From the IMG/VR virus record IMGVR_UViG_3300011604_000001, positions 1 through 44,647 of that record: DNA of 44,647 nt; one strand, 5' to 3'. The position numbers and the translations under genes were made by a program. Below are positions 1-44,647 of this stretch, piece after piece. Every line of letters starts with the position of its first letter. Position 1 is the stretch's first letter. Under the pieces are notes generated by a model. It had not been told where the DNA came from, did no database searches, and saw only the letters and a list, made by a program, of their open reading frames with translations. This DNA is from a virus.

Positions 1-123
1 AGAGAAAAGTTAACCACCGTTTGCGACCTTATCTTTTAATGCCTTAATATCCGCATTGTCTTTGTATCGCTCAATGACTGAGTAAAACTCCTCAATGTCA
101 TGGTTAGCTAGATAATGCTTAGG
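1..123. repeat. Terminal overlap: identical to 44525-44647 (closure of a circular or circularly permuted genome)
   Basis: Direct comparison: agagaaaagttaaccaccgtttgcg...gctagataatgcttagg occurs at both ends. The repeat cuts through the 3' part of the metallopeptidase ORF, so it looks like an assembly or permutation overlap rather than a functional DTR. Confidence 0.95.
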
Positions 124-606
124 TAGCCCTGTCATATCACTAAATAGCATATTGCCATCTTCGTCACGTTTAACGCCAATGTGGGCTAATTCATGCTCAA
201 TTAATGCTAGATATTCGTCTGTGGTGCATTGTGAGCAGTAATAAGCATCTAGTGTGATTAAGTAGGTTGGTGTAAATCCAAACCAATCGCGCATTTGTTT
301 TTCTTGTCTTGCCTTTTTCCAACCACCTGCTATAAACGATACACGTTCACATTGTCCTAGCACTCGCTTTTCAGCTTTGTTAAATCCATCACTCGCCCAC
401 AAGAATTGTAAAAACTCTGGCTCATTTAGTAATGTGATATGCTCAAATGCAGGATTGTATAATTCGTGATGTTCGTTAAGTATGGTTTCGGTTACAAACT
501 CTCTTAAGTCTGTGGCTGGCATAAACTCAATAAAGCTAGTTTCGTCATCATCGCCTTGTGAATAATCAAGTAGGCTTTTTGGTGGCATGGGTGGCTTACT
601 TGTCAT
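10..606 (-). CDS. Putative phage zinc metallopeptidase (HExxH), first gene of the late operon
   Basis: HELAH motif in LALIEHELAHIGVKRDEDGN. I chose the start at the internal ATG (MTSKPPMPP) because GGAGGG lies 3 nt upstream. It sits immediately upstream of TerS across the circular junction. Confidence 0.55.
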   Translation of the reverse strand: MTSKPPMPPKSLLDYSQGDDDETSFIEFMPATDLREFVTETILNEHHELYNPAFEHITLLNEPEFLQFLWASDGFNKAEKRVLGQCERVSFIAGGWKKARQEKQMRDWFGFTPTYLITLDAYYCSQCTTDEYLALIEHELAHIGVKRDEDGNMLFSDMTGLPKHYLANHDIEEFYSVIERYKDNADIKALKDKVANGG

Positions 607-663
607 AAGCCCTCCAAGGCTAAAATAAAAAAGACTCACAACCCATCGCTTAGACTGCAAGCC

Positions 664-696
664 ATAAAAAACCGCTTACACGTTAATGTAGGCGGT
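664..696 (-). terminator. Rho-independent terminator closing the ORF-free leader (tR'-like)
   Basis: Stem accgcttaca / tgtaggcggt (10 bp, one G:U) with a 6-nt loop. On the minus strand it is followed by TTTTTTAT. Confidence 0.7.
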
Positions 697-1148
697 TTGG
701 TGTTTGGGATGGTTTATTTTGCACAGTGTAAACTATCAAGCCACTGTCCTGTAGCACGCTATGAGTGGAGTGTGTGCAATTTCACTATATCTGCTGAATA
801 GGTCATGCGTTTACACCGCACTTAGCACATTTTGATATAAAACCAATCAAAACCTACGAACACTAAAACAGTCTTATAATATAGGACTTGTCGCCTAGTT
901 TCCTAGTTCGACTAATCACAAGGCGGCTAGGCACCCCCAGCCCTGCATACATCGCTAGAAACTATTGATATATGCTTAACCTTGTAAATCTGAAACCGCA
1001 AAACGGCTTCGTAACTTTTTCTACGCATGGCAGATAAGTTAGGTGACCGCTCAATCATCATCGCCGTTTACCTAAATAAAAAGCTAGATTAAGCAGTTAC
1101 CGAGTAGTCCTACTGTACCGTCTAGCGGTAGCCCAGACCTATACAAAT

Positions 1149-1196
1149 ATTCTATTCGTACTTTGCCATTTTGGCTCATTTATCGTTCACAGTCAA
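1149..1196 (-). promoter_or_regulatory. Candidate late promoter (TTGACT-17-CAAAAT) with a downstream -10-like TAGAAT element
   Basis: Minus strand reads TTGACTgtgaacgataaatgagcCAAAATggcaaagtacgaaTAGAAT. The -35 is at 1196-1191, the -10 at 1173-1168, and the -10-like repeat at 1154-1149. Confidence 0.4.
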
Positions 1197-1249
1197 GATA
1201 TTGCTCAATTTTTTTTGATAAAAAACTTAAATTATTTTGCATTTAGTTG

Positions 1250-1278
1250 TTGACTATCTAATCCGTATTAGATATAAT
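1250..1278 (+). promoter_or_regulatory. Promoter P1 (TTGACT-17-TATAAT) with an 18-bp palindromic operator ATCTAATCCGTATTAGAT filling the spacer
   Basis: The -35 is at 1250-1255, the -10 at 1273-1278 and the operator at 1256-1273. Operator half-sites ATCTAAT/ATTAGAT are inverted repeats. Confidence 0.8.
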
Positions 1279-1316
1279 GACTACATCATCAACAGACATC
1301 CGCACAGGTTATCAAA

Positions 1317-1703
1317 ATGAACAAATCACAACTTTTCAAACAAGCCCACAAATTAGCTAAAAAAGTTATCAAAGCTGGCGACAACTACCGCGTTACTTTT
1401 GGCGCGTGCTTAAAAATGATTGCGTCAATGTTTAAAGTTCCAAGCATTTTACTTGCTAACTCATCAGAATTTTACAAAGCTGAGGGCGTTTATGTGGGTG
1501 ATGACAAGATGCAAGTTAATATGGATGTCAACAGCGAAATGTATGCGCTTGTAAAAAGCGGCAAATCATTCGGCTTTAAAAATGGTTCAAAGACTGCTTA
1601 TGAAATTGTAGTATCTGAAATTAATGAATTATCAGTTAAAGCAGAACGCGGATTATTAAATCTTGTAAATGTTAAATTCTCATTCAAAAATATCTATCTT
1701 TAA
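1317..1703 (+). CDS. Hypothetical protein, 128 aa (first gene of the counter-oriented cassette)
   Basis: ORF directly downstream of P1, with AGGT 7 nt before the ATG. I recognise no family. Confidence 0.7.
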   Translation: MNKSQLFKQAHKLAKKVIKAGDNYRVTFGACLKMIASMFKVPSILLANSSEFYKAEGVYVGDDKMQVNMDVNSEMYALVKSGKSFGFKNGSKTAYEIVVSEINELSVKAERGLLNLVNVKFSFKNIYL

Positions 1704-1728
1704 TTTAAACAAAGCAAGGAGTAAATTC

Positions 1729-1902
1729 ATGGCAAAGAACACCCCAGCGCAACAAGCAGCAGTAAAACGCTATGTCGCACAAACTGAGCAATGGCAAGTT
1801 CGCACTAAAGACCCCAAGCGGATGCAGCTACTCAAGCAAGCAAAAGAGCAGGGAAATCTACCCGAATTATTTTTTGAATTTTTAGAAAAAAATTTTAAAT
1901 AA
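1729..1902 (+). CDS. Small ribbon-helix-helix-like DNA-binding protein, 57 aa (putative autoregulator of P1/P2)
   Basis: AAGGAG lies 7 nt upstream of the ATG at 1729. The pattern is a beta-strand (WQVRT) followed by two helices (PKRMQLLKQAKEQG, LPELFFEFLEK), as in CopG/Arc-type RHH proteins. The upstream part of the called ORF overlaps the previous gene and has no RBS. Confidence 0.5.
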   Translation: MAKNTPAQQAAVKRYVAQTEQWQVRTKDPKRMQLLKQAKEQGNLPELFFEFLEKNFK

Positions 1903-1906
1903 ATGC

Positions 1907-1935
1907 TTGCATATCTAATACGGATTAGATATAAT
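1907..1935 (+). promoter_or_regulatory. Promoter P2 (TTGCAT-17-TATAAT) carrying the exact reverse complement of the P1 operator
   Basis: Operator ATCTAATACGGATTAGAT at 1913-1930 is the reverse complement of 1256-1273 (18/18). The flanking -10 and downstream bases are also similar to P1. Confidence 0.8.
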
Positions 1936-2004
1936 GAACACATCAAGACAAGAAGTGCAGTTCAAATCTTGATACTAACTTAAACACTAATTGGAGTAAA
2001 AATC

Positions 2005-2268
2005 ATGAAAACTATCAAACACTACAGCACAATCGGTCTTAACGTCAATATCAACGGTAAAGTAAAAATGGCTCGCGTATTCTTTGATGTTAAAGAAGAC
2101 AACAGCGTTAAAGTTTATGTTGTTTCAGCGAATAGCTTAAATCAGATTAAATCACTTGGCACTAAGACTATCACTCGTGAGCAATTAGCAAATTTACCCG
2201 ATGACCCTGCTAATGAAGTAATTTTTGCAGAAGCCGCTTTTGCGTTATTTGGTCTTGATATCAACTAA
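2005..2268 (+). CDS. Hypothetical protein, 87 aa (third cassette gene)
   Basis: GGAG RBS. The 5' UTR contains a 7-bp hairpin, atcaaga...tcttgat. No family recognised. Confidence 0.7.
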   Translation: MKTIKHYSTIGLNVNINGKVKMARVFFDVKEDNSVKVYVVSANSLNQIKSLGTKTITREQLANLPDDPANEVIFAEAAFALFGLDIN

Positions 2269-2287
2269 CAAAGAATACAAAAAGATA

Positions 2288-2322
2288 AAGGGTTTAGATG
2301 TGCAGTCTAAACCCTTTTTTTT
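2288..2322. terminator. Bidirectional intrinsic terminator between the cassette and the early-right operon
   Basis: Stem aagggtttaga / tctaaaccctt with a 7-nt loop. A T8 run follows on the plus strand and a T-rich tract follows on the minus strand. Confidence 0.8.
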
Positions 2323-2422
2323 AATCCACCTTTGCGGCGGTAAACACTAATTGCAGTTTACAACCAAATTATTTCATAAGCCACCTTCGCAGTGGTAACT
2401 GCATATTATCAGCTATTAAAAT

Positions 2423-2914
2423 TCAAGTCAACTTGCACTCTCGCCAATACAACCCTGCTAAATTGTCCGCTTTTGATATCGGCTCGAAAACCTCACTAAA
2501 CACAGTCTCAAACACTGGCGCATGATATTGACAATAACCCGACTTACTAACGCCCAACTTATCCGCTTTTTCCGCGTCTGTTTTTGTTTTACCCATTAGC
2601 TCATCGCCCACAATTTGAGCCATCGTATTTGCGTATTTTAAGCCCATCTTTGGCGATTTATATGCTGTCATGGCTAATTGCACTAGATTACTATGCAAAC
2701 GCTCTCGTGAGCGATTAGAGACGTAGCAATCAACGGCTACTTGCATTATCTCTTTGTCATCGTCATGATAATTTGTATTGATATATCTTAAACAACCGCT
2801 TGCGTCTGCAGCGTCCATCTTGTCCCCTGTGCTGCGGCTTGTGCTGTAGTCACTTGTTGACTTTAGATTGATTAGACGCTGTACGCGCTCAAGATTACTA
2901 AAACTGCATCCCAT
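2423..2914 (-). CDS. Putative late-gene regulator (Q-like antiterminator candidate), 163 aa
   Basis: Last gene of the early-right operon, which is the position Q occupies in lambdoid phages. It has a C-terminal HTH-like segment (AEKADKLGVSKSGYCQY) and an AAGGGG RBS. The call rests on position and motifs only. Confidence 0.35.
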   Translation of the reverse strand: MGCSFSNLERVQRLINLKSTSDYSTSRSTGDKMDAADASGCLRYINTNYHDDDKEIMQVAVDCYVSNRSRERLHSNLVQLAMTAYKSPKMGLKYANTMAQIVGDELMGKTKTDAEKADKLGVSKSGYCQYHAPVFETVFSEVFEPISKADNLAGLYWRECKLT

Positions 2915-2924
2915 AGCTATCCCC

Positions 2925-3110
2925 TTATTTGCAATCTTCCACTCGATAGATTAAATCAAACTTTTCTTTGCTCATGCGCTCTGTCTGCATTGAGCGCAAA
3001 CTGTAAAACTGCACACCTTTTTGACCGTTTATTTTTACTGGCACATAGTTACTACCCACCACTTCGCCTGTACTACGACAAATCACCTTTTTAGGCTCGC
3101 TATACCCCAT
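2925..3110 (-). CDS. Hypothetical small protein, 61 aa
   Basis: I chose the internal ATG at 3110 because AGGGGG lies 5 nt upstream, just after the stop of the preceding gene. Confidence 0.55.
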   Translation of the reverse strand: MGYSEPKKVICRSTGEVVGSNYVPVKINGQKGVQFYSLRSMQTERMSKEKFDLIYRVEDCK

Positions 3111-3112
3111 CG

Positions 3113-3589
3113 TTACCCCCTGCACCATGCTAAATCCTGCGGTATCTCAAGCAATACACCCTTTGCATAGCTAAAAGTGTATATATCGTTAAGATACTCA
3201 GTGAACTGTTTTGTACTCGCTATTGTCGTGCTAATTCCATTTGCCACTATCTCGGCTTGGCTCTCATAGATATGTGGCGCAAGCTCTTTAATGACCTGTA
3301 AATTTTGCACGGCTATTGGCAACCGTTTGTCTGTGCCATCTCTTAGATAAATCCTTGCTAAAAACTGGCGCTTAAGCTGTATATGCAAGCTGTCTTTATC
3401 CTGCCCCCATTTGTTTTGTAGTTGAGTGAGCCATACCCAATAAAGCCTATTTTGAGCGTGTGAGCGCGTTTCATCATCGTCTGTTATGATGACATTAAGC
3501 ACGCCTTTAACCGCCTTGTAGCGCGTTAAAATCGCATTGGTGCAGTTAATAAAAACGTCATCGTCAATAAGTCTAAAACGCTGATTCAT
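3113..3589 (-). CDS. ninB: NinB-like recombination protein
   Basis: RSHAQNRLYWVWLTQLQ and TSTKQFTEYLNDI segments parallel lambda NinB (RSLDQNRKLWACL..., STSRMRVGEFAELLE). It lies in a nin-region position. Confidence 0.5.
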   Translation of the reverse strand: MNQRFRLIDDDVFINCTNAILTRYKAVKGVLNVIITDDDETRSHAQNRLYWVWLTQLQNKWGQDKDSLHIQLKRQFLARIYLRDGTDKRLPIAVQNLQVIKELAPHIYESQAEIVANGISTTIASTKQFTEYLNDIYTFSYAKGVLLEIPQDLAWCRG

Positions 3590-3854
3590 CTTTGTACCCT
3601 AATGCCATATTTGTTTTGCTTAACCAATTAGCAAATTTCGCCTTTGCCTGTTCTCGGTTAAGGTTGACGTATAAGTCAAAATCGCTATGGCAACCCCTAC
3701 ATAAAGCCACTGTATAGCTGTCATCGGCTTTAATTCCCTTGCCTTTGCCATGCTCACTAAAATTGCTGTGTGCTATATCAACTGGTCGCCTACCACACTC
3801 AACACAACTAAATTTTCGCAATGCTTCAAATCGTTGGGTTTTATTCATTGTCAC
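3573..3854 (-). CDS. YbcO/DUF1364-like zinc-binding protein (putative nuclease)
   Basis: CVECG...HS...GKGKGIKADD...LCRGCH cysteine/histidine pattern in a nin-region context. Confidence 0.45.
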   Translation of the reverse strand: MTMNKTQRFEALRKFSCVECGRRPVDIAHSNFSEHGKGKGIKADDSYTVALCRGCHSDFDLYVNLNREQAKAKFANWLSKTNMALGYKDESAF

Positions 3855-4254
3855 CGCCTAACTGCTCAAACCAAAAAACTACAGGCATATCCACTTCCTG
3901 CACCAGTCCAAACCGTTTAGCCTTTTGATAACTTGCATACTTTGGGCTTTCATTCAAAGTGCGGACACGGTCTTTAATCATGTAACGCCAGTTTTCAAGC
4001 GTCATGCTGTGCTTGTCATTGTTGCATTTGACACAAGACGGCATGAGATTGTCGTAATAGTCGTTTTCAGGTTTATTCATGTCAGTGGCGCGGGTTTTGA
4101 GCTTACCATTCTTGTCTTTGTAGGTTTCCCAGTTGCGCTCGACTGGCTCTAAGTGGTCGGCTTGCCATCGCTCACCAAGTTCAATACCGCAATAAGCGCA
4201 GTGACCACCAAACTTTTGCTTTAATTCTTCGCGCTGTTTTTTAGATAATTTCAT
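3841..4254 (-). CDS. HNH endonuclease
   Basis: CAYCG...ADHLEPV...CVKCNNDKH (HNH/zinc-finger motif). Confidence 0.8.
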   Translation of the reverse strand: MKLSKKQREELKQKFGGHCAYCGIELGERWQADHLEPVERNWETYKDKNGKLKTRATDMNKPENDYYDNLMPSCVKCNNDKHSMTLENWRYMIKDRVRTLNESPKYASYQKAKRFGLVQEVDMPVVFWFEQLGGDNE

Positions 4255-4257
4255 GCT

Positions 4258-4683
4258 TCACCGCCCATAAACTAACATTGCCGCATCTCGTGCGTGCTGA
4301 CTTGTCCGACCTTGCCACCCTGTTATTTTTTCAAACTTCACGGCATCAACTTTTGCACCTTTAGCGGCTGGCGAAAGTAGCAAATATTCATAGCCGTTCT
4401 CTTTGCACCAATCTTCCCAAATTTGCGCGTCACGCTTGACTGACCCTGCACCCTGCGCTTTTGACTTGCTCTTTTTGTCAGTGATGTTTTTTGAGTAACC
4501 ATTCCACTTTCGCGCATCTTCGATATAGATTTTTGTTTCTTCTGGCGGGCACCACTGTAAAATCAAAGCCATTGCTCTTGTAATTGATGTGGTTTCAACT
4601 CTTGTTAAGTCACCCCAAAGCATGATAGCCAGTCCAGTGTTTACCCCTGTATCTATGCCAATTTTGATAGATTTACTTGTCAT
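4258..4683 (-). CDS. RuvC-like Holliday-junction resolvase
   Basis: N-terminal IGIDTGVNTGLAI (RuvC-type catalytic Asp loop), C-terminal HARDAAM, and appropriate size. Confidence 0.6.
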   Translation of the reverse strand: MTSKSIKIGIDTGVNTGLAIMLWGDLTRVETTSITRAMALILQWCPPEETKIYIEDARKWNGYSKNITDKKSKSKAQGAGSVKRDAQIWEDWCKENGYEYLLLSPAAKGAKVDAVKFEKITGWQGRTSQHARDAAMLVYGR

Positions 4684-4834
4684 CTTGCTTTTTGTCCTTG
4701 TGCTGCCGATTGTTGTTGTGTTGCTTTAACCGCTTTTTATCTTTGATGTCTAGCTGCTTAGTGACAAAATCGGTCTTGATGAAATGCCCTAAGCCGCTTA
4801 ACTGGTCGTATTTGCTAAGATTGATTTTTGTCAT
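4673..4834 (-). CDS. Possible small basic protein, 53 aa (below the ORF-track cutoff)
   Basis: ATG at 4834. It translates to MTKINLSKYDQLSGLGHFIKTDF...KQHNNNRQHKDKKQDDK, and its stop overlaps the RuvC-like start, which suggests translational coupling. Confidence 0.35.
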   Translation of the reverse strand: MTKINLSKYDQLSGLGHFIKTDFVTKQLDIKDKKRLKQHNNNRQHKDKKQDDK

Positions 4835-5003
4835 CGTCAGTCTCGCTCATATTGATAAATACAATCTTGCTAACTTTGTATAAGTGATTACCTACAGCAA
4901 TCCACCCTTTTTGCAATTTTCGATAAAGTAGAATGTCGTTAATTGTTGAGCCTGTTAAAACACCACAAATAAAAATCAAGCTAATAAATAAAATCGCTTT
5001 CAT
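4815..5003 (-). CDS. Small membrane/secreted protein, 62 aa
   Basis: Hydrophobic N-terminus MKAILFISLIFICGVLTG. Confidence 0.5.
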   Translation of the reverse strand: MKAILFISLIFICGVLTGSTINDILLYRKLQKGWIAVGNHLYKVSKIVFINMSETDDDKNQS

Positions 5004-5080
5004 CAAAACACCACCTTTATCACAACTGCTAAAACCAATCCCAAAAACACCGCTACTGCTAAAAAATCGTATTTAGTCAT
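5003..5080 (-). CDS. Possible 25-aa hydrophobic micro-ORF
   Basis: MTKYDFLAVAVFLGLVLAVVIKVVF. Its ATG overlaps the stop region of the upstream gene, and its TGA overlaps the next ATG (TGATG). Confidence 0.25.
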   Translation of the reverse strand: MTKYDFLAVAVFLGLVLAVVIKVVF

Positions 5081-5330
5081 TGTTTACTGCCTTTGATATA
5101 CGTTTATTGCATGAACCGCACAGATAATGAACCCTATCACTCCCTAAAACCTTTCCGCATCTAAGACAAGATGGTTTAAACAAAGCCTTAAACTCGCTCA
5201 AAGTAAATTTATTTTTAATTCCTGTTTTCGGCTCATAAGTTTTTACTTCATTGCCATCATCACATGACGCAAACACGCAAATCACTCCGTCTGTAAAAAA
5301 CTCATGTTCAAACATTTGTAAATCACTCAT
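5073..5330 (-). CDS. Zinc-ribbon protein, 85 aa
   Basis: CLRCGK...CGSCNK four-cysteine pattern. Confidence 0.55.
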   Translation of the reverse strand: MSDLQMFEHEFFTDGVICVFASCDDGNEVKTYEPKTGIKNKFTLSEFKALFKPSCLRCGKVLGSDRVHYLCGSCNKRISKAVNND

Positions 5331-5432
5331 ATTTATCTCTCTTTTGCGCTGTATTGCGTTTTAAACCTTGCCTAGTTGTTTGCCTATCTTTGACGTTAAA
5401 ATCAAAAATAGGCGTGTTTCTGTGCGTTCTAG

Positions 5433-5600
5433 CTATGCTGATAACTCCATTTCTTGCTTTGTCTTTTTAGGCTCTGTGTCGTAGTCCATACCTACCGCCT
5501 TTAACATTTGTCGTTTCTGACGCTCAGTTAATCGATTGTCATCATGGGTTAATTGCCAGTAGGCGTTTGGGTGGATAAATGGGTCGGGGTAATTAAGCAT
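5433..5600 (-). CDS. Hypothetical small protein, 55 aa
   Basis: The ATG at 5600 overlaps the DnaB stop (ATGCTTAA). The longer called ORF would overlap DnaB by 80 nt. Confidence 0.45.
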   Translation of the reverse strand: MLNYPDPFIHPNAYWQLTHDDNRLTERQKRQMLKAVGMDYDTEPKKTKQEMELSA

Positions 5601-6954
5601 GGTTGCCTCCAAATGTCGGCTCATCGTCAAAATTTGGCACATAATTGGTAAATCGGCTGTATTGACCTTCAAAACCTAGCCGTACACTACCAATCTCGCC
5701 TTGTCTGTTTTTTCCGATGATTATTTCAGCAACGCCCTTTTCTTTACTCTCCGCGTTATAAACTTCGTCACGGTAGATAAATAGAATTTGGTCGGCATCT
5801 TGCTCGATTGCACCCGATTCGCGCAGGTCAGACATAATCGGTCTTTTGTTGCCGCGTGTTTCTAAGCTGCGATTAAGCTGTGATAAAGCAATCACTGGGC
5901 AATCAAACTCTTTGCCAAAACCTTTTAACTCTCTTGTGATATTGCCTATTTGACGCGCTGTGTTACCGCTTTCATCGATACCGCCCATAATTTGGATGTA
6001 ATCAACCATAATCACGCCAATTTCACCCTGTTCGCGTCTAATCTTGTTTAATACGCTCCGCATCTCGCCAACAGTTAAGCCGTTTGTATCATCAATCACA
6101 TACGACAAGTTTTTAACTTCATCCATCGCTTCAACCATGCGACCCCATTCAGTTGTATTGTTAAATCGGCTATCACCGTCAACGCCTAAATCGCCTGAGC
6201 GTATTGCCCCTAATCGCACTGAGCCTGTGGCACTAATCAAACGCTGAATAACTGATTCTTTGGTCATCTCAAGACTAAAGAAAACGCCTGTCTTGCCTGT
6301 CTCTTTAACCATATTGACCGCAATATTTTGTGCCAGTGTGGTTTTACCCATTGATGGTCTAGCAGCAATAATCACTAGGTCGCCTTTTTCAACTTGCAGC
6401 TTATTGTTTAATTCTTCAAAGCCTGTGCCGATAAATGGCTGCACCCCATGCTTCACCACTGATAGCAACTTTTCGTAAAACCCATCTAAAAGACTGCTAG
6501 CGACAACATACCCACCTTTGGTTGACTGCATCATGACGTTGTTAAGGTCACTGATAGAATCGTTAATCAGCGTATCGGTTGACTTGTCAAAGTTTTCTAA
6601 CTGGTCAATACCTTGTTTTAGTTTTTCAATCGCTGAGCGTCTTTGGCTAAAATCTTTGATTTTTTCGCAATAAGCAGCGATATTGAATGTTGCAGAAGAT
6701 GACGCTAGTAACTCGCCTAAATACTCCTCACCACCAATCAAGTGCAGTTTGTTTTTGGCTTCTAATTCATCCATGACCATAACAACGTCATACGGCTGTT
6801 TTTGGTTGTAAAGGTGAGTGATTGCGTCAAAGATGATTTCATGACGTTCAGCGTAAAAATTCTTACCTGTTAACTTACCTTCTACATCGGCATAGTTTTC
6901 GTTAATCATCAACGATGCTAAAACGGATTTTTCCATGTCTAAGTTGTGCAGCAT
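5593..6954 (-). CDS. dnaB: Replicative DNA helicase (DnaB family)
   Basis: Walker A ARPSMGKTT, Walker B VIMVDYIQ, and SQLNR / SDLRESGAIEQDAD motifs. The N-terminal DnaB fold signature EKSVLASL is present. Confidence 0.95.
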   Translation of the reverse strand: MLHNLDMEKSVLASLMINENYADVEGKLTGKNFYAERHEIIFDAITHLYNQKQPYDVVMVMDELEAKNKLHLIGGEEYLGELLASSSATFNIAAYCEKIKDFSQRRSAIEKLKQGIDQLENFDKSTDTLINDSISDLNNVMMQSTKGGYVVASSLLDGFYEKLLSVVKHGVQPFIGTGFEELNNKLQVEKGDLVIIAARPSMGKTTLAQNIAVNMVKETGKTGVFFSLEMTKESVIQRLISATGSVRLGAIRSGDLGVDGDSRFNNTTEWGRMVEAMDEVKNLSYVIDDTNGLTVGEMRSVLNKIRREQGEIGVIMVDYIQIMGGIDESGNTARQIGNITRELKGFGKEFDCPVIALSQLNRSLETRGNKRPIMSDLRESGAIEQDADQILFIYRDEVYNAESKEKGVAEIIIGKNRQGEIGSVRLGFEGQYSRFTNYVPNFDDEPTFGGNHA

Positions 6955-7808
6955 TAGATTTCACCCCTTTCAATCTGAGCAATACGCGCTAGTTTTTCTT
7001 CGCGGCTTAGTTTTGGCGCATCATCAATCACTGGTGCTGAAGCAATATGGCTTGGGTGGATAATTTCAGACTGCGCTAAGGTCTGAAAGCGTGCTATGCG
7101 CTCGTTAACTGGTAACTTATTAACAAAGTTTGCTAAGGTGATAATTGCGGGTTTTTTGTATTGCTGAGAATTGACTAACTCAAAACGGATGGCATCACGG
7201 TTAAATGGCTCAAACGGATTGAGTAGTTTTTGCATGACTAAGTAGCTGATTGCTTCATCAATCATTTTCTCGGTGACTTCTTGAACCGGTTGTTGTGGAA
7301 TATCACCAACGATAAAGCCATCAGAATTTTGCGGCTGCGCTTTCTCCTTCTCGTTATATTCCTTATTATTTAAATCATTATTATTAGTGGCGGATTTTTG
7401 GTTTTCCTTTTTTTGGTTTACCGAATTATGGTTTTCCATTTTTCGGTCAACGGTTGAATTTACTGGGTTTAGCGGCAATTCATGGACTGTATATTCGTAA
7501 CCATTGAATAAATTTCCATCGCGTAACTGCACTTTAGTTACGTAGCCGCAATTCTCTAATTCTTCCATCGCACTTCTTACACTTGCTTTGCCATCTTTGG
7601 TGCGTTTGACCAAATCAGCCATGCAAATAGTCCAGTTATCGGGACGTGATAAAAGATAGCCCAATAACCCTTTGGCTTTCAGCGATAAACCATCATTCTC
7701 AAAAATGCGTCTATCAATCATCACAAACGGATTTTCTGCATTTTTAACTGTGCGTATGATTGATTTATCCATCTTGCTACCTTTTTTGTTTTGTGATACT
7801 TTAGTCAT
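6954..7808 (-). CDS. Replication initiator protein (winged-helix/HTH N-terminus, O-like role)
   Basis: The start at 7808 has a GGAG RBS. The N-terminal FVMIDRRIFENDGLSLKAKGLLGYLLSRPDNW is typical of phage replication HTH proteins. It is coupled to dnaB through TAATG and contains iterons. Confidence 0.6.
   Translation of the reverse strand: MTKVSQNKKGSKMDKSIIRTVKNAENPFVMIDRRIFENDGLSLKAKGLLGYLLSRPDNWTICMADLVKRTKDGKASVRSAMEELENCGYVTKVQLRDGNLFNGYEYTVHELPLNPVNSTVDRKMENHNSVNQKKENQKSATNNNDLNNKEYNEKEKAQPQNSDGFIVGDIPQQPVQEVTEKMIDEAISYLVMQKLLNPFEPFNRDAIRFELVNSQQYKKPAIITLANFVNKLPVNERIARFQTLAQSEIIHPSHIASAPVIDDAPKLSREEKLARIAQIERGEI
7400..7437. repeat. Putative origin iterons: GGTTTTCC / GGTTTACC / GGTTTTCC at exact 15-bp phasing, next to an AT-rich tract
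   Basis: Copies lie at 7400-7407, 7415-7422 and 7430-7437. The AT-rich tract at 7350-7386 is adjacent, and all of it is inside the initiator gene, as in lambda ori/O. Confidence 0.5.
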
Positions 7809-7866
7809 GTTTATTTCTCCATGTGACTTAAACATCGACCCATTCCTAGCCGAATGGGTTTTTGCT

Positions 7867-8334
7867 TTATGACGCCAGTGGTTTTGACCACATACACGCT
7901 TCACCCTGCCGCCAACCCAAATCTTTTAAAACCTGCTTAAGCAAAGATTGATTATTAATATCGCTAAATGTGTGAATACTGATTTTGCTTTTAGCTGGGT
8001 TTAGATGTTTTTGCGCTTTTTGATAGACTGACCGATAAGCCGCTGACTTTTGGCTAATATCAATCCGTGGCGGCATTGGTGGTGTTTTAATATCAACTTG
8101 CTTAATGCGTCTGACGTTAGATTCTTGACCGATTTTGACGCGCTCATAGCTGTAAATGGTTGCATCGACATAAACAGGCTCAACGGTGTAGCCTTGTTTC
8201 TTTAAGTCCTTTTTTGCAACAAACATATACTGCTGTATCTGTATGCGCTGTGATGAGTCGTAGTTGTCTAAGACAATCTCACCATCAGTTAGCAGCGTGT
8301 TAACAATTTCTTGTCTAGATACCTTTTTCATCAC
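7867..8334 (-). CDS. Hypothetical protein, 155 aa
   Basis: ORF in the early-right operon, overlapping its neighbour by 4 nt at the start. Confidence 0.6.
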   Translation of the reverse strand: MMKKVSRQEIVNTLLTDGEIVLDNYDSSQRIQIQQYMFVAKKDLKKQGYTVEPVYVDATIYSYERVKIGQESNVRRIKQVDIKTPPMPPRIDISQKSAAYRSVYQKAQKHLNPAKSKISIHTFSDINNQSLLKQVLKDLGWRQGEACMWSKPLAS

Positions 8335-8561
8335 TCACCACTCCACACCATCACGCCAAACCCCAACCGCGCTAATTCACGGTTAAACAAGTCATCTTCG
8401 GCTTGCAGTTCGCGATCTCTTTTAGCCTGTTCTGCTTCATAGTTTTTGTCTGCTTCGGGGCAGCAATGCTCACTTGTGTTGTTGCAAAAATTGCAGATTG
8501 GGCTGACAGGCTTTGCTTTTGGTAATGAGTGATAGTTGTATGCTTGAGATAGTTTGTTCAT
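8331..8561 (-). CDS. Hypothetical Cys-rich small protein, 76 aa
   Basis: ORF with CNFCNN...CC cluster. Confidence 0.55.
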   Translation of the reverse strand: MNKLSQAYNYHSLPKAKPVSPICNFCNNTSEHCCPEADKNYEAEQAKRDRELQAEDDLFNRELARLGFGVMVWSGE

Positions 8562-8608
8562 GGCTTAATGTCCTTATTGGGCTTGCCAAGAGACAAGCCG
8601 TTTAACTG

Positions 8609-9568
8609 TTAATGAATAAAGCCTTCTGATACAAAGACCTGTTTTAAAATATCTTCGTGATAGGTTTTGACAGTTCCGTAACGAGTATCAGATGTTTGAC
8701 CAATCAACATTCCTTTTTCATTTGATAGATGCTTTGCTTTGCGTGAAAGGCTTGCAGCAACTTCATTGGGTAGCTTGATGTTGTGCATTCTTGCAAACCC
8801 CATGACTGCGAAGTGACTATTGTTTTGAATAATTGCTGATTGTGTGGCTTCGACTTTTGCCAATCCTGTTTTGACGTTTTCAACTTCTAAGGCTAGTTGT
8901 TTTTGTAGGCGTTCATTTTCGACCATGCGACCAGTCATAGCGTGCAGCAGTTCGATTTCACTCATTTGCTGAGGTTGGCTGTTTTCAAGTTCCTGCCAAC
9001 GTACAATGATTTTGTAACGCAACTTTGCGTTATAACCTGATACCAAAGTTAGGCTTAATGTTTTACCTAAGCGATACTCGGTTTGCTCACGGTTATAACT
9101 ATCCAAATAGATGTATTCAAATTTGGTGACATCTACACCTAGTTGCATACACATAACTTCAATGTCGCGCTTGACATTAAAATGCTCTTTGCTGCATAAC
9201 TCAGCAATCTCACGGCTTGACATTGTTTGCTCGGTGGATTGATTGACCGTTTCAAGCGTGTTATAATCGCCTTGTGAATTTGTTGTCACTGGTATTGAAT
9301 CTTGTGATAATTGAGCCTGTGTAGTTACCGCTACATGGGCTTTTTCATTTTCTAGGCTTGGCAAATCCTCAACGCGTTCAATACCCATCAAATCGTATTT
9401 ATTGAATTTACCGCCTGTTAGCTGTTCAGCTTTCAAAGCGTATTCAAATTCCATCTTATTTCTATCATTACACCAGTGGCTAACAGCCGCTTGCTTAACA
9501 CCTAACGCCTGTGCTGTTTTGGTCTGATTACCAAAATGCTTTACTAAATCTCTGTGAATTTGTGTCAT
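8609..9568 (-). CDS. Composite regulator: Cro/YdaS-like HTH + Rha-like domain + antirepressor (KilA-C/ANT-like) C-terminus
   Basis: N-terminal TKTAQALGVKQAAVSHWCN (HTH). The middle SSREIAELCSKEHFNVKRDI...YNREQTEYRLGKTLSLTLVSGY is Rha-like. The C-terminal FAVMGFARMHNIKLP...YGTVKTYHEDILKQVF is ANT-like. AAGGAG RBS. Confidence 0.55.
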   Translation of the reverse strand: MTQIHRDLVKHFGNQTKTAQALGVKQAAVSHWCNDRNKMEFEYALKAEQLTGGKFNKYDLMGIERVEDLPSLENEKAHVAVTTQAQLSQDSIPVTTNSQGDYNTLETVNQSTEQTMSSREIAELCSKEHFNVKRDIEVMCMQLGVDVTKFEYIYLDSYNREQTEYRLGKTLSLTLVSGYNAKLRYKIIVRWQELENSQPQQMSEIELLHAMTGRMVENERLQKQLALEVENVKTGLAKVEATQSAIIQNNSHFAVMGFARMHNIKLPNEVAASLSRKAKHLSNEKGMLIGQTSDTRYGTVKTYHEDILKQVFVSEGFIH

Positions 9569-9600
9569 GTTTGCTCCTTATATTTGCTAGTAGGGTTTTT

Positions 9601-9783
9601 TTATGCTTCATCTTTTGAAAGTTTTTCAAAAGCTTTTTTGATTTTCTCAGCGATATGCCAAGTTGGATTTTGACCTTTTGCGTAACGAGAAATTGTTGAC
9701 TGGTCAACTCCCACTTCCTCTGCAATTTGGTCTTGGGTGATTTTCTTATCGAGTAACGATAAAATCATTTGTTGTGGACTCAT
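9601..9783 (-). CDS. cro: Cro-like HTH repressor, 60 aa
   Basis: ITQDQIAEEVGVDQSTISRYAKG is an HTH. The start at 9783 has an AGAGG RBS. The gene is divergent from the CI-like gene. The longer called ORF would cover the operator/promoter DNA. Confidence 0.7.
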   Translation of the reverse strand: MSPQQMILSLLDKKITQDQIAEEVGVDQSTISRYAKGQNPTWHIAEKIKKAFEKLSKDEA

Positions 9784-9805
9784 AGATACCTCTTTTAATG
9801 TAACA

Positions 9806-9893
9806 TTGCTTATTATAATGCAAAGTTGCATTAATACAAGTATTTTTTTTGCATAGGTATTTATTTGTTATGCAAATACGCATAAAATATAAT
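9806..9893. promoter_or_regulatory. Divergent PR/PRM-like control region with TTGCAT/ATGCAA operator half-sites
   Basis: Minus strand: TTGTAT-16-TATAAT (9839-9812). Plus strand: TTGTTA-17-TATAAT (9865-9893). The palindrome TTGCTTATTATAATGCAA (9806-9823) overlaps the PR -10. Further half-sites lie at 9826-9831, 9849-9854 and 9870-9875. Confidence 0.65.
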
Positions 9894-9920
9894 AAAACCT
9901 AACAATAAAAGGTACTTACC

Positions 9921-10595
9921 ATGAGTATGCTTATCAAAAACCTAGAATATTTGATGTATAAGAAACGCATTAGTGCCAATCAGTTACAGGAACTAACAGG
10001 CGTGGCGCAATCCACAACGACAAGAATATTAAACGGCGATACTGTCAATCCTAGAGATGACGTATTACAAAAATACGCTGATTACTTCGGCTACACTGTA
10101 GCCCAGCTCCGCTATGATGATATTGAAAATGGCGTAAAGGTTTCAGATGTTGTGGGTGTTGATAATGTGGTTGTGGGTAAGATTGAAACGGATATACAAA
10201 TTCCTATCTATGCTGCCTACTTTTGCTGCGGTGAAGGTAATGACGCAGATTTCGAGGAGCTGAAGGGATATCGCGGTTTTTCGTCAGACTTTTTTAAAAC
10301 ACGCAATATAAAGCCCGATAACTTTGTTTTAGTATGCGCTGCAAACGATAGTATGAGTCCGCACATCGAACATAAAGATGAGGTGGGCATTGATATCTCA
10401 GACAAAGAGATAAAAGATGGTGAGGTATATGCGATTTTGTTAGACGGTGCGAAAATGTTTAAGCAGGTGTTTGTTGAAGCAGGTGGCAATCTGCGTTTAC
10501 ATAGCTTTAACCCAAACTACCCCGACAAGCTAATCACCCCCGAAAATCACAACAGCCTTATAGTTGTAGGTCGCAAAGTTTACCGCGCTGGATAA
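9921..10595 (+). CDS. cI: CI-like prophage repressor (N-terminal HTH + LexA/S24 autopeptidase domain)
   Basis: ISANQLQELTGVAQSTTTRILNG is an HTH. The S24 serine motif NDSMSP and a downstream GAKMFKQV lysine are present. The gene is divergent from cro. Confidence 0.85.
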   Translation: MSMLIKNLEYLMYKKRISANQLQELTGVAQSTTTRILNGDTVNPRDDVLQKYADYFGYTVAQLRYDDIENGVKVSDVVGVDNVVVGKIETDIQIPIYAAYFCCGEGNDADFEELKGYRGFSSDFFKTRNIKPDNFVLVCAANDSMSPHIEHKDEVGIDISDKEIKDGEVYAILLDGAKMFKQVFVEAGGNLRLHSFNPNYPDKLITPENHNSLIVVGRKVYRAG

Positions 10596-10612
10596 GCCTA
10601 GCAATTAATTAA

Positions 10613-10636
10613 GCCACCCTAGCGGTGGTTTTTTTT
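10613..10636 (+). terminator. Intrinsic terminator after the repressor gene
   Basis: ccacc ctagc ggtgg followed by T8. Confidence 0.75.
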
Positions 10637-10654
10637 CGCCCCAATAAAGCAACT

Positions 10655-10727
10655 TTGCATTATTTATGGATATTTGCATAATTTAATGCAAAAAGTGCTT
10701 GCATTGGTTAATGCAATATTGCATAAT
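10655..10727 (+). promoter_or_regulatory. PL-like promoter and operator cluster
   Basis: Perfect 18-bp palindromes TTGCATAATTTAATGCAA (10674-10691) and TTGCATTGGTTAATGCAA (10699-10716). The promoter is TTGCAT (10699-10704) -17- CATAAT (10722-10727). Additional half-sites lie at 10655 and 10719. Confidence 0.65.
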
Positions 10728-10882
10728 ATGCACATACCAAGCAATAACGCAAAGTGACGAACTAGCGAAATTCAATTCCGACTTAGACAATCCTAGCTAG
10801 TTACTAGGAAAAAAGATACACACTTAATGGCAGTTTTAACTAGCTGTCATTGCGAGTTTATCTCAAATCCAAGACAACAAAA

Positions 10883-10916
10883 AACCCTGCCGACTCTCAC
10901 ATCAAACAGGGTTTTC
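10883..10916 (+). terminator. Terminator-like hairpin within the ~200-nt leader of the early-left operon
   Basis: aaccctg ...17-nt loop... cagggtt followed by TTTC, located 18 nt before the RBS of the first gene. Confidence 0.4.
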
Positions 10917-10933
10917 ACTCAAAAGGAGTTTAT

Positions 10934-11947
10934 ATGAGCGAATTAATGTTACCACAAGTTATCAATACCGAGCAATTACCTGCGCTATTCGGTGTTCGTG
11001 AAAACGGCAAATCAGGCATTGAAAGTATTGTTGAAACCATCGAAACAGAAGCCAAAGCGATTGTTTTTGACATCAACACAAAACAAGGTCAATCCACTTG
11101 TCGTTCACTGGCTGCCAAAGTTGCATCAGCAAAAGCTACCCTGGATAAAGCAGGCAAGGCAAAAAAGGATGAATACACGGTTTACACCAAGCTTATCGAC
11201 CAAGACCGCAACTTTGCCAAAGAGCGTTTGCAAAAATTGCAAGATGAAATCCGCGCACCTTTAACTGAAATCGAAGAACGCGAAAAGCAGCGCATTGCTA
11301 CACATGAAGCCAACCTTGCAGCAATCGCAGTTGATACAACTGGATTTGATAGCCAAGCCCTAGACAACGCTATTAAAAAACTTGAATCAATGGCGATTGG
11401 TAATGAATGGGAAGAATTTAAGTTAAAAGCCTTAGAAGCTAAAGATACTGAACTTAACCGTATTCGCCCATTATTTGAGCAAGCCAAAAAGCAAGAAGCT
11501 GAACAAGCTGAACTTGCAAGACTACGCGCTGAACAAGCTGAACGCGAACAAAAAGAACGCGAAGCCCGTATTGCTAAAGAAGCTGAAGAACGCGCTAAAG
11601 CTGAAGCTGAAGCAAAAGCAAAACGCCTAGCTGAAGAAACCGCCCGCAAAGAACGTGAAGCGGCTGAACGTGAAGCGCGATTGATTGCAGAAAAAGAAGC
11701 GGCAGAGTTACGCGCCAAACAACAAGCGGAAGATGCTGCCAAGCGTGAGCGTGACCGCATTGAAGCTGAACGCCAAGCGGAAGAAGCTGAACGTATCAAG
11801 CGTGAAAATGATAAAAAGCATCGTGATACGGTATTTATCAATGCAAAAGATGACTTGATTGCAAACGGCATTGATGAAGAAGTGGCTAAAGCTGTTATCA
11901 AACTCATTCACGCAGGAAAGATTCGTAACGTCTTAATCAATTTTTAA
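10934..11947 (+). CDS. DUF1351-like protein with a long E/A/K/R coiled coil (recombination-module accessory)
   Basis: The start at 10934 has an AAAGGAG RBS. The protein has an N-terminal globular part plus charged repeats (AEQAEREQKEREARIAKEAEERAKAEAEAKAK). It lies upstream of the Sak4-like ATPase, as DUF1351 genes do. Confidence 0.45.
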   Translation: MSELMLPQVINTEQLPALFGVRENGKSGIESIVETIETEAKAIVFDINTKQGQSTCRSLAAKVASAKATLDKAGKAKKDEYTVYTKLIDQDRNFAKERLQKLQDEIRAPLTEIEEREKQRIATHEANLAAIAVDTTGFDSQALDNAIKKLESMAIGNEWEEFKLKALEAKDTELNRIRPLFEQAKKQEAEQAELARLRAEQAEREQKEREARIAKEAEERAKAEAEAKAKRLAEETARKEREAAEREARLIAEKEAAELRAKQQAEDAAKRERDRIEAERQAEEAERIKRENDKKHRDTVFINAKDDLIANGIDEEVAKAVIKLIHAGKIRNVLINF

Positions 11948-12012
11948 CCAACAAAAAGCCCTTCTCGACTGGACATCTGAAAGGGCTTTACTCAACAAGG
12001 AGTAAAAACAGT

Positions 12013-12369
12013 ATGACAGATTATCAACTAATTATGCAAGTCATTAAGACTGAAAGCATTAACGACATCGAAAAAGATACGCTCGATTATGTGAGCGGTG
12101 ATGACGATACAGGTCATCACATCATTGTAGATTTTGACATGAGCAAAGGCGAATCAAAACGCGGTGAGTTGTTGCTACATAGCTTTTTTATTTACGGCAT
12201 CACAATCAACGGTCAAAAGGCTGAATTAAGCAAAGCCGAAGCAGAGAGCATCACGGATTACATCGAAAGCCAATTATGCGATTACTACAGCATGACGTTG
12301 GCAAGCGATTATGAAGTTTATACCGATGCATACAGCTACTACGGCATCAACCAATTTGATTTTGCTTAG
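12013..12369 (+). CDS. Hypothetical acidic protein, 118 aa
   Basis: ORF with AAGGAG RBS, rich in D/E/Y. Confidence 0.65.
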   Translation: MTDYQLIMQVIKTESINDIEKDTLDYVSGDDDTGHHIIVDFDMSKGESKRGELLLHSFFIYGITINGQKAELSKAEAESITDYIESQLCDYYSMTLASDYEVYTDAYSYYGINQFDFA

Positions 12370-12379
12370 GGGGTAAGCA

Positions 12380-12619
12380 ATGGAAACTATCGAATTTAAA
12401 AACGCGCATTTCGGCATGAACTTAGAAGTGGTAGCAGATACAAGCTACCACACAGGCGAATACAGCGAGTATGAAGTGCTAAACACGGCTTATTTGAAGA
12501 TTGGCAGCCAGCTAGTAGAGATTACTGACAGCGATATGTTAGCAGAGATTATCTCACTCAAAGGCTACTTTGAAAATGTTGAGCAAATCGCAGAGTTTGA
12601 AAAGGATGTTTACGCATGA
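12380..12619 (+). CDS. Hypothetical acidic protein, 79 aa
   Basis: ORF with GGGGG RBS, rich in E/D. Confidence 0.6.
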   Translation: METIEFKNAHFGMNLEVVADTSYHTGEYSEYEVLNTAYLKIGSQLVEITDSDMLAEIISLKGYFENVEQIAEFEKDVYA

Positions 12620-12774
12620 AACGGATTATTAAAGATGCTTTAGTCATGTTTATGCTAACAATCCTATTTTATGGCGTCATATCGCTGGGCTTTAAGCTTG
12701 GCGATTATGGCTATGACCCAGTTATCAGCCCAACCGATAAGCTGGCTATGGAAATCAAAGGCGGTGGGAAGTGA
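12616..12774 (+). CDS. Possible small membrane protein, 52 aa (below the ORF-track cutoff)
   Basis: ATGA overlap with the preceding stop. It translates to MKRIIKDALVMFMLTILFYGVISLGFKLGDYG..., with one transmembrane segment. Confidence 0.45.
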   Translation: MKRIIKDALVMFMLTILFYGVISLGFKLGDYGYDPVISPTDKLAMEIKGGGK

Positions 12775-12779
12775 GCAGA

Positions 12780-12947
12780 ATGAGTGAATTAGCAATCGAA
12801 GTGCAAAATCAAGAGTTAGCGTATTTTGACTTTGATTGCGAATATCAGCAGCAGCTTGAACAAGAGCAAGTCGAATTGATGAATAAATACGGCTTGGATA
12901 AGTTTAACGAATTATTCAACCAAGAAGGAAATCAACCATGCCATTAA
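12780..12947 (+). CDS. Possible small acidic protein, 55 aa (below the ORF-track cutoff)
   Basis: MSELAIEVQNQELAYFDFDCEYQQQLEQEQVELMNKYGLDKFNELFNQEGNQPCH. It fills an otherwise empty gap and overlaps the next start. Confidence 0.4.
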   Translation: MSELAIEVQNQELAYFDFDCEYQQQLEQEQVELMNKYGLDKFNELFNQEGNQPCH

Positions 12948-13861
12948 ATATCGTAACAGCGACACAACCATTGACCATCGACCACTTGATTGTATTTATC
13001 TACGGCGACCCTGGCGTGTGGAAAACATCATTAGCCTTTACCGCTAAAAATCCCATCTTGTTTGACTTTGATAAAGGCGCGTATCGCGCAGCCAACCGTA
13101 AAGATACAGTGCAAATCACTAAATGGTCAGAAGTTGCCACTATCAATGCAAATGACCTGGAAGGCTACGACACCATCATCATTGATACGGCAGGGCGCGT
13201 CCTGGATATGATTAGCGACCAACTAAAAACAGACGCTAAAAATATCAGACGCGGCAGCAATGAGTTGTCAATGCAAGGGTACGGCAAACTAGGCTCAATG
13301 TTCACCAACTGGCTTAAATCGCTACGTAACATGGGCAAAGATATCGTTATCTTAGCTCACGCGGCAGAAGATAAAGACGGTGACAATATCATCAAACGCC
13401 CCGACATGGTAGGCGGCAGCAAAAAAGAAGTTTACAAAGTTGCTGACATGATGGGTTATATGACTGTCGTACAAGGTATGCAAGGCGCAGAGCGTGTCTT
13501 AGCGTTTGCACCATCGCCCAATTACCTAGCCAAAGATAGCGGTCAAGTTGGCAATATCACGGTAACTGACATGGTAAACAATCCAAACCAGTTAGCCAAC
13601 ATCATCCAGGCGACCAAAGACCATATCAATAGTCTATCGGCTGAACAGGTTAAGTATCAGCAAGACCTTGACGAAGTACGCGCTAAATTAATGGAAATTG
13701 AAACAGTTGACGCGCTTAACGATATCAAAGATAGCATTGACGAGAACCACCCATTTGTTAAGCAGATGAAGGCTGATGTTTGGCAAACAGGACAGCGATT
13801 AGGTTTTACCTACAATCGAGATGGTAACAAATTTGAATCAGCCGAGGTAGAAAGTGCGTAA
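12938..13861 (+). CDS. Sak4-like / AAA_24-type RecA-fold ATPase (recombination)
   Basis: Walker A-like IYGDPGVWKTS and Walker B IIIDTAG. It lies next to the nuclease and SSB genes. Confidence 0.6.
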   Translation: MPLNIVTATQPLTIDHLIVFIYGDPGVWKTSLAFTAKNPILFDFDKGAYRAANRKDTVQITKWSEVATINANDLEGYDTIIIDTAGRVLDMISDQLKTDAKNIRRGSNELSMQGYGKLGSMFTNWLKSLRNMGKDIVILAHAAEDKDGDNIIKRPDMVGGSKKEVYKVADMMGYMTVVQGMQGAERVLAFAPSPNYLAKDSGQVGNITVTDMVNNPNQLANIIQATKDHINSLSAEQVKYQQDLDEVRAKLMEIETVDALNDIKDSIDENHPFVKQMKADVWQTGQRLGFTYNRDGNKFESAEVESA

Positions 13862-14552
13862 TCGTATCTCAGTCACTCACTTAGACTCATATCAGTATTA
13901 CCTTGATACTGATATGAGCGAGCAGGAACTCTATGAGCGTCTATATGGTGCTTATAGCCCTACCCCAGCCATGCAAGCAGGAACGGCACTACATAAGCTA
14001 CTAGAGGATTGTAGCGACACACTAGATAGCAAATGTGGTGATTTTGAGTTTGTTTTTGATAGTGCTATTGATGGTGAAATTATCACAGGTGAGCCATGCG
14101 AGCGTGAAGTTAAGCACGTTTGGCAAGGCGTTCAAGGTGTTGACCTTGTGGGTATTATTGATGTGGATGCGCCATTTATGGTTATCGACCACAAGCTAAC
14201 TGCAAGCTATGACCCAGAGCGTTACTTTAACTCTTGGCAATGGCGAGCTTATTTAACCATGTTGGGCAAGGATAAATTTCGCTATCAAGTGTTTGAGTGC
14301 AGCGATATCAAACCAGGTGAACCTATCACTATCAAAGATTATCACACACTTGATATGCACGCCTACGAAGGTATGCAAAATGAAGTTATCGGACTGGTAA
14401 GCGAGTTATCAGAACTAATCAATAAATGGCTTGTTCAAGGCTTGCCATGCAAAAAAGGCATTGATTTTAAAAAATTGGCAAATGATTGGGATAAGGATTT
14501 AAAAGGATTCTTTAACCTATCAGAAGATGAATTTAACTGGCGAAATAAATAG
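13854..14552 (+). CDS. PD-(D/E)XK-family nuclease (Cas4/RecB-like exonuclease)
   Basis: GIIDVDAPFMVIDHKL matches D...D-x-K. The N-terminal SVTHLDSYQYY is typical of this family. Recombination-module context. Confidence 0.5.
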   Translation: MRNRISVTHLDSYQYYLDTDMSEQELYERLYGAYSPTPAMQAGTALHKLLEDCSDTLDSKCGDFEFVFDSAIDGEIITGEPCEREVKHVWQGVQGVDLVGIIDVDAPFMVIDHKLTASYDPERYFNSWQWRAYLTMLGKDKFRYQVFECSDIKPGEPITIKDYHTLDMHAYEGMQNEVIGLVSELSELINKWLVQGLPCKKGIDFKKLANDWDKDLKGFFNLSEDEFNWRNK

Positions 14553-14562
14553 GAGTTAAACA

Positions 14563-15075
14563 ATGATTACAGTAACAATCGCAGGGCGTTTAGGTAAAGA
14601 TGCTGAACTACGCCAAACTAACAACACCCAGGTTTGCGGATTTAGTGTCGCTGCTGATACTGGTTTTGGTGACCACAAGCAAAGCCACTGGTTTAACTGC
14701 TCACTATGGGGTAATCAAGGTGCAGCATTGGCGCAGTATTTAACCAAAGGCTCACAGGTGACAATCACAGGCGAATACTCTGAGCGTGAGTATAACGGCA
14801 CTCAATACAAAGAATTGCGCGTAAACCAAATTGAGTTACAAGGTAGCAAGCAAGCACAGCAACAAAGCAACGGATTTAACCAACCACAGGTTAACAACTA
14901 TCAGCAACCTAATGTTATGCAGTCGCCTGTTGCACAAGCTGCACAAAATGACATACCGCAGCAGTTTATGACCAACAACAATCAACCACAACAACCACAA
15001 CAAGGCTACGCTCACAACCCTGCACCATTACCAATTCCAAAAGCAGGCGTTATTGACCAAGACATACCTTTTTAG
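14563..15075 (+). CDS. ssb: Single-stranded DNA-binding protein
   Basis: OB-fold N-terminus (ITVTIAGRLGKDAELRQT...HWFNCSLWG), a Q/P/N-rich linker, and the acidic tail DQDIPF. Confidence 0.9.
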   Translation: MITVTIAGRLGKDAELRQTNNTQVCGFSVAADTGFGDHKQSHWFNCSLWGNQGAALAQYLTKGSQVTITGEYSEREYNGTQYKELRVNQIELQGSKQAQQQSNGFNQPQVNNYQQPNVMQSPVAQAAQNDIPQQFMTNNNQPQQPQQGYAHNPAPLPIPKAGVIDQDIPF

Positions 15076-15128
15076 CCAATAACAACAATAACAAAGGCGG
15101 CTTGCTTGCAGGTCGCTAAGGATATGAG

Positions 15129-15944
15129 ATGAAACTAGATAAAAACTACAAAGTACGCGTTACTCCAGAGCAGAGCCGACAAATTCAAGAGCTACTATTC
15201 GATTGTGGTTTTCAGTGGGCTATGACTGGTCAAACCATTCACTCTGACCGAGAAATTATTTTGATTGAGCCAGATAAGTTGCGATTATTAAATGGGGCAA
15301 AAAGTACGCTCAAATTTTACATTGAAATTGCAGCCGATGACCTAATCGCCCTACTCACTGACTTATCGAAATCAGCAGAAACCCCACTACAAAACATTGA
15401 GCTAACGCCTGAGTTTGAAGTGGTAGAGCCGACATTTAAGGTGGGTGATAAGGTTTATTTTCCACGTCTCTCAAAAAAGCTATGTGTAATAGGCGCGGGA
15501 CAAGAAGATGATTATGTGGACGAAATAAACGGCTCGAAAGCACTAGCAGAGATGCAATCGGATTTAGATTTTGTGTATGACCAAAAAACAAATTCATGGT
15601 TATGGGGTGAAAAAGACTGCGCACCACAGTTGCTACATGCAACCCCCGAAAACTACGAACTGCTATGCAAGCTATATCCGCATATCGAGTTTGAACAACC
15701 AGCCAAAGAGCTGAAGGGTAGTGACCTTTGCCGCGCCATGCTAGATAAGGGTTGGAAATATGTGCCTTGTTATGTGAGCAATACAAGCGACAAAAACGCT
15801 GTAGAACTAGATGACTGTGGGGTTATCTATACAGTCAATCACAATGGTAATTTTCAGGATGGTTATGGTGAGACTTGGTGCCATGTCGTCCCTTTTGACC
15901 TACGCACAGGCGAACCCCTAACCGAGGCGGTACTCGATGAATAA
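15129..15944 (+). CDS. Hypothetical protein, 271 aa
   Basis: ORF with GGA RBS. No family recognised. Confidence 0.6.
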   Translation: MKLDKNYKVRVTPEQSRQIQELLFDCGFQWAMTGQTIHSDREIILIEPDKLRLLNGAKSTLKFYIEIAADDLIALLTDLSKSAETPLQNIELTPEFEVVEPTFKVGDKVYFPRLSKKLCVIGAGQEDDYVDEINGSKALAEMQSDLDFVYDQKTNSWLWGEKDCAPQLLHATPENYELLCKLYPHIEFEQPAKELKGSDLCRAMLDKGWKYVPCYVSNTSDKNAVELDDCGVIYTVNHNGNFQDGYGETWCHVVPFDLRTGEPLTEAVLDE

Positions 15945-16363
15945 AAACCGCCAATAGCACCAAAGTTGATGTAATCGTACCATTGCCACATCAAGCCGTG
16001 AGTATTATTAAAGAGGTTATCACCAAAAACAATCCAAATATTTATGTCTTTGAAACCACTAAGCGAAAAAGTGCCACACCAATGGATAGGTCAGCCATGA
16101 GTAAGTTTTTCCCTTTGATTGGCTATAAAGATAAGCATTGTCCGCATGGCTTTCGTGCGTCCGCTAAAACCATACTCGAAGAAGAATTTGAGTATGACCC
16201 TAGATACGTTGAAATGCAGCTAGGTCATGTGGTCAAGGACAGCAACGGCACGGCTTATAATCGCGCTAAATTTATCAAGCAACGTGCCGAAATGCTGCAA
16301 AAATGGGCTGATTGGTTGGATAGTGCAAGGATAAGCCAAGAAAATCTACAAGAAACTGTGTGA
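15941..16363 (+). pseudogene. int: Truncated tyrosine integrase (C-terminal ~135 aa only, P4-int-like)
   Basis: VPLPHQAVSIIKEV...YVFE...HCPHGFRASAKT...LGHVVKDSNGTAYNRAKF carries the HxxR, LGH and catalytic Tyr boxes. The N-terminal arm, core-binding domain and first catalytic Arg are absent. The reading frame opens immediately after the stop of the upstream gene, and there is no ATG. Confidence 0.7.
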
Positions 16364-16366
16364 ATT

Positions 16367-17065
16367 TTACTTTGCAATCAAACAATCTAAAAACTTAACT
16401 GCGTAACCCGCAACCAATTTATCACAGTCCGTACCATTGATGATTTTACGGGCATTGACAAACTCTTGAGTTGTCCCTGTTTTGATACAGCGTGGCAGTG
16501 ACATTCCAGTAAACGCACCTGTTAGCATACCTGTAATCAAGATATTAGCTGCATTTTTTGGCTCAAGTGCCAAGTCAGGATTGTTTGCCAAGTCCACATT
16601 AATCATTTTGCCTAGCTTGATATAGTTATCGAGCCATGTTAATTGGCACGGTCCGCGCCCATAGTACAAATGCGGGTATTCGCTTTGCAGATATACCGCG
16701 CCACTGCCATTGCGTATGCCGTATTTTTGTCCCTTGCTATTGGTAAACCATTGACCGTACTTGCGCGTTTTGCCTTTGCCATACTCTGCGATTGACTGCA
16801 TGGTTTTAGCTGTCTCATGCCACACAGTCGCTAAGATATAAGCCGCAAACAATGGATTTTTAGCGGCTTGATTGGCGTTAATCGCTGCCATGATTGCATT
16901 AAAACCGTTAACCTGTGATTGGGTAAAGCCGCCAAACGCATAGCGCATTTTGTCCCATGAGTAATTAAGTTTTAACTTACTGCTATCAAGTGCTGATTGC
17001 GATTGATTGCCCCAAATACCATCAGCCGTTACGCCTAGCGAGCGTTGTATCTCTTTAACTGACAT
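16367..17065 (-). CDS. Endolysin: PG_binding_1 domain + glycoside hydrolase family 19 (chitinase-like) catalytic domain
   Basis: IQRSLGVTADGIWGNQSQSAL is a peptidoglycan-binding repeat. WHETAKTMQSIAEYG and YYGRGPCQLTWLDNY are GH19 signatures. Confidence 0.85.
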   Translation of the reverse strand: MSVKEIQRSLGVTADGIWGNQSQSALDSSKLKLNYSWDKMRYAFGGFTQSQVNGFNAIMAAINANQAAKNPLFAAYILATVWHETAKTMQSIAEYGKGKTRKYGQWFTNSKGQKYGIRNGSGAVYLQSEYPHLYYGRGPCQLTWLDNYIKLGKMINVDLANNPDLALEPKNAANILITGMLTGAFTGMSLPRCIKTGTTQEFVNARKIINGTDCDKLVAGYAVKFLDCLIAK

Positions 17066-17077
17066 TTTGCCACTCCA

Positions 17078-17102
17078 TAAAAAAACCGCCTTATTTGGCG
17101 GT
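17078..17102 (-). terminator. Intrinsic terminator-like hairpin just upstream of the endolysin gene
   Basis: accgcc ttattt ggcggt. On the minus strand it is followed by TTTTTTTAT. Confidence 0.55.
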
Positions 17103-17342
17103 GTGGTTTTTGATAATGATGTTAATCGTAATGATGAGTATCAGGCATCGCACAATTACTGTCCAAATCACTGGCTCAAAACCAGTGAAGTCCGCAAGGG
17201 CAAGCAGTAGATAAATTGCAACAAATAAAACAAAGTTAAGCACATTGATGCGCGTTGCAGTGCAAACTTTGTGTGATAGCAGTGCGTAAGTGCAAATAAC
17301 CAACCCAACATAGGGGACAGCATCATTGATAAAATCAATCAT
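17091..17342 (-). CDS. Small multi-pass membrane protein (holin/antiholin candidate), 83 aa
   Basis: Three hydrophobic segments, located between a larger membrane protein and the endolysin. Confidence 0.5.
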   Translation of the reverse strand: MIDFINDAVPYVGLVICTYALLSHKVCTATRINVLNFVLFVAIYLLLALADFTGFEPVIWTVIVRCLILIITINIIIKNHTAK

Positions 17343-17824
17343 TTAGCACCCCCAAAAAAGGTTGCAATGCTTTTAAACTTACTGATTAAAAACTGCTTAA
17401 CCGTGTCTTTAACCGCATCTAACAACTCTTTATCGCCAAGCAGCTCAAAGATTAAATGCAGTAAAATTGTGCCAGCTAAGCCGCCAAAGAACGCAGTTAT
17501 CATCAAGAAAAGTACACTCGGCGTGCTCACTGCCACGGGCAGTATCAAAAATGTGATGACAAGCCCGGAAAGCATGGCAGTTGCAACTTTTGACCACTGA
17601 CTACTATCCAACTTTTTAACAAAATCGACACGTAGCGATAGCAGTGCGCCCATAAAACAAAGTACGATTGATGCTATCAAAAAATACTTGTACTCGATTT
17701 GCAGCCCTAGATATTCGTGCGGCGTTGATAGCTGTATCGCTATACTGACGCCGCTTGCCACTGTACTAGCTGCAGCTAATACAGCAGACTGCGCAATTTT
17801 TATTGCGATGAGATTTTGCGGCAT
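17339..17824 (-). CDS. Multi-pass membrane protein (holin candidate), 161 aa
   Basis: Four hydrophobic helices and a charged C-terminus. First gene of the lysis cassette. Confidence 0.5.
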   Translation of the reverse strand: MPQNLIAIKIAQSAVLAAASTVASGVSIAIQLSTPHEYLGLQIEYKYFLIASIVLCFMGALLSLRVDFVKKLDSSQWSKVATAMLSGLVITFLILPVAVSTPSVLFLMITAFFGGLAGTILLHLIFELLGDKELLDAVKDTVKQFLISKFKSIATFFGGAK

Positions 17825-17838
17825 ATTGCCCCCTTAAA

Positions 17839-17863
17839 TAAAAAACCTAGCTTAATTGCTAGG
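17839..17863 (-). terminator. Intrinsic terminator-like hairpin between the tail and lysis genes
   Basis: cctagc ttaatt gctagg. On the minus strand it is followed by TTTTTTAT. Confidence 0.55.
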
Positions 17864-18040
17864 TTTGTCGTTCCACTGATTGTTATACCAATACCACGTT
17901 TCATGGAAAGATGGCGGTGATTGTAGCGTGTAGTTAAGATTTTCTATCTCCACAGCCAACATCAAGCTATCTACATCGCCGATTCGCTGGTTTCTATATG
18001 AACAATCTTCGTTTAATACGTAAATAGATATACTTGACAT
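17852..18040 (-). CDS. Hypothetical small protein downstream of J, 62 aa
   Basis: ORF coupled to the stop of J. It has a Trp-rich C-terminus, PPSFHETWYWYNNQW. Confidence 0.5.
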   Translation of the reverse strand: MSSISIYVLNEDCSYRNQRIGDVDSLMLAVEIENLNYTLQSPPSFHETWYWYNNQWNDKPSN

Positions 18041-18041
18041 A

Positions 18042-21000
18042 TTACCGCTTTAACCCCGTCACTTTGAAGAAATATCCTTGTGAGCCGATTTTAGCCCCTT
18101 TACTAGTAACCTTGATATGTATTTTAGAGATATCTGTACCTGTAGCAACTGAAAAAGGGAAAAACATACTTGGATAATAACCAAACGTACCTGTTAAACT
18201 CCAAGAACCTTTTACCACATCATTTACATAACACTCCACAAGAAAACTACCTGAACCTTCAGGGTTACAACTAATTAAACTAAATTCAATTGCCACTACC
18301 ACTCCACCTGTATAGAGATAAATAGCATCTGTATTTGCACTTGTTTTAGCATCAAAAAAAGTTGTCTGTGTAACTGCTGATGTTACAGTTACAGCCTGTC
18401 CTCTGAGATTAAGCGTGTCAATTTCTGCAGTTCCGATATTAACGCTCTTAATCTCACCTTGACCAATTTTTGCACTCGTAATAGTTGCGTCCGCTATTTT
18501 AGCAACATCAATCGAGCCGTTATGTATGTATGCTGACTTGATATAAGTACCTGCGGGGACGACCGTACCATTGATGGTTTGGCTAGACGTTAGCACCATA
18601 AATGGGCTGTCACCTTTGCCTGTGCCATCAGGCGGTGCGATATAAAACTTGTCTGCACGGATGGCAAAATCAGACTGCGTACTACTGCTCGCTAAACCAA
18701 AGCCACTCACGCGCCCATTCACATCAGTTTTGACCGTGTATTGAGTGTTTAAGCCATCTATTGACTTCTGCTGCGTTTGTATGCTTGCCGTGTTGTTACC
18801 AACTGTTGATTGCACTGTATCAATGCGTGACGATAATGCACTATCCCCATCCGCACGCGCGGTTTGCTCACTAGCGATAGCAGCGGCATTACTATCTGCC
18901 TTAGCAATTACCGTATCAATGCGTTTGCCAAGCGCACCATCCGCATCAGCTCGTGCTTTTTGCTCAGATTGTACCGCAGCATTAGCAGTGTTAGCCGCTG
19001 ATTGAGCGTTATCCGCCTTGTTAACGGCGGTATTAGCGGTACTTTGTGCGGTATTGACCGATACTTGCAGCCCACTGATTGATGACGCTTGGCTACTTGT
19101 GGCGTTTGATAGCGTGGATAGCTGATTATTTACAGATGCCTTGTTGCCCTGATAATCGCTATTTAAGCTATCAATACGCTGAGATAGTGCGCTATCCGCA
19201 TTAATCATAGCTGTGTTCAACGTACTAATAGCTGCGGTGTTACCATTCATTGACACGTTTAACGCATCAATACGCTGACCCAATGCAGTGTCATCTTCAA
19301 TACGCGCTGATATTTCAGACCATACGCCTACCATTATGCTATCATTGCCCGCTAATTCGCTATCGCTACCTGCCAGCGGTGGGTTAACTTGAGCAAACAC
19401 ACCATCTAACTTACTCGATGCGATATTTAGCTTGTCATTAATGTTGGTGACTTGCGTTTGTGTTTCGCTTAACGCTTGAGCAGATGCCTTAAGATTAAGC
19501 TGTGGATTGACATAATCGGCTTTAAATTTCTCGATGCCGTTTGCAATCACGGTATCAGACTGCGCTTTAGTGTAGTAATTATCCATAATAAGGCTGATAT
19601 TGCCGCCTTGTGCCGCTTGGATAATATCTACACGCTGAGCGAGCGCGGTTAGTTGGTCAGCTTGCGTCTTATTCTCAGTTTGGATAGCAGCAAGACTATT
19701 ACCCCAATTTGACGAGACATTATCAATGCGGATACCAAGCGCGGTATCACCCTCGATGCGTGCTGATTGCTCAGACCAAACACCCACAAATACTGTATCA
19801 TCACCAGCCATGCCACTATCGCCAGCCATAGCAGGGTTTACCTGTGCATAAACACCATCAATACGCTGGGCATTAACGCTGTCGCCATCAGCGCGCGCCT
19901 GTTGCTCAGACTGTATCAATGCCGTATTGCTGCTTGTCGCGGCTGACACGGTATCGATGCGGCTTGATAATGCATTATCTGCCGATGTGCGAGCGTTTTG
20001 CTCACTGACGATTGCCGATGTGTTATTGTCAGTTTTAGCAACAACGGTATCAATACGAGATGACAGCGCACTGTCCGCATTAGCACGTGCAGTTTGCTCA
20101 CTGACAATCAAGGCTTTGTTGTCATTAGCGGTTGCAGCCACGGTGTCAATACGTTTGCTTAGTGCGCTATCATTATCAGCACGCGTCTGCTGTTCGCTTT
20201 GTATTAACGCGCTATTTGCTACTGCCATCGACACTGCGTTATCTGCCGTGCCTTGTGCCGCATCTGCCTTGTTAACACCTGTATTGGCGGTGCTTTGCGC
20301 TGTGCTAACAGATGACTGTAATGTATTGATAGATGACGCCTGTGAGCTGCTGGCATCACTAAGCGTTTTTAACTGCATATTAATGGTTGCTTTGTTGCCT
20401 TGATAATCTGTGTTGAGATTATCAATTCGACTTGCTAACGCTTTATCTGCATCAACCAATACTTGATTGTTGGTATAGATTGTTGCCGCGTTATTATTAA
20501 CACTAGCTGACAACACATCAATACGTTGACCTAATGCAGTATCATTTTCAATCCTTGCGGATTGCTCAGACCAAACACCCACAAATACTGTATCATCACC
20601 AGCCATGCCACTATCGCCAGCCATAGCAGGGTTTACCTGTGCATAAACACCATCTATGCGCCTTGTGTTGATAGTATCGCCATCAATGCGAGATTGCGCT
20701 TCATTTTGGATAAGCGTTTGTGTATCGCCAATCGCTTTTTTCCTATCAGTTACTTCTTTAGCGATATCATTGTTTGTTTGGCTGATATTGTTTTGTATGA
20801 CATTATCCGCATTCAAGCGATTTTGCACCTCAGCTGATAGCGCGTCATTGACGTTTTTAACCGCTGCTTGTCGCTCAGTGATTTCAGCAGTTATAGCCGC
20901 TTGTCGCTCAGTGATTTCTTTGTTAATAGCTTCATTTGTACTTTTAATTGCGTTTAGTCTATTTTGCACCTCAGCTGATAGCGCGTCATTGATACTCTTA

Positions 21001-23594
21001 ACAGCATTTGTGCGGTCAGTGATTTCATTGCTCAATCCATTTTCAATCGTAGCGATTTTATCAATCTTTGCGCCTAAATCTTTGTAAAGCTGTGACTCGG
21101 TGATTTGACCGTTGAGCAAGTCAAGCACTTTTTGGGCGTCAGCACTAGTTACGCCTTTTACCCAAGCCGTCCACGGTGATACATTGCCCAATTTATCAAC
21201 GATACGACCACGATAATATTGCGTTAAATTACCCTGTAAACCGTTAATTGTCGCTGTATTAGTTGGGTAAGCATAAGTGCCTAATAGTGCGACATTGGTA
21301 TCGGGCGCACTTGCCACTTGTATCTCAGTGTAGTTAGTGTCGCTTGAGCCTTGAGCAAATAGCCAATCTAGCTGCATACCAAATAAAATACCTGTGGCTT
21401 TAAGACTTGCAAGGCTTGGCGGTGTGCCTAATTTACCGACAACTGCCGTAAGCATAGAGGTTTTTGGCATCGACTGTAAGTCATACGCATTGACAGCCGT
21501 TACACGCGCTAAATAGTTGCCCGCATACACCCCTTCAACATCGACTGACAAGCCGCCTTGTGGTGCAAGTTTGACCCAGTTACCATCATCTCTTTTAAAC
21601 TCGACAATATAGCTAACCGCATCTTTAACCTGCGTCCAGCCGATAGTCATTGTGACAACAGTTTGCCCTTGAATTTGTCGCTCAAATTGACTGATAGCCA
21701 CCGCTTCGGGTGCAGCAACGATATTAGGCTCAACAACGCTGACTCTTTGCGGCTGCACATACGCACCACTATCGACAGCCGCGTATTTTTGCGGCTCGTG
21801 TTGTATGGCAGTAATGGTGTGGGTTAAATCATCGTTTTGCTTAATTGAGATGATTTTAAATAGCATTAGGCGCAAATTAGGACTATCAATCGCCCATATA
21901 TGTTGCACTTCGGGCTTGTCAAATGCTACAGACACGGTAATATCTGCGCCATTAATCGCGCTGATAGTTTGACGCTCTGCCACGCCATCGCTATTGTTAA
22001 TGACAAGCGTATCGCCAACATTTGCCGTAACCGCTCTATCTAACGTGATAGTTTTTTTATCGCCACTAATCGCAACAATACGCCCACCATTTGCGCGACC
22101 TGCAAACACTTCGTCACTAATGGCAATAATCGCGCTAGGCTTGATACGCTCAAGCATACCGTCTAAACCGATACTAAAGCTAACTTGACGGTCTTCTAGT
22201 TGCTCAGATTTTAATGCCCACAGTCCCGCACGTTGTGCCTGACCTTGTGATGTGCAGCCCATCATATTAATGTCTAGCTGATTGATACCATATTTTGCAA
22301 TGGCGTATTCATCACGCACAGGCTCATATTCGGTTTTAAAATCATTTTTTGGGTTATCCCATGCCACCTTAGCAACTGTGTGTCTATCACGCGCACGAGT
22401 GCCAGTGTAGTTAAAAATACCATCGACCACATTTGCACGGCTAAAGGTATAAACAGGCGTTTGCGGTGCGTCCATCGCAACTGTGACTTGCTCACCGTTC
22501 CAGTATGCCATGCCACGAAAGATAGATGATAGGCTTTGCAGTACGGTAAATGCGTCTTGTTGTGACTGTAGATAGACGTTGACAGCAAAGCGCGGCTCTT
22601 GACCGCCTAAGCCGTCACTGACCATCTCATCACAATAACGTGCGATTTGATACAATGCCCACTTATCAAGCATGGACGCATCTAAACGTCTGCCAAGACC
22701 ATACCGCCAATTTAGGCATAAGTCATAAAACACCCACGCAGGGTTATTTGAGTAAGCTGTTTTAAACGTACCATCCCAAATACCGTTATAGGTGCGACCT
22801 ACAGGGTCATAGTTGCTAGGGATTTTTAATAGCTTGCCACGACAACGCACTGCCAATTTAGCGATATTTGAAAAAGTGCGAGCGTCATACTGAATACCAA
22901 GCATGGCAGTATTAGGATATGCCAATTTAACGTCAATAATCTCGGTGATTGCTTCAATGCTCATGGCATTAGACAATAAATCACTGGTGCTATCGGGCGT
23001 AATGCGCGTCACTTTGACTAACCAGCCATTTTTAGCTTTAGGTAAGTCAATACGATGGCTGCGCTCATATTTAGCCGAAGTTTTAGCCGTGACATCACCA
23101 TCAATGACGGTTTGATATGCACCGTTATCCGTCATTAAATCAATGCGATATTTGACGGTTGTGCCTGTGATATCGCCATTGGTTTTTTGGTTTCGCAACG
23201 CCCCAAACGACACGCGAACGACAATAGCGGATAGATTGATATCGTTAATTTGCTTAACGTAAGGTGTGGCTTGTCTTAGTTGCACGCCAACAGGCTTTTC
23301 ATTGGCAACATCGGGAAAGCCTTGTATATAATCTTGGTTATTTGAGCCGCTACGAAAATCCCATTTGACTGCTAGTTTTTCTTTATCGTCAACAAAGTTT
23401 GGCTGTCCTGCGTCATTGAGCAGTGGCGTATCATCTAGTTTGATTGACTTTGCGCCATCAACTAAGCCACTTATTTCACCTTCTGCCAAGCCATACAGGA
23501 TTTTAGCGGTTGAGATGGATGCAAGGCTGTCTTTTTCTATTTTTGGCTGTCTTGGTTTGCTGCCGCCACCGAGCAATTTACTCAAAAAACTCAT
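18042..23594 (-). CDS. Tail tip / host-specificity protein (lambda gpJ-like N-terminal ~800 aa) with a ~900-aa repeat-rich coiled-coil extension and a C-terminal beta-rich domain
   Basis: It follows the M-L-K-I homologues. The N-terminus has a gpJ-like layout. The repeated motif ALSSRIDTV-x7-SEQxARAxAD occurs more than 10 times. There are three copies of VYAQVNPAMAGDSGMAGDDTVFVGVWSEQSARIE-like modules. Confidence 0.85.
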   Translation of the reverse strand: MSFLSKLLGGGSKPRQPKIEKDSLASISTAKILYGLAEGEISGLVDGAKSIKLDDTPLLNDAGQPNFVDDKEKLAVKWDFRSGSNNQDYIQGFPDVANEKPVGVQLRQATPYVKQINDINLSAIVVRVSFGALRNQKTNGDITGTTVKYRIDLMTDNGAYQTVIDGDVTAKTSAKYERSHRIDLPKAKNGWLVKVTRITPDSTSDLLSNAMSIEAITEIIDVKLAYPNTAMLGIQYDARTFSNIAKLAVRCRGKLLKIPSNYDPVGRTYNGIWDGTFKTAYSNNPAWVFYDLCLNWRYGLGRRLDASMLDKWALYQIARYCDEMVSDGLGGQEPRFAVNVYLQSQQDAFTVLQSLSSIFRGMAYWNGEQVTVAMDAPQTPVYTFSRANVVDGIFNYTGTRARDRHTVAKVAWDNPKNDFKTEYEPVRDEYAIAKYGINQLDINMMGCTSQGQAQRAGLWALKSEQLEDRQVSFSIGLDGMLERIKPSAIIAISDEVFAGRANGGRIVAISGDKKTITLDRAVTANVGDTLVINNSDGVAERQTISAINGADITVSVAFDKPEVQHIWAIDSPNLRLMLFKIISIKQNDDLTHTITAIQHEPQKYAAVDSGAYVQPQRVSVVEPNIVAAPEAVAISQFERQIQGQTVVTMTIGWTQVKDAVSYIVEFKRDDGNWVKLAPQGGLSVDVEGVYAGNYLARVTAVNAYDLQSMPKTSMLTAVVGKLGTPPSLASLKATGILFGMQLDWLFAQGSSDTNYTEIQVASAPDTNVALLGTYAYPTNTATINGLQGNLTQYYRGRIVDKLGNVSPWTAWVKGVTSADAQKVLDLLNGQITESQLYKDLGAKIDKIATIENGLSNEITDRTNAVKSINDALSAEVQNRLNAIKSTNEAINKEITERQAAITAEITERQAAVKNVNDALSAEVQNRLNADNVIQNNISQTNNDIAKEVTDRKKAIGDTQTLIQNEAQSRIDGDTINTRRIDGVYAQVNPAMAGDSGMAGDDTVFVGVWSEQSARIENDTALGQRIDVLSASVNNNAATIYTNNQVLVDADKALASRIDNLNTDYQGNKATINMQLKTLSDASSSQASSINTLQSSVSTAQSTANTGVNKADAAQGTADNAVSMAVANSALIQSEQQTRADNDSALSKRIDTVAATANDNKALIVSEQTARANADSALSSRIDTVVAKTDNNTSAIVSEQNARTSADNALSSRIDTVSAATSSNTALIQSEQQARADGDSVNAQRIDGVYAQVNPAMAGDSGMAGDDTVFVGVWSEQSARIEGDTALGIRIDNVSSNWGNSLAAIQTENKTQADQLTALAQRVDIIQAAQGGNISLIMDNYYTKAQSDTVIANGIEKFKADYVNPQLNLKASAQALSETQTQVTNINDKLNIASSKLDGVFAQVNPPLAGSDSELAGNDSIMVGVWSEISARIEDDTALGQRIDALNVSMNGNTAAISTLNTAMINADSALSQRIDSLNSDYQGNKASVNNQLSTLSNATSSQASSISGLQVSVNTAQSTANTAVNKADNAQSAANTANAAVQSEQKARADADGALGKRIDTVIAKADSNAAAIASEQTARADGDSALSSRIDTVQSTVGNNTASIQTQQKSIDGLNTQYTVKTDVNGRVSGFGLASSSTQSDFAIRADKFYIAPPDGTGKGDSPFMVLTSSQTINGTVVPAGTYIKSAYIHNGSIDVAKIADATITSAKIGQGEIKSVNIGTAEIDTLNLRGQAVTVTSAVTQTTFFDAKTSANTDAIYLYTGGVVVAIEFSLISCNPEGSGSFLVECYVNDVVKGSWSLTGTFGYYPSMFFPFSVATGTDISKIHIKVTSKGAKIGSQGYFFKVTGLKR
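19765..19859. repeat. 95-bp perfect direct repeat, copy 1 (inside the J gene)
   Basis: Identical base for base to 20560-20654. The offset is 795 bp, which is in frame. Confidence 0.95.
20560..20654. repeat. 95-bp perfect direct repeat, copy 2 (inside the J gene)
   Basis: Identical to 19765-19859. Confidence 0.95.
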
Positions 23595-23596
23595 GC

Positions 23597-24175
23597 TTAC
23601 CCCTTGTCATCCTCGCTATAAATACCTGCACTGGCATAAAATCCGCCAATATCCCGCTCACCGTAAAGTATCGGCACAGGGTTGCCCTGCGCCACGGTAG
23701 TAACCGCCCCACCAAATCCTTTATTTGCCCTATTGCCGTCTCGGTCTTGATTGTCAAGTGTTGGTGTTGGCATCAAAAGCCCTGCAATACCGCCAACCAT
23801 TAGCCCGATACCTGCACCTGTCAAGGCTGTTGTCGTTGCAACTGCCCAGCCTAATGGATTAAGCATACCCACACCGATTAAGATAGCCCCCGCTACCAAC
23901 TGAAAAATATCGCCCAAGCCGCTACCGATTAGACGCGGCACAATATGGATAACTTCGGCATCGGTGATACAATCAATATCATCTACCGATAAGTTATCGT
24001 CATCAGCAAAGACCGCAAACGCCATGCCGTTATCTTCGCTATCTAGCATAAACTGGCGAAATTCGGGCAACTGACAGCCTAGCGCATAGGTCGCTTCATG
24101 GGCTGTCTGCACATCAAGGGTAAAGTATTGACCGAATTTGTCACGCAATACGCCATGCAGCTCAATAATTTTCAT
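23597..24175 (-). CDS. Tail assembly protein I (lambda gpI-like)
   Basis: Gly-rich hydrophobic segment GSGLGDIFQLVAGAILIGVG...GAGIGLMVGGIAGLL. It lies between the K and J homologues. The start chosen is MKIIELHG. Confidence 0.75.
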   Translation of the reverse strand: MKIIELHGVLRDKFGQYFTLDVQTAHEATYALGCQLPEFRQFMLDSEDNGMAFAVFADDDNLSVDDIDCITDAEVIHIVPRLIGSGLGDIFQLVAGAILIGVGMLNPLGWAVATTTALTGAGIGLMVGGIAGLLMPTPTLDNQDRDGNRANKGFGGAVTTVAQGNPVPILYGERDIGGFYASAGIYSEDDKG

Positions 24176-24479
24176 AAATACTAAACTCCCCGTCACTACC
24201 CACAATCACCCACGGCTTTTTGTGATAACTCATCTGTATAATATCCATCGGTGACGCTTCACTTGTCCCCTGTGGGTGACTATGCACAATCGCTTGTATT
24301 TCGCCCAGACGTTCAGCGTTTACCGTGTCTTTTGGGTCAATCTCAAAACTGCCATCATCAGTGCTAATATTTCGACATGGCACATAAGCATTAGAAACGA
24401 TAAAGCCGCAACATTCGCGCGGCTTTTCTTGGTTGGCATGGTTAATGATTGCTTGTTTGAGTTTTTTAGTGAGTTTCAT
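24162..24479 (-). CDS. gpK-like MPN/JAB-domain tail protein (lacks the NlpC/P60 half of lambda K)
   Basis: ECCGFIVSN...AIVHSHPQGTSEASPMD parallels lambda K ESCGFVVS...ALVHSHPGG. The protein is only 105 aa. Confidence 0.75.
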   Translation of the reverse strand: MKLTKKLKQAIINHANQEKPRECCGFIVSNAYVPCRNISTDDGSFEIDPKDTVNAERLGEIQAIVHSHPQGTSEASPMDIIQMSYHKKPWVIVGSDGEFSIYENY

Positions 24480-24487
24480 GATTACCC

Positions 24488-25282
24488 TTAATCTAAACTA
24501 CTGCTTGGAAATCCACCAAATCTAGCCGTGTTATCTCTTAGTCTGCAGGATTCAATCGTTCCGCCACAGTAATCTAAACTTGGGTTATCGGTGGGCTTAC
24601 CGTCTTTGGTAAACATCGCAGCCCCGCTATACAAACAAGGGTCTTGACGATACCGCCCACAGACAGCCCAATGGCAATAGTTAGTGATTTCACGGCATGG
24701 GATTTTCATACCTTCAAAATCAACTGGGTTAGACAATTCAAACGTCACTTGACTGGCATTTTCAGCCGTTTTTTGCTCAACAAACCACACCTGTTTTTTA
24801 TACTCGTTGCGTGCTTGTGGATTACCACTGGCAAAATTAGCCGCGTCTAAGTATTTAGCAAGTGTGGTAATAACCGTAAGTTTTGCCCCTGCAAAGTCCG
24901 ATAACTGCAAACATAAAGCCGACATTGCACCATTAATGCCATTTAACGTATTAGCAATCGCTAGGTTAGGCATTGACGCTTTGCCATCGCCGCGTAATTC
25001 CAAGCCATCTGATTGGATAGCAATAGGTGAGTACACTTGCCCCTGCCAAATGATATCACGCTTAACTTCTTTGTCGGTGCTGCTGATATCGTAGTCATGC
25101 CCTGCTAATTGACTGTTGTCAATCAAACTGCTATCACCAGCATAGTCTAAGATACGCGCCCAGTCTTCCCACGTCACATGACCGTGCCAATAAAAAACGC
25201 CACCGCCTAAGCGTGTAGCGTCTAATTGATACAGCGTCACAATACCTGCAACGCTTAGCTTTTGAAAATCGCTATTCAGCAT
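24488..25282 (-). CDS. Minor tail protein L (lambda gpL-like)
   Basis: WQGQVYSPIAIQSDGLELRGDGK parallels lambda L WQGRQYQPYPIQGSGFELNGKG. A C-terminal Cys cluster (CHWAVCGRY...CLYSG...CGGTIESCRLR) is present. Confidence 0.85.
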   Translation of the reverse strand: MLNSDFQKLSVAGIVTLYQLDATRLGGGVFYWHGHVTWEDWARILDYAGDSSLIDNSQLAGHDYDISSTDKEVKRDIIWQGQVYSPIAIQSDGLELRGDGKASMPNLAIANTLNGINGAMSALCLQLSDFAGAKLTVITTLAKYLDAANFASGNPQARNEYKKQVWFVEQKTAENASQVTFELSNPVDFEGMKIPCREITNYCHWAVCGRYRQDPCLYSGAAMFTKDGKPTDNPSLDYCGGTIESCRLRDNTARFGGFPSSSLD

Positions 25283-26120
25283 TGGTATTTACCGTTTCGT
25301 TTGTGCTAAAAGGTTTGATATCTGACTGTGGTAAAGCCTGCAAACGTAAATCAATCCAGCGCGTAGATGGGATATCAAGTGGTGTTTCAAGGTCAGGTAC
25401 AATACGTCCTTTTTTATTGAGCATATAATCGTAGGTTTTAACACTGATATCATTGTTATCTAGCTGTTCATAGACTACTGCGACAAGCACATTACCGTTT
25501 GCATCTTTAGGCATCTCGATATACCAACCTTCTTGAGCAAATCCAAGTGAGCCTTTGACAAGGTAATCACCTACACCCAATTTTTCAAATGTAATATCTT
25601 GTAGCTTGGCTTCATTGTTTAGCTCAATTTTATCCGCATATAAACTGACAATAGGCGAAGCGTTTTTAATAAAGCCGTTTGGGTCAACTGATGTATTTTG
25701 AGCCGTGCGGATTAAATGATAACCAACAGTACGTGTTGCTGCGGTTTTATCAGCAACAACGACATGATAAAGCTGTGTATTAGCGAGACCACCAACAAGA
25801 AAGTGTGTTTTATTGCCTACACTCCATCCTAGCCCTTGCCCGTACCCCACAGAGCTATTATCACCAAAAGAATACATTTGTGTTTTATCAAGTTCGCTTG
25901 CCGGTGCTTCAGTAGGTGGGTTTGCACTGCTGTAACGCTTAGTACTACCTAATCCAAACGCCCCAACTTCCATAACATTGCCTGCTGCTGTGCCAACCAA
26001 ACGACTGGCTGCATTGGTGGTGTCTGCAAAGTTGCCATCAATTTTGGTAAATGCTGAACGATTGGTATCGCCGCCTGTACCGCTCGGTGCTGTGCCTAAG
26101 TTAATTCTTTGTATTGCCAT
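25272..26120 (-). CDS. Fibre-like protein inserted between the gpM and gpL homologues, 282 aa
   Basis: The N-terminal INLGTAPSGTGGDTNRSAFTKIDGNF is a motif I recognise from the N-termini of phage tail-fibre proteins. The C-terminal half is beta-rich. Confidence 0.45.
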   Translation of the reverse strand: MAIQRINLGTAPSGTGGDTNRSAFTKIDGNFADTTNAASRLVGTAAGNVMEVGAFGLGSTKRYSSANPPTEAPASELDKTQMYSFGDNSSVGYGQGLGWSVGNKTHFLVGGLANTQLYHVVVADKTAATRTVGYHLIRTAQNTSVDPNGFIKNASPIVSLYADKIELNNEAKLQDITFEKLGVGDYLVKGSLGFAQEGWYIEMPKDANGNVLVAVVYEQLDNNDISVKTYDYMLNKKGRIVPDLETPLDIPSTRWIDLRLQALPQSDIKPFSTNETVNTNAE

Positions 26121-26128
26121 GATTACTC

Positions 26129-26464
26129 CTAAATAAAGGCTTGCTCAAGATTAAAAGAGATTTTCCAAACATCGCCACCGATTTTCTGACGGCTGACTTC
26201 ACCGACAAGACGCACAGTAAAACCCTGCTCGGTTTTAATCGGCTGAAAATAAAAAGGCTCAACCGCTTGAGTTGAGCCTAGAAAGTTATAGATATCATCT
26301 ATGGTGGATTTATAGTCCTGTTTCGAGCATTGCCACGCTTTACGCTTGTTGTTAATCCCAAAACTTGACACTTGCTCGTAACCATCGCCAAATCGTACCT
26401 TATTAACGCTGTGAGCTGTGTTCTCGCTACTGCTTGCGTCAATATCCCAGGTAAATGTTTTTAT
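26129..26464 (-). CDS. Minor tail protein M (lambda gpM-like); start uncertain and apparently non-canonical
   Basis: The frame translates to (I)KTFTWDID...VNKVRFGDGYEQ...FNLEQAFI, which parallels lambda M MKTFRWKV...VRKVRFGDGYSQ...FEQVVN. The similarity extends 93 nt upstream of the called GTG. No ATG/GTG/TTG is in frame there, only ATA (26464), ATC (26470) and ATT (26473). Confidence 0.7.
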   Translation of the reverse strand: MKTFTWDIDASSSENTAHSVNKVRFGDGYEQVSSFGINNKRKAWQCSKQDYKSTIDDIYNFLGSTQAVEPFYFQPIKTEQGFTVRLVGEVSRQKIGGDVWKISFNLEQAFI

Positions 26465-29400
26465 CGCGATAATAAGCCCCCTTGTCGTTTCTCTTGTACG
26501 ATTGTTTGTAGCACTGCCGCTTTGATAGCATCACCCATCTGTTTTCCCATTTGAGCATTGGCTTGCACATCGCTTGAGCCGTCAGCATTGACTACGACAT
26601 TAACCGATACGTTGTTGTTGCCATTTGCATTGGCTAAAGTTTTATCCATCGCCGCGGCTGTGTGTTTTGGTAGCACGCGCTCGCCCTTTTCAAGATTCCA
26701 AGTGCCACTTTTTGGTACAGACATAATGCCGTCATGCGCTTGACCGATGGCAGGGGACTTAATCGCATTTATCATGGTGACAAACTGACCGCCTTTAGCA
26801 ACTGCCATGCCTGCTGCTGCTAGCTTTTGCCATACTGTGCCAGGAGTATCTGCGTAAGCACTTGATGCCGCTTTCCATAAATTCATGCCCGCTTGAGCCA
26901 CCGCAAAGGCTTTTTGTGTAGCAAACAACGCCCGATAGATGCCGCTTTGCTCACCAGCAAACGATTTGGTTAGCCCTGCAAGCGCACCGAACATACCTTC
27001 ATACTGCGTAAGCATTAAGCTGTTACTTGCTTGCGTGTAGCTGTCTTTGACTTGCTTTCGCATGGCTTCAGCTTCAGCCACTTTGTCTGTGTGTAACTGC
27101 TCGTATTGGTCAACAACCGCTAAACGCTGCTCATACTCAGCCGTTAACTTCGCCATGGGTGATTCTTGGGCTAAATCCGTGCCTAGTTTGCTAAAAGCGT
27201 CCTCACTCGCTTTCGTTTGCTTTAGCGTTTCAAGCTGTTGCATACTGTCTTTAAGCTGCGATATTTTTGATGGTAAAACGCCAAGATATTTGTCGGTTTT
27301 TTCCATATCGTAAGCTAGGGCAGCTAGCGGACTGTCATTGCCAAATAATGCTATTTGTTTTTGCAAGTCATCAATAGACTGATTAACGCTATCTTGAGCC
27401 TGTTTAAATGCGCTAGCCTGTTCGGTTTGCGATTTGTCAGCTTCAGCCAGTCGCCATTTTTCATACGTCAGCTTTTTAAGCGTTTCGATATCATCAGCAT
27501 TTATCCCTTTGTACTTACCAACACTGACATCGTAATTTAATTCAGCAAGTGGATTGTCGCCTTTGCCTATCAATGCAATATCTTTTTTAAGCTGTGCGAT
27601 ATTGTTAGTTACTTGTTTGGCTAACTGCCCAGCTTCTTTATTCACCGCACCTTGTTTAGCCTTTAAACCATTTGCCAAACCTTGCCCTGCGTGTTCACCG
27701 AGTGCGTGTGTAACCCTTGATGGTGAGTGGATATCAAGCACGCTACGGATTGAATTAGCCACATTGCTTGCTAGGTTACGAGCTTCAGTACCTACCGCGC
27801 TAATGCGTGACTTGATACCATTTGCCAAGCCTTGTACCGCTTGCACACCGATAGTAAATAGCTGTGAGCCTAGATTGCCAAATGCGCTAATGATGTTAGA
27901 CACGGCTGTTTTGACAATGCCGATAATTGCTGAAAAGCCACTGCTAAAGGCATTTTTAACACCTTGCATATCGCCTTGTACTAACGCCTTGATTGCGTTC
28001 ATCACAGTAGATACAACGGTTTTGATGATGCCAAATTGAGCATTAAATACACTTGCTAACACGGTAAGTCCTGCGACCACAACCGACTTAATCACCGCTA
28101 AGCTAGTGGTGAATACGCCTTTAATCGCTGCCCATGCTGTCGTGACAATGCCTTTTAATAAGCTAAATTGAGCCGATGCCACTTGCGACATGACCGCAAA
28201 ACCTGTTTGAAAAACTGGCTGCAAAAAGCTAAACAAGCCTGTAAAGATGGATTTAATATTTGCTACCGCTTGTTGTATGGGCTGCGGCAAGGTATTAAAC
28301 ACTTCGATTGTCTTAGCTTTCACCATATCCCAATTACGGTATAGATAAACGGCTGCGGCTGCTAATGCGGCAATCCCTGCTACCACTGCCGTAACTGGTG
28401 CAGTAATAACGCCTAATACCGTCACAAACGCGCTAAACGCGCCTGTTAATAAGCTCACTGCAGCCGCGCCACTGGTAAAGAATGTAACTATCGCGCCAAT
28501 ACCTGCGCCTATTGCACTAACAGCAGCAATGCCGCTAGACACGGCAGTAAACGCCAATGCTAGACCGCCTAACACGGTAATTGCGCCCAATACCGCGCCA
28601 GTGACAGCGACAATCTGAGTGACTAAATCGGGGTTTTGCTGCGCCCATGTCGCCATTGACTGCACAACAGGAATGACCGCTTGAGCAAGTTGGTTAATCG
28701 CTGGCAATAATGCGCTACCGACATTCACTTTTAGCACGTTTAAATTATTGCTAAACAAGGCTAATTGGTTTTCAGTGGTAGCACTTCGAGCGGCATACTC
28801 TTGTTGCATTGACCCTGCGTACTTTGTCGCATCGCCCACAGCTGTTAGATTTTTGGTAAGCGTTTCGGTATTTGTCACCATTTGAGCGATGACAGGCAAG
28901 GCTTCAGCACCAAAAATATCATTAATGGTTGCGGTGCGTTGGGCTTCAGGTAGTTTTTTTAACGATTCAATGATGCGGTTAATTGTCGCTTCACTGTTTT
29001 GCTGCATATCTTTCGATACTTGCACCGAGTCTAAGCCTAGTTTTTTAAATGCTTCACTGGCTGATTTTGTGGCACTTTCGCCTTTAGTGAGTGCTAAAAA
29101 CATATTCTTTAAGCCAGTCGCCACCACTTCGGGGGCAAGGCTATTCACACTTGCGCCCATTGCTGCGATTTGAGCCGCGCTCACCCCTGCAAGTTCGCCC
29201 AATGGTCCAACTGTCTGCACGATTTTCATAATCTTAGCAGCAGAGTTTGGCGAGGTGTTGCCTAGATAGTTGATTTTATCCGCTAAGGCTTCAACGTCTG
29301 TCTGTGACATTTTAAACGCTGTCCGCATTTCTGCCATCGCTTGCCCTGCTTCCTCGGCAGATATATCAAACGCTGTACCCATTTTTGCAGCGGCTTCAGT

Positions 29401-30405
29401 GAATTTAGTTATCTCATTGGCCGCGATACCGCTTTGACCTGCTGCGGCTGCAATTTGGGCAAGCCCATCGGCTGTGATGGGTATTTGAGTGGATAAGTCT
29501 AGCAAGTCCTGCCGCATATTTGCCAAACCTTGCGGACTGTCAAAATTTACGACCTTTTTAACATCAGCCATTGCAGACTCAAACTTAATCGCTTCATCAA
29601 CTGAGCCTTTGAGCGCAAAACCTACCGCGCCCAATGCAATACCAGCAGCCGCGCCAATGGTTTTAATGCCGTCTAAAGCATCTTGCAGTGTGTTTGAGCT
29701 ATTACTGGCTGCTGTCATGCTACTACTAGCCGATGAAGCGCTACTAGCCGCATGAGATAAACCTGTGCTTGCGCTACTAGCTGCGCTTGCCGTTCCAGTC
29801 AAACTAGCACTTGCGCTACTAGCTGCGGTTGATACGCCACCCACTGCCCCAGCTGCGCTTGTAGTACTAGATGACAAGCTAGTCATCGCGCTATGGGTAT
29901 GGCTTGCCCCTGTAGCGGTTGTGGTTAATGCGCCTGTTAACCCGCTCGCTGCCGTTGCAGTTGTGGTTAGTCCTGCGCTTGCGCTTGCTGTTGCAGACGA
30001 TACGCTACTAGTTGCAGTTGCTGCGGCTGTTGTACTACTAGACAAGCTTGTCATGGCTGTATGCGTATGGCTTGCGCCTGTCGTTGCAGTAGCTAATGCA
30101 CCAGTTAAACTTGTAGCAGCACTTGTGGCTTGCGTTGTATTACCAATGTAAGTAAAGGTTGAGCCATGTAATGACGTCATCGCGCTGTTTGCGGTTGTGG
30201 TTGCGCGTGATAATCCTGTTAATGCGCTAGCTGCGCCTGTTGCTCGACTTCCTGCGGTTTGTGTTGCTCGACCTGCGCTGTCAATATCTCGGCTTGCGGT
30301 ATTAGCAGCAGCGTTAAGGCTTTGAAAAACTGAGCGCAACCGATTAAGGCTGCCCTCAGCATTACCAGTGTCAACGGTTATACTTACTCGTGTATCTGCT
30401 GCCAT
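26461..30405 (-). CDS. Tape measure protein, 1314 aa
   Basis: Size, position after G/GT, a central hydrophobic/Gly-Ala-rich membrane-like block and long helical regions. The N-terminal ~240 aa are S/T/A-rich repeats. Confidence 0.85.
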   Translation of the reverse strand: MAADTRVSITVDTGNAEGSLNRLRSVFQSLNAAANTASRDIDSAGRATQTAGSRATGAASALTGLSRATTTANSAMTSLHGSTFTYIGNTTQATSAATSLTGALATATTGASHTHTAMTSLSSSTTAAATATSSVSSATASASAGLTTTATAASGLTGALTTTATGASHTHSAMTSLSSSTTSAAGAVGGVSTAASSASASLTGTASAASSASTGLSHAASSASSASSSMTAASNSSNTLQDALDGIKTIGAAAGIALGAVGFALKGSVDEAIKFESAMADVKKVVNFDSPQGLANMRQDLLDLSTQIPITADGLAQIAAAAGQSGIAANEITKFTEAAAKMGTAFDISAEEAGQAMAEMRTAFKMSQTDVEALADKINYLGNTSPNSAAKIMKIVQTVGPLGELAGVSAAQIAAMGASVNSLAPEVVATGLKNMFLALTKGESATKSASEAFKKLGLDSVQVSKDMQQNSEATINRIIESLKKLPEAQRTATINDIFGAEALPVIAQMVTNTETLTKNLTAVGDATKYAGSMQQEYAARSATTENQLALFSNNLNVLKVNVGSALLPAINQLAQAVIPVVQSMATWAQQNPDLVTQIVAVTGAVLGAITVLGGLALAFTAVSSGIAAVSAIGAGIGAIVTFFTSGAAAVSLLTGAFSAFVTVLGVITAPVTAVVAGIAALAAAAVYLYRNWDMVKAKTIEVFNTLPQPIQQAVANIKSIFTGLFSFLQPVFQTGFAVMSQVASAQFSLLKGIVTTAWAAIKGVFTTSLAVIKSVVVAGLTVLASVFNAQFGIIKTVVSTVMNAIKALVQGDMQGVKNAFSSGFSAIIGIVKTAVSNIISAFGNLGSQLFTIGVQAVQGLANGIKSRISAVGTEARNLASNVANSIRSVLDIHSPSRVTHALGEHAGQGLANGLKAKQGAVNKEAGQLAKQVTNNIAQLKKDIALIGKGDNPLAELNYDVSVGKYKGINADDIETLKKLTYEKWRLAEADKSQTEQASAFKQAQDSVNQSIDDLQKQIALFGNDSPLAALAYDMEKTDKYLGVLPSKISQLKDSMQQLETLKQTKASEDAFSKLGTDLAQESPMAKLTAEYEQRLAVVDQYEQLHTDKVAEAEAMRKQVKDSYTQASNSLMLTQYEGMFGALAGLTKSFAGEQSGIYRALFATQKAFAVAQAGMNLWKAASSAYADTPGTVWQKLAAAGMAVAKGGQFVTMINAIKSPAIGQAHDGIMSVPKSGTWNLEKGERVLPKHTAAAMDKTLANANGNNNVSVNVVVNADGSSDVQANAQMGKQMGDAIKAAVLQTIVQEKRQGGLLSR

Positions 30406-30415
30406 ATTCCACCCA

Positions 30416-30443
30416 TAAAAAAACCCTAGTATTTCTACTAGGG
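30416..30443 (-). terminator. Intrinsic terminator after the Ltp-like gene
   Basis: ccctagta tttc tactaggg (8-bp stem). On the minus strand it is followed by TTTTTTTAT. Confidence 0.75.
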
Positions 30444-30469
30444 CTTATCAAATTAATTTAAACTAAAAT

Positions 30470-31024
30470 CTAACTGCATGCACCCGCTTGCTTTGCGCCA
30501 TACTCGGCTTCTGCTTTAGTGTATTGGTCGCCATGTTTTGATGATAACTGTTGTATCAATCCCTTACATGAAAAACCCTGCATATCTAAATATGCCTTTC
30601 CTGCTTTAGCCGCTTGCTCATTCCAATCAACGGTTAAGCTATCAACGGCTGCTGTTGCATCAGCTTTGCTAAATCCATCGCCATGCTGTGACGATAATTG
30701 CTGTATCAATCCATCGTGAGAAAACGCCTTAAAATCTAAGTATTGCTCTGCTTTGCGCACCGCATTTTTCTGTGATGCCGTCAAGCCGCCAACGTCATTT
30801 GATTCGGTTGGCTGCATGCTGTTTAACGCTTTAGCTTGTTGGTCAACCATTTGTGCTTTGGCATCAATTTCAGCCGCTTGTTTTTCTACTACTGGTTGAG
30901 ATGTTGTCTTATTTGGCTCTGTATTCGCTGTGGTTGCGTTTTTTGGCTCATCTTTGCCAAAGATAGCACCAAAGACAATTAACGCGACAAACGCAATTAA
31001 CGACCATTTAACCCAAGGCTTCAT
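30470..31024 (-). CDS. ltp: Ltp-family (host cell surface-exposed lipoprotein-like) membrane-anchored protein; superinfection-exclusion candidate
   Basis: N-terminal transmembrane anchor WSLIAFVALIVFGAIFG. Two tandem Ltp repeats are present: FSHDGLIQQLSSQHGDGFSKADATAAV and FSCKGLIQQLSSKHGDQYTKAEAEYG. Confidence 0.7.
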   Translation of the reverse strand: MKPWVKWSLIAFVALIVFGAIFGKDEPKNATTANTEPNKTTSQPVVEKQAAEIDAKAQMVDQQAKALNSMQPTESNDVGGLTASQKNAVRKAEQYLDFKAFSHDGLIQQLSSQHGDGFSKADATAAVDSLTVDWNEQAAKAGKAYLDMQGFSCKGLIQQLSSKHGDQYTKAEAEYGAKQAGACS

Positions 31025-31063
31025 AATTGTTTACTCGATAAGTGTTTTATCAATCATAAACAA

Positions 31064-31803
31064 TCATTTAGCCTTTTGCAACTTCTTAACTTCATCAAGT
31101 GCGATTGCATCAATCTCAAAGATGATATCATCAAGCAGCCACCTTGACATATTCACGCTACGCACCTGCAAAACGGCTGTAATATCACTTGTGGATATCG
31201 GTAGCGGCTGCCCTTCAGCGTATTGCCTTTCACGGCAAGCAAGCACAAACACGGTGATAATACTATCAAGCAGCGCATCGCCTTCAATCCCTTGCGGCAA
31301 AGCAACCCCCAACTTTTCATAGATTGCCTTGCGCTTTTCGGTTAGCCCTACGGCTTGCGTTTGCCACCTGTAGTATTCAACGGCTTTTTTTTAGCGTCCT
31401 CTGTGGTGTCAGAGAACTCTTTTATCATGCTCGTGACGGTTTCAAATAGCTGTGTCAAGAACTTTTCTAAACCGCTTGAGATATTCTCACAAACGAGTAG
31501 TAAGTTATCACCGTTTGGCTGAACCGGTTCGCCATTTACATCAACATTCCAATCGCTGACAAGGTATTCACCGATTACCATAATCAAGGCTTCATAGCCT
31601 GTGATATCCGATTGATTTTCACGTTTGAAGCTGTCTTTCGTGGTTTTGGTGGCTAATAGTTGTTGCGCTTTGGCAAATGCACTGTTAAACGCTGGGTCAT
31701 GCTTTACGACAAGCGTTAACTCTAAGCCGCTATCGTGTTTGATAGTACGCACCACTTCACCGATGCGTACTGGTTTTTTAAGGCTCTGTAAACTAAATCC
31801 CAT
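31064..31803 (-). CDS. Tail assembly chaperone frameshift product (gpGT-like), via -1 PRF at A AAA AAG
   Basis: The -1 frame opens exactly at the A8G run (TAA at 31393-31391) and runs to 31064. A slip on A AAA AAG (31390-31384) joins ...EDAKKK to AVEYYRWQTQAV... Confidence 0.65.
31348..31803 (-). CDS. Tail assembly chaperone (gpG-like)
   Basis: It lies between the major tail and tape-measure genes. It has an acidic C-terminal part and contains a slippery site near its end. Confidence 0.7.
   Translation of the reverse strand: MGFSLQSLKKPVRIGEVVRTIKHDSGLELTLVVKHDPAFNSAFAKAQQLLATKTTKDSFKRENQSDITGYEALIMVIGEYLVSDWNVDVNGEPVQPNGDNLLLVCENISSGLEKFLTQLFETVTSMIKEFSDTTEDAKKKPLNTTGGKRKP
31384..31392 (-). 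other. Programmed -1 ribosomal frameshift slippery sequence (A8G; dnaX-type A AAA AAG)
   Basis: Minus strand reads GCT AAA AAA AAG CCG in the G frame. Frames were checked against both ORF coordinates. Confidence 0.65.
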
Positions 31804-31813
31804 TATCTACCCC

Positions 31814-32731
31814 TTATGCTTTGTGTTTTTCAAGCACTGGCGATACGTTCACCACCGTGTAATTAACATCAATGGTTGCCAGTTCTGTACCGCTTGGGCT
31901 TGGGATGTCGCCTGTTACTTGCACCTGCGGCAATTTAATCACATATTTTTGCTTGTTTGAGTAATTGATTGGCACTTCAAGTGCAACGGTAGCACCTGTC
32001 AGCTGATTGACAACCAAGTCATGCGATGCCACGCCATACGCTAACGTCATCGAGCCGCTAATATTAGCAAGCATAGCTAAGATATTGCCGCCATACAGAT
32101 TATCGCCTAAGCATTTTTGGATTTCGGCTTGATTGTCAATCTCAAAGCTAAATGACTCAACACAAATGCCGATATCTGCACCGTCTTTTAAGATTGTGCC
32201 GATAGATAAGCCGCTTGCTGCTTTGCCTTGCGCTACTGACGCAGGGGACTTGGCAAATGACAAGGTTTTGCTGTGCTGATAGCCTTGCGCCATGATACCG
32301 AACGTGACTTTTACAAGGTCATCGGTTGTAATGTTGATTTCTAGCGAGTTAACAACGCAGCCAGTAAACAAGTGATTGACATTCACGTCAGTAAAATCTT
32401 TTGTGATTGCAAAAATCTTTTTGATATCGCCAACAACTAGCGTATCGGGTGCATCAGCATTGACAATCCAGTTGTTGAAAAATGCAGCCGCTAGTAATTT
32501 GTCATAAGTACCGTATTGCAACTCGGCTTCAATGTCGCCACTGATTGAGCCGCCTGTTATCATGCCAGCCGCAGCAATTCGACCACCGCTTAACATTTCG
32601 CTATTGGTCAAATCATTGGCTACAGTTAAGCCGTTGGTGATGTTTGGCAGGATAGTCCAGCCGGTTGTAGGTATTACTTTTGGGTCTGTTTGCTCTACGA
32701 TAGAGGTAATAACGCGTGCGCCTGAACTCAT
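31814..32731 (-). CDS. Major tail protein, 305 aa
   Basis: Position immediately upstream of G/GT, appropriate size, and beta-rich composition. Confidence 0.6.
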   Translation of the reverse strand: MSSGARVITSIVEQTDPKVIPTTGWTILPNITNGLTVANDLTNSEMLSGGRIAAAGMITGGSISGDIEAELQYGTYDKLLAAAFFNNWIVNADAPDTLVVGDIKKIFAITKDFTDVNVNHLFTGCVVNSLEINITTDDLVKVTFGIMAQGYQHSKTLSFAKSPASVAQGKAASGLSIGTILKDGADIGICVESFSFEIDNQAEIQKCLGDNLYGGNILAMLANISGSMTLAYGVASHDLVVNQLTGATVALEVPINYSNKQKYVIKLPQVQVTGDIPSPSGTELATIDVNYTVVNVSPVLEKHKA

Positions 32732-32750
32732 AACGACTCCTTTTTAGGCA

Positions 32751-32775
32751 TAAAAAAAGCCGCTACAGTGGCGGC
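32751..32775 (-). terminator. Intrinsic terminator-like hairpin upstream of the major tail gene
   Basis: gccgc tacagtg gcggc. On the minus strand it is followed by TTTTTTTAT. Confidence 0.5.
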
Positions 32776-32792
32776 ATTGGTTGAAAATTTGG

Positions 32793-33188
32793 TTAGTTGT
32801 ATCGGTAAGGCAAGCTAACATTCATTTGGTAGAATTTAGTGTTTGGGTCAAAACCTGCATCTATAAGGCTTGGTGTCAACAACTCTAATTTGTCGGCTTT
32901 GTAGTACGCTAAATGATTGGCTAAGGCATCAGCAAAGCGTTTTAGATTGCCTGTGCCTTGACCTTCTCTATCAAAACACTGAATGATAACCGTGCCAACT
33001 TCTCGGCTGCACGGCTTGTCACTCATGCCACTCATAAAGTTAATACCGCCTAACACAGTCGGTCTAAGCCATATCCCCGTTGTTGGGATGGTAAAGTTTT
33101 GATTAACCCATGCAACGCGCTTTAAATCCAAGTTAGGCAAAGCCAATAATCGAGCGTTAATCAGCTTTTCAATTTCGATACTGTGCAT
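32793..33188 (-). CDS. Tail terminator / tail completion protein candidate, 131 aa
   Basis: Gene order only: it is the last head-tail joining gene before the major tail gene. Confidence 0.35.
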   Translation of the reverse strand: MHSIEIEKLINARLLALPNLDLKRVAWVNQNFTIPTTGIWLRPTVLGGINFMSGMSDKPCSREVGTVIIQCFDREGQGTGNLKRFADALANHLAYYKADKLELLTPSLIDAGFDPNTKFYQMNVSLPYRYN

Positions 33189-33529
33189 TATGAGAAACTC
33201 GCTAAGGCTGAATTAAGTGCGTTTTGATATACGCCAGTGGGTGCTTGACCTGAGTAGCCATTTTCTAACCTTTCAGCATAAGGCATATTGTTGGCAATGC
33301 TCATGGTAGGCATACCGCTAGGCGGTGATACAAAGCCGGTGCCAGTGATTGACGCGCTAGGCTGTCCTATGCTCATGCAATGGGCAGCGCGGTAACGTCC
33401 TGTCAAAACTGGTGAAAGTAAATTAACCCCATTCCAAAGCGTAAACCAAAACGCCCTGTATTTTTGGTCTAACTCCTGCTCGATATCGTCAGCCAGTCGC
33501 TCAAAAGGCACGGTAATACGGATTGGCAT
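33188..33529 (-). CDS. Head-tail joining protein candidate (HK97 gp10-like), 113 aa
   Basis: Gene order and size. ATGA coupling to the next gene. Confidence 0.35.
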   Translation of the reverse strand: MPIRITVPFERLADDIEQELDQKYRAFWFTLWNGVNLLSPVLTGRYRAAHCMSIGQPSASITGTGFVSPPSGMPTMSIANNMPYAERLENGYSGQAPTGVYQNALNSALASFS

Positions 33530-33530
33530 A

Positions 33531-33911
33531 TCACACCTTCCTTAGCTGAATAGTAAAAGTCACGCTCGCGGGCTCTTGATTTACCGCTACCACTTGATAG
33601 CCGTTAATCACATCATCAAGTTTTGGCGTGTTGGCAATTTCGTCTTGCAGTACAATCAATTTAACATCATTCATCTGTATGCTTTCGTTATCCACTTCTA
33701 TCTCACTATACGATGAAAACACGCCGCGCCCACTGTAATTGATGATGGTTGAGTTGCTGCCCACCGTATTTGTGAGTATATCCTCAATGCTAGGCTCACC
33801 TTGCACAGTGCGATTACCTGTAAACGGCTTCACGGCATCGGCTAGGTCTGTGTTAAATGCGTTTTTGATGTCTGCGGTTATTTCGTCACGGAGTCCCATA
33901 TCTTCACCCAT
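33531..33911 (-). CDS. Head-tail joining / neck protein candidate, 126 aa
   Basis: Gene order only. Confidence 0.3.
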   Translation of the reverse strand: MGEDMGLRDEITADIKNAFNTDLADAVKPFTGNRTVQGEPSIEDILTNTVGSNSTIINYSGRGVFSSYSEIEVDNESIQMNDVKLIVLQDEIANTPKLDDVINGYQVVAVNQEPASVTFTIQLRKV

Positions 33912-33932
33912 AAAAAACCACCTAATCGGTGG
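33911..33932 (-). terminator. Weak terminator-like hairpin (CCACC-N5-GGTGG family)
   Basis: ccacc taatc ggtgg. On the minus strand it is followed by TTTTTTAT. The stem is only 5 bp and also provides AGGTGG as the RBS of the next gene. Confidence 0.35.
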
Positions 33933-33938
33933 CTTGGT

Positions 33939-34292
33939 TTAAATCGTAGGCTCATCAGTCGGTGGTGGCTGCTGCTGGCGTTTATCCAACTCGACCATGT
34001 ATGAAAACAGCCAAATCTCTAGCTGTTGCGCCAATTCACCAATATTTTTCTCGCCAAGCGGCTGCATAGTCAATGGATGATAAAGCGTTAAAGTTTTGGT
34101 TAGCTCGTCATCATCAAAATTACCCACAATAGCCGATAAATCGCTTGGGATAAAGTTGCCATCTTTAAGATTAACAATTTGCTCGCGGCTAAAAGTGACT
34201 GACTTAACGCCATCTTTGGGATTGTTTAAGATGATAGATTTAGCGCGGACATAGATATCGCCCGCGTCTTGTGTTTGCACATAGTTTGTCAT
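33939..34292 (-). CDS. Hypothetical structural-module protein, 117 aa
   Basis: ORF coupled (ATGA-type overlap) to the fibre gene upstream. Confidence 0.5.
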   Translation of the reverse strand: MTNYVQTQDAGDIYVRAKSIILNNPKDGVKSVTFSREQIVNLKDGNFIPSDLSAIVGNFDDDELTKTLTLYHPLTMQPLGEKNIGELAQQLEIWLFSYMVELDKRQQQPPPTDEPTI

Positions 34293-35380
34293 TACAATTC
34301 TTCCCCGACATAGATTGTGACTGGCTGACCAAATACTTTTGTTGAGTTAGCAGTCACACCTAATACTAGATTTGCGCCATTGACACGCACATAAAATTGA
34401 TTGGCTGGGTCAATGTCGTTGTTGTAGATGATAATGCCATCGCTATTAGTTGCTTTAGCTTGCACGGCTTCAACAGTTGTTACGCCATGCGCTACGGTTA
34501 TTTCACCCACTTGACTTGGTAGTGTTGCGGTGAGTTTACGCCAACCTTTTTTGTAGCTTACGCTACCAGACTTGATTGATTTAGCTGCTATTTCTGTACT
34601 ACTATTTGCTAAGTTTGTGTAAAAATTTCTCTCAAGAATTGACGGCTTTTGCGTCATATAATCGCTAATATTTGTGTATTTGGTTAAATCATTTGTATAA
34701 TACAACGACCAATTTGTTAAGTAATTAGTATTAATTCTGAAATTAACATGAGCTGAAATAATTGATATAGCAGTTGATATGCCAATTATTGTGTTAACAT
34801 CGCCTAGAATAAAACATAGATAACCGTCAGGTGTTGTAGCTTTTCGTACTGGAATATCTTTTGAGCCATAAGAGAATTTCGACACGTTCCCACCTGTGTA
34901 ACCGAGGATATTCATTTTAATGGTGGAAGTTTCAGAATCAGTTAACCCATCAATGTTGATACTAATAACTGTTGCATCGGTAGCTGGTACAGTTGTCTTG
35001 ATAACAATAACGCCAGTGATATCTCCACCTAAGCGTATTTCACCTAATCCATAAACCGTAGCTGATGATTCCCAGCCGTTATCTGTGCTAAATCTATATA
35101 TATTTGCATTACTGATATCTAATGTTGTATTTTTATAAACCCCATTTAAAGCTGATTGTGGTACATGCCCGTTATTATTAAGCAGTAATACGTTATTTGC
35201 GCTTGTACCTGCATTTTTTATCGCAGCCGTTCCCAACCCCAAATTACTTCTAGCTGTTGCCACATCTGTGCCACCCGTACCACCTTGCGCTACGGCTATC
35301 ACGTCTGTTTTGTTGACTTTGCCTTTTATCAGTGTAGCGAGTTGTTTAAATCCATCATTAATGTTATCAATTAAAGCCAT
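34292..35380 (-). CDS. Fibre protein, 362 aa (AQGGTGGT...ARSNLGLG fibre motif; AT-rich distal domain)
   Basis: The N-terminal IDNINDGFKQLATLIKGKV is followed by VAQGGTGGTDVATARSNLGLGTAA, a motif common in phage fibre proteins. The distal two-thirds are visibly more AT-rich than the N-terminus. Confidence 0.6.
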   Translation of the reverse strand: MALIDNINDGFKQLATLIKGKVNKTDVIAVAQGGTGGTDVATARSNLGLGTAAIKNAGTSANNVLLLNNNGHVPQSALNGVYKNTTLDISNANIYRFSTDNGWESSATVYGLGEIRLGGDITGVIVIKTTVPATDATVISINIDGLTDSETSTIKMNILGYTGGNVSKFSYGSKDIPVRKATTPDGYLCFILGDVNTIIGISTAISIISAHVNFRINTNYLTNWSLYYTNDLTKYTNISDYMTQKPSILERNFYTNLANSSTEIAAKSIKSGSVSYKKGWRKLTATLPSQVGEITVAHGVTTVEAVQAKATNSDGIIIYNNDIDPANQFYVRVNGANLVLGVTANSTKVFGQPVTIYVGEEL

Positions 35381-35391
35381 ATCTCACCGCC

Positions 35392-35880
35392 TTAACTGTT
35401 ATAAGTAGTATTGATTGTGGTAACAAAGTTTGTGTTGATATCACCAATTTCAGCTTTGCTATACACATCAATGTTGCTACGTGCTTGCGCTTTTTGTTGC
35501 TCATTAAAGGCTTGCGACTGACTAGCAGACACTAGACCGTTATCAGCTTGAGCTAATGCTGCAATCTTATCTGCTAACTCTTTTAGCGTGTCGCTTGATG
35601 CGTCAGCCCCATTAATTAGATTAGTGATTGCTGTCGTAATCTCATTGCTAATCTTTGTCGCTGACCATGTGTTAGCTGTCGTGGTTTGGCTGTCGTTGAT
35701 TGATGTTTTATTGTCAATCGTTGTTTTTAATTCATTGAGCGCATTAACAAGACTTGTTTTGTCTGCTGTGCTAAGTTTGGTTAAATCACCTTGATTGCTT
35801 TTTAGCGTATTGTTGACTTGCTTTAACAGCGTTGTAATCTGTGCAAATCCATCGTTGATTGACTGCGTTAAAACTGCCAT
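35392..35880 (-). CDS. Coiled-coil fibre protein, 162 aa
   Basis: The start at 35880 overlaps the preceding stop (TAATG). The N-terminal SINDGFAQITTLLKQV is paralogous to the N-terminus of the next gene. TSLVNALNELK resembles the fibre LVxAINEL motif. Confidence 0.55.
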   Translation of the reverse strand: MAVLTQSINDGFAQITTLLKQVNNTLKSNQGDLTKLSTADKTSLVNALNELKTTIDNKTSINDSQTTTANTWSATKISNEITTAITNLINGADASSDTLKELADKIAALAQADNGLVSASQSQAFNEQQKAQARSNIDVYSKAEIGDINTNFVTTINTTYNS

Positions 35881-36125
35881 TAGATACTCCAAAATGCCGT
35901 TACGCTTGAAGCGTATTCAAAAGATGTGTTCAATTCGTCTGTTGCAACCATTAACTTATTATCGCTGCCAAGTTTTAAATCGTTGTTAGGGTCGGTGCTA
36001 ATCATGTCTTTTGGTGGTGTCGTAGCAATCGTAATGTCTTTTACATTCAAAATCGCTGTTTGTTTGCTATCAACGGCGTTAATACCGATAGCATCTGATT
36101 GTAGCGTGACTGATAATTTACCCAT
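35880..36125 (-). CDS. Small fibre-associated protein, 81 aa
   Basis: ORF coupled on both sides, with a DLKLGSDNKLMV beta-repeat-like segment. Confidence 0.45.
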   Translation of the reverse strand: MGKLSVTLQSDAIGINAVDSKQTAILNVKDITIATTPPKDMISTDPNNDLKLGSDNKLMVATDELNTSFEYASSVTAFWSI

Positions 36126-36444
36126 GCGTCACCACCGCTTTAACATTTAATTTAATCGTGTCGCTATTGACTTCGGCTGTGCCATTCTCAAAAAATACGT
36201 CTAAATAAAGTGCGCCGATAGGTAAAACTACATCACTTGGCAAACTTACGGTAAATATGCCACTTGCGTTATCAATACGATTAACGACCATATCAGTTAT
36301 TTTTCTGTCTTTGGCATTTCGTACTTGTGACGTAATTTGATAATCGGTTAAATCAATAGGCAATCCATTATCATCGGTATATTTCATCAAAAACACACAT
36401 GAATTTCGCGTCTTGATATCAAATGTTACGACAGCTTCAAACAT
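36118..36444 (-). CDS. Ig-like (BppU-N-like) domain protein, 108 aa
   Basis: The pattern DDNGLPIDLTDYQITSQV...GIFTVSLPSDV...GALYLDVFF is typical of phage Ig-like/BppU N-terminal domains. Confidence 0.4.
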   Translation of the reverse strand: MFEAVVTFDIKTRNSCVFLMKYTDDNGLPIDLTDYQITSQVRNAKDRKITDMVVNRIDNASGIFTVSLPSDVVLPIGALYLDVFFENGTAEVNSDTIKLNVKAVVTHG

Positions 36445-36445
36445 A

Positions 36446-36823
36446 CTACCCCCTTACTACTCGCATTTGTCGATAGCCTTTGCTTACGACCAAGTAAGGC
36501 GCAATTAATAACAAGGCTTGTTGTTCTGCTTGGCTTTGTACCTTGTCGCCTGTGGCAAACTTTTTAGCCACTTCCACACTGTCTGCCTTCACCTTTTTCT
36601 CGGTGACAATCGGCTCAGTCTGATACATTTCATCGTCAGCGTATGCCTTAGCAATTAACGCCCCTGCCATCATCACGTCAGGCGGTGCAATTTCAAAGAC
36701 TGGTAGTTTTTTGCTATCAAGCCATGCATTAGCAAGCATCACCGATAAGTGACCGTCACCATTAGCCGCCCAATTTGCGTCATTAAGGCTCGCTGTTACC
36801 GTTTCAATGGATAGATAACTCAT
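36446..36823 (-). CDS. Head-tail connector (gp6-like) candidate, 125 aa
   Basis: First gene after the capsid block, with appropriate size and alpha-helical composition. Confidence 0.4.
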   Translation of the reverse strand: MSYLSIETVTASLNDANWAANGDGHLSVMLANAWLDSKKLPVFEIAPPDVMMAGALIAKAYADDEMYQTEPIVTEKKVKADSVEVAKKFATGDKVQSQAEQQALLLIAPYLVVSKGYRQMRVVRG

Positions 36824-36839
36824 TGGTCGTACTCCTAAG

Positions 36840-36868
36840 TAAAAAGGCTCTAACGAGTTGCTAGAGCC
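36840..36868 (-). terminator. Intrinsic terminator-like hairpin after the capsid block
   Basis: ggctcta acgagttgc tagagcc (7-bp stem). On the minus strand it is followed by TTTTTAC. Confidence 0.55.
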
Positions 36869-36892
36869 TTTGGTGATTGTTTTGGTCAGCGA

Positions 36893-37105
36893 TTAAACGC
36901 CTTTTGCACCGTTGCCAGTCTCAGAAAGAGTACCCGCCACTGGCTCGGTTACCCGTGGGTCAGTGATGCCGTAATCTTTACCACTTTTTGCAGGGTCAAT
37001 GACTTGACCGTTAGCCAAAGTTGACAATGATTCGTCAAAGTATGGTCGCTCTGACGGATAGGTGTAGTTATAAGCGGGCTTAACCGCATCTTTAGGTAGT
37101 CCCAT
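36893..37105 (-). CDS. Hypothetical small protein after the capsid gene, 70 aa
   Basis: ORF with GGGGA RBS, Pro/Gly-rich. Confidence 0.5.
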   Translation of the reverse strand: MGLPKDAVKPAYNYTYPSERPYFDESLSTLANGQVIDPAKSGKDYGITDPRVTEPVAGTLSETGNGAKGV

Positions 37106-37116
37106 GATTTATCCCC

Positions 37117-38133
37117 TTATAGGTTAGTTACTAAAAAGCGAATGGCTAGATTATCTGCGCTCGCATCTAAACGCCAGTTAGCCGCTTTGGTCAAGTCTTC
37201 CCAACTTGCTGAGATGGCTTCATTCTTTGTACCACCTGTCAAAGTTGCAGGGTCAGCAACAAAGCTAAAGCCTTGCGGATGGATTAATAAATCTCTGCGC
37301 GTCCAAAGCGTTGTATGCCCAGCACCATTACCAGTTGCAGCAGTACGCTCGATTTCTAAGTCATCATTACCTGCGACCATATCGGCTGCGATAGCACCTG
37401 CACCGATGATATAAGATACATATTGCGCGTTTGCACCTGTACCGATGACTGTACCGCGTTTTGACTGCACCACGCGGCGACCATTGTAAGTTTCAACTGG
37501 TGGCAAATCAGCCGAAGTGGTGACTTTTTCAACTAGGTTTTGCTTACGCATTTTAGTGGCAATCAGTGGATGCACGATTAGCAAGCCAGTACCTTGATAG
37601 GCTTCGTCTAGCGTACCTTCAGCGTCAATAAAGGCGTTAACATCAAAACCACTTGCAGCGGTTGCGGTAGCTTTTGAAATATCGGTAGTTAGTACCTTGC
37701 CGTTGGCTTGGTCATAGTTGCGAATACCGATTAGCGTTGCAATAGCGCGGTTTTCAGCTTGCCCAATCCAAAACTGGTCTAACATCCCTGCAATCGCTTG
37801 AAGTGGCGATACACCTGTTAGATGAGCCTGTAAACGTGATTCTAAAAAGCCTTCGTTGATGTATGCAGCACGACCTTGACTAGAATAACCTTCGATACCA
37901 CGCGGCATAGCCAAGTCGGTAAACACGGTATTGCCATAGTTAGGCTCTAAATCGCTATCAATCGGATTGATATAAGGCACGGTGAAAGTTTGTGAGCCGC
38001 TAGTCAATAATTGACGTAATCGCGCATCTGATACAAATGCACCTGATTGCCAAAACTTCGTCTGCTTGATGGGGTTGTTCGTCATGTAACTTAACGTCAC
38101 ATTGCGGTTAAATACTTGGCGTAAATCAGCCAT
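37117..38133 (-). CDS. Major capsid protein, 338 aa
   Basis: It lies directly after the scaffold gene and has a typical size. GGAG RBS. Confidence 0.7.
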   Translation of the reverse strand: MADLRQVFNRNVTLSYMTNNPIKQTKFWQSGAFVSDARLRQLLTSGSQTFTVPYINPIDSDLEPNYGNTVFTDLAMPRGIEGYSSQGRAAYINEGFLESRLQAHLTGVSPLQAIAGMLDQFWIGQAENRAIATLIGIRNYDQANGKVLTTDISKATATAASGFDVNAFIDAEGTLDEAYQGTGLLIVHPLIATKMRKQNLVEKVTTSADLPPVETYNGRRVVQSKRGTVIGTGANAQYVSYIIGAGAIAADMVAGNDDLEIERTAATGNGAGHTTLWTRRDLLIHPQGFSFVADPATLTGGTKNEAISASWEDLTKAANWRLDASADNLAIRFLVTNL

Positions 38134-38136
38134 AAA

Positions 38137-38796
38137 TTACTCCTTTTGAGCAAATAATTGATTAAATAGATTTGGGTTGGTGTTTGCAAGCTCGATACGC
38201 TCAGATTCGGTGTAATCGCTTGCTTGTTTAGTGCCTTGTGTGCCTTGACCTGTTGCCCCTACGCCGCTTGCTTTAGTGCCAGTAATGAGTGAGTCAAACT
38301 TGCCGCTTGTGCTGATTTCGTTTTTCAAGTCTGCAATCGTTGAGATTGTGGCATTGCCTAAATCATCTACGACCTTGACTTGTCCGTTTTCAGCCGCTAA
38401 ACGCTTTTCAATGAGCATCTGCAAAATCGCTTGATTGTGTTCGTTATCGCTTAAACTAGACGCTAGTTTTAACGCTTCAGACTTTACTAAGTCGCTATCG
38501 CGCTGCTTGTCACGCTCTACAATCTCGGCTTCAAGTTTGGCAATCTTGTCTTGATACTGTTTCTCAAGGGTATCAAAATCGCCTTTCTTTCGCGCCTGTT
38601 CTTGTGCCAGCGCATCCTTTTCGGCTTGCTCGGCTTTACGCTTTTCGGTTTCAGCCTTTTTCTCAGCTAACAGCGTTTCGTTGTGCTTACGCATACGCTC
38701 AACTTCATCCTGCAATGCTTGGTATTGTTCGGGTGTGATGGTTTGCTCGGTTGTGTCGGTTACTGGTGCATCGGTGGTTTGGGTTTGGTCAGACAT
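38137..38796 (-). CDS. Scaffolding protein, 219 aa
   Basis: Highly charged coiled coil (EAEKRKAEQAEKDALAQEQARKK) immediately upstream of the capsid gene. Confidence 0.7.
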   Translation of the reverse strand: MSDQTQTTDAPVTDTTEQTITPEQYQALQDEVERMRKHNETLLAEKKAETEKRKAEQAEKDALAQEQARKKGDFDTLEKQYQDKIAKLEAEIVERDKQRDSDLVKSEALKLASSLSDNEHNQAILQMLIEKRLAAENGQVKVVDDLGNATISTIADLKNEISTSGKFDSLITGTKASGVGATGQGTQGTKQASDYTESERIELANTNPNLFNQLFAQKE

Positions 38797-38828
38797 GGGT
38801 TACTACCTCATTTATTGGCTACTAGCCG

Positions 38829-39080
38829 TTAGTTTGTGCAATCACAGATTGCGGTTAAAAATTGGTTGGTTTGTGTTGTCTGTAAATTGCATTTAGTCGC
38901 CTGTTGATTTACTGACAAAGTATGCTTGCACACTGGGCAATCAATAACTAAAACCATTTCGCCCCTATCGTTAAATGGCTGTGCCTCATTTTTTTCAAAC
39001 TCAAAAACAGTTTTGCATCGATGGCATTTAGTTTGATAGATTTTGTTTTGTGGTAATTCGCCACGCTCAATGATTTTCAT
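38829..39080 (-). CDS. Zinc-ribbon small protein, 83 aa
   Basis: CHRCK...CPVCK. The start at MKIIERG has an AGGTGA RBS. Confidence 0.5.
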   Translation of the reverse strand: MKIIERGELPQNKIYQTKCHRCKTVFEFEKNEAQPFNDRGEMVLVIDCPVCKHTLSVNQQATKCNLQTTQTNQFLTAICDCTN

Positions 39081-39092
39081 AAAATTCACCTA

Positions 39093-39122
39093 TAAAAAAG
39101 CCCTAGCGGTTAGGCTAAGGCT
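39093..39122 (-). terminator. Intrinsic terminator hairpin (potentially bidirectional)
   Basis: agccctagc ggttag gctaaggct (8 pairs, one mismatch). On the minus strand it is followed by TTTTTTAT. Confidence 0.55.
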
Positions 39123-39170
39123 CTTTGTTTTTGATTGTGGCGAATTCGCCATATTTAAATTTTGTTTAGT

Positions 39171-39476
39171 TTAATTCGGATTAGGCAAAATCGGTATTCG
39201 ATAGAAATGGGTTACTTTGTTTAATTCAGCTATATAACCCCATATATCAGCATCTAAACAAGTCCAACTCTGACTTATAAATTTACTGCCGTCCACTCTC
39301 TCTATCTCGTCCTCATAAAATACCGCAGGGATGTATTCCATTTTATTCATCCCTGTGCTTTCGTCACCCTCGCCACAATCAGCATAAGCCATGACATACT
39401 CGCCATTTTTCGGCTTGTATTTTGGGAACTCAAATACCTCGATATCCATAGCAAACCCCTCGTTAGTTTTTGCCAT
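39171..39476 (-). CDS. DUF551-like protein, 101 aa
   Basis: The C-terminal KVTHFYRIPILPNP resembles the DUF551 signature (tHWmPlPepP). The start MAKTNEG lies 2 nt after the MuF-like stop. Confidence 0.4.
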   Translation of the reverse strand: MAKTNEGFAMDIEVFEFPKYKPKNGEYVMAYADCGEGDESTGMNKMEYIPAVFYEDEIERVDGSKFISQSWTCLDADIWGYIAELNKVTHFYRIPILPNPN

Positions 39477-39480
39477 TATA

Positions 39481-40536
39481 TCACAGTCCCGCCCTTTCAA
39501 ACGCAGTGGGATTTTTCGCTCGCATTTCATCAAGCGTTAACGGCTCAAAGTTCTTGTTGAGATTAAGCCTTGCAAAGTCATCGGCTGATAAACCACCATC
39601 ACGAAATAACGCGGCTCTTGTCTTGCCTAGCGCATCATCTTGAAAGGCTTTAGGCTGCGATTTAAGCCACTCGTAATATGACTTGTTGTCCGTCACGCCT
39701 TCATAGCTTGCCCGCTTGTCCGTGTTCCCTTTGCCCCTGTATTTTGGGTCTAAGACAAGAATAAAGGTTGAGCGACAATTAATGTGAAATGGTGGTCTGC
39801 GTCCTTCGCCTACTTTGAATATTCTATGGTCTAAAGAACGGCAGATTACACTCGTTTTTGAGTCCATCGTGGCTATAATCTGCTCACCGATAACAATATC
39901 GCTGTTTTGCTTGGCTATCTCAAGCCTTGCATCATTAGCGACCTGTTGCACGCCTGTTCTCACTATGGCTTCAGCATTGCGCGTAGTGGTCTGTAAGATA
40001 CCATCTTTAAACTTGTTTGCCCGGGTGCCGCGTATTTGCTGAACGAGTTGCTGATTGGTCTTGCCTTCAAAATACCCCATTCTTACAACTTGCTTAATGC
40101 GCTTGACCTCATTGTTATTTAGGTCTTTGATTAAGTCATCAAGCGGTATGCCTGTGTTGCCTGTCAGTGGCAGTGGTTTTGCCATTGCTACATAAGACAA
40201 GGCGGCTAAGTTGCTAGGCGTTGCAATCGCTGTGGCTGGCACTTCATACGCTTTAACGAGTGACTGCTTTTCAAACTCGTAGCAATCTGCAAATATCTCG
40301 CTTAGTTGCTCACGGCAATTGTCCGACCATACGCCTAGCGTCTTGGTCAACTGCTTGTCTAGCGTATCAAGGTATTTATCAAGCTGTTTTGCGGTTAGGC
40401 TCTCAATGTCAAGCTGTCCGATTAGCTTATCAATCTGCTTGAGCGTCAATCCAAAATCATTCACCATTGATTGCTTTAAGCGTTCAAGATAGACGGCTCG
40501 CCTAAAGGTTTGGTCGATGTATTGTGAATCACTCAT
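39481..40536 (-). CDS. Head morphogenesis protein (Mu F / SPP1 gp7 family)
   Basis: TSVICRSLDHRIF...RRPPFHINCRSTF matches the C...C...PxHxNCRC-type motif. The gene lies downstream of portal. Confidence 0.8.
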   Translation of the reverse strand: MSDSQYIDQTFRRAVYLERLKQSMVNDFGLTLKQIDKLIGQLDIESLTAKQLDKYLDTLDKQLTKTLGVWSDNCREQLSEIFADCYEFEKQSLVKAYEVPATAIATPSNLAALSYVAMAKPLPLTGNTGIPLDDLIKDLNNNEVKRIKQVVRMGYFEGKTNQQLVQQIRGTRANKFKDGILQTTTRNAEAIVRTGVQQVANDARLEIAKQNSDIVIGEQIIATMDSKTSVICRSLDHRIFKVGEGRRPPFHINCRSTFILVLDPKYRGKGNTDKRASYEGVTDNKSYYEWLKSQPKAFQDDALGKTRAALFRDGGLSADDFARLNLNKNFEPLTLDEMRAKNPTAFERAGL

Positions 40537-40538
40537 GG

Positions 40539-40817
40539 TTAATCTTTTAAGAATCCGTTAGCGTCAAGTCCGATTAAGCAATTTTCAATCACACATAAAC
40601 TACCTTTTGAGAAATTTTTTCCGCCAAAAATTTTAATCATTTCGTGCATTTGCATGGTGTAAAGTCCTTCATCATCGGGCTTGAACAATTTTTCAAATTC
40701 ATCAGACTTGAACAAGTCACGAAACTGCTCTTTGTACTCTTGTAGCACCTTTTCACCATAAACACCTAAGCGAAACTTGACGTAATAGTTAAGATTGAAT
40801 TTTTTAAAGTCAGTCAT
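40539..40817 (-). CDS. Hypothetical protein, 92 aa
   Basis: ORF between the moron terminator and the MuF-like gene. Confidence 0.55.
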   Translation of the reverse strand: MTDFKKFNLNYYVKFRLGVYGEKVLQEYKEQFRDLFKSDEFEKLFKPDDEGLYTMQMHEMIKIFGGKNFSKGSLCVIENCLIGLDANGFLKD

Positions 40818-40834
40818 GGTTAATCTCTAGGTAA

Positions 40835-40862
40835 TAAAAAACCCTAACTAAAAAGCTAGGGT
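40835..40862 (-). terminator. Intrinsic terminator after the AT-rich moron
   Basis: accctaac taaaaa gctagggt (one mismatch). On the minus strand it is followed by TTTTTTAT. Confidence 0.6.
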
Positions 40863-40885
40863 CTTTGTTGCTTAGGTTTTAGCTA

Positions 40886-41260
40886 CTAACCTTTTATACT
40901 CATTCTAAGGTTATTTACAGATTCTTGAAAATTGTGCATTTTAACAGCGCTTTCTTTTACTACGACATCGCTAGTATCGCAATAATCTTCAATTAGCCAT
41001 AAAAAATCATGAAAACTTGTTTTATAAAAATCAGTACCAACTTCATTCGTACATTTTAGAAATTGGATAAAATCGTCTGCAACTGATTTTTCTTGTTGTG
41101 ATAAAAACTTAGTAAATAGTTTTATAGTCGTTTTAAAGTCAGAATCAGATTCATCACTTGACTCACTTTCTTTATCTAACTGATTTTGCAAGTTATGAAT
41201 TTTATCTATTAATAAGTCGATAATCATATTAGCTTTTGAATCTTGGATATTAAGATACAT
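40886..41260 (-). CDS. Hypothetical acidic protein, 124 aa, encoded on a markedly AT-rich insert
   Basis: The ORF has an ESESSDESDSD acidic tract. Its DNA is visibly far more AT-rich than the flanking portal and MuF genes. It is flanked by a TATAAT box (41348-41343, minus strand) and a terminator. Confidence 0.6.
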   Translation of the reverse strand: MYLNIQDSKANMIIDLLIDKIHNLQNQLDKESESSDESDSDFKTTIKLFTKFLSQQEKSVADDFIQFLKCTNEVGTDFYKTSFHDFLWLIEDYCDTSDVVVKESAVKMHNFQESVNNLRMSIKG

Positions 41261-41353
41261 ATTTTACTCCGTTGTAAGTAAACCGTTGATTGTGGGTGTT
41301 GGCTGTGCATCAACGTTTGCACTTTTCGGGGGCTACCCTAGCCAACGCCTTTA

Positions 41354-42781
41354 TTATACCGTGTTTTGCTTATCAGATAAAGCACTCATCACACTATCAT
41401 TGCTATATGCTTCAATCTCGGCTTGTGCTTGCTCAACATCTTCAACCGTTGCAATTTCATCTTCAACAAGTTTGTCGCGCATTTCCTTAAATGAGATAGC
41501 CCCACTTTGCCACTCTGCAATGAGTTGTTGGCGTTCTTGTGCTGTCATCTTGTTGGTTTGATAGTTGGTGTTTAAAGTCACCACACATTCGGGCTTATCG
41601 CCAGTAAACAGGCAGCAATAATTTAACGCCTTGCTAAATGCGTCTGATACGTTGTTGACAATCGTGGATAATACGCTCGTATTTATCGCATTGTCGCTAT
41701 TAGCTTCAGTAGCCGTCTTATTCGTGGTGCTCGTGTCGATTAACTTTGCACCTAACGCCACCATCTGCTGCTCTTTGTGCGTCATGGCTTCAAATAATGC
41801 CGTATTTGCATCTGCTTGCAGTAGTTCAGCAGTTGAGCCTTCGCCCAGTAAGTGAGCCGTGCGACTGCCTAGCGTTATCGGATGACCTTGCGTCATTACT
41901 TCTTGACCTTGTGCATTGACCGTTACGCCATCGTAGTAGTCACGCCAATCATCGGTTACGCCACTGACAAATAACGTAGGCTGTCCTGCAATAAAGATTG
42001 ATTCTTCATAATCTGCGCTATTGCGATAATGGGCAATGTTGACCTTGGCTAAATCATACATTGGGCTGTCATCGACATCTGCATCGTTATTCTCACTACC
42101 GATAAACGTGAAAGGAATTTCATTGAACGCCTTGCCGTTTGATTGTCTGATTGGGCTAACTTCACCAAACATCCATGCGCCATCTTTTTGCTGCACGATT
42201 TGGCTTGTTGCCACGCCGTCAGTTAGACGTAATACAATTAACTGTTCGGCTGTTTTTAGGCTAAAGCCGTCATCTTCGGTAACGTACTTTTCGCGGATAA
42301 CCACAAGTGTTAGTTTATCGTTTTCAGTGCGCCAGTTAATCACGCTTTCGGCTGGGTATAGCTTAACTTTTGGCTGATAGCCTAGCGCGTTTAATTGCTG
42401 TTTGCTTACCACGCCTTGATTGATGGGATAATCTGCCAATAAACCACAACGACCTTTTTGCAATACTTCAATCACGGCTCGTTTAGCAGTTTGGGCAATC
42501 TCTTTTTTGTCGAAGTTATCCGCATTATCAATCATTGGGTATTTACTAAACACCATACCAACAAGTGACTGGATTGTCCTGCGTGTGACGTTGTAGTAGT
42601 TCGCTCGCTCTTTGTACGCTTCAAAACGTGCACTGCTAATCAACGGGTCTTCGTAACTTGGGCTTGGGTTTGGCAGATAAGCAGACACATACGGCTCGCC
42701 TTTGTACGAGTTAGCACATAACGCCATAGCAGGTAACGCTTCTGCTAAATCGCTATGGATAATGTCAGGCTTAATAGTCAT
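41354..42781 (-). CDS. Portal protein, 475 aa
   Basis: It lies immediately downstream of TerL and has an appropriate size. It is followed by the MuF-like gene. Confidence 0.75.
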   Translation of the reverse strand: MTIKPDIIHSDLAEALPAMALCANSYKGEPYVSAYLPNPSPSYEDPLISSARFEAYKERANYYNVTRRTIQSLVGMVFSKYPMIDNADNFDKKEIAQTAKRAVIEVLQKGRCGLLADYPINQGVVSKQQLNALGYQPKVKLYPAESVINWRTENDKLTLVVIREKYVTEDDGFSLKTAEQLIVLRLTDGVATSQIVQQKDGAWMFGEVSPIRQSNGKAFNEIPFTFIGSENNDADVDDSPMYDLAKVNIAHYRNSADYEESIFIAGQPTLFVSGVTDDWRDYYDGVTVNAQGQEVMTQGHPITLGSRTAHLLGEGSTAELLQADANTALFEAMTHKEQQMVALGAKLIDTSTTNKTATEANSDNAINTSVLSTIVNNVSDAFSKALNYCCLFTGDKPECVVTLNTNYQTNKMTAQERQQLIAEWQSGAISFKEMRDKLVEDEIATVEDVEQAQAEIEAYSNDSVMSALSDKQNTV

Positions 42782-42784
42782 TGT

Positions 42785-44062
42785 TTAAAATCCCATTCTC
42801 ATTTTACGTCTTAACCGCGTAACTGGTTTAATAACTGGATATTTATAAGCGATAAAGTAGCCTCCTGCATCTAGCACATGGTCAACACCACTTGCCTTAT
42901 CGGGCATACCAAACTTATCGTAAACTTGTTGCTCTAACGCGCCTGTCAACTCGGGGCATCTTAGTGGATTGACAAAATACCGCCTTTCGCCTTGACTGTT
43001 TAAGATAAGGCTATTCATGGCGTTTAATCTATCTTTAATCGCTGGGTTTGTGCCGTTGACATATAGCGTAAAACCATGTTGTCTTAAAATCGCATGGTCT
43101 GATTCGCTGCTGTTTTTGCTGCTTGTTGCTTGCCCTGCGGCATCGGGGTAAATACAGATTTTATGGTTTGGGTAACGCTCTTTAAGCAATACCGCCATTG
43201 TTGGTGTGTCTCTAACGCCCACTAACTCATCGACAGCATGAGGTAAGTTATCCCTTGTCACATAAACAACGGCTGCCATTTTAAGTACGTTAAAGTCCAT
43301 ACCAACGTGCAGCACATCGCCATCTTGCACGCTCTCAAAACTGGCATTTAGTTGTCTGTCAAAGTCGGGGTAAACTGCGCCGCTTGTAAGGTTTACAAAC
43401 TGCCCATTCAAATAGGCGTTAATTAATTGCGGCGGATAGCTTTCTTTTAATGACTCTATGTAGTCATCGGGTAAGTTTAACTCGTTGTCATACGTTGACG
43501 CTTGGATAAGTCCGTATAACTCACCCTTGCGCTGGCTACTGTTTGCCTCTTTGACAAACTGCTCGTAAGTAAACTTAAATCCCTCAGGTGTTGTTGTTAC
43601 ATCAATGCCGTTTTTAAGCTTGGGCACTTTGTAACGCATACGCGCGATAATCTTACGCCATGCTTCACGCGCTTTGTCAGTTGGTAGTGTGTCTAATTCA
43701 TCAACTAAGGCTTGACCGATTTTAAAACCAACGATTGATGATGGATTGTCCATTGAGCGACAAATCGTTGTGCCGCGATAAGTGCGCCCACTATAAAAAT
43801 GCACCTCTTTGTTTGCTGTCTTTATATCAACTCGTAAGCCCCAGTCATACGCACATTCTTCAATGGTTGGGTAAAAAATATCTCTAATCTGTGGGTAACT
43901 TGGTGCAAAGTAGCCGCTATTTACCGTTGGAAATTCCCAATGATGTTTACAAAGACTTGCACACCCCGACCATGTTTTACCGCCACCAAACCCCGCTACA
44001 TAAGCTCTAAATTTATTCGGCAGGTTGAGAAACTGCGCTTGTGGTATGTTCAGGCTCGGCAT
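42785..44062 (-). CDS. terL: Terminase large subunit
   Basis: Walker A VAGFGGGKTW, Walker B-like QALVDELD and a C-terminal nuclease-like region. It lies between TerS and portal. Confidence 0.85.
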   Translation of the reverse strand: MPSLNIPQAQFLNLPNKFRAYVAGFGGGKTWSGCASLCKHHWEFPTVNSGYFAPSYPQIRDIFYPTIEECAYDWGLRVDIKTANKEVHFYSGRTYRGTTICRSMDNPSSIVGFKIGQALVDELDTLPTDKAREAWRKIIARMRYKVPKLKNGIDVTTTPEGFKFTYEQFVKEANSSQRKGELYGLIQASTYDNELNLPDDYIESLKESYPPQLINAYLNGQFVNLTSGAVYPDFDRQLNASFESVQDGDVLHVGMDFNVLKMAAVVYVTRDNLPHAVDELVGVRDTPTMAVLLKERYPNHKICIYPDAAGQATSSKNSSESDHAILRQHGFTLYVNGTNPAIKDRLNAMNSLILNSQGERRYFVNPLRCPELTGALEQQVYDKFGMPDKASGVDHVLDAGGYFIAYKYPVIKPVTRLRRKMRMGF

Positions 44063-44504
44063 TTCGTCTAGCGTCCTTTACTTCCACAATTACATTTACA
44101 GGTTGGGCATTTGATTGCATTTCATCATCTGATATCGTTGAGTCATTAATAAAGATGCCGCCTGCATCTTGTGCCGCCTGTTTTAATATCTCTAGTTTTA
44201 TTTTTGGGCTTTTAGTTTTCTCAAATTCTTCTTGATACTTTTTCAAGCGTTGTGGCGTGTGAGCAATCCAAAGATTGGATGTATCGCTTATAGCTTGCTC
44301 TCGGTAAGTATTGAATAAATCAATCCATTTTTTACTAAGCTCTTTAGCTGCATTTTCCGTGGATGGGTTATAAAAACAAACCTGTTGCCTTGATACATCA
44401 ATATCAAATTCTTCTTTTACAGCCTGTATGATTTCATGTGGTTTCAAAAAGTTAGCAAACCCATGAATGATAAAGGCTTTAACCTTATCATTAAGGGCAG
44501 CCAT
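44013..44504 (-). CDS. terS: Terminase small subunit candidate (DUF2280-like)
   Basis: The N-terminal LNDKVKAFIIHGFANFLKPHEIIQAVKEEFDIDVSRQQVCFYNP matches my recollection of the DUF2280 family. It lies directly upstream of TerL. Confidence 0.6.
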   Translation of the reverse strand: MAALNDKVKAFIIHGFANFLKPHEIIQAVKEEFDIDVSRQQVCFYNPSTENAAKELSKKWIDLFNTYREQAISDTSNLWIAHTPQRLKKYQEEFEKTKSPKIKLEILKQAAQDAGGIFINDSTISDDEMQSNAQPVNVIVEVKDARRNAEPEHTTSAVSQPAE

Positions 44505-44524
44505 AATTTTATATTCCGAAAAGT

Positions 44525-44647
44525 AGAGAAAAGTTAACCACCGTTTGCGACCTTATCTTTTAATGCCTTAATATCCGCATTGTCTTTGTATCGCTCAATG
44601 ACTGAGTAAAACTCCTCAATGTCATGGTTAGCTAGATAATGCTTAGG
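44525..44647. repeat. Terminal overlap, second copy (identical to 1-123)
   Basis: See the first feature. It contains the 3' end of the metallopeptidase gene. Confidence 0.95.

What the first reader, a model, noticed from the sequence alone, without database searches (positions are those of the whole stretch)
1250..2322. Counter-oriented three-gene cassette with twin consensus promoters sharing one 18-bp palindromic operator in flipped orientation (acr-aca-like or TA-like)
- **What is there.** A plus-strand module sits between the putative Q-like gene and the late-operon leader, both on the minus strand.
- **Promoter P1.** TTGACT-17-TATAAT drives a 128-aa unknown protein and a 57-aa RHH-like protein.
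- **Promoter P2.** TTGCAT-17-TATAAT drives an 87-aa unknown protein.
- **Shared operator.** In both promoters the whole 17-nt spacer is filled by the same operator. It reads ATCTAATCCGTATTAGAT at 1256-1273 and its exact reverse complement at 1913-1930.
- **Boundary.** The module ends in a strong bidirectional terminator.
- **Interpretation.** A very strong promoter, an operator between -35 and -10, a small unknown protein and a small DNA-binding protein form the canonical architecture of anti-CRISPR/anti-defence (acr-aca) operons. The same layout occurs in toxin-first TA modules such as higBA. The insertion site, downstream of Q, is the classical lambdoid moron hot-spot.
- **Novelty.** I recognise none of the three products, so this is my best candidate for an undescribed accessory system.
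Basis: partly seen in the sequence, partly recalled or inferred. Interest (0 to 1): 0.78.

Follow-up and report, generated by a model that had tools for sequence, protein, structure and literature searches.

The report
Self-repressed phage accessory-gene cassette, probably anti-defence
A temperate Acinetobacter-type phage carries a small backwards-facing gene cassette whose two promoters each contain the same palindrome, most likely the binding site of the cassette's own 57-residue repressor. This is the layout phages use to switch anti-immunity genes on briefly and then off, and it is a new example of a recently described kind rather than a new kind.

Summary
P1 (TTGACT-17-TATAAT, 1250-1278) and P2 (TTGCAT-17-TATAAT, 1907-1935) each hold the 18-bp element ATCTAAT-N4-ATTAGAT in their spacer. 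They drive ORFs of 128+57 aa and 87 aa, ending at a strong bidirectional terminator.

Thirty-two related loci show that the constant unit is the 57-aa gene plus two operator-bearing promoters. Everything else is swappable:
- 0-3 upstream genes,
- at least seven alternative downstream cargoes,
- four different genome positions.

The palindrome arms are invariant and the 4-bp core varies, so the "flip" is incidental. Where the 128-aa gene occurs without the 57-aa gene, both the palindrome and the regulator (an HTH protein) are different.

This is the acr-aca design. It matches most closely the RHH regulator Aca14 (NAR 2026), which represses its own operon and the next one. One related locus has a bona fide Aca1 operon directly adjacent, and another has an AcrVA2-like gene about 2.5 kb from a distant regulator relative.

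- A toxin-antitoxin reading is not supported.
- The RHH fold is plausible but unproven.
- All cargo proteins are orphans, so an anti-defence function is inferred, not shown.

Verdict: a new member of a known kind, of moderate interest.

The parts
1250..1278 (+). Promoter P1: -35 TTGACT (1250-1255), 17-nt spacer, -10 TATAAT (1273-1278)
   Evidence: It is the best sigma-70 match in the window, at 11/12. A homologous operator-bearing promoter occurs in L004, L056, L027, L021, L029-36 and L003.
1256..1273 (.). Operator O1: ATCTAAT-CCGT-ATTAGAT. It fills the P1 spacer and overlaps the first base of the -10.
   Evidence: two sites only, 0.03 expected by chance. The arms are invariant across loci while the core varies.
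1317..1703 (+). Cargo gene 1, 128 aa: conserved N-terminal head of about 35 aa on a hypervariable C-terminal body ('slot 1' family)
   Evidence: Identity among 8 variants averages 76% in the head and 23% in the rest. Only the N-terminal helical hairpin is confident in the AF2 model. No Pfam, NCBIfam, PADLOC or PDB hit; the only family match is phrog_12732, of unknown function.
1729..1902 (+). 57-aa basic protein (pI 9.9), the inferred autorepressor. It is RHH-like by sequence pattern, but the fold is unproven.
   Evidence: define the family. It always co-occurs with the operator, and the operator is absent from loci that lack it. AF2 gives three helices. hhalign gives the Arc register without significance.
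1907..1935 (+). Promoter P2: -35 TTGCAT (1907-1912), 17-nt spacer, -10 TATAAT (1930-1935). It begins 4 nt after the 57-aa stop codon.
   Evidence: The same position and structure occur in all related loci.
1913..1930 (.). Operator O2: ATCTAAT-ACGG-ATTAGAT, the exact reverse complement of O1
1942..1973 (+). 5' hairpin of the P2 leader (AUCAAGA...UCUUGAU), of uncertain significance
   Evidence: Conserved in the P2-type leaders of most loci. Its folding energy is no better than shuffled sequence (z -0.38) and no covariation was seen.
2005..2268 (+). Cargo gene 2, 87 aa: an orphan protein in the exchangeable 'P2 slot'
   Evidence: It is replaced by proteins of 101, 114/137, 132+99, 92, 82 (transmembrane) or 47 aa in other loci. 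No family or PDB hit.
2287..2317 (.). Bidirectional intrinsic terminator closing the cassette
   Evidence: -18.7 kcal/mol on the + strand (z -6.1) and -14.9 kcal/mol on the - strand (z -4.9).

Best explanation
The region is a self-contained, self-repressed accessory-gene cassette of the acr-aca type.

Proposed mechanism:
- On entry of the phage DNA no repressor is present. The near-consensus promoter P1 and its weaker twin P2 fire, producing the 128-aa and 87-aa cargo proteins together with the 57-aa protein.
- The 57-aa protein is small, basic and probably a dimeric RHH-like DNA binder. It then binds the palindrome TCTAAT-N4-ATTAGA, which occupies the -35/-10 spacer of both promoters, and blocks RNA polymerase.
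- Expression becomes a short early burst followed by low autoregulated expression.
- The bidirectional terminator insulates the cassette from the converging early operon.

Status of each step:
- Shown by sequence comparison: the pairing of regulator and operator, the two-promoter layout and the exchangeability of the cargo.
- Inferred: DNA binding, repression and timing.
- Inferred from architecture and neighbourhood only: that the cargo proteins are anti-defence (or other host-takeover) factors.
For: - The promoters and operators are real and non-random.
- In all 23 loci retrieved through cassette proteins (16 via the 57-aa protein, L004-L009 via the 87-aa protein), and in 9 more from a DNA-pattern scan, every 57-aa homologue is accompanied by the palindrome inside a TTGnnT-17-TAnAAT promoter. 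Where the contig is long enough there are two copies, one upstream of its operon and one just after its stop codon.
- The arms TCTAAT/ATTAGA are essentially invariant. The 4-bp core (CCGT, ACGG, TATA, ACGT, ACTG), the -35, the -10 and the flanks all vary.
- The palindrome is absent from 14 related loci that lack the gene.
- A 77%-identical 128-aa homologue in L001/L002 has a P2-like promoter with a different palindrome (TGTGCCTAAAATTAGGACA). In L002 it is followed by an HTH protein instead.
- Cargo is exchangeable. Six C-terminal variants occupy slot 1, there are optional genes of 84, 111 and 131 aa, and there are seven alternative P2 cargoes. The cassette sits at four genome positions.
- L115 has an Aca1 homologue (E 6e-19 to PDB 7c0g) in an operon immediately upstream of the 57-aa unit.
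- A distant homologue, P0179, lies about 2.5 kb from an AcrVA2-like gene.
- Pasteurella phage Pm86, whose terminase is 64.6% identical, has a counter-oriented small-gene plus Aca1-like pair at the equivalent site.
- The published precedent is Aca14, an RHH regulator with an IR overlapping the -10 that represses its own operon and the downstream operon (PMC13551039).
Against: - No cargo protein matches any known anti-defence protein, toxin or defence protein in Pfam, PHROGs, NCBIfam, PADLOC or PDB sequences.
- The 128-aa protein is basic (pI 9.6), unlike many acidic Acr proteins.
- Some P2 cargoes are coiled-coil membrane proteins (L021 82 aa; L037 110 aa), which fit superinfection exclusion better than an Acr.
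- The DNA-binding fold is unproven. The AF2 monomer model (pLDDT 71.7) shows three helices and no strand, Foldseek against PDB gave nothing, and no Pfam RHH model matches.
- Homology to Aca14 could not be tested.
- The family is rare: 9 representatives among 1.84 billion proteins, and none in GTDB genomes or IMG/VR.
- There is no experimental evidence of any kind.
Confidence: 0.6

Rival explanations
1. The regulatory circuit is the same, but the cargo serves the lysogen. On this reading the genes are prophage-encoded superinfection-exclusion, defence or lysogenic-conversion genes (classical morons), held at a low steady level by the 57-aa autorepressor.
For: - The cassette has its own promoter and terminator and is inserted between operons.
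- The window is a temperate phage, with a CI-like S24 repressor and an integrase fragment.
- Related modules sit at prophage ends next to the integrase (L029-35, L045).
- Some P2 cargoes are coiled-coil proteins with a C-terminal transmembrane segment (L021 82 aa matches phrog_6330; L037 110 aa has a weak XhlA hit).
- A hypervariable C-terminus on a conserved head also fits a sensor or exclusion protein.
Against: - PADLOC finds no defence-protein match.
- Adjacency to an aca1 operon and proximity to an AcrVA2-like gene point towards counter-defence.
- A near-consensus promoter combined with tight autorepression is the hallmark of burst expression on entry, not of maintenance expression (established for Aca1/Aca2; PMC6765145, PMC9410906 as listed).
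Confidence: 0.2
2. The cassette is an immI-like antirepressor module, as in P22 arc-ant. The cargo proteins would inactivate CI-type repressors, either the phage's own or those of resident prophages. The 57-aa Arc-like protein would shut the promoter off after a transient burst.
For: - The operator lies in the -35/-10 spacer of a strong promoter and the small regulator is encoded in the same operon, as at P22 Pant/Arc (established knowledge).
- hhalign places QWQVRT...G42 on Arc QFNLRW...G30, the correct RHH register.
- Variable C-termini could track diverse repressor targets.
- The cassette lies next to the late genes, as immI does in P22.
Against: - No cargo protein hits ANT, KilA-C, BRO or Rha families.
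- The L021 backbone carries a separate pRha/ANT gene elsewhere.
- No Mnt-like second repressor or divergent promoter exists in the cassette.
- The hhalign probability is only 0.6%.
Confidence: 0.1
3. The cassette is a type II toxin-antitoxin module, either toxin-first like higBA or RHH-antitoxin-first like relBE/parDE. The 57-aa protein would be the antitoxin and autorepressor.
For: - It contains small genes and a small putative RHH protein with a palindrome in the promoter.
Against: - Neither neighbour is fixed. The upstream slot holds 0-3 unrelated genes and is empty in L029-36, and the downstream slot holds seven alternatives.
- No toxin family matches.
- 57 residues leave no room for a toxin-neutralising C-terminal extension beyond the DNA-binding core (inference).
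- The downstream gene has its own promoter, rather than the translational coupling typical of TA pairs.
Confidence: 0.04
4. The palindrome is bound by another factor (the phage CI/Cro or a host regulator), and the 57-aa protein is simply one more cargo protein.
For: - DNA binding by the 57-aa protein is not demonstrated and its fold is unresolved.
Against: - The palindrome travels with the 57-aa gene across phage backbones that have different immunity regions and different insertion sites.
- It is replaced when the gene is replaced (L001/L002).
- No further copy exists in the window, including the immunity region.
- Distant homologues carry different palindromes in the same promoter positions (L037).
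Confidence: 0.05

Closest known systems
Aca14-regulated anti-defence operons (RHH-type anti-CRISPR-associated regulator, Pasteurella multocida; Feussner et al., NAR 2026, PMC13551039)
   Same: - A small regulator (66 aa versus 57 aa here) is encoded at the 3' end of a cargo operon.
- An AT-rich inverted repeat sits inside the promoter and touches the -10.
- A second, similar site lies in the promoter of the operon immediately downstream, so one regulator controls two adjacent operons.
- The cargo is variable.
- An extra N-terminal helix precedes the putative ribbon. Aca14 has a 'long helical extension', and the AF2 model here has a helix at residues 6-23.
   Different: - Sequence homology could not be tested. 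An HMMER scan of 1.84 billion representatives found only 9 relatives, none named.
- The RHH fold is not confirmed here.
- Aca14 cargo includes known Acrs (AcrIF6, AcrIF23, AcrVA3, Csx20), whereas all cargo here is orphan.
- The host clade is Acinetobacter/Moraxellaceae-type phages.
- The operator fills the whole 17-nt spacer.
Canonical acr-aca operons with HTH regulators (Aca1, Aca2)
   Same: - A strong promoter contains an inverted-repeat operator.
- Small variable genes lie upstream of a conserved small autorepressor.
- The module is counter-oriented and sits at a hot-spot next to the packaging/late genes.
- An Aca1 operon directly adjoins the 57-aa unit in L115 and occupies the equivalent site in phage Pm86.
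   Different: - The regulator is not an HTH protein and matches no Aca family model or structure.
- A second operator-bearing promoter immediately follows the regulator gene.
P22 immI region (Pant-arc-ant, Arc repressor)
   Same: - A tiny repressor is co-transcribed with its target genes.
- The operator lies between the -35 and -10 of a very strong promoter.
- The logic is a transient burst followed by shut-off.
- The sequence pattern of the putative ribbon resembles Arc (QWQVRT versus QFNLRW).
   Different: - There is no Ant-like cargo and no Mnt.
- The regulator is the last gene of the operon, not the first.
- The similarity to Arc is not statistically significant.
Lambdoid morons
   Same: - It is an autonomous unit of promoter, genes and terminator inserted between two phage operons, in opposite orientation, at a recombination hot-spot.
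   Different: - Morons are usually expressed constitutively from the prophage and lack a dedicated autorepressor with twin operators.

Membership tests
acr-aca type operon (Aca-regulated anti-defence operon) | Small DNA-binding autoregulator gene at the 3' end of the operon | tested here: inconclusive
   The position is met (57-aa gene last in the P1 operon). The DNA-binding fold is not confirmed.
acr-aca type operon (Aca-regulated anti-defence operon) | Inverted-repeat operator overlapping the operon promoter | tested here: met
   O1 and O2 fill the -35/-10 spacers of P1 and P2. The arms are conserved in 32 related loci.
acr-aca type operon (Aca-regulated anti-defence operon) | Conserved regulator flanked by variable small cargo genes | tested here: met
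   Six slot-1 variants, optional genes of 84, 111 and 131 aa, and seven P2 cargoes.
acr-aca type operon (Aca-regulated anti-defence operon) | At least some cargo are demonstrated or recognisable anti-defence proteins | tested here: not met
   No cargo matches Pfam, PHROGs, NCBIfam, PADLOC or PDB sequences, which include solved Acr structures. Dedicated Acr or anti-defence libraries were not available.
acr-aca type operon (Aca-regulated anti-defence operon) | Co-localisation with known acr/aca genes (guilt by association) | tested here: met
   An Aca1 homologue (E 6e-19 to PDB 7c0g) lies in the operon directly upstream of the 57-aa unit in L115. An AcrVA2-like Pfam hit lies about 2.5 kb from the distant homologue in L037. 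This was seen in relatives only, not in the window itself.
Aca14 (RHH Aca) | Sequence homology to Aca14 (WP_005725436.1 / HDR1349883.1) | not testable with these tools
The HMMER representative search returned 9 unnamed relatives.
Aca14 (RHH Aca) | Ribbon-helix-helix fold | tested here: inconclusive
   The AF2 monomer model has helices at 6-23, 29-40 and 44-56 and no strand. Foldseek against PDB gave 0 hits. hhalign against a hand-typed RHH set gave the correct register at 0.6% probability. A conserved alternating polar/hydrophobic pattern, (S/Q)W(T/Q)VRT, fits a ribbon (inference).
Aca14 (RHH Aca) | One regulator with similar IR sites in its own promoter and in the promoter of the adjacent downstream operon | tested here: met
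   O1 and O2 are exact reverse complements in the window, and the twin arrangement is conserved. Actual repression is not testable in silico.
Type II toxin-antitoxin (higBA / relBE / parDE with RHH antitoxin) | Recognisable toxin partner | tested here: not met
   The 128-aa and 87-aa proteins and all alternative cargoes have no hit to a toxin family.
Type II toxin-antitoxin (higBA / relBE / parDE with RHH antitoxin) | Fixed, co-inherited two-gene pair | tested here: not met
   Both neighbours of the 57-aa gene are exchangeable, and the upstream slot is empty in L029-36.
P22 immI (arc-ant-mnt) | Antirepressor cargo (ANT/KilA-C/BRO) and a second repressor (Mnt) transcribed divergently | tested here: not met
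   No such Pfam hits. There is no divergent ORF between 1180 and 1316.
Lambdoid moron | Autonomous promoter-gene-terminator unit inserted between phage operons | tested here: met
   The flanks are the conserved late-operon leader on one side and the 163-aa gene of the minus-strand (presumed early-right) operon on the other.

The most novel reading that the evidence does not exclude
Two linked proposals remain open.
- The 57-aa protein founds a new Aca family, unrelated in sequence to Aca1-14, that is specific to Acinetobacter/Moraxellaceae phages.
- Its most frequent cargo, the 'slot-1' family, is a polymorphic anti-defence effector. In that family a conserved 35-residue helical-hairpin head is fused to hypervariable C-terminal bodies. 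The head would be a shared adaptor, for example for a partner, for delivery or for a conserved host target. The tails would each neutralise a different immune system.

If so, the cassette and its relatives would yield more than 15 untested candidate anti-defence families.
Probability: 0.3. Interest if true: 0.65.

Novelty: new member of a known kind. Interest (0 to 1): 0.48.

Why it matters
If the reading is right, three things follow.
- The operator plus the 57-aa gene is a cheap sequence 'flag' for finding anti-defence genes in Acinetobacter-type phages. These are a clinically important group for phage therapy in which few anti-defence genes are known.
- The comparative set already delivers at least 15 small orphan cargo families to test. 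One of them is a striking polymorphic family with a conserved 35-aa head.
- It would extend the very recent finding (Aca14) that non-HTH regulators can co-ordinate two adjacent counter-defence operons.

It does not open a new category of system.

Tried and rejected
- **Family and structure searches on the window proteins.** The three window proteins and the two adjacent proteins of 163 and 67 aa were scanned against Pfam, PHROGs, NCBIfam and PADLOC, and the three cassette proteins against PDB sequences. The only hit was phrog_12732 (unknown function) on the head of the 128-aa protein.
- **Profile searches with the 57-aa family.** A profile against PDB gave only spurious hits. Per-member Pfam scans gave no RHH model.
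- **Relatives in public collections.** The 57-aa protein has no relative in GTDB genomes or IMG/VR and no tblastn hit in GenBank phages. The distant relative P0182 has none in plasmids.
- **Operator DNA scans.** Scans of genomes and IMG/VR returned only chance matches, for example Psychrobacter L016 and IMG/VR L020. In the metagenome scan, 63 of 72 hits were chance or unrelated.
- **AF2 model of the 128-aa protein.** It was poor (pLDDT 58.7). Foldseek against BFVD found only the N-terminal hairpin, in other uncharacterised phage proteins.
- **AF2 and Foldseek on the 57-aa protein.** No PDB match was found.
- **hhalign tests.** The RHH-looking 66-aa protein of L046 was not significantly related.
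- **Concatenated-cargo phmmer against PDB.** This gave linker artefacts only, then nothing.
- **Rfam.** Nothing was found at the gathering threshold, and only noise at E<1.
- **P2 leader hairpin.** As a regulatory RNA it has no energetic or covariation support.
- **Aca14 sequence.** It could not be obtained from the paper or the preprint.
- **Toxin-antitoxin reading.** It was rejected on the comparative evidence.
Full report
**1. What is in the window**

- P1 is TTGACT (1250-1255), a 17-nt spacer and TATAAT (1273-1278).
- P2 is TTGCAT (1907-1912), a 17-nt spacer and TATAAT (1930-1935).
- Both spacers are filled by an 18-bp element that also supplies the first T of the -10. It reads ATCTAAT-CCGT-ATTAGAT at 1256-1273 and its exact reverse complement at 1913-1930.
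- A search allowing 3 mismatches finds only these two sites in 44.6 kb, against 0.03 expected by chance.
- P1 is the best sigma-70 match on either strand of the whole window, at 11/12. P2 has a perfect -10 but only TTG in the -35, giving 9/12.

The ORFs are 128 aa (1317-1703), 57 aa (1729-1902, preceded by AAGGAG) and 87 aa (2005-2268). The cassette ends in a 13-bp-stem terminator at 2287-2317. It is strong on the + strand (-18.7 kcal/mol, z -6.1, U8 tail) and weaker but real on the - strand.

**2. Context**

The window is a temperate siphovirus-like genome. Its closest relatives are Acinetobacter phages: the terminase is 69.7% identical at protein level to phage TRS1, and the metallopeptidase gene is about 67-69% identical in nucleotide sequence to A. 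baumannii phages. It encodes a CI-like S24 repressor, recombination genes, SSB, an integrase fragment and a GH19 endolysin.

The cassette faces against both neighbours. On one side lies the end of the long minus-strand operon (NinB and a 163-aa orphan). On the other lies the leader of the packaging/late operon.

An alignment of five loci supports the 'late leader' reading. All five share:
- a conserved promoter and initial transcribed region (TTGACA...CAAAAT; window 1196-1168, minus strand);
- a variable insert of 0-450 nt;
- two conserved tandem terminators (window about 696-665 and 663-633, minus strand).

The 163-aa protein is conserved next to the cassette. It matches no family, so 'Q-like' remains a guess.

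**3. The proteins on their own say little**

The three cassette proteins have no significant match in Pfam, NCBIfam, PADLOC or PDB sequences. The only hit is phrog_12732 (unknown function) on residues 1-40 of the 128-aa protein. Homologues are few and come mostly from metagenomes.

**4. Comparison with relatives is decisive**

I retrieved the genomic context of homologues and scanned metagenomes with a promoter-plus-operator pattern, which gave 9 true loci. Together with the window this makes 33 loci carrying a 57-aa homologue.

- Each of these loci has the palindrome inside a TTGnnT-17-TAnAAT promoter.
- Whenever the contig is long enough there are two copies. One lies upstream of the operon that ends with the 57-aa gene, and one starts a few bases after its stop codon.
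- The arms TCTAAT/ATTAGA are essentially invariant.
- The 4-bp core varies (CCGT, ACGG, TATA, ACGT, ACTG), as do the -35, the -10 and the flanks.
- L056 has exactly the window's three genes but both cores as ACGG, and L003 also has both as ACGG. The flipped core in the window and L004 is therefore a neutral variant. This is expected if a symmetric dimer reads the arms and not the core.

Everything around the regulator is exchangeable.

| Slot | Alternatives seen |
|---|---|
| P1, slot 1 | 128, 134, 125, 111, 130 or 110 aa (one family with different C-termini) |
| P1, other contents | 89 aa; 74 + 103 aa; nothing (L029-36, where a remnant of the 84-aa gene survives) |
| P1, slot 2 | 84 aa, weakly DUF1456-like; present in most loci, absent from the window |
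| P1, slot 3 (optional) | 111 or 131 aa |
| P2 | 87, 101, 114/137, 132 + 99, 92, 82 (transmembrane) or 47 aa |

The unit also occurs at four different genome positions:
- next to the packaging genes;
- at the end of an early operon;
- beside the integrase;
- among genes with faint or weak tail/injected-protein hits.

The converse test also holds.
- Fourteen related loci without the 57-aa gene lack the palindrome.
- In L001/L002 a 77%-identical copy of the 128-aa gene sits behind a P2-like promoter whose spacer holds a different palindrome (TGTGCCTAAAATTAGGACA). In L002 it is followed by a 186-aa protein with a Cro/YdaS-like HTH.
- L001 still carries the last codons of a 57-aa gene upstream of that promoter, which is a recombination scar.
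- Distant homologues found by an exhaustive HMMER search (only 9 representatives) keep the layout but have other palindromes. In L037 the sequence is TTGCAT-TTATGATTATAATGATA-TATAAT.

Regulator and operator therefore co-vary. This is the strongest evidence available without an experiment that the 57-aa protein binds O1 and O2.

**5. What the regulator is**

- The family conserves an alternating polar/hydrophobic stretch, (S/Q)W(T/Q)VRT. It is followed by a helix ending in Gly and a second amphipathic helix, which resembles Arc (QFNLRW...G...).
- The AF2 monomer model (pLDDT 71.7) shows helices at 6-23, 29-40 and 44-56 and no strand. This is uninformative for an obligate intertwined dimer.
- Foldseek found nothing.

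The protein is basic (pI 9.9). The arm centres are 11 bp apart, one helical turn. That spacing fits either two RHH dimers or one dimer that uses its N-terminal helices.

**6. What the cargo is**

All cargo proteins are orphans.

The 128-aa protein belongs to a notable family. Among eight variants the first 35 residues are 76% identical on average and the rest 23%, which is about noise level. AF2 is confident only for that head, a helical hairpin. Foldseek sees the same hairpin in other uncharacterised phage proteins.

Outside this cassette type the family is usually the first gene of a two-gene module. The second gene encodes a 183-220-aa HTH protein, again behind a promoter with its own palindrome (L002, L045, L046). 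L045 is an A. calcoaceticus prophage in which the module lies beside the integrase.

**7. Link to counter-defence**

Three neighbourhood observations support this link.
- In L115 the 57-aa unit is immediately preceded, in the same orientation, by a 66-aa gene plus a 73-aa protein. That 73-aa protein matches solved Aca1 structures at E 6e-19.
- In L037 an AcrVA2-like gene (Pfam PF26125) lies about 2.5 kb from the distant homologue. A second twin-promoter cassette with another palindrome lies in between.
- Pasteurella phage Pm86 has a terminase 64.6% identical to the window's. Just upstream of its packaging genes it carries a counter-oriented pair of small genes, the second of which is Aca1-like.

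The literature supplies the precise precedent. Aca14 is a 66-residue RHH protein with an AT-rich inverted repeat overlapping the -10. It was shown to repress both its own operon and the next operon downstream (PMC13551039).

**8. Mechanism proposed**

- On DNA entry P1 and P2 fire.
- The 57-aa protein accumulates, binds O1 and O2 and occludes RNA polymerase.
- The result is a burst followed by tight autoregulation.
- The terminator isolates the cassette from the converging minus-strand operon.

The regulatory half of this model I rate at about 0.8. The claim that the cargo is anti-defence I rate at about 0.5, so the combined statement is given 0.6.

**9. Rivals**

- The same circuit drives lysogen-serving exclusion or defence genes (0.2). 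The membrane-protein cargoes and the prophage-end locations favour this.
- It is an immI-like antirepressor module (0.1).
- Another factor binds the palindrome (0.05).
- It is a toxin-antitoxin module (0.04). The non-fixed gene pairing, the absence of toxin homology and the minimal size of the regulator contradict this.

**10. Novelty and score**

The design is known: acr-aca in general and the two-operon Aca14 design in particular. New here are the regulator family, its operator, the host clade and a set of untested cargo families. I therefore file it as a new member of a known kind, with moderate interest.

The key limits are:
- there is no experimental evidence;
- the fold is unresolved;
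- homology to Aca14 is untested;
- the association with known anti-CRISPR genes is seen in relatives, not in the window itself.

Noticed in passing
window 2326-2340 and 2381-2395 (minus strand); also L003 5026-5070, L004-L009, L115: Two small hairpins (5-bp stem, 5-nt loop) lie on the minus strand between the stop codon of the 163-aa gene and the bidirectional terminator. Every sequence variant keeps pairing only as minus-strand RNA, through G.U pairs (CCGCC-GCAAA-GGUGG, CCACU-GCGAA-GGUGG, CCGCU...). The loops GCAAA/GCGAA resemble boxB-type pentaloops. Their function is unknown. In L003 and L115 they lie on the other side of the 57-aa gene, upstream of it, and again just before a bidirectional terminator on the minus strand.
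   Followed up: partly
window 626-1196 (minus strand): This is the leader of the late/packaging operon. Five loci share a conserved promoter plus initial transcribed region and two tandem intrinsic terminators (about 696-665 and 663-633), a Q-type antitermination layout. In between lies a variable insert of 0-450 nt. In the window this insert folds far better than shuffled sequence (z -5.4) and has no Rfam match. It may be an unrecognised structured RNA.
   Followed up: partly
window 1317-1703 and relatives (L027, L057, L061, L069, L087, L045, L046): This protein family has a conserved 35-aa N-terminal helical hairpin (76% mean identity) on hypervariable C-termini (23%). Many variants share a second short motif, VWEKxxxxRIY(I/L)N. 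Outside the 57-aa cassette it is paired with 183-220-aa HTH proteins, in two-gene modules that carry their own promoter palindromes.
   Followed up: partly
L115 (reverse strand) about 1340-790; L115 740-720: An acr-aca1-type operon (66-aa orphan plus an Aca1 homologue, E 6e-19 to PDB 7c0g) sits behind a promoter containing TTAGGC-N7-GCCTAA. It is followed by a third promoter, TTGCAT-ATATAAAGGCATTTATA-TATAAT, which drives a 74-aa gene. All of this lies directly upstream of the 57-aa unit, forming a compact multi-regulator island.
   Followed up: partly
L037 4715-4750 and 5277-5312; 6098-7111: A second twin-promoter cassette uses a different palindrome (TATAACCTAAGTTATA in the -35/-10 spacer) and a 69-aa RHH-looking protein. 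Its 86-aa cargo resembles the 89-aa cargo of L021 by eye (shared RL..RL....K..IV.EWT stretch); this was not tested. An AcrVA2-like gene lies next door.
   Followed up: partly
L046 3718-4000 and 2975-3015: A 66-aa RHH-looking protein is followed by the promoter TTGCAA-TCTAACGGACGTTAGAT-TACAAT. The arms of its palindrome (ATCTAAC/GTTAGAT) resemble the window operator. No significant protein similarity to the 57-aa family was found (hhalign).
   Followed up: partly
window 15129-15944 and 15983-16363 (+): A 126-aa ORF matches only the C-terminal catalytic part of the Phage_integrase family. It follows a 271-aa ORF that has no hit. This may be an integrase split by a frameshift or stop codon, or by an assembly error.
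   Followed up: no
L001 5880-5915; L029-L036 (e.g. L029 1860-1930); protein P0175: Several recombination scars show frequent shuffling at the cassette joints. L001 has the 3' end of a 57-aa gene upstream of a promoter with a foreign operator. L029-36 have a remnant of the 84-aa gene (MTAFFDGLL...) between P1 and the 57-aa gene. P0175 is a 90-aa chimera of the 57-aa N-terminus and the 163-aa C-terminus.
   Followed up: no
L041-L044 (distant homologue P0182, 68 aa): A distant relative of the 57-aa protein sits in a plasmid operon (KorA/ParA backbone). The operon also encodes H-NS-like proteins, an orphan EcoRI-type methyltransferase and a GmrSD-like nuclease. The setting looks like a plasmid anti-defence or establishment region.
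   Followed up: no
L121 (Pasteurella phage Pm86) 1813-2342, minus strand: ORF50 (98 aa, orphan) and ORF49 (78 aa) form a counter-oriented pair just upstream of the packaging genes. ORF49 is annotated as an AcrR-family regulator but is 37% identical to the L115 Aca1 homologue. The promoter region contains TTGACAATGGCAACATATTTTTATAAT. This is probably an unannotated acr-aca1 locus.
   Followed up: partly
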